A stretch of 17,063 nucleotides of DNA from Candidatus Eiseniibacteriota bacterium (GTDB taxonomy: Bacteria; Arandabacterota; Arandabacteria; Arandabacterales; Arandabacteraceae), in contig JBDRNT010000026.1 in the NCBI GenBank assembly GCA_043810925.1, positions 1-17,063 on the forward strand. The letters are read 5' to 3'. The notes under the pieces are model-generated. The model saw only the letters and a list, made by a program, of their open reading frames with translations. It did no database searches and was not told the DNA's origin. The position numbers were made by a program, and so were the translations under genes. Shown here in pieces: positions 1-17,063 of this stretch (within the stretch, counting starts at the first letter, position 1; each line of letters starts with the position of its first letter).

Positions 1-197
1 TATAATGTCGACTGGTGGGTTCCCTGTGTGGGACGTGAACTCCCCTGTGTTTGGACCACCCACCAGACAATGCTAGGGCAAGCGCCACTGGGTTCGACTA
101 TGACGGAGCACGTTCCAGTGGCGGGGAACCCATCCCCGCAGAAGAATATCATCCGGAGAGGCTTCCCCGGACTTGATGCCATTCACCACCCCAACCC

Positions 198-226
198 TTG
201 ACGAACCCCGGACTTCGCGGGATACT
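198..226 (+). promoter_or_regulatory. Putative sigma70 promoter for the short gene at 301
   Basis: TTGACG (198-203), 17-nt spacer, GATACT (221-226). A GGAGG RBS (288-292) and ATG 301 follow. Confidence 0.5.
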
Positions 227-300
227 ATCTGTCGAATGTGAAACATTGAGAACAATCCCTGATCGGGCTTATTGCTCCGGCACGAAGGGAGGGACACGCT

Positions 301-363
301 ATGAGGGAATTCGCGGTCCTGCTGGCTATCCTGATAATGGGGGCGCAATACCACATAGAGTAG
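301..363 (+). pseudogene. 5' stub of a secreted/membrane protein gene, apparently interrupted by the recombinase end
   Basis: GGAGG 8 nt before ATG. Translates MREFAVLLAILIMGAQYHIE*: signal-peptide-like n/h region, then a stop inside the antisense tail of the recombinase ORF. Not in the ORF track. Confidence 0.45.
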
Positions 364-943
364 TCTCTCTGGGGGGGAAGGTGCTCGGGATTGCGCCCCT
401 GATTTTCACTTTCCTCCCCTCGATGACAATCTCAGTAACGAGGAGGTTGACTAACTCTCGTCTAGCTTCAAAATCGTCCTGGATGGCTTTCAGCCCTTTA
501 GCGACCTTGCTACAAACCTGCTTGACTGAATCGGGGTGGGGATCGCCCGTCTTCTGGTTTTCCAGCTGGCCTAACAGGTCACTCCGTCGGTTCTCAAGGT
601 GCTGCGTTTTCGCTCTGATCTTGTTGTTCTTAGCCTTTAGCTGGTCAAGCGTTATGACCTTGGCGGTATATGCATCAAGCAACCTGTCTTCCTCTTCGCC
701 AACCTTAGCTATGGCTTTGTCAGTTGACTTGATCTCTTGAAGAAGCCCGTCCGCAGTCGATCTGGTTCTTTCCCTCAGCGAGTCGACGTGCTTGGCAATG
801 AGATTTGGGTTCCTGATTGCCTCAGTCAGCTTATCCCAGACAGCGGACTCCAGCTGGTCTGCCCGGGCACAACTGGCATGGCAGTTCTTGGGGAGGGGGT
901 ATCTTCGGAGCCGGTTGCTGCATCGGTAAACCGACCTTGACAT
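326..943 (-). pseudogene. Large serine recombinase, C-terminal fragment (second half of zinc ribbon plus coiled coil)
   Basis: YRC...C...ADQLESAVWDKL...NP, a long coiled coil with RLLDAY, and ending RRELVNLLVTEIVI...IRGAIP, as in large serine recombinase C-termini. The catalytic resolvase domain, the recombinase domain and the first CxxC are absent. Confidence 0.8.
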
Positions 944-989
944 TAGGCTGAGCTGCCTCACACTTGGGGAAAGTACCCCACTCACCTCC

Positions 990-1017
990 CCCCCCCCAGT
1001 GCGATCTACATTAGTTT
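990..1017 (-). repeat. Inverted repeat of 3554-3581 (partial copy 1 of the non-coding element)
   Basis: Reverse complement AAACTAATGTAGATCGCACTGGGGGGGG vs AAAGTAATGTAGATCGCACTAGGGGGGG at 3554-3581: 26/28 identical with a 16-nt perfect core. Confidence 0.85.
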
Positions 1018-1093
1018 TGGGTTCCTCGGACTCCGGGGGTTACGCCTGCTATGAGGGCGGGAATTGCAGACTGTCCTTGGGACTTGAAGAGCC

Positions 1094-1588
1094 TTATGAG
1101 CCGAGCATTATGATGTTCGTGAAGTAGCTGTCTGTCGGCTTGGCAACACACTTAACAGACTTCTTGCAACGACTTGTGTAAACGGTGATCTTGCCCGGAA
1201 GAGAACCGTCGTCTTGGAACTTGTATTGAGACCTATCGAGGCACCAGTATCCATATATCTTGCTTATTGCCCCATCCCCGAGCTTCATAGGGTATGTGTT
1301 CTCTGTCGCGTCTTTCATTGGGTGGAGACTATCGGCCTCTGCCTTGCCCCAGAAAACCTTATCGATCTCAACCCCCTGCCCCCGGATATGGCTGACGGTC
1401 AACCACGCTTCAATATGGAATTCGGTGCCCTGATCACTCGCGTAGCTAATCTCGCATTCATCCACCACTAGCGCCAGCTTGGGCCGCCTAGTAATTACCA
1501 TATCAACAAGTCTCCATACAGCAGCCAGACCACCACCCGCCGCTACAATCAATAAGGCCCACCGCACGTTCTCCCAATCAAAACCCAT
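1094..1588 (-). CDS. Hypothetical protein, N-terminal membrane anchor plus beta-rich soluble domain (164 aa)
   Basis: GAGGAGG RBS 6 nt before the ATG at 1588 (better than the track start at 1648). Hydrophobic WALLIVAAGGGLAAVW followed by RRPKL. Confidence 0.7.
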   Translation of the reverse strand: MGFDWENVRWALLIVAAGGGLAAVWRLVDMVITRRPKLALVVDECEISYASDQGTEFHIEAWLTVSHIRGQGVEIDKVFWGKAEADSLHPMKDATENTYPMKLGDGAISKIYGYWCLDRSQYKFQDDGSLPGKITVYTSRCKKSVKCVAKPTDSYFTNIIMLGS

Positions 1589-1669
1589 TTTGGTCCTCCT
1601 CGATGTAGGATACGGACAATCGCAACAGAAACACCGTGACTGTAGCATCGAAAAGGAGCCACATCAAAC

Positions 1670-1777
1670 CTATTTGCGGGTCTCAAGGTCACGCAGTCTC
1701 CTAGATAGCCAACCTAAAGCTATAAAGCTGGCCCATTGGCCTATGATTACTAACGCCAAACAGATTGTTTCAAACAT
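1670..1777 (-). CDS. Small single-pass membrane peptide (35 aa)
   Basis: AAAGGAG 8 nt before ATG. MFETICLALVIIGQWASFIALGWLSRRLRDLETRK*. Sits between co-oriented genes and is below the ORF-track cut-off. Confidence 0.6.
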   Translation of the reverse strand: MFETICLALVIIGQWASFIALGWLSRRLRDLETRK

Positions 1778-1797
1778 CCTACTTTCTCCTTTTCAGA

Positions 1798-2070
1798 TTA
1801 GGACACTACCCAGCGGTGTCGAGGTCTGCCAATGGTAGGCCTTGCTCTTCCGATGTAGCTCTTCAACCTCTCCGCTGTGACTGGCAGAAAGGGAGGCAAC
1901 GGATTCTTGACCAGGTACCAAGTGTCACTTTTCTTACTCCGTCGAGCACCACGCTTCTTAGCAGCCACCCAATCGCCACCGTCAGAAATCTGACAGTGTC
2001 CATTAACCGACTGTTTCTCGAAAGAAAACCTCCAACCCGACCTCTGATACCTAATCCCTGCGTTTGTCAA
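1798..2070 (-). CDS. Basic hypothetical protein, WYLVKNPLPPFL family copy A (start uncertain, possibly 5'-degraded)
   Basis: Shares HC..IS...W..KK..ARR..K.D.WYLVKNPLPPFL.V..E with 3116-3463, with mostly synonymous DNA differences in the core. TTG start lacks a clear RBS. Confidence 0.55.
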   Translation of the reverse strand: MTNAGIRYQRSGWRFSFEKQSVNGHCQISDGGDWVAAKKRGARRSKKSDTWYLVKNPLPPFLPVTAERLKSYIGRARPTIGRPRHRWVVS

Positions 2071-2138
2071 TAAACCACGGCAAATCCCTTGATCGATTAC
2101 CTCAGAATCGATTCTGGTAAGGGGGTGATACCCCTAAT

Positions 2139-2243
2139 GGTGTTCGCGGGCACGGCTGGGTAGCTTCAAATACTGCTATGGGGGTGGCAGGACTTTCCCC
2201 TTGGCGTTCCAGGAATAGTGTGAGCAACACTTGTAGGGGTACC
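2139..2243. repeat. Conserved ~105-bp non-coding element, copy 2
   Basis: Ungapped alignment to 3481-3585, 69/105 identical by hand count. Mismatches are spread over all three codon positions (10/14/12). Confidence 0.75.
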
Positions 2244-2280
2244 GCTCAGCCCCAGCCGTGTTGAAAATATGGTTATTTGC

Positions 2281-2310
2281 TTGACTTTTTTGTGTTCTTT
2301 GCTCTATAAT
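2281..2310 (+). promoter_or_regulatory. sigma70 promoter for 2357-3064
   Basis: TTGACT (2281-2286), 18-nt spacer, TATAAT (2305-2310). RBS AAGGAGGT at 2343-2350. Confidence 0.7.
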
Positions 2311-2356
2311 ACCGATTGGTCTTTATGAAAAGACCTGCGAGAAAGGAGGTGTGCGA

Positions 2357-3064
2357 ATGTCTTATCGTTATAGTCTGGCTGCTGTCGTATTAACTCTTTC
2401 GCTGTGCTTCTTCAGCATGCCAGCAGAAGCTGCCGAGTGGGAGTTCCACGATGGCCTGAACGCCTTCGCGAACAACCCCGATAGGGTTACGGTATACGGT
2501 ACCATCGACTGCGTAATCCAAGAGCCACCGCTCTATCAAGGCTGGATCGAGTATTGCGAGACTGTGACCGGTTGTGTGCCCCCGTGGTGCAACGACTACA
2601 TTGTCATCTTTCAATGGGCCCCCAACGATCCTGAGACCTGCGGAAATGTGGATACGTGGAAGGTTGCGGTTCCTGGGGGTATTCCAGGTGACTGGCTGCT
2701 AGAACCTCTGGCCCAGTGGGTGGATTCCTATGTTCCAGCTGAGGGTGTGCAGCTGCCGACCATCGGTGATGCAACGGGCGCCTACCAGTATATATATGTG
2801 ATCGTTGATCTGGAGGAGTACCTGGCGTCCTATCCGGTGACCTTGCTGGAGGTGTATTCAATAAGCAATGGGGAAAGTCCGGACCTGCCGGGATACTTGA
2901 TCGGAACCACACCGATTGTGTTTGATCCAGCAGGCGTGGAACCCTTCTCCACAACGCCGTTCACCGGAGACCTTTGGATTGATGGGGATGTGTGGTTCTG
3001 GCCGGGTGGCGCATCGGCGACTGAGCCTTCAACCTGGGGCAGAGTCAAGAATATGTATCGGTAG
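2357..3064 (+). CDS. Secreted hypothetical protein with C-terminal TWGxxKxxY motif
   Basis: AAGGAGGT 6 nt before ATG 2357. Sec signal ending AEA-A, acidic Cys/Trp/Pro-rich body, ends ATEPSTWGRVKNMYR. Has its own promoter and terminator. Confidence 0.85.
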   Translation: MSYRYSLAAVVLTLSLCFFSMPAEAAEWEFHDGLNAFANNPDRVTVYGTIDCVIQEPPLYQGWIEYCETVTGCVPPWCNDYIVIFQWAPNDPETCGNVDTWKVAVPGGIPGDWLLEPLAQWVDSYVPAEGVQLPTIGDATGAYQYIYVIVDLEEYLASYPVTLLEVYSISNGESPDLPGYLIGTTPIVFDPAGVEPFSTTPFTGDLWIDGDVWFWPGGASATEPSTWGRVKNMYR

Positions 3065-3086
3065 TGTATGTCAGCAGGTGTATTCT

Positions 3087-3117
3087 GAGGGGTGCCGCCT
3101 GGCACCCCTCTCTTCTT
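3087..3117 (+). terminator. Intrinsic terminator between convergent genes (possibly bidirectional)
   Basis: GAGGGGTGCC-gcct-GGCACCCCTC, a perfect 10-bp stem followed by TCTTCTT. Confidence 0.75.
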
Positions 3118-3463
3118 ATCTCCACCGGCTCCCATGCAGGTACTGCCACCCATTCTCGGGACTGACCGACAAGAACGGTGGAAGTGGGTTCTTGACGAGG
3201 TACCACTTGTCATCTTTCCTCCTCCGTCGAGCCTTCTTAGACCAAACCTCGTAACTTATTACCGTACAATGACTTAGAGCAACAACCCCATTTGCTCTAA
3301 GTTCTTCAATATCAACGAGTTCCAAACAATAACCCTCTGGGACAGGTGTTCGGCTATTAGCCGTCGGTTTCCGCAGGTGGTCGTATGCCTTTTCTCTCCG
3401 CTCTCGGCGTACTTTCCGGCGACGTTCTCTCAGGCTGGTCAGACGATCAGATATGTCTTGCAC
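3116..3463 (-). CDS. Basic hypothetical protein, WYLVKNPLPPFL family copy B (115 aa)
   Basis: AAAGGAG 10 nt before GTG 3463. Arg/Lys-rich (RERRRKVRRERREK; KKARRRRK). Paralogous to 1798-2070. Confidence 0.7.
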   Translation of the reverse strand: MQDISDRLTSLRERRRKVRRERREKAYDHLRKPTANSRTPVPEGYCLELVDIEELRANGVVALSHCTVISYEVWSKKARRRRKDDKWYLVKNPLPPFLSVSPENGWQYLHGSRWR

Positions 3464-3480
3464 AGTGGAATCACTCCTTT

Positions 3481-3585
3481 GGTGCTCGCGCACGCGGTAG
3501 GGTAGCTAGTAAAGCAGCTACGGGGGGGGCTGGGACTTGCCCTTGGGGTTTCCAAAGTAATGTAGATCGCACTAGGGGGGGTACA
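3481..3585. repeat. Conserved ~105-bp non-coding element, copy 3
   Basis: Direct-orientation match to 2139-2243. Its 3554-3581 part is an inverted match to 990-1017. Confidence 0.75.
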
Positions 3586-3620
3586 TTCTCATGGGAGGGT
3601 AGTCACCAGTTCAAACTCAA

Positions 3621-4265
3621 ATGAGGGTGTATTGTGCTCCAATTGTCCTGGTATTGACCACTCCGGCACTGGCACAGGATAAGACCCTGTTGGGAGAAGA
3701 GATCGAGAGTGGGGGCTACGGCGCGCCGGTAGTCAAGTTTGGACGGATCCTTGGCGGAGACGGCGTCTTCGTGGGCGGACAGGGCGGGTGGATCATCAAT
3801 CATGCCTTTGTGTTGGGAGGCGGTGGTTACGGCCTTGCTAACAGGATCTCAGTGAATGGCAGTGATTGTCCATATCTCGGATTCGGCTATGGCGGCCTGC
3901 TGTTGGAGTACATTATCTCGCCCAGGGAACTGGTGCATGGCAGCGTCCAGCGCCTGATAGGCGCGGGCGGCGTCAGCTATTCGGAAGAATGGCGGTGCAA
4001 TGACGCCTATTCCTATGAAAGCGATGCGTTCTTCGCTCTCGAGCCGGCGGCGCATCTGATGCTTAACCTCCACAAGAAAGTGAGAGCGGGAATCGGTGCA
4101 TCCTATAGATACGTGAACGGAGTGCAATTCGAGGAACTGAGCGATTCCGACTTGAGCGGCGCCACGGCTCAGATCATCGTCAAGTTCGGGGTTTTCTATA
4201 CTGTCCTCCGGCCTGAGGGCATTCGACCAAGACGTGATGAATGTCACTCGGGCCACCTCTGTTAA
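3621..4265 (+). CDS. Outer-membrane beta-barrel protein (hypothetical)
   Basis: Signal peptide ending PALA-Q. Gly/aromatic alternating strands (GGYGAP, FVGGQGGWIINH, FGYGGLLLEY, GIGASYRYV). KFGVF terminal-strand-like motif followed by a 22-aa tail. Confidence 0.75.
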   Translation: MRVYCAPIVLVLTTPALAQDKTLLGEEIESGGYGAPVVKFGRILGGDGVFVGGQGGWIINHAFVLGGGGYGLANRISVNGSDCPYLGFGYGGLLLEYIISPRELVHGSVQRLIGAGGVSYSEEWRCNDAYSYESDAFFALEPAAHLMLNLHKKVRAGIGASYRYVNGVQFEELSDSDLSGATAQIIVKFGVFYTVLRPEGIRPRRDECHSGHLC

Positions 4266-4294
4266 CCTGCCCCCATTCCTACCCGCTCCACTCC

Positions 4295-4324
4295 TTGACG
4301 GGACTTGCCATGATCTGGCACAAT
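4295..4324 (+). promoter_or_regulatory. Possible sigma70 promoter with overlapping TGCCA-N5-TGGCA inverted repeat
   Basis: TTGACG (4295-4300), 18 nt, CACAAT (4319-4324) preceded by TGn. Inverted repeat at 4306-4320. Confidence 0.35.
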
Positions 4325-4393
4325 GAGATCGCTATCCGCAAGGAAGCACCTTGAGCAGCGTCAAGCGCCAGGCTTGTTCATCTGGAGGCAGAG

Positions 4394-5350
4394 ATGAGAC
4401 GCACCCATATTGCCTTGACCGCGGTCGTTTGTCTGTTAATCACGTGTTCCCCGAGAAGGCAGGCCCCAGTAGGGTATCCTGACTTCGTCACTCCGAATGA
4501 GGAGTACTACATCACCCGAATCGGGGATGTGCCTCAACTGGATGAGGAGAATTATGAGCTCGCCGCCAAAGGTGCCATCGGCATGCCGCGTTCATTCACA
4601 CTTGACGAACTGAGATCACTTGAAATGGTTGAGATTCCTCTCACTGTTGAGTGTATCGGAAATTCTCCCAAAGGCCCCCTGCTTTCTACGGCCGTCTGGA
4701 AGGGATTCAGACTGAGTGACCTCCTGGATTCACTCGGCTTGGACGAAGGCGCTACCGGGGTAGTCTACAGATCTGCAGACGGGTATTACGCTTCTCATAC
4801 CCTCCAACAAATAAGAGACAATGGGGTAATTGGAGCGCTGTACATGAACGGGGAGAACATTCCCCTCAAGCATGGCTTTCCCCTTCGTTTCCTGAACCCC
4901 GGATACTATGGGGTGAAACAGCCTGGATGGGTGACCGAGCTGGAGATTATTGACAGGCCCATCAAGGATTATTGGGAAGACAGGGGCTGGGATTGTTCTC
5001 CTCCGATGGCAGTTGATGCCACCGCATTCTTTCCAGAGGATGGTGCTGACTTGAAGGTCAGCGATTCCCTCGAAGTAGGAGGGACTGCTTTCGGCGGTAC
5101 CAGAATCGTTAAGGTTGAGGCTACCATTGACGGAGGCTTGACCTGGCAAGATGCGGAGATCACCAGAAATATGGATGCAGACAATGTCTGGGTCTTCTGG
5201 AGTGCCCGCATTAAGTTCCCCGGACCGGGGAAGTTCAAAGTGAACATAAGGGCCACCGATATCCACGGCAACCAGCAGCAGGAGGATGATCCTGATAAAT
5301 ATGATGGTACAAATGACTGGCCGGTTCTATCGCTGGACATCACGGAGTAG
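4394..5350 (+). CDS. Molybdopterin-dependent oxidoreductase, sulfite oxidase family (Moco domain plus Ig-like dimerisation domain)
   Basis: GGAGG RBS. Motifs VTPNEEYY, VECIGN (Mo-ligand Cys), AVWKG, SADGY, HGFPLR, PGYYGVKQPGWV, YWEDRGW, DGGLTW, RATD. Confidence 0.92.
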   Translation: MRRTHIALTAVVCLLITCSPRRQAPVGYPDFVTPNEEYYITRIGDVPQLDEENYELAAKGAIGMPRSFTLDELRSLEMVEIPLTVECIGNSPKGPLLSTAVWKGFRLSDLLDSLGLDEGATGVVYRSADGYYASHTLQQIRDNGVIGALYMNGENIPLKHGFPLRFLNPGYYGVKQPGWVTELEIIDRPIKDYWEDRGWDCSPPMAVDATAFFPEDGADLKVSDSLEVGGTAFGGTRIVKVEATIDGGLTWQDAEITRNMDADNVWVFWSARIKFPGPGKFKVNIRATDIHGNQQQEDDPDKYDGTNDWPVLSLDITE

Positions 5351-5425
5351 ACAGAGAACACCGCGTGAGATGAGTATTCGCTGACATAGTGACCAGCTCC
5401 ATCTGTGACGCGAGGGGGGAAACCT

Positions 5426-7225
5426 GTGAGAGTATACGTTAGTCATCGGCTCGACACGCTGATCGTTTTGCTGGCGGTATCGCTCCTCCTGGGTGGCGCC
5501 GTCCCTTGTGGAGGGTCTGAGTCAGTACCTGACGGTACCGATGAAACATTGACAAGAGAGGCCAGGACATTTGTCGAGCTGTTTCTCGAGGGCGACATTG
5601 CGCAGCTTCATGGCAGGATGACCGCCAGGATGCAATCAGGCTTCCCACCTGATGTGGCCGCTCAGATCCGTCAGGACCTGTTCGCCAGGATGGGTAGCGT
5701 CACCAGCATAGGTGAAGCCTGGATGGAAGACGTCGTAGAAAACTACACGCGATTCCGGGTTCCGACTGAATTCGACAAGGACACCATCGACTTTCGGGTG
5801 GTCTTCGATGCCGAAGGTAAAGTCGCAGGCTTCTTCCATGTACCGCATGTGCCCGCCCCTGCGGAACGGGCGGCCGACGAGTCATTACAGAGCGAGCCGA
5901 GACCAGAGTTCGAAGGGCACTGGCAAGGCAGCATCGAGATTCCCGGAGCATCTCTGGGCGTACTGGTAGAGCTGCTTCACAAGGAAGGTTACTGGGTCGG
6001 GACAATCGACATACCCGCCCAGGGTGCCCAGGGGCTACCCCTGTCGGGCATCCGGATCACCGAGATGGAGGTCGAGTTCGTGATCGATGGCGTTCCCGGC
6101 GAACCTGCCTTCGTGGGGGCACTTGCGGACGGCAAGATAACGGGCACATTCACCCAGCGGGGACAGGGCTTCCCATTTCACCTTGGGAGGGAGATCGTCG
6201 ATGAGCCTCGACGGCCGCAGGAGCCGGATCAGCCGTACCCATACAGTGAAGAAGAGGTTGCCTTTGGCGGTGGGGAGGTCACACTGGCCGGGACATTGAC
6301 ACTGCCGGCTGGAGACGGACCCTACCCTGCAGTTCTTCTGATCTCCGGCAGCGGCCCACAAAACCGCGATGAAGAGATCTTCGGACATAAGCCGTTTCTC
6401 GTCCTGTCCGATCACCTTACTCGTGTGGGAATTGCAGTCCTGCGTGTGGACGACCGGGGTGTCGGTGAGTCAACGGGAGATTTCGTCCACGCAACATCGG
6501 AGGACTTCGCTGAAGACGCGCTGGCCGGAGTCGAGTTCCTGCTTGCGCGGCCTGAGATCGATCCGGAGAGAATCGGGCTGATCGGGCATAGCGAGGGCGG
6601 TGTGATCGCGCCTATGGTAGCCTCGCGCTCCAGGGCCGTATCCTTCCTCGTTTTGCTCGCAGGTCCAGGCGTCCCGGGTGATGAGATCCTGATACGCCAG
6701 ATGGAGCTCATATCCCGGGCAGCCGGCATGGAGGAGGAACAGGTGGCCCGGGTGATATCGGCTCAACGAACGCTGCTTGATCTGGTCAAGGGAGGAGCCG
6801 TTCAGGAGGAGGTGGAAGCCCAGATTCACAGACTCATCCAGGCCCAGACGGGGGCGGACTCCACGGCGGAGGAGATACAGCAGGAGGCTGCCGCCCAGGC
6901 ACGGAGGGTTACTAGCCCCTGGTTCCGTTTCTTCCTCCGACATGATCCTCTTCATCTGCTCGAAAGGACCCGGGTGCCGGTGCTGGCATTGTGCGGAGAA
7001 CTCGATCTTCAGGTCGATCCCAGGCAGAACTTGCCCGCAATCCGCGAAGCATTGATGAGAGGTGGCAACCCTGACTACACCGCTATGGAGCTGCCCGGGC
7101 TGAACCACCTGTTCCAGGAGGCCGGGACTGGGAGCCCGACCGAGTACTATTCAATCGAGGAGACCTTTAACCCGGCGGCGCTCGATGCGATTTCAGACTG
7201 GATTCTTGAGCGCTTCGCCAACTAG
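5426..7225 (+). CDS. Exported alpha/beta-fold serine hydrolase with N-terminal DUF3887-like domain
   Basis: GAGGGGG precedes GTG 5426 (track start 5405). Hydrophobic N-terminus; SGSGPQNRDE, DDRGVG, nucleophile GHSEG, GELDLQV (Asp), LNHLFQ (His). The N-domain ends VFDAEGKVAGFF, like DUF3887. Confidence 0.88.
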   Translation: MRVYVSHRLDTLIVLLAVSLLLGGAVPCGGSESVPDGTDETLTREARTFVELFLEGDIAQLHGRMTARMQSGFPPDVAAQIRQDLFARMGSVTSIGEAWMEDVVENYTRFRVPTEFDKDTIDFRVVFDAEGKVAGFFHVPHVPAPAERAADESLQSEPRPEFEGHWQGSIEIPGASLGVLVELLHKEGYWVGTIDIPAQGAQGLPLSGIRITEMEVEFVIDGVPGEPAFVGALADGKITGTFTQRGQGFPFHLGREIVDEPRRPQEPDQPYPYSEEEVAFGGGEVTLAGTLTLPAGDGPYPAVLLISGSGPQNRDEEIFGHKPFLVLSDHLTRVGIAVLRVDDRGVGESTGDFVHATSEDFAEDALAGVEFLLARPEIDPERIGLIGHSEGGVIAPMVASRSRAVSFLVLLAGPGVPGDEILIRQMELISRAAGMEEEQVARVISAQRTLLDLVKGGAVQEEVEAQIHRLIQAQTGADSTAEEIQQEAAAQARRVTSPWFRFFLRHDPLHLLERTRVPVLALCGELDLQVDPRQNLPAIREALMRGGNPDYTAMELPGLNHLFQEAGTGSPTEYYSIEETFNPAALDAISDWILERFAN

Positions 7226-7340
7226 CCAGATCCCTCCTTCCGGGACCGGGCGGCTCCTCGAAGTGCAGCTCAGAGCATAACCCCTGCGTGTCCAAATTGC
7301 GCTGACGGCAAACACTGGTCACGCTTTCTTAACCCGACCC

Positions 7341-10300
7341 TCACTCCACCCGCACCTTGAATTTGATCTCGAAGGTTGGGAAATTCCCTCCACTTGCCGC
7401 GTCAAATGTTCCTTTGGGATTAATCCGTATGTGCGTCACATTGGTGTCGCACCCTTCCGCGTCGGGTTCGGGAACATAGGTATAAGTGCCGCCCCCATCG
7501 TTGGAAAACGCCACATCGTCCGCCGGGCTGTCGAGGCTGATGAAGGTGTAGGTGAGCCCGCTCGGGATGGCGCCGTCGATGAATTGAACAGGGCCGGTAG
7601 CAGGTCCGGGGCCGTCGATGTCGCCCACGAAGAGGGCCGTGTTTGCCGGGATCTGGTCAGTTATAACGACGGTGTCGGCATCGGTGGCGCCGTAACCCTG
7701 GTTGGTAGCGGCCACGGTATAGATCATCACGGCGCCGGGAATCGCCTTGGGGTTGGTCTCGTCATTATAGGGATCTGAGAAGGTCTGGACCGACTTGAGC
7801 AAGATGATGTCCGGCAAGAGCTCGAACCAGTCGATGGTGTTGCCGCTGTCAATAGAATAGCTCGGGTTGATCGGTTTCCGCGAGGCATCGGAGCCGGAGG
7901 CATCGGAGTCCTTCACATCCACGTATGAGATATCCTTTATTGCCCCTGCGTTCACCGTGAAATTCCATCGAGTACCTTCACTCGAAGAACGGAGGTTCAG
8001 GAGGTTTCCGTCGGTGCCCTCAAGCGTGACTGTGCCCGCGATGCTCTGCGTGGAGCCGGCTTCAAAGGTGAGGGTGTCGGCAGCGGTGACCGTCTTGGTC
8101 AGATGGTTGAAGTCCGTCGTACCGGAGACTCCCTGACCGGTCCCATCCAGGATAACGGTTCCGGAGTTGTGGCTGAAGGTTCCGCCGGAGTGGGTAAAAT
8201 CCCCCGCCACGCTCATGGCCCCGCTGGTGGCCGTGAAGCTGCCGCCGCTCAGGGTGAGGGTGCCGTTGATATCGATCACCCCCGCGCCACCGGTAAAGGT
8301 GCCGAGATTTTTCATGTTCGGGGTAGTCACATCCCCGCCGGGAGCAAAGCTGTAGCCGATGGGAACAAATAGTTCGGTACCCGGCCCGGTGACGTTCAGA
8401 TTCGTTCCGCCGGACACCGAATAGAGAATATCGCTGTCCGCTGAGCCCCCCTTTGCACTCGCCATGTTTGCAGTGGAAAGCGTTCCACCGTTATCGTGAC
8501 GGGTGATGCAATGAGCAGCATAGATATCCATGTCGTTAATGACGGTGCCGTTAGAGACGGTGACGGTAGCTCCCCGGTAGGTGGCGTCACCGTCGATATA
8601 TGCCAGGAGATTGTCTCCTGCGGCGGTCGGGACGACCATGAACCAATAGCCATCCTGATCCGTGATATCCGTGTCTGCAAGCGACCCGTTGACCAGGAGC
8701 GCGACGGTCTTCCCGATACCGGCGGAGGTTGCGCCTTCATCAAGAAACACGGTTCCCCCGATCGTGAACGTGCCGACAGTGTCGATTGTCTCGCCCTCGC
8801 CGGTGTCGGCGTCATAGAGGGTCCGGTCGTAGTAGTCGAGGTATATTGTATCCTTGGGTTTTGCCAGGTCGCCTCTATCATAAGAGGTCAGCGACGTCAG
8901 GATGGAAGTGCCGCCCGTAAAGGAGCCCAGGTCGCTGTAGGGTAGTTGAACCTCGACGAAGGTGTCCGTATTCCACGGCCCGGTGCCTGTGCCGACACAG
9001 TAGTCCTCGGGAGTTGTGTAGATCTCGCTCGAGGTCTGATTGCCGCATCCGTATGGAAGAGTGTTGTCACAGGTGAACAGTTCCACCTCGGAGCCGTCGT
9101 TCTTTAAGAGTGTCGTCGTGAGGGCGAAGTTGATGTTGCCGTCGAGGTCCGTGTCGATGAGCACCGCGGCGCTGGACTTGTCCGGTGATATGTCATCGAA
9201 ACCGAAGAGGAGGTAGAAGGTGTCACTCAGGTTGCTCGCGACACCGAAGCGTGTAATGTCGTATTTCGGTGGGCTGGTCCAGTCATCCGGCCCCCCGTTG
9301 TCATCGATGACGAACTCGGTGCCGTCCCCGTCGGTCCAGTCGGAAAAGTCACAGTCGGCCCCGATGTCATTCCCTTCAATAACAGGCCTGGCTCCGGAGA
9401 ACTCGGACGTATTGTCATTCGGATCAGTCGCCGTGGTCGTGATGACCTGGCCCACCGGCACTGACGTCAGGAACGTGAAACTCTGATCCCCGCTACCGTC
9501 AGTTATGATGGTAGTCGATCCCAGGTATGTTTGCCCCTCACCGTAGCCCGAGGGATCTTCCGCAGGGCTGGCGAAGAATTCGATGCGGAAGGTGGTGGCG
9601 GCGGCGCTGTTGAGGCCGCCCTCGACGGTCGTCACCCCTTCCAAGGTGGTCGCCGAGGTCAGAACCGGAAAGTTCTGGAGGTTGTTGGGCCCAGTGTCGG
9701 CGTCGCCGGTGTCGTTTGCGGTGACGCCGTCATCATCCAGGTCGATGCCAAGTTCGGTGTTAGCACTGATTGAATTCCGGAGGATCTTATTCCCGGTGCC
9801 GGCCGTTGAGACCAGGGATACACCATCCCGAAGATTGTTTGCGATAAGGTTTCCGACCCCGCCTGCCGTTCCGCCGATGCTATTGTTCGCAGCTGAGAGA
9901 GATATAAACACTCCGTTATGACCATTGCCGAGTGCTCCGCTTCCGGTCATGTCTGTGCCAAGATAATTCCCTTCTATCACGTTGCTATCAGTCCCGGGAT
10001 CCTTAATCACCACACCATCCCAGCCGTTCCCGGAGATCACGTTCCGGTCTGCAGCGGTTGTCCCCCCAATCAGATTATTGCTGGAGCCATTCCGCATGAT
10101 TATGCCTGCCAGGCTGTTCCCCTGATCAATCAAACCGGTGACATCGGTGCCGATGTAGTTGCCGGCAACGGTGTTGCCTCCACCGATACTGATGTCAATG
10201 CCGTCCTTGCTGAAGCGGTTAATTACGAGCCCGCGGATGGTGGAAGCTCCCGCCTTTATTGTCAGGCCGTCAGCGCCGGCGCCGGCACTGGCGCCGTCCA

Positions 10301-11936
10301 GTTCGATCTCCGGGCCGTTGGAATTGGTATCTCCGTTATTGACCGTCTGGGTGGTGCCGTCAATGATCGTTCCGCCGGTCGCATCGCTAATGGCGGGTAG
10401 CGCTGCAACAGGCGCGATGGAGGCAACTGCGTTAAAACCGGGCAGAGGAGTGGGGACTCTGATGCGGAATTGACTGGAGTTCGCCGTGGTTCCGCCGGCC
10501 GTACCGATGGCGTTGGCGTTCTTAATGAACTGCCGGAGACTCCCCTGCTTGCTGCGCACATTATCGGCGTTGATGTCGTCATCAGTATTAACGATCAGGT
10601 TGTAGGCAAAGCCCAGATTGACATCGCTCACGTCGGCACCGCTCACCGTGACGCTGACATAGGTATCCCCCGGCCCGAGGTTGTCTCCGGTAGCGGTATC
10701 ATCCACCGTGGCGCTCTGGCCGCCATACAGGGCAGACCCGTTCCCCCAGGTCATCTCCGGCAGGGGATAAGGCCACGTCCCCGGTACACTGGCGTTCAGG
10801 CCGCCCCTGGGCAGGGTGCCGGCATCGCCTATAGTGGATGAACGCACGCGCACTTTATACGTCAGGTTGGGAAGACCGGTGAATGTGAAGATGCCATTCG
10901 CGGCAGTGTTCACCGAAGTGATGTATCCATTGCTATTATTGTAAAGTTCCACATCGACATTGGCCAGGCCGATGTCGCTGGTGCCACCGTCATAGTCGGA
11001 AGCCGTTCCGGCGAAGTTGGCGTCCTCAAAGATCCGGCCGGAGATGCTCGACCCTGCTGCACCGCTACCACCATCACTGGTTTTGATAATCGTCCCAGCA
11101 CCGCCAACCGCATACTCGTTCCACGGATCCAGAAAGGACACGCCGTTAAGGTCTTTTATCGTTCCAGGGGACTGCGGATTCCACGTAGAGCCGCCATCGG
11201 TTGTTTTCAAAATCGTGCCATTCCTTCCAACGGCATACCCCGTCGACGCATCCAAGAAGTACGTCCCTCTCAAGTCTTGGAACGTTCCGGAGAACCGCGG
11301 ATTCCAGGTAGACCCGCCATCGGTTGTCTTTACAATAGTGCCAATCCCTCCAACAGCGTACCCCGTCGACATATCCACGAAGTACGTCCCTCTCAATTCT
11401 TGGAATGTTCCGGAGAACTGCGGATTCCAGGTAGACCCGCCATTGATTGTTTTCAAAATGATGCCATTCCTTCCAACGGCATACCCGGTCGACGCATCCA
11501 AGAAGTAGACGCTGAGCAATTCTAGGAACGTTCCGGAAGTCTGCGGATTCCAGGTAGACCCGCCATCGGTTGTCTTTACAATGGTGCCAATCCCTCCAAC
11601 AGCATACCCCGTCGACATATCCACGAAGAATGTCCCACTCAAGTCTGGGAACGTTCCGGAGGTCTGCAGATTCCAGGTAGACCCGCCATCGGTTGTCTTT
11701 AGAATGGTCCCAGACTGGCCAACAGCATACCCCGTCGATATATCCACGAAGCACGTCCCTCTCAAGTCTACTAACGTGCCGGAGGTCTGCTGGGTCCAGC
11801 CGGCCCACGCCCTTGACACCGAGACAGCGCTTGCCAGGAAAAGTGACAAGAGAAGACAGACAACGACGGTCAACTGAGACTGAGCCCTCAGGATAGAACC
11901 GCTGCTTTGCTTTCCTGATTCATCCATTCGTGCCAC
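7341..11936 (-). CDS. Large secreted adhesin-like protein: BNR/Ycf48-type propeller, SdrD-B-like domain, parallel beta-helix, C-terminal DUF11-like domain
   Basis: Signal peptide ending AWA. Six TxDGGSTW Asp-box repeats; ISGRIFED...GLANVDVELY; GSLRQFIKNAN; GNYIGTD/NVISGN beta-helix; DADTGPNNLQNFP; C-terminal PKAIPGAVMIYTV...VITDQIP...FKVRVE. Confidence 0.88.
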   Translation of the reverse strand: MARMDESGKQSSGSILRAQSQLTVVVCLLLSLFLASAVSVSRAWAGWTQQTSGTLVDLRGTCFVDISTGYAVGQSGTILKTTDGGSTWNLQTSGTFPDLSGTFFVDMSTGYAVGGIGTIVKTTDGGSTWNPQTSGTFLELLSVYFLDASTGYAVGRNGIILKTINGGSTWNPQFSGTFQELRGTYFVDMSTGYAVGGIGTIVKTTDGGSTWNPRFSGTFQDLRGTYFLDASTGYAVGRNGTILKTTDGGSTWNPQSPGTIKDLNGVSFLDPWNEYAVGGAGTIIKTSDGGSGAAGSSISGRIFEDANFAGTASDYDGGTSDIGLANVDVELYNNSNGYITSVNTAANGIFTFTGLPNLTYKVRVRSSTIGDAGTLPRGGLNASVPGTWPYPLPEMTWGNGSALYGGQSATVDDTATGDNLGPGDTYVSVTVSGADVSDVNLGFAYNLIVNTDDDINADNVRSKQGSLRQFIKNANAIGTAGGTTANSSQFRIRVPTPLPGFNAVASIAPVAALPAISDATGGTIIDGTTQTVNNGDTNSNGPEIELDGASAGAGADGLTIKAGASTIRGLVINRFSKDGIDISIGGGNTVAGNYIGTDVTGLIDQGNSLAGIIMRNGSSNNLIGGTTAADRNVISGNGWDGVVIKDPGTDSNVIEGNYLGTDMTGSGALGNGHNGVFISLSAANNSIGGTAGGVGNLIANNLRDGVSLVSTAGTGNKILRNSISANTELGIDLDDDGVTANDTGDADTGPNNLQNFPVLTSATTLEGVTTVEGGLNSAAATTFRIEFFASPAEDPSGYGEGQTYLGSTTIITDGSGDQSFTFLTSVPVGQVITTTATDPNDNTSEFSGARPVIEGNDIGADCDFSDWTDGDGTEFVIDDNGGPDDWTSPPKYDITRFGVASNLSDTFYLLFGFDDISPDKSSAAVLIDTDLDGNINFALTTTLLKNDGSEVELFTCDNTLPYGCGNQTSSEIYTTPEDYCVGTGTGPWNTDTFVEVQLPYSDLGSFTGGTSILTSLTSYDRGDLAKPKDTIYLDYYDRTLYDADTGEGETIDTVGTFTIGGTVFLDEGATSAGIGKTVALLVNGSLADTDITDQDGYWFMVVPTAAGDNLLAYIDGDATYRGATVTVSNGTVINDMDIYAAHCITRHDNGGTLSTANMASAKGGSADSDILYSVSGGTNLNVTGPGTELFVPIGYSFAPGGDVTTPNMKNLGTFTGGAGVIDINGTLTLSGGSFTATSGAMSVAGDFTHSGGTFSHNSGTVILDGTGQGVSGTTDFNHLTKTVTAADTLTFEAGSTQSIAGTVTLEGTDGNLLNLRSSSEGTRWNFTVNAGAIKDISYVDVKDSDASGSDASRKPINPSYSIDSGNTIDWFELLPDIILLKSVQTFSDPYNDETNPKAIPGAVMIYTVAATNQGYGATDADTVVITDQIPANTALFVGDIDGPGPATGPVQFIDGAIPSGLTYTFISLDSPADDVAFSNDGGGTYTYVPEPDAEGCDTNVTHIRINPKGTFDAASGGNFPTFEIKFKVRVE
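11061..11798 (-). repeat. Six tandem 123-bp (41-aa) coding repeats
   Basis: ATTCCA(G/C)GTAGA recurs at 11178, 11301, 11424, 11547 and 11670, exactly 123 bp apart. Confidence 0.95.
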
Positions 11937-12364
11937 ACCAATCTCCCGTTAACCATCAGATCGGTCCACAGGAGGTTTCACGATTTCTCCTCCTTTGATC
12001 CGGGATACTTGGCCTTATTTGCGTCCATACTCGCGATCGTTTTACTCAACACGTCCTTAATATCTTCAAGCCTGCTGTCAGCATAGGCCGAATGGCGCGA
12101 CCTCCGGGTCATTACTACATTTAGGACAATGCCAGTCTATATATCCCATAATATGGTTCGCAACGCGAAGATGGTACCATACAAACCTATAAGACAACAC
12201 GCAATATCGGCACTTTATCCTGAAAAGGCAGCGGTTCCTTGAGTGCCAGTTGTCCAAAGATGGGGGCAAGCCAGGATCCTAATCGCCCACTCCATGCATA
12301 GGCAGAAAGGATGACGCATGTTCACCAGAGAGGAAGCGGGCGGTTGTTGCCGGCCCGGCAGGAT

Positions 12365-13216
12365 TCAGACGAAACTCTTGAGTAAGTCCTCGACAGGGGT
12401 GGGCCTGCCGCCGGTATCGGACTCGGCCTTACGGATGTCCGCCTGCAGACGCTCTTCAAGCGTGGGCTTGTCCACCTGGTAGAAGACTCCCGTATAAATA
12501 GGATCCGTGGAATATGCAAGCTCCAGCGCCCCCAGCTTGCCCCGCCTGTCATGGTCAGGTGCCAGGGGAGTGAACGTCGCCTGGTCCCATAGCGAACCCC
12601 GCAGTCTGAATGTCCTGCACATTGTCAGGATATACACGATCGACATGCCCCGGTGTCGGATGGCCCTTGTGATAATGTCCTGAAGCTCCGCGATGTCGGC
12701 GGTGTTAGCGCGCGCTACGAAAGAGACATCGTATGCAAGGAAGACGGGTACCGCCGACAGGGCATCCTCGTAGACACCATAGGGAGATGTCTTCGTTGTC
12801 TCTCCCGGCGGTGTCGTCGGCGACGCCTGTCCCTTGGTCAGACCATATACCCGGTTGTCGATCAAGAGGTAGGTGATATCGGCGTTCTTCCGGGCTGCGT
12901 GCGGGATATGGCCTCCGCCGATGCCCAGCCCGTCGCCGTCTCCTCCCACTGCGAGCACCGTAAGGTCCGGCCGCGCCGCTTTGACGCCCACCGATGTAGG
13001 AACCGCCCGCCCGTGGGTCCCGTGGAGGGAGTACGTATTCAAGTAATGTGAAAGGCGACCCGAACAGCCTATGCCGGACACAGTTACGATACTCTCGGGA
13101 GGTATATCCAGATCGGCAAGCGAGCGCTGTACGGCCGTCAGTACGGCGTAGTCGCCGCAGCCTGCGCACCATACCGGCTTTATGGCACTCTTATAGTCCT
13201 GTGACTGTCTCTTCAT
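12365..13216 (-). CDS. korB: 2-oxoacid:ferredoxin oxidoreductase subunit beta
   Basis: WCAGCG, SGIGCS, HGRA, TPP-binding GDGD...DN, YGLTKGQASPT. Substrate specificity cannot be determined. Confidence 0.93.
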   Translation of the reverse strand: MKRQSQDYKSAIKPVWCAGCGDYAVLTAVQRSLADLDIPPESIVTVSGIGCSGRLSHYLNTYSLHGTHGRAVPTSVGVKAARPDLTVLAVGGDGDGLGIGGGHIPHAARKNADITYLLIDNRVYGLTKGQASPTTPPGETTKTSPYGVYEDALSAVPVFLAYDVSFVARANTADIAELQDIITRAIRHRGMSIVYILTMCRTFRLRGSLWDQATFTPLAPDHDRRGKLGALELAYSTDPIYTGVFYQVDKPTLEERLQADIRKAESDTGGRPTPVEDLLKSFV

Positions 13217-15029
13217 CCAGAATCCCCGCCACCTTCTCGATTGATGTGAGAATCTCCTCCGGGGTTATCGGCTCGCCCTGGAACTTGTGCATCTCTATTG
13301 GCCTGACGCCGAACCGGCCTTTGACGAAGTGCGCGAACTGACCGGTGTAGTTCTCCTCCACAACGATCACCTGCTCGACCTCGGAGAGGAAGTGCTCGAT
13401 CTGACGGTCGGGAAGCGGCGATACCATCTTCGGATGAAGATGCCGGACCGGGATTCCCTTGGCCTCGGCAAGGTAGCGCGCCTCGCGGATAGCCCCCTCG
13501 GTCGACCCCCAGCCTATGATTCCGATTTGTGCATCCTCCGGCCCGTAATACTCCGGCGGGTTCTTCTCAAGCGCTCTCGACAGGGACTTGAGCTTCCTGA
13601 AACGCTTGCGAGTCATCATAACATGGTTGAGCGGACTGTAATCGGCCCTGCCCGTCTCGGTATGCTCAAGCCCCGTCGCCAGGTACTGGCCGCCCTGGGT
13701 CCCCGGTCTGGAAATCGGGGATACACCGTCGGCGGTGTCCCGGAACCGCTTGTATTCCCTCAGATCATCAGGCTTCGGCTCTACTCTGCCCGCTATCTGA
13801 ATTCGTTCGGGGCTCGGCACCACGATATCCTCGCACGGAACGGACTCATCGACGACCCGTATGCCTGCAAAATCGGGAATGCGAACCGTCGCCTTGCGGT
13901 AGCCGATGGACTGATCCGTGAGTATGATCACGGGCATTTGATACCGTTCGGCTATGTTGAAGGCGCGGAAGGTCTGGTAGAAGCAATCCTCCACGCCGCT
14001 CGGTGCGATTATGGCCCGCGGCGATTCTCCCGATGTGCCGTAGATGGCGAACTTTAGATCGGACTGCTCGGTCTTGGTGGGCAGGCCGGTGCTCGGACCG
14101 CCGCGCTGGACGTTCACAATCACCAGAGGTAACTCGAGCATGGATGCCAGGTTCAGCTGCTCTCCCATGAGCTGCAGCCCCGGCCCCGACGTCGGTGTCA
14201 TTGCCTTGGCACCCCCGAAGGACGCTCCGATGCATGCCGAGATGGATGCGATCTCGTCCTCCATCTGAATAGCCTTCCCGCCAACCTTGGGCATGAGCCG
14301 GGTCAGGGTCTCGAAGATCGGAGTTGCCGGCGTTATGGGATAACCCGCCACAAAGCGGCAGCCGGCTGCGATTGCCGCAAGCGCTATGGCCTCGTTTCCC
14401 GACAGCATCATGTAGCGAACCTTCCGATCGGAACCCGTCTGAAGCCGGAGCCTGCTCTTGGGGCCTGAAGCCTCAGCTGCCTCGTAGCCTGCTCTGAAGG
14501 CCTTCATGTTGGCCTCGACGACGGCTTCGCCCTTGGCGCCGAACCGGTCCTTAAGGAGTCTCTCAAGCACGTGGGGCTCCATGTCGAAGAGGCGGGCGAG
14601 TACTCCCAGGGCGACCACATTCTTGCCTTGTTTGCCGCCGACGGATTCAGCAAGGATCCTCTTGAGCGGTACAGCGAAGAAGTGAGCGCCGGGCACATCG
14701 CGGACCTGGACGGTGTCTGGATCGTAGATCACAGTGCCGCCGGCACGAAGATCCTGGACGGTTCTCTCGTAGGCCTCCTGATTGAAAACGACCAGATAAT
14801 CGACGGTGCCGCCCATGGAGTAGATGGTCCAGTCGCGGATCCGGATCTGGATCATCGAAAAACCACCTCGAACTTCGGCGGGATACGTAATATATGTGAA
14901 CACGTGATACTCGGTGCGGGCAGCCGCCTGGGCGAAGAGCTCGCCGCAGCTTATCACACCCTCACCACCCTCGCCGCCGATCCTCACGACAAAATCCACG
15001 TCGGACCTGAATATCTCGCTTGACTCCAC
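13191..15029 (-). CDS. korA: 2-oxoacid:acceptor oxidoreductase subunit alpha (gamma-alpha fusion)
   Basis: IGGEGGEG, AEVRGG, GNEAIA, GYPITP, QMEDEIA, TSGPG, QRGGPSTGLPT, GWGST, VEENYTGQF. Overlaps the beta gene by 26 nt. Confidence 0.93.
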   Translation of the reverse strand: MESSEIFRSDVDFVVRIGGEGGEGVISCGELFAQAAARTEYHVFTYITYPAEVRGGFSMIQIRIRDWTIYSMGGTVDYLVVFNQEAYERTVQDLRAGGTVIYDPDTVQVRDVPGAHFFAVPLKRILAESVGGKQGKNVVALGVLARLFDMEPHVLERLLKDRFGAKGEAVVEANMKAFRAGYEAAEASGPKSRLRLQTGSDRKVRYMMLSGNEAIALAAIAAGCRFVAGYPITPATPIFETLTRLMPKVGGKAIQMEDEIASISACIGASFGGAKAMTPTSGPGLQLMGEQLNLASMLELPLVIVNVQRGGPSTGLPTKTEQSDLKFAIYGTSGESPRAIIAPSGVEDCFYQTFRAFNIAERYQMPVIILTDQSIGYRKATVRIPDFAGIRVVDESVPCEDIVVPSPERIQIAGRVEPKPDDLREYKRFRDTADGVSPISRPGTQGGQYLATGLEHTETGRADYSPLNHVMMTRKRFRKLKSLSRALEKNPPEYYGPEDAQIGIIGWGSTEGAIREARYLAEAKGIPVRHLHPKMVSPLPDRQIEHFLSEVEQVIVVEENYTGQFAHFVKGRFGVRPIEMHKFQGEPITPEEILTSIEKVAGILDEETVTGL

Positions 15030-15088
15030 GGATCCCTACCTCGAGTGCCGCGTTCACACCAGGAGTAGCTAACAGATTGCAGGTGATT

Positions 15089-16090
15089 TCACAAGGAATG
15101 TCTTACGCCTTGCGAGCCCTGGCCGGGTCCGGTATTGCCCGTCACCAGCCGGCGATCGTGGACCTCTTCCAGAGGTGAGCCTGGCTTACTCATTCGCAGT
15201 GCTGCCAGGTACAGATAGCGGCGCAGCAGTGGCCGCCCACGCTTGGTTATCCGTGTCTTGCCCTTGAAAGTGCCGGAAGACTTAGTGTGCAGGTTAAGTC
15301 CTGCCAACTTGATCACAGCATCTGCGTTCCGGTACTGGGGCAGGTGACCTGTCTATCCCAGGATCGTCGCCACTGTCACCACACCCATCTGCGGTATGCT
15401 CAAGATATGCTCAGCATAAGGAATCCGTAGCAAGACTTGCTCTTGGGCTGCCTCAACCTCTCTAATACGACCTTCCACCACCTCCCCCGCCGAGGGATAT
15501 TTGGCCATCAGCCGGCGGATTGAAGCACAGCCCACATCATATAGGATGATATTCAACTCAGGAAACACCAGATCAACCAGGCCCTTGTAGCGGTTCATGA
15601 TTCTGGTTCGCTCCACTGATAACCGCTCCCTAAGCTTGCCCAGGCGTCTCAGATCAGCATACACCCCGCGCGGGATCATCACCTCTCTACCCCTGCCCTG
15701 GGCAGCAAGGTCCGAGATAATCCTCGAGTCCTTACTGTCATTCTTCTCTGGAGAATTGTCCTCGAGTTCCTTTGCTCTCTTGGTATGGGCAGGATTCATG
15801 CCGACCACTGAATAGCTACCTCGGGTAAGAAAGTGCATCGATGCATGCCCATAATGACCGGATGACTCTATGGCAAAGAGCATCGACCCTAAGCCCGAAC
15901 TCGCTCTCACGGATTCGGCTCTGGCCAGGAGCTTCTCGAACCCGCGGCGATCGTTGGAAAAGCTGAAGGCCTTTGTCTTGGTGCCGTCGGGCCGGCGAAT
16001 AGTGGCCACATGACGCCGTTTTGCCACATCAATCCCGACCACCAAAATCTCCGGCTTGATTACCTGTCCCAGGTCTGCTCTACTATACAT
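15089..16090 (-). mobile_element. IS110-family transposase pseudogene
   Basis: AAGGAGG before ATG 16090. DEDD motifs GIDVAK, IESSGHY, KNDSKD. The in-frame TAG at 15353-15355 reads through as ILG*TGHL...KLAGLNL..KSSG.FKG..RITKRGRPLLR. Apparent internal deletion after YPSAGEV and loss of the C-terminus after ~15140. Confidence 0.9.
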
Positions 16091-16156
16091 AGGTTGCCTC
16101 CTTGCTAATTGAGCCAAAGAATTGCACTTCTTAGACTCAACAGCTTGGGGCAACCT
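16091..16156 (-). promoter_or_regulatory. Long RBS-sequestering hairpin upstream of the IS110 transposase
   Basis: mRNA pairings AGGUUGCC/GGCAACCU, CC/GG, GCUG/UAGC, UUGAG/CUCAA, AAGAA/UUCUU. The 3' arm contains AAGGAGG and ends right before AUG. Confidence 0.75.
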
Positions 16157-16433
16157 CCTCGCTTTTTCAAGGCTGCCTTTGTGTGTCTATTGGGTTATAG
16201 CACTCTCCCCGGACAAATGTCTGAAAGCGTGATTCTGTGGGACCGTCTTGCCCTCGGGATCAAGCGAATCGCGAGAGGCCAGACAAAGATCACTGTATCT
16301 CCGTAGATGGCTCCTTGGACTGTAACATAGGTAGAACCTTCATAGCGGAGTTCAGATGGCCGAAGGCAGGAAGGTGGCCTCGGGGGAGCAAACCCAAGAA
16401 GGTCCATTGGAACCCGGTTGCCATTGTGTTTGA

Positions 16434-16600
16434 GTGGCGGCATGCCTTTGATATACTGCCCACCTTCTCAGCGTATCGAAAGACCCTGAGTTTCCGCTTT
16501 ATGTCTCTTTCTGCCTTTGACATCGTGAACATCTCCTTCGGTTGAAGGCTCCAGCCTAACTAACACACCAAATGTGTCGACCGGAGTGTGAAGTTTCATA
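16434..16600 (-). mobile_element. IS481-family remnant: left end plus first ~30 codons (HTH start)
   Basis: AAGGAG then MSKAERDIKRKLRVFRYAEKVGSISKACRH (ATG 16523), typical of IS481 transposase N-termini; similarity is lost after that. TATGAAACTTCA from 16600 resembles a mutated TGT-type terminal repeat. Confidence 0.65.
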
Positions 16601-16785
16601 ACCTCCGCTTGGAATGCTCGGGAGGTGCCTCTTGATGATTATCAGGTCAGTTGATCTCGTAAGAAGTGACCCGGCCACTATAGCGACGACTGGCTTCCAA
16701 TCCAAGCAGTTGACACCATTATTGAATTTAGTTACCATCGTGGAATGAAAAGAGGCCCGTTTACATTATTGGATCTTCTAAGATT

Positions 16786-17063
16786 ATGCCGAAAAAGAAG
16801 ATAACTCGCGAACCCTTTGAGATCAAGGACTGCGCCCTTGCGGCAGTCGCGACCGGGCACAAGGCTCAGAACCTCAAGGAGCTGCGTGATGGCATCGAGA
16901 CTGTCATGCCCGGCAGCATCGCCTATCATTTCTGGGCCGGGAAACTGAGGCCCCGTTTCGACGACCCGGAGTTTAACAACGACTTTGCGGCCTGGTCGAG
17001 ACACGCTCTCCACGACAAGGTCCTTGCCGAGCGGCTCGGGATGATCGATCCCACCTCGTTCGA
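16786..17063 (+). CDS. DUF5752-like protein, 5' part (runs off the window)
   Basis: MPKKKITREPFEIKDCALAAVATGHKAQNLKELRDGIETVMPGSIAYHFW...PEFNNDFAAW...LAERLGMIDP, open to the window end. Missing from the ORF track. From memory this family often neighbours trehalose synthesis genes. Confidence 0.8.
   Translation, partial: MPKKKITREPFEIKDCALAAVATGHKAQNLKELRDGIETVMPGSIAYHFWAGKLRPRFDDPEFNNDFAAWSRHALHDKVLAERLGMIDPTSF

Follow-up and report, generated by a model that had tools for sequence, protein, structure and literature searches.

A duplicated small-protein module in a Candidatus Eiseniibacteriota bacterium is probably the integrase-proximal block of a serine recombinase-type integrative element

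Gene content and organization of the island

The window (i.e. the whole 17,063-nt stretch of DNA that was analysed, from a Candidatus Eiseniibacteriota bacterium) contains an island of 3317 nt at 334–3650 (minus strand) that appears to be a decayed, composite integrative element of the large serine recombinase (LSR) type. Its G+C content is 52.4%, versus 57.2% for the remaining window. The LSR gene is represented at the left end by a fragment (326–940, minus strand) with the first ∼350 codons missing, and the 5′ two thirds of the gene are replaced by a foreign block (945–1023, plus strand) that is 97% identical to G000:C18:1858–1892. An orphan open reading frame (ORF) in the ORF list (1094–1648, minus strand) encodes 184 aa with an N-terminal membrane segment; it is unmatched in Pfam, PHROG and NCBIfam, is present in one of 18 genomes of the phylum (its own genome only) and is probably cargo. 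Two ORFs for a small basic protein follow, i.e. ORF A (copy A; 1798–2070, minus strand) and ORF B (copy B; 3116–3463, minus strand), with gene Y (2281–3064, plus strand) between them. Gene Y encodes a secreted protein of 237 aa behind its own promoter (TTGACT-18-TATAAT, 2281–2310; 11 of 12 matches in the promoter scan). G016 is the one genome with a full-length relative (41% identity), and matches elsewhere are confined to the C-terminal ∼60 aa; gene Y is also probable cargo. The convergent gene Y and ORF B are separated by a G+C-rich hairpin (3087–3110; 10 pairs, eight of them G–C), which is predicted to be terminator-like. A tRNA/tmRNA scan of the window found none.

Comparison with the empty site in the related genome G010 indicates that a host gene for a secreted protein was interrupted within its signal-peptide codons by the insertion of 334–3650. 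The displaced 5′ part of this gene (198–333, plus strand) aligns with the empty site and contains a sigma-70-like promoter (TTGACG at 198, GATACT at 221), an SD sequence and, from the ATG at 301, the first 11 codons, and it ends in the 5-nt core TCCTG. The remainder of the gene (3651–4265, plus strand) has 75% identity to G010 over 557 nt, counted from 3646. The insertion is precise: homology to G010 breaks off at 3646 and is found again left of ∼312, together with the promoter, SD and start, the core TCCTG lies at both junctions (329–333 and 3646–3650), and the rebuilt host site is open and encodes a normal signal peptide. A metagenome contig from sequencing run X1 passes directly from 328 to 3646, leaving out 3317 nt; five letters are common to both sides. 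On one side of the joint, this contig of the uninterrupted site extends over 28 nt only, and it was placed at an 85% threshold. Five sequencing runs contain the stretch, each with a small share (0.05–0.09), and their uncovered parts are uninformative. The first-pass annotation had placed a secreted-protein gene at 3621–4265; there is a gene at this position, but its first codons are a chimera created by the insertion.

An inverted copy of a spacer motif described below, motif (2), lies at 990–1017 within the foreign block, and the arms 990–1017 and 3554–3581 are 93% complementary. An invertible segment was considered and rejected, as flipping at this 28-nt repeat puts no gene behind a promoter; an integron attC array was also dropped.

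The split integrase gene and its attachment site

No catalytic domain is left in the LSR: only its C-terminal 205 aa survive, which include part of the zinc ribbon together with the coiled coil and C-terminal strands. The reading frame of the fragment crosses the left junction, and its stop lies in host DNA, at 326–328. The fragment matches residues 351–537 of the intact LSR of G002:C55 (E 1.3e-34), which is unsplit, 573 aa long and contains Resolvase, Recombinase and Zn_ribbon_recom domains; the Pfam Zn_ribbon_recom match on the fragment itself (E 1.4e-4) is below the family cut-off. The serine recombinase annotated earlier at 326–985 is a C-terminal fragment only. Because this integrase has no catalytic domain, the island would no longer be mobile.

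A detached integrase 3′ tail is present at the other end of the island (3589–3650, minus strand), where the core is followed by 19 sense codons and a TGA stop codon at 3589–3591. This tail carries one attP arm together with the core at 3646–3650. Joining it to the left junction in silico gives one open frame that ends in an FEFEL..P tail, as in intact homologues, and the arms of the rebuilt attP are symmetric at 16 of 22 positions around a central CT. The FEFEL..P tail is found in four of the 20 closest LSR homologues, and the remaining 16 become divergent immediately behind a conserved IAST. A tRNA-like T-arm in the integrase tail was considered and dropped.

A prophage in genome G002 has the same split-integrase layout and appears to be intact. 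Contig C53 carries the integrase body and a host flank, and contig C14 carries a host flank followed by the tail and by methylase, ParB and terminase genes. Both contigs share a 13-nt core, their rebuilt sites are open in frame, and the phage on contig C55, with the unsplit LSR, is 91.5% identical to this prophage. In the G002 phage, a methylase gene and not the small gene comes after the integrase; the small gene is therefore no fixed part of the module. No single contig combines the spacer with intact copies of both the integrase and the small gene.

The small basic protein

ORF B encodes 115 aa from a GTG start at 3463, is preceded by an SD sequence (AAGGAG, 3474–3479) and is apparently intact. 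The N-terminal helix of its product is basic, and two motifs, HC..ISY..W and WYLV.NP..PFL.V, are conserved. ORF A (90 aa, TTG start, no SD) is decayed, and alignment reveals that it lacks a middle segment that is kept in its closest relative, P0004 (62% identity over 73 aa, E 4e-23). The first-pass annotation had reported two copies of a small basic protein, and this is confirmed: both are present in the window and have diverged, and the protein is a rare one. The annotation's first module (1798–2243) holds for ORF A, but positions 2071–2243 contain no open frame. As it had also noted, a 12-residue core, WYLVKNPLPPFL, is identical at 1885–1920 and 3170–3205 with codon differences mostly at third positions, and the two plus-strand neighbour genes are mutually unrelated (BLASTP E 1.1).

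The two copies are much more similar than expected by chance: a search of the bacterium's own genome with ORF B retrieves copy A with E 3.4e-8 and 56% identity across 45 aa, and no further match exists beyond copies A and B. Substitution counts (B versus A: dS 1.68 and dN 0.60 over 75 codons; B versus L011: dS 0.64 and dN 0.245, ratio 0.38, over 115 codons) point to old divergence and purifying selection, in agreement with the earlier view that selection on the protein, and not a recent copy, accounts for the similarity. Twelve true relatives were found among 1.84 billion representatives. Together with a dN/dS of 0.3–0.4 and the SD sequence in copy B, this indicates that the small protein is real and under selection.

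Searches with ORFs A and B against Pfam, PHROGs and NCBIfam assigned no family. Two PHROG rows of unknown function were returned at E 0.02–0.03. Pfam across all 14 family members yielded single-member chance rows only, and the ESM Atlas gave no usable match. The AF2 model of copy B has a mean pLDDT of 67.5; Foldseek of this model against the PDB returned nothing at E up to 0.001, and VIA-align against 48,161 chains reached a best Z of 2.5, with no fold assigned. A predicted complex of the integrase fragment and ORF B had a score of 0.01 and a mark of 0.32, which speaks neither for nor against a contact. Related-loci searches found none among genome contigs and none among viral contigs. The WYL domain (PF13280) and excisionase-type HTH families were also tried and rejected: profiles of these families had no hit among the 14 members with E up to 1, nor in ORFs A and B with E up to 0.1. 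The letters W-Y-L in the small protein are a spelling coincidence.

The conserved spacer upstream of the small gene

An alignable C-rich stretch lies 5′ of each copy on its own strand (2080–2262 versus 3464–3588, ∼110 nt aligned), as the earlier reading had it. This stretch is the interval between the LSR stop codon and the next gene of the integrative element. In copy B, alignments place the spacer, annotated before as an ‘element’, at 3464–3588 (minus strand). It consists of motif (2) at 3554–3588, i.e. a C run followed by AGTGCGATCTACATTA at 3558–3573, and core (3) at 3464–3553, with AACCCCAAGGGCAAG at 3536–3550 and the SD of ORF B at 3474–3479. In copy A, the aligned spacer at 2071–2262 (minus strand) contains core (3) at 2119–2210 and a weak motif (2) at 2211–2262; it is not preceded by an integrase tail, and its SD is degenerate.

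Core (3) is conserved in all eight aligned loci. It is also kept by every homologue of the small protein with readable upstream DNA (five of five, i.e. B, A, L011, L012 and G011:C31), of which three have a clear integrase tail further upstream, while the tail is diverged in L011 and absent in A. The outcome that the first-pass annotation had named as a refutation, homologues lacking the element, was therefore not observed among these five. In G012:C106, an unsplit integrase end is followed by the spacer, and the spacer occurs without the small gene in G000:C18, G008 and G012. Motif (2) is also present alone and inverted, and these occurrences are not accounted for by a spacer that follows the end of an integrase gene.

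A promoter scan found no sigma-70-like promoter in the spacer. Among other candidates, ECF and sigma-54 promoters were rejected for unfit spacing, a Bacteroidetes-type −7 box fits some copies only, and a group II intron end (GTGCG start) had no match in Rfam.

Origin of the duplicated module

The duplicated module is probably the integrase-proximal block of an LSR integrative-element family, of which one 3.3-kb island holds two decayed copies. The circular form of such an element would have the order integrase gene, stop codon, ∼125-nt conserved spacer and small basic gene, with attP inside the integrase gene, ∼60 nt 5′ of the stop. Because attP lies inside the integrase gene, integration would cut this gene: most of the integrase would stay at one end, and its last 19 codons would move to the other end together with the spacer and the small gene. 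The region 334–3650 would be one such island with copy B, which looks intact, at the right junction, and copy A inside the island is probably a decayed relic of a second, different subfamily. The island would therefore be a composite of at least two related elements. Copy A has neither integrase tail nor junction, which counts against this model. Other points against it are the fragmentary integrase of the window, the lack of a contig with all parts intact, the short flank of the uninterrupted-site contig, the methylase gene behind the integrase of the G002 phage, the small protein's lack of a domain or fold match, the spacer's lack of a sigma-70-like promoter and the lone and inverted occurrences of motif (2). 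Of the readings offered in the first-pass annotation, the conserved end of integrative elements beside a serine recombinase is the one that fits, as the conserved stretch directly follows the stop codon of the integrase gene as its spacer and copy B lies exactly at the insertion junction.

A different role for the same parts is possible, although clearly less probable: the spacer could be a DNA-level control region and the small protein the transcription regulator of the element, not a recombination factor. In many mobile elements, a regulator adjoins the integrase, and the present protein is small and basic and is encoded by the first gene behind a conserved, unstructured spacer. However, helix-turn-helix, ribbon-helix-helix and other DNA-binding families were not detected in it, and the spacer has no obvious repeated operator half-sites and no detected promoter.

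It is unlikely that the conserved stretch is a structured non-coding RNA (leader, riboswitch or sRNA) that controls or partners the small protein. Its conservation in eight of eight loci on the sense strand, 5′ of the SD, is what such an RNA would show, and copy B has a folding z of −2.75, with three of 200 shuffles equally good. By contrast, copy A reaches a z of −1.66 and the antisense strands −0.57 and −1.46, RNAalifold of eight sequences retains three pairs only (−0.76 kcal/mol), and Rfam over the whole window returned nothing at E up to 1. What is conserved is primary sequence, i.e. an AAC.CCA.GG block and a CGCGA block.

Still less likely is an autonomous minimal unit, in which no integrase would be needed and the small protein would move or act together with an upstream site or RNA. 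This had been the other proposal of the first reading, and it would agree with the joint presence of spacer and gene in all five readable loci, with copy A having a spacer but no integrase tail, and with the stand-alone copies of motif (2). However, the protein has no transposase-like or nuclease domain, copies A and B have no flanking repeats or target duplications of their own, copy B sits at the LSR junction and the genome contains two copies only. Further points against the proposal are the spacers without the gene in G000:C18, G008 and G012, the G002 phage, in which the first part of the spacer precedes a different gene, and the lack of a conserved RNA fold or Rfam match. Finally, an origin by tandem duplication and subsequent drift of local host DNA, independent of any mobile element, can practically be dismissed: the copies have the same orientation and lie 1.3 kb apart, but their synonymous divergence is near saturation (dS 1.68), the whole block is missing from the empty site, and copy A is closer to the metagenomic protein P0004 than to B, which argues against such an origin.

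Comparison with known systems

Our literature search returned no direct description of a serine integrase whose own gene contains attP. In the Streptomyces phage R4, attP may overlap the phage's own sre gene. Three described systems share part of the layout proposed here, i.e. an attachment site within, or at the 3′ end of, a gene of the element.

In the ssrA islands of Dehalococcoides, the 3′ end of the gene for the serine recombinase DsiB invariably overlaps the att junction, and the authors suggest that this gene may be complete only on the circular element (McMurdie et al. 2011, PMC3146451, here and below in the part of the text accessible to us). The recombinase 3′ end lies at the att junction in the present island too, and the ParB and DNA-modification genes of their integration module have counterparts in the G002 phage. 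However, these islands target a tmRNA gene, and the present island lies in a protein gene, within its signal-peptide codons. Moreover, the C-terminal part of DsiB is divergent, whereas the detached tail here is conserved (FEFEL..P) and restores the frame, and the accessible text describes no small basic gene of the present family (PMC3146451).

According to the available sections of PMC7253208, the archaeal SSV-type ‘suicidal’ integrases also have attP in the integrase frame, and integration splits the gene. Unlike the recombinase studied here, they are tyrosine integrases, and their gene is disrupted, whereas only the last 19 codons would be exchanged in the present case. In the mycobacteriophages BPs and Brujita, a phage gene likewise contains attP in its 3′ end; the C-terminus of its product differs between the integrated and the free form, and immunity is integration-dependent (PMC4557955 and PMC3694055, as far as the accessible text goes). 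The split gene in these phages is the repressor and their integrase is a tyrosine recombinase, in contrast to the split serine integrase gene of the present island.

Possible functions and implications

The small protein may be an accessory of the integration module, i.e. a directionality factor or a DNA-binding regulator, and the spacer may carry the expression signals or the operator of its gene. Position beside the integrase module is the one observation that speaks for the directionality-factor role. SprB of SPbeta and Orf7 of TP901-1 are small directionality factors. Like the LSR recombination directionality factors covered in the accessible part of PMC12286644, the candidate is a small protein encoded in the same element as the integrase. 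These factors have no common sequence or fold (PMC12286644, same part), and the missing match of the small protein is therefore compatible with such a role.

A more specific proposal, which we regard as doubtful, is that the small protein represents a new family of directionality factors or state-dependent regulators for serine integrases with attP inside their own gene. If so, the element would sense its own state in two ways: (i) the conserved 19-residue integrase tail would be present only in the circle; and (ii) the small gene would be on the integrase transcript only in the circle and would be cut off after integration. Control would be exerted at the conserved C-rich spacer.

In brief, a repeat of a protein plus a cis element that had seemed unexplained now appears to be ordinary mobile-element anatomy. 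For a serine-integrase clade from uncultured bacteria, the junctions are now defined exactly, the attB/attP pair has been rebuilt and an empty site is available. This clade appears to keep its attachment site in its own gene, with most members (16 of the 20 closest) split in public data. Gene calls made from integrated copies would have a wrong C-terminus, and the finding is therefore relevant to the mining of serine integrases for genome-engineering tools. The unannotated 115-aa family is a candidate integrase accessory protein.

Two ancient copies of a small basic protein

The window is the entire contig C26 (17,063 nt) of a 3.85-Mb metagenome-assembled genome (G000). The core WYLVKNPLPPFL is common to two ORFs on its minus strand: ORF B (3116–3463; 115 aa, GTG start, AAGGAG ahead of the start) and ORF A (1798–2070; 90 aa, TTG start). 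The sole other match of ORF B in its own genome is ORF A (E 3.4e-8), and the stretches upstream of the two ORFs can be aligned to each other. Substitution counts between B and A (dS 1.68, dN 0.60) and between B and its closest relative, at locus L011 (dN/dS 0.38 across 115 codons), show an ancient divergence with purifying selection. Because of the shared core, the own-genome match, these counts and the aligned upstream stretches, the first-pass observation of a duplicated module, with selection on the protein rather than a recent copy, stands. The plus-strand genes beside the two modules, described there as unrelated, indeed show no relation when compared directly.

The protein has no family match in Pfam or NCBIfam and no informative PHROG. 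Among 5.8 billion proteins searched by word index there was one relative; profile searching of 1.84 billion representatives, done exhaustively, gave 14 matches, 12 of them true relatives; the other two, repeat proteins (ankyrin, PAS), were set aside as spurious on reading. The eight relatives whose records were consulted are all singletons, annotated as 'hypothetical protein' or nameless, and lie on contigs of 863–6511 nt. Since ORF A is nearer to the homologue P0004 (62% over 73 aa, with an unusual C-terminus in common) than it is to ORF B, A and B are members of two subfamilies. A middle segment kept in P0004 is missing from ORF A, which looks decayed. AF2 modelling reached middling confidence (mean pLDDT 67.5), and no matching fold was found for the model.

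The upstream element is a spacer behind an integrase gene

Comparison with loci L011, L012 and G011:C31 and with own-genome contigs C18 and C110 reveals three parts upstream on the ORF strand: part (1), ∼60–95 nt, lies farther upstream; part (2) is a C run, then AGTGCGATCTACATTA; and part (3), the core, starts AACCCCAAGGGCAAG and ends at the SD. Part (1) also occurs in other genomes of the family; in G002:C55 it belongs to an intact large serine recombinase gene (LSR; 573 aa; Resolvase, Recombinase and Zn_ribbon_recom domains), of which it forms the 3' end. Parts (2) and (3), which make up the conserved ∼105-bp element, thus form the spacer from the integrase stop codon to the next gene. The earlier proposal of a conserved end of integrative elements fits this position.

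Core (3) precedes the small gene in all five homologues with readable DNA (B, A, L011, L012 and G011:C31); an integrase tail can be recognised clearly upstream of three of these, has diverged in L011 and is missing from A. Core (3) also occurs at three sites with no detectable small gene (G000:C18, G008:C168 and G012:C106), and the G002 phages carry part (2) only loosely, with a methylase as the next gene. Cargo beside the module varies by locus (e.g. a Schlafen/AlbA_2 protein at L012, DUF3800 at L011 and an Eco57I-like methylase in G011).

The spacer has no Rfam match, and a promoter scan found no sigma-70-like promoter in it. RNAalifold on eight spacer sequences gave three pairs at -0.76 kcal/mol, and single-sequence folds are unremarkable, copy B excepted (z -2.75). 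Conservation lies in the primary sequence, which is C-rich (31–39% C in 7/8 sequences; 29% in copy A). We infer a DNA- or leader-level control region.

Insertion into a host gene splits the integrase

The host secreted-protein gene is uninterrupted in genome G010, where homology to the window begins at 3646 (75% over 557 nt) and the sequence just past that point matches window ∼121–312, in which the sigma-70-like promoter, the SD and the start codon are conserved. TCCTG is common to both junctions (329–333 and 3646–3650) of the island (334–3650); the insert is 3317 nt long, with 52.4% G+C versus 57.2% in the remainder of the window. Rebuilt by script, the host side has a normal signal peptide resembling that of G010, and the element side has a single open integrase frame that runs 19 codons beyond the core to a TGA at 3589–3591. 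The attP arms are symmetric at 16/22 positions around a central CT. In public sequencing run X1, one contig passes from 328 straight to 3646 and lacks the 3317 nt between them; five letters fit both sides, and 9 letters in 265 differ. Its joint is exactly the predicted junction, independent of the G010 comparison, and the contig is weak on its own because the short side is just 28 nt and the threshold 85%.

A 151-nt contig from run X2 covers window 3580–3650 (the integrase tail as far as the core) and continues with 80 non-matching letters. Apart from the first 10 of these, which equal window 334–343 (the other attP arm), the letters differ, and the contig may come from a relative with a different integrase 3' region. 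The antisense of the detached tail supplies the truncated host gene with an ATG and hydrophobic start at window 3621–3650 (+) and G002:C14 2814–2882 (+), so that ORF callers predict a 'complete' but chimeric secreted protein at each site.

Among the 20 closest LSR homologues, four end ..ERNT..FE[FWY]EL..P and 16 diverge directly after a conserved IAST, a break seen cleanly in the pair P0017/P0018. In our reading of the sequences, the conserved IA(S) and RNT codons coincide with the two attP arms (TATTGCG / CGCAATA). In G002, contig C53 passes from the integrase body into host, and contig C14 from host into the tail and D12 methylase, ParB-like and terminase genes. The two have a 13-nt core in common and, rebuilt, give an open host frame (262/304 codons) and an integrase frame with its tail. 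G002:C55 is a 91.5% identical phage with an unsplit integrase gene and phage genes on either side; in G012:C106, an unsplit integrase end is followed by the spacer and then an IS3-type insertion. Six split integrases from different sources (P0019, P0021, P0026, P0029, P0030 and P0034) have similar substitute C-termini (..CGH.Q.P.LP..F-like), which suggests that they lie in one conserved host target.

State of the island and its surroundings

Only residues matching 351–537 of the reference LSR remain of the island integrase; in place of the 5' part stands a block (945–1023) that contains part (2) inverted and is also found on C18. The interior of the island holds an orphan membrane ORF, copy A and gene Y, which codes for a secreted protein and has a strong promoter of its own; the C-terminal ∼60 aa of gene Y match several otherwise unrelated proteins. 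Given the integrase remnant, the replacing block and the mixed interior genes, we regard the island as a decayed composite, predicted to be unable to move by itself.

Stand-alone motif (2) (C run + AG[TC]GCGATCTACATTAGTTTTGGGTT) occurs inverted at window 990–1017 (+), abutting the truncated integrase, and in direct orientation on G000:C18 at 491–522 (+), where it stops at the -35 element of a TTGAGT-17-TATAAT promoter, and at 1858–1892 (+); the two direct copies flank a secreted-protein gene. G000:C18 1–450 and G000:C59 1–480 carry a paralogous copy (75–77% identity) of the host gene promoter, start codon and attB-like region, with the gene truncated after 26–40 codons. C59 contains 1.28 kb absent from C18, including an IS110-type transposase gene, and the region appears to be a second mobile-DNA hotspot.

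A motif ..TWG[RG][VI]K..[YF].. at or near the end of secreted proteins (window 3040–3064, G000:C18 ∼1750–1781 and G002:C14 ∼3440–3470) is a possible C-terminal sorting signal in the phylum. Elsewhere in the window, an IS110-family transposase (15089–16153, minus strand; DEDD_Tnp_IS110, E 9.4e-32) is spread over two adjacent frames and is probably frameshifted, and a 1531-aa surface protein (7341–11936, minus strand) has five tandem 123-nt (41-aa) units near its N-terminus (11068–11859; mutual identity 62–79%).

Possible function and known counterparts

A small, basic protein encoded immediately after the integrase would suit either a directionality factor or a regulator. We rate these two putative roles, recombination directionality factor and regulator, as equally likely, each well below even odds, and leave a slightly larger share to other functions. 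Known directionality factors, according to an excerpt of PMC12286644, have no fold in common, and the missing fold or family match is thus no argument against such a role.

According to McMurdie et al. (2011, PMC3146451), dsiB, a serine recombinase gene of Dehalococcoides, overlaps attL with its 3' end in every case; the authors suggest that it may be complete solely on the circle. Excerpts of other papers describe SSV-type archaeal tyrosine integrases that split their own gene (PMC7253208), and attP within the repressor gene in mycobacteriophage integration-dependent immunity (PMC4557955, PMC3694055). Our literature search found no further description of the layout beyond these systems. On these precedents, the split-integrase layout is of a known, little-studied kind, to which the small protein family and its spacer add members not described before.
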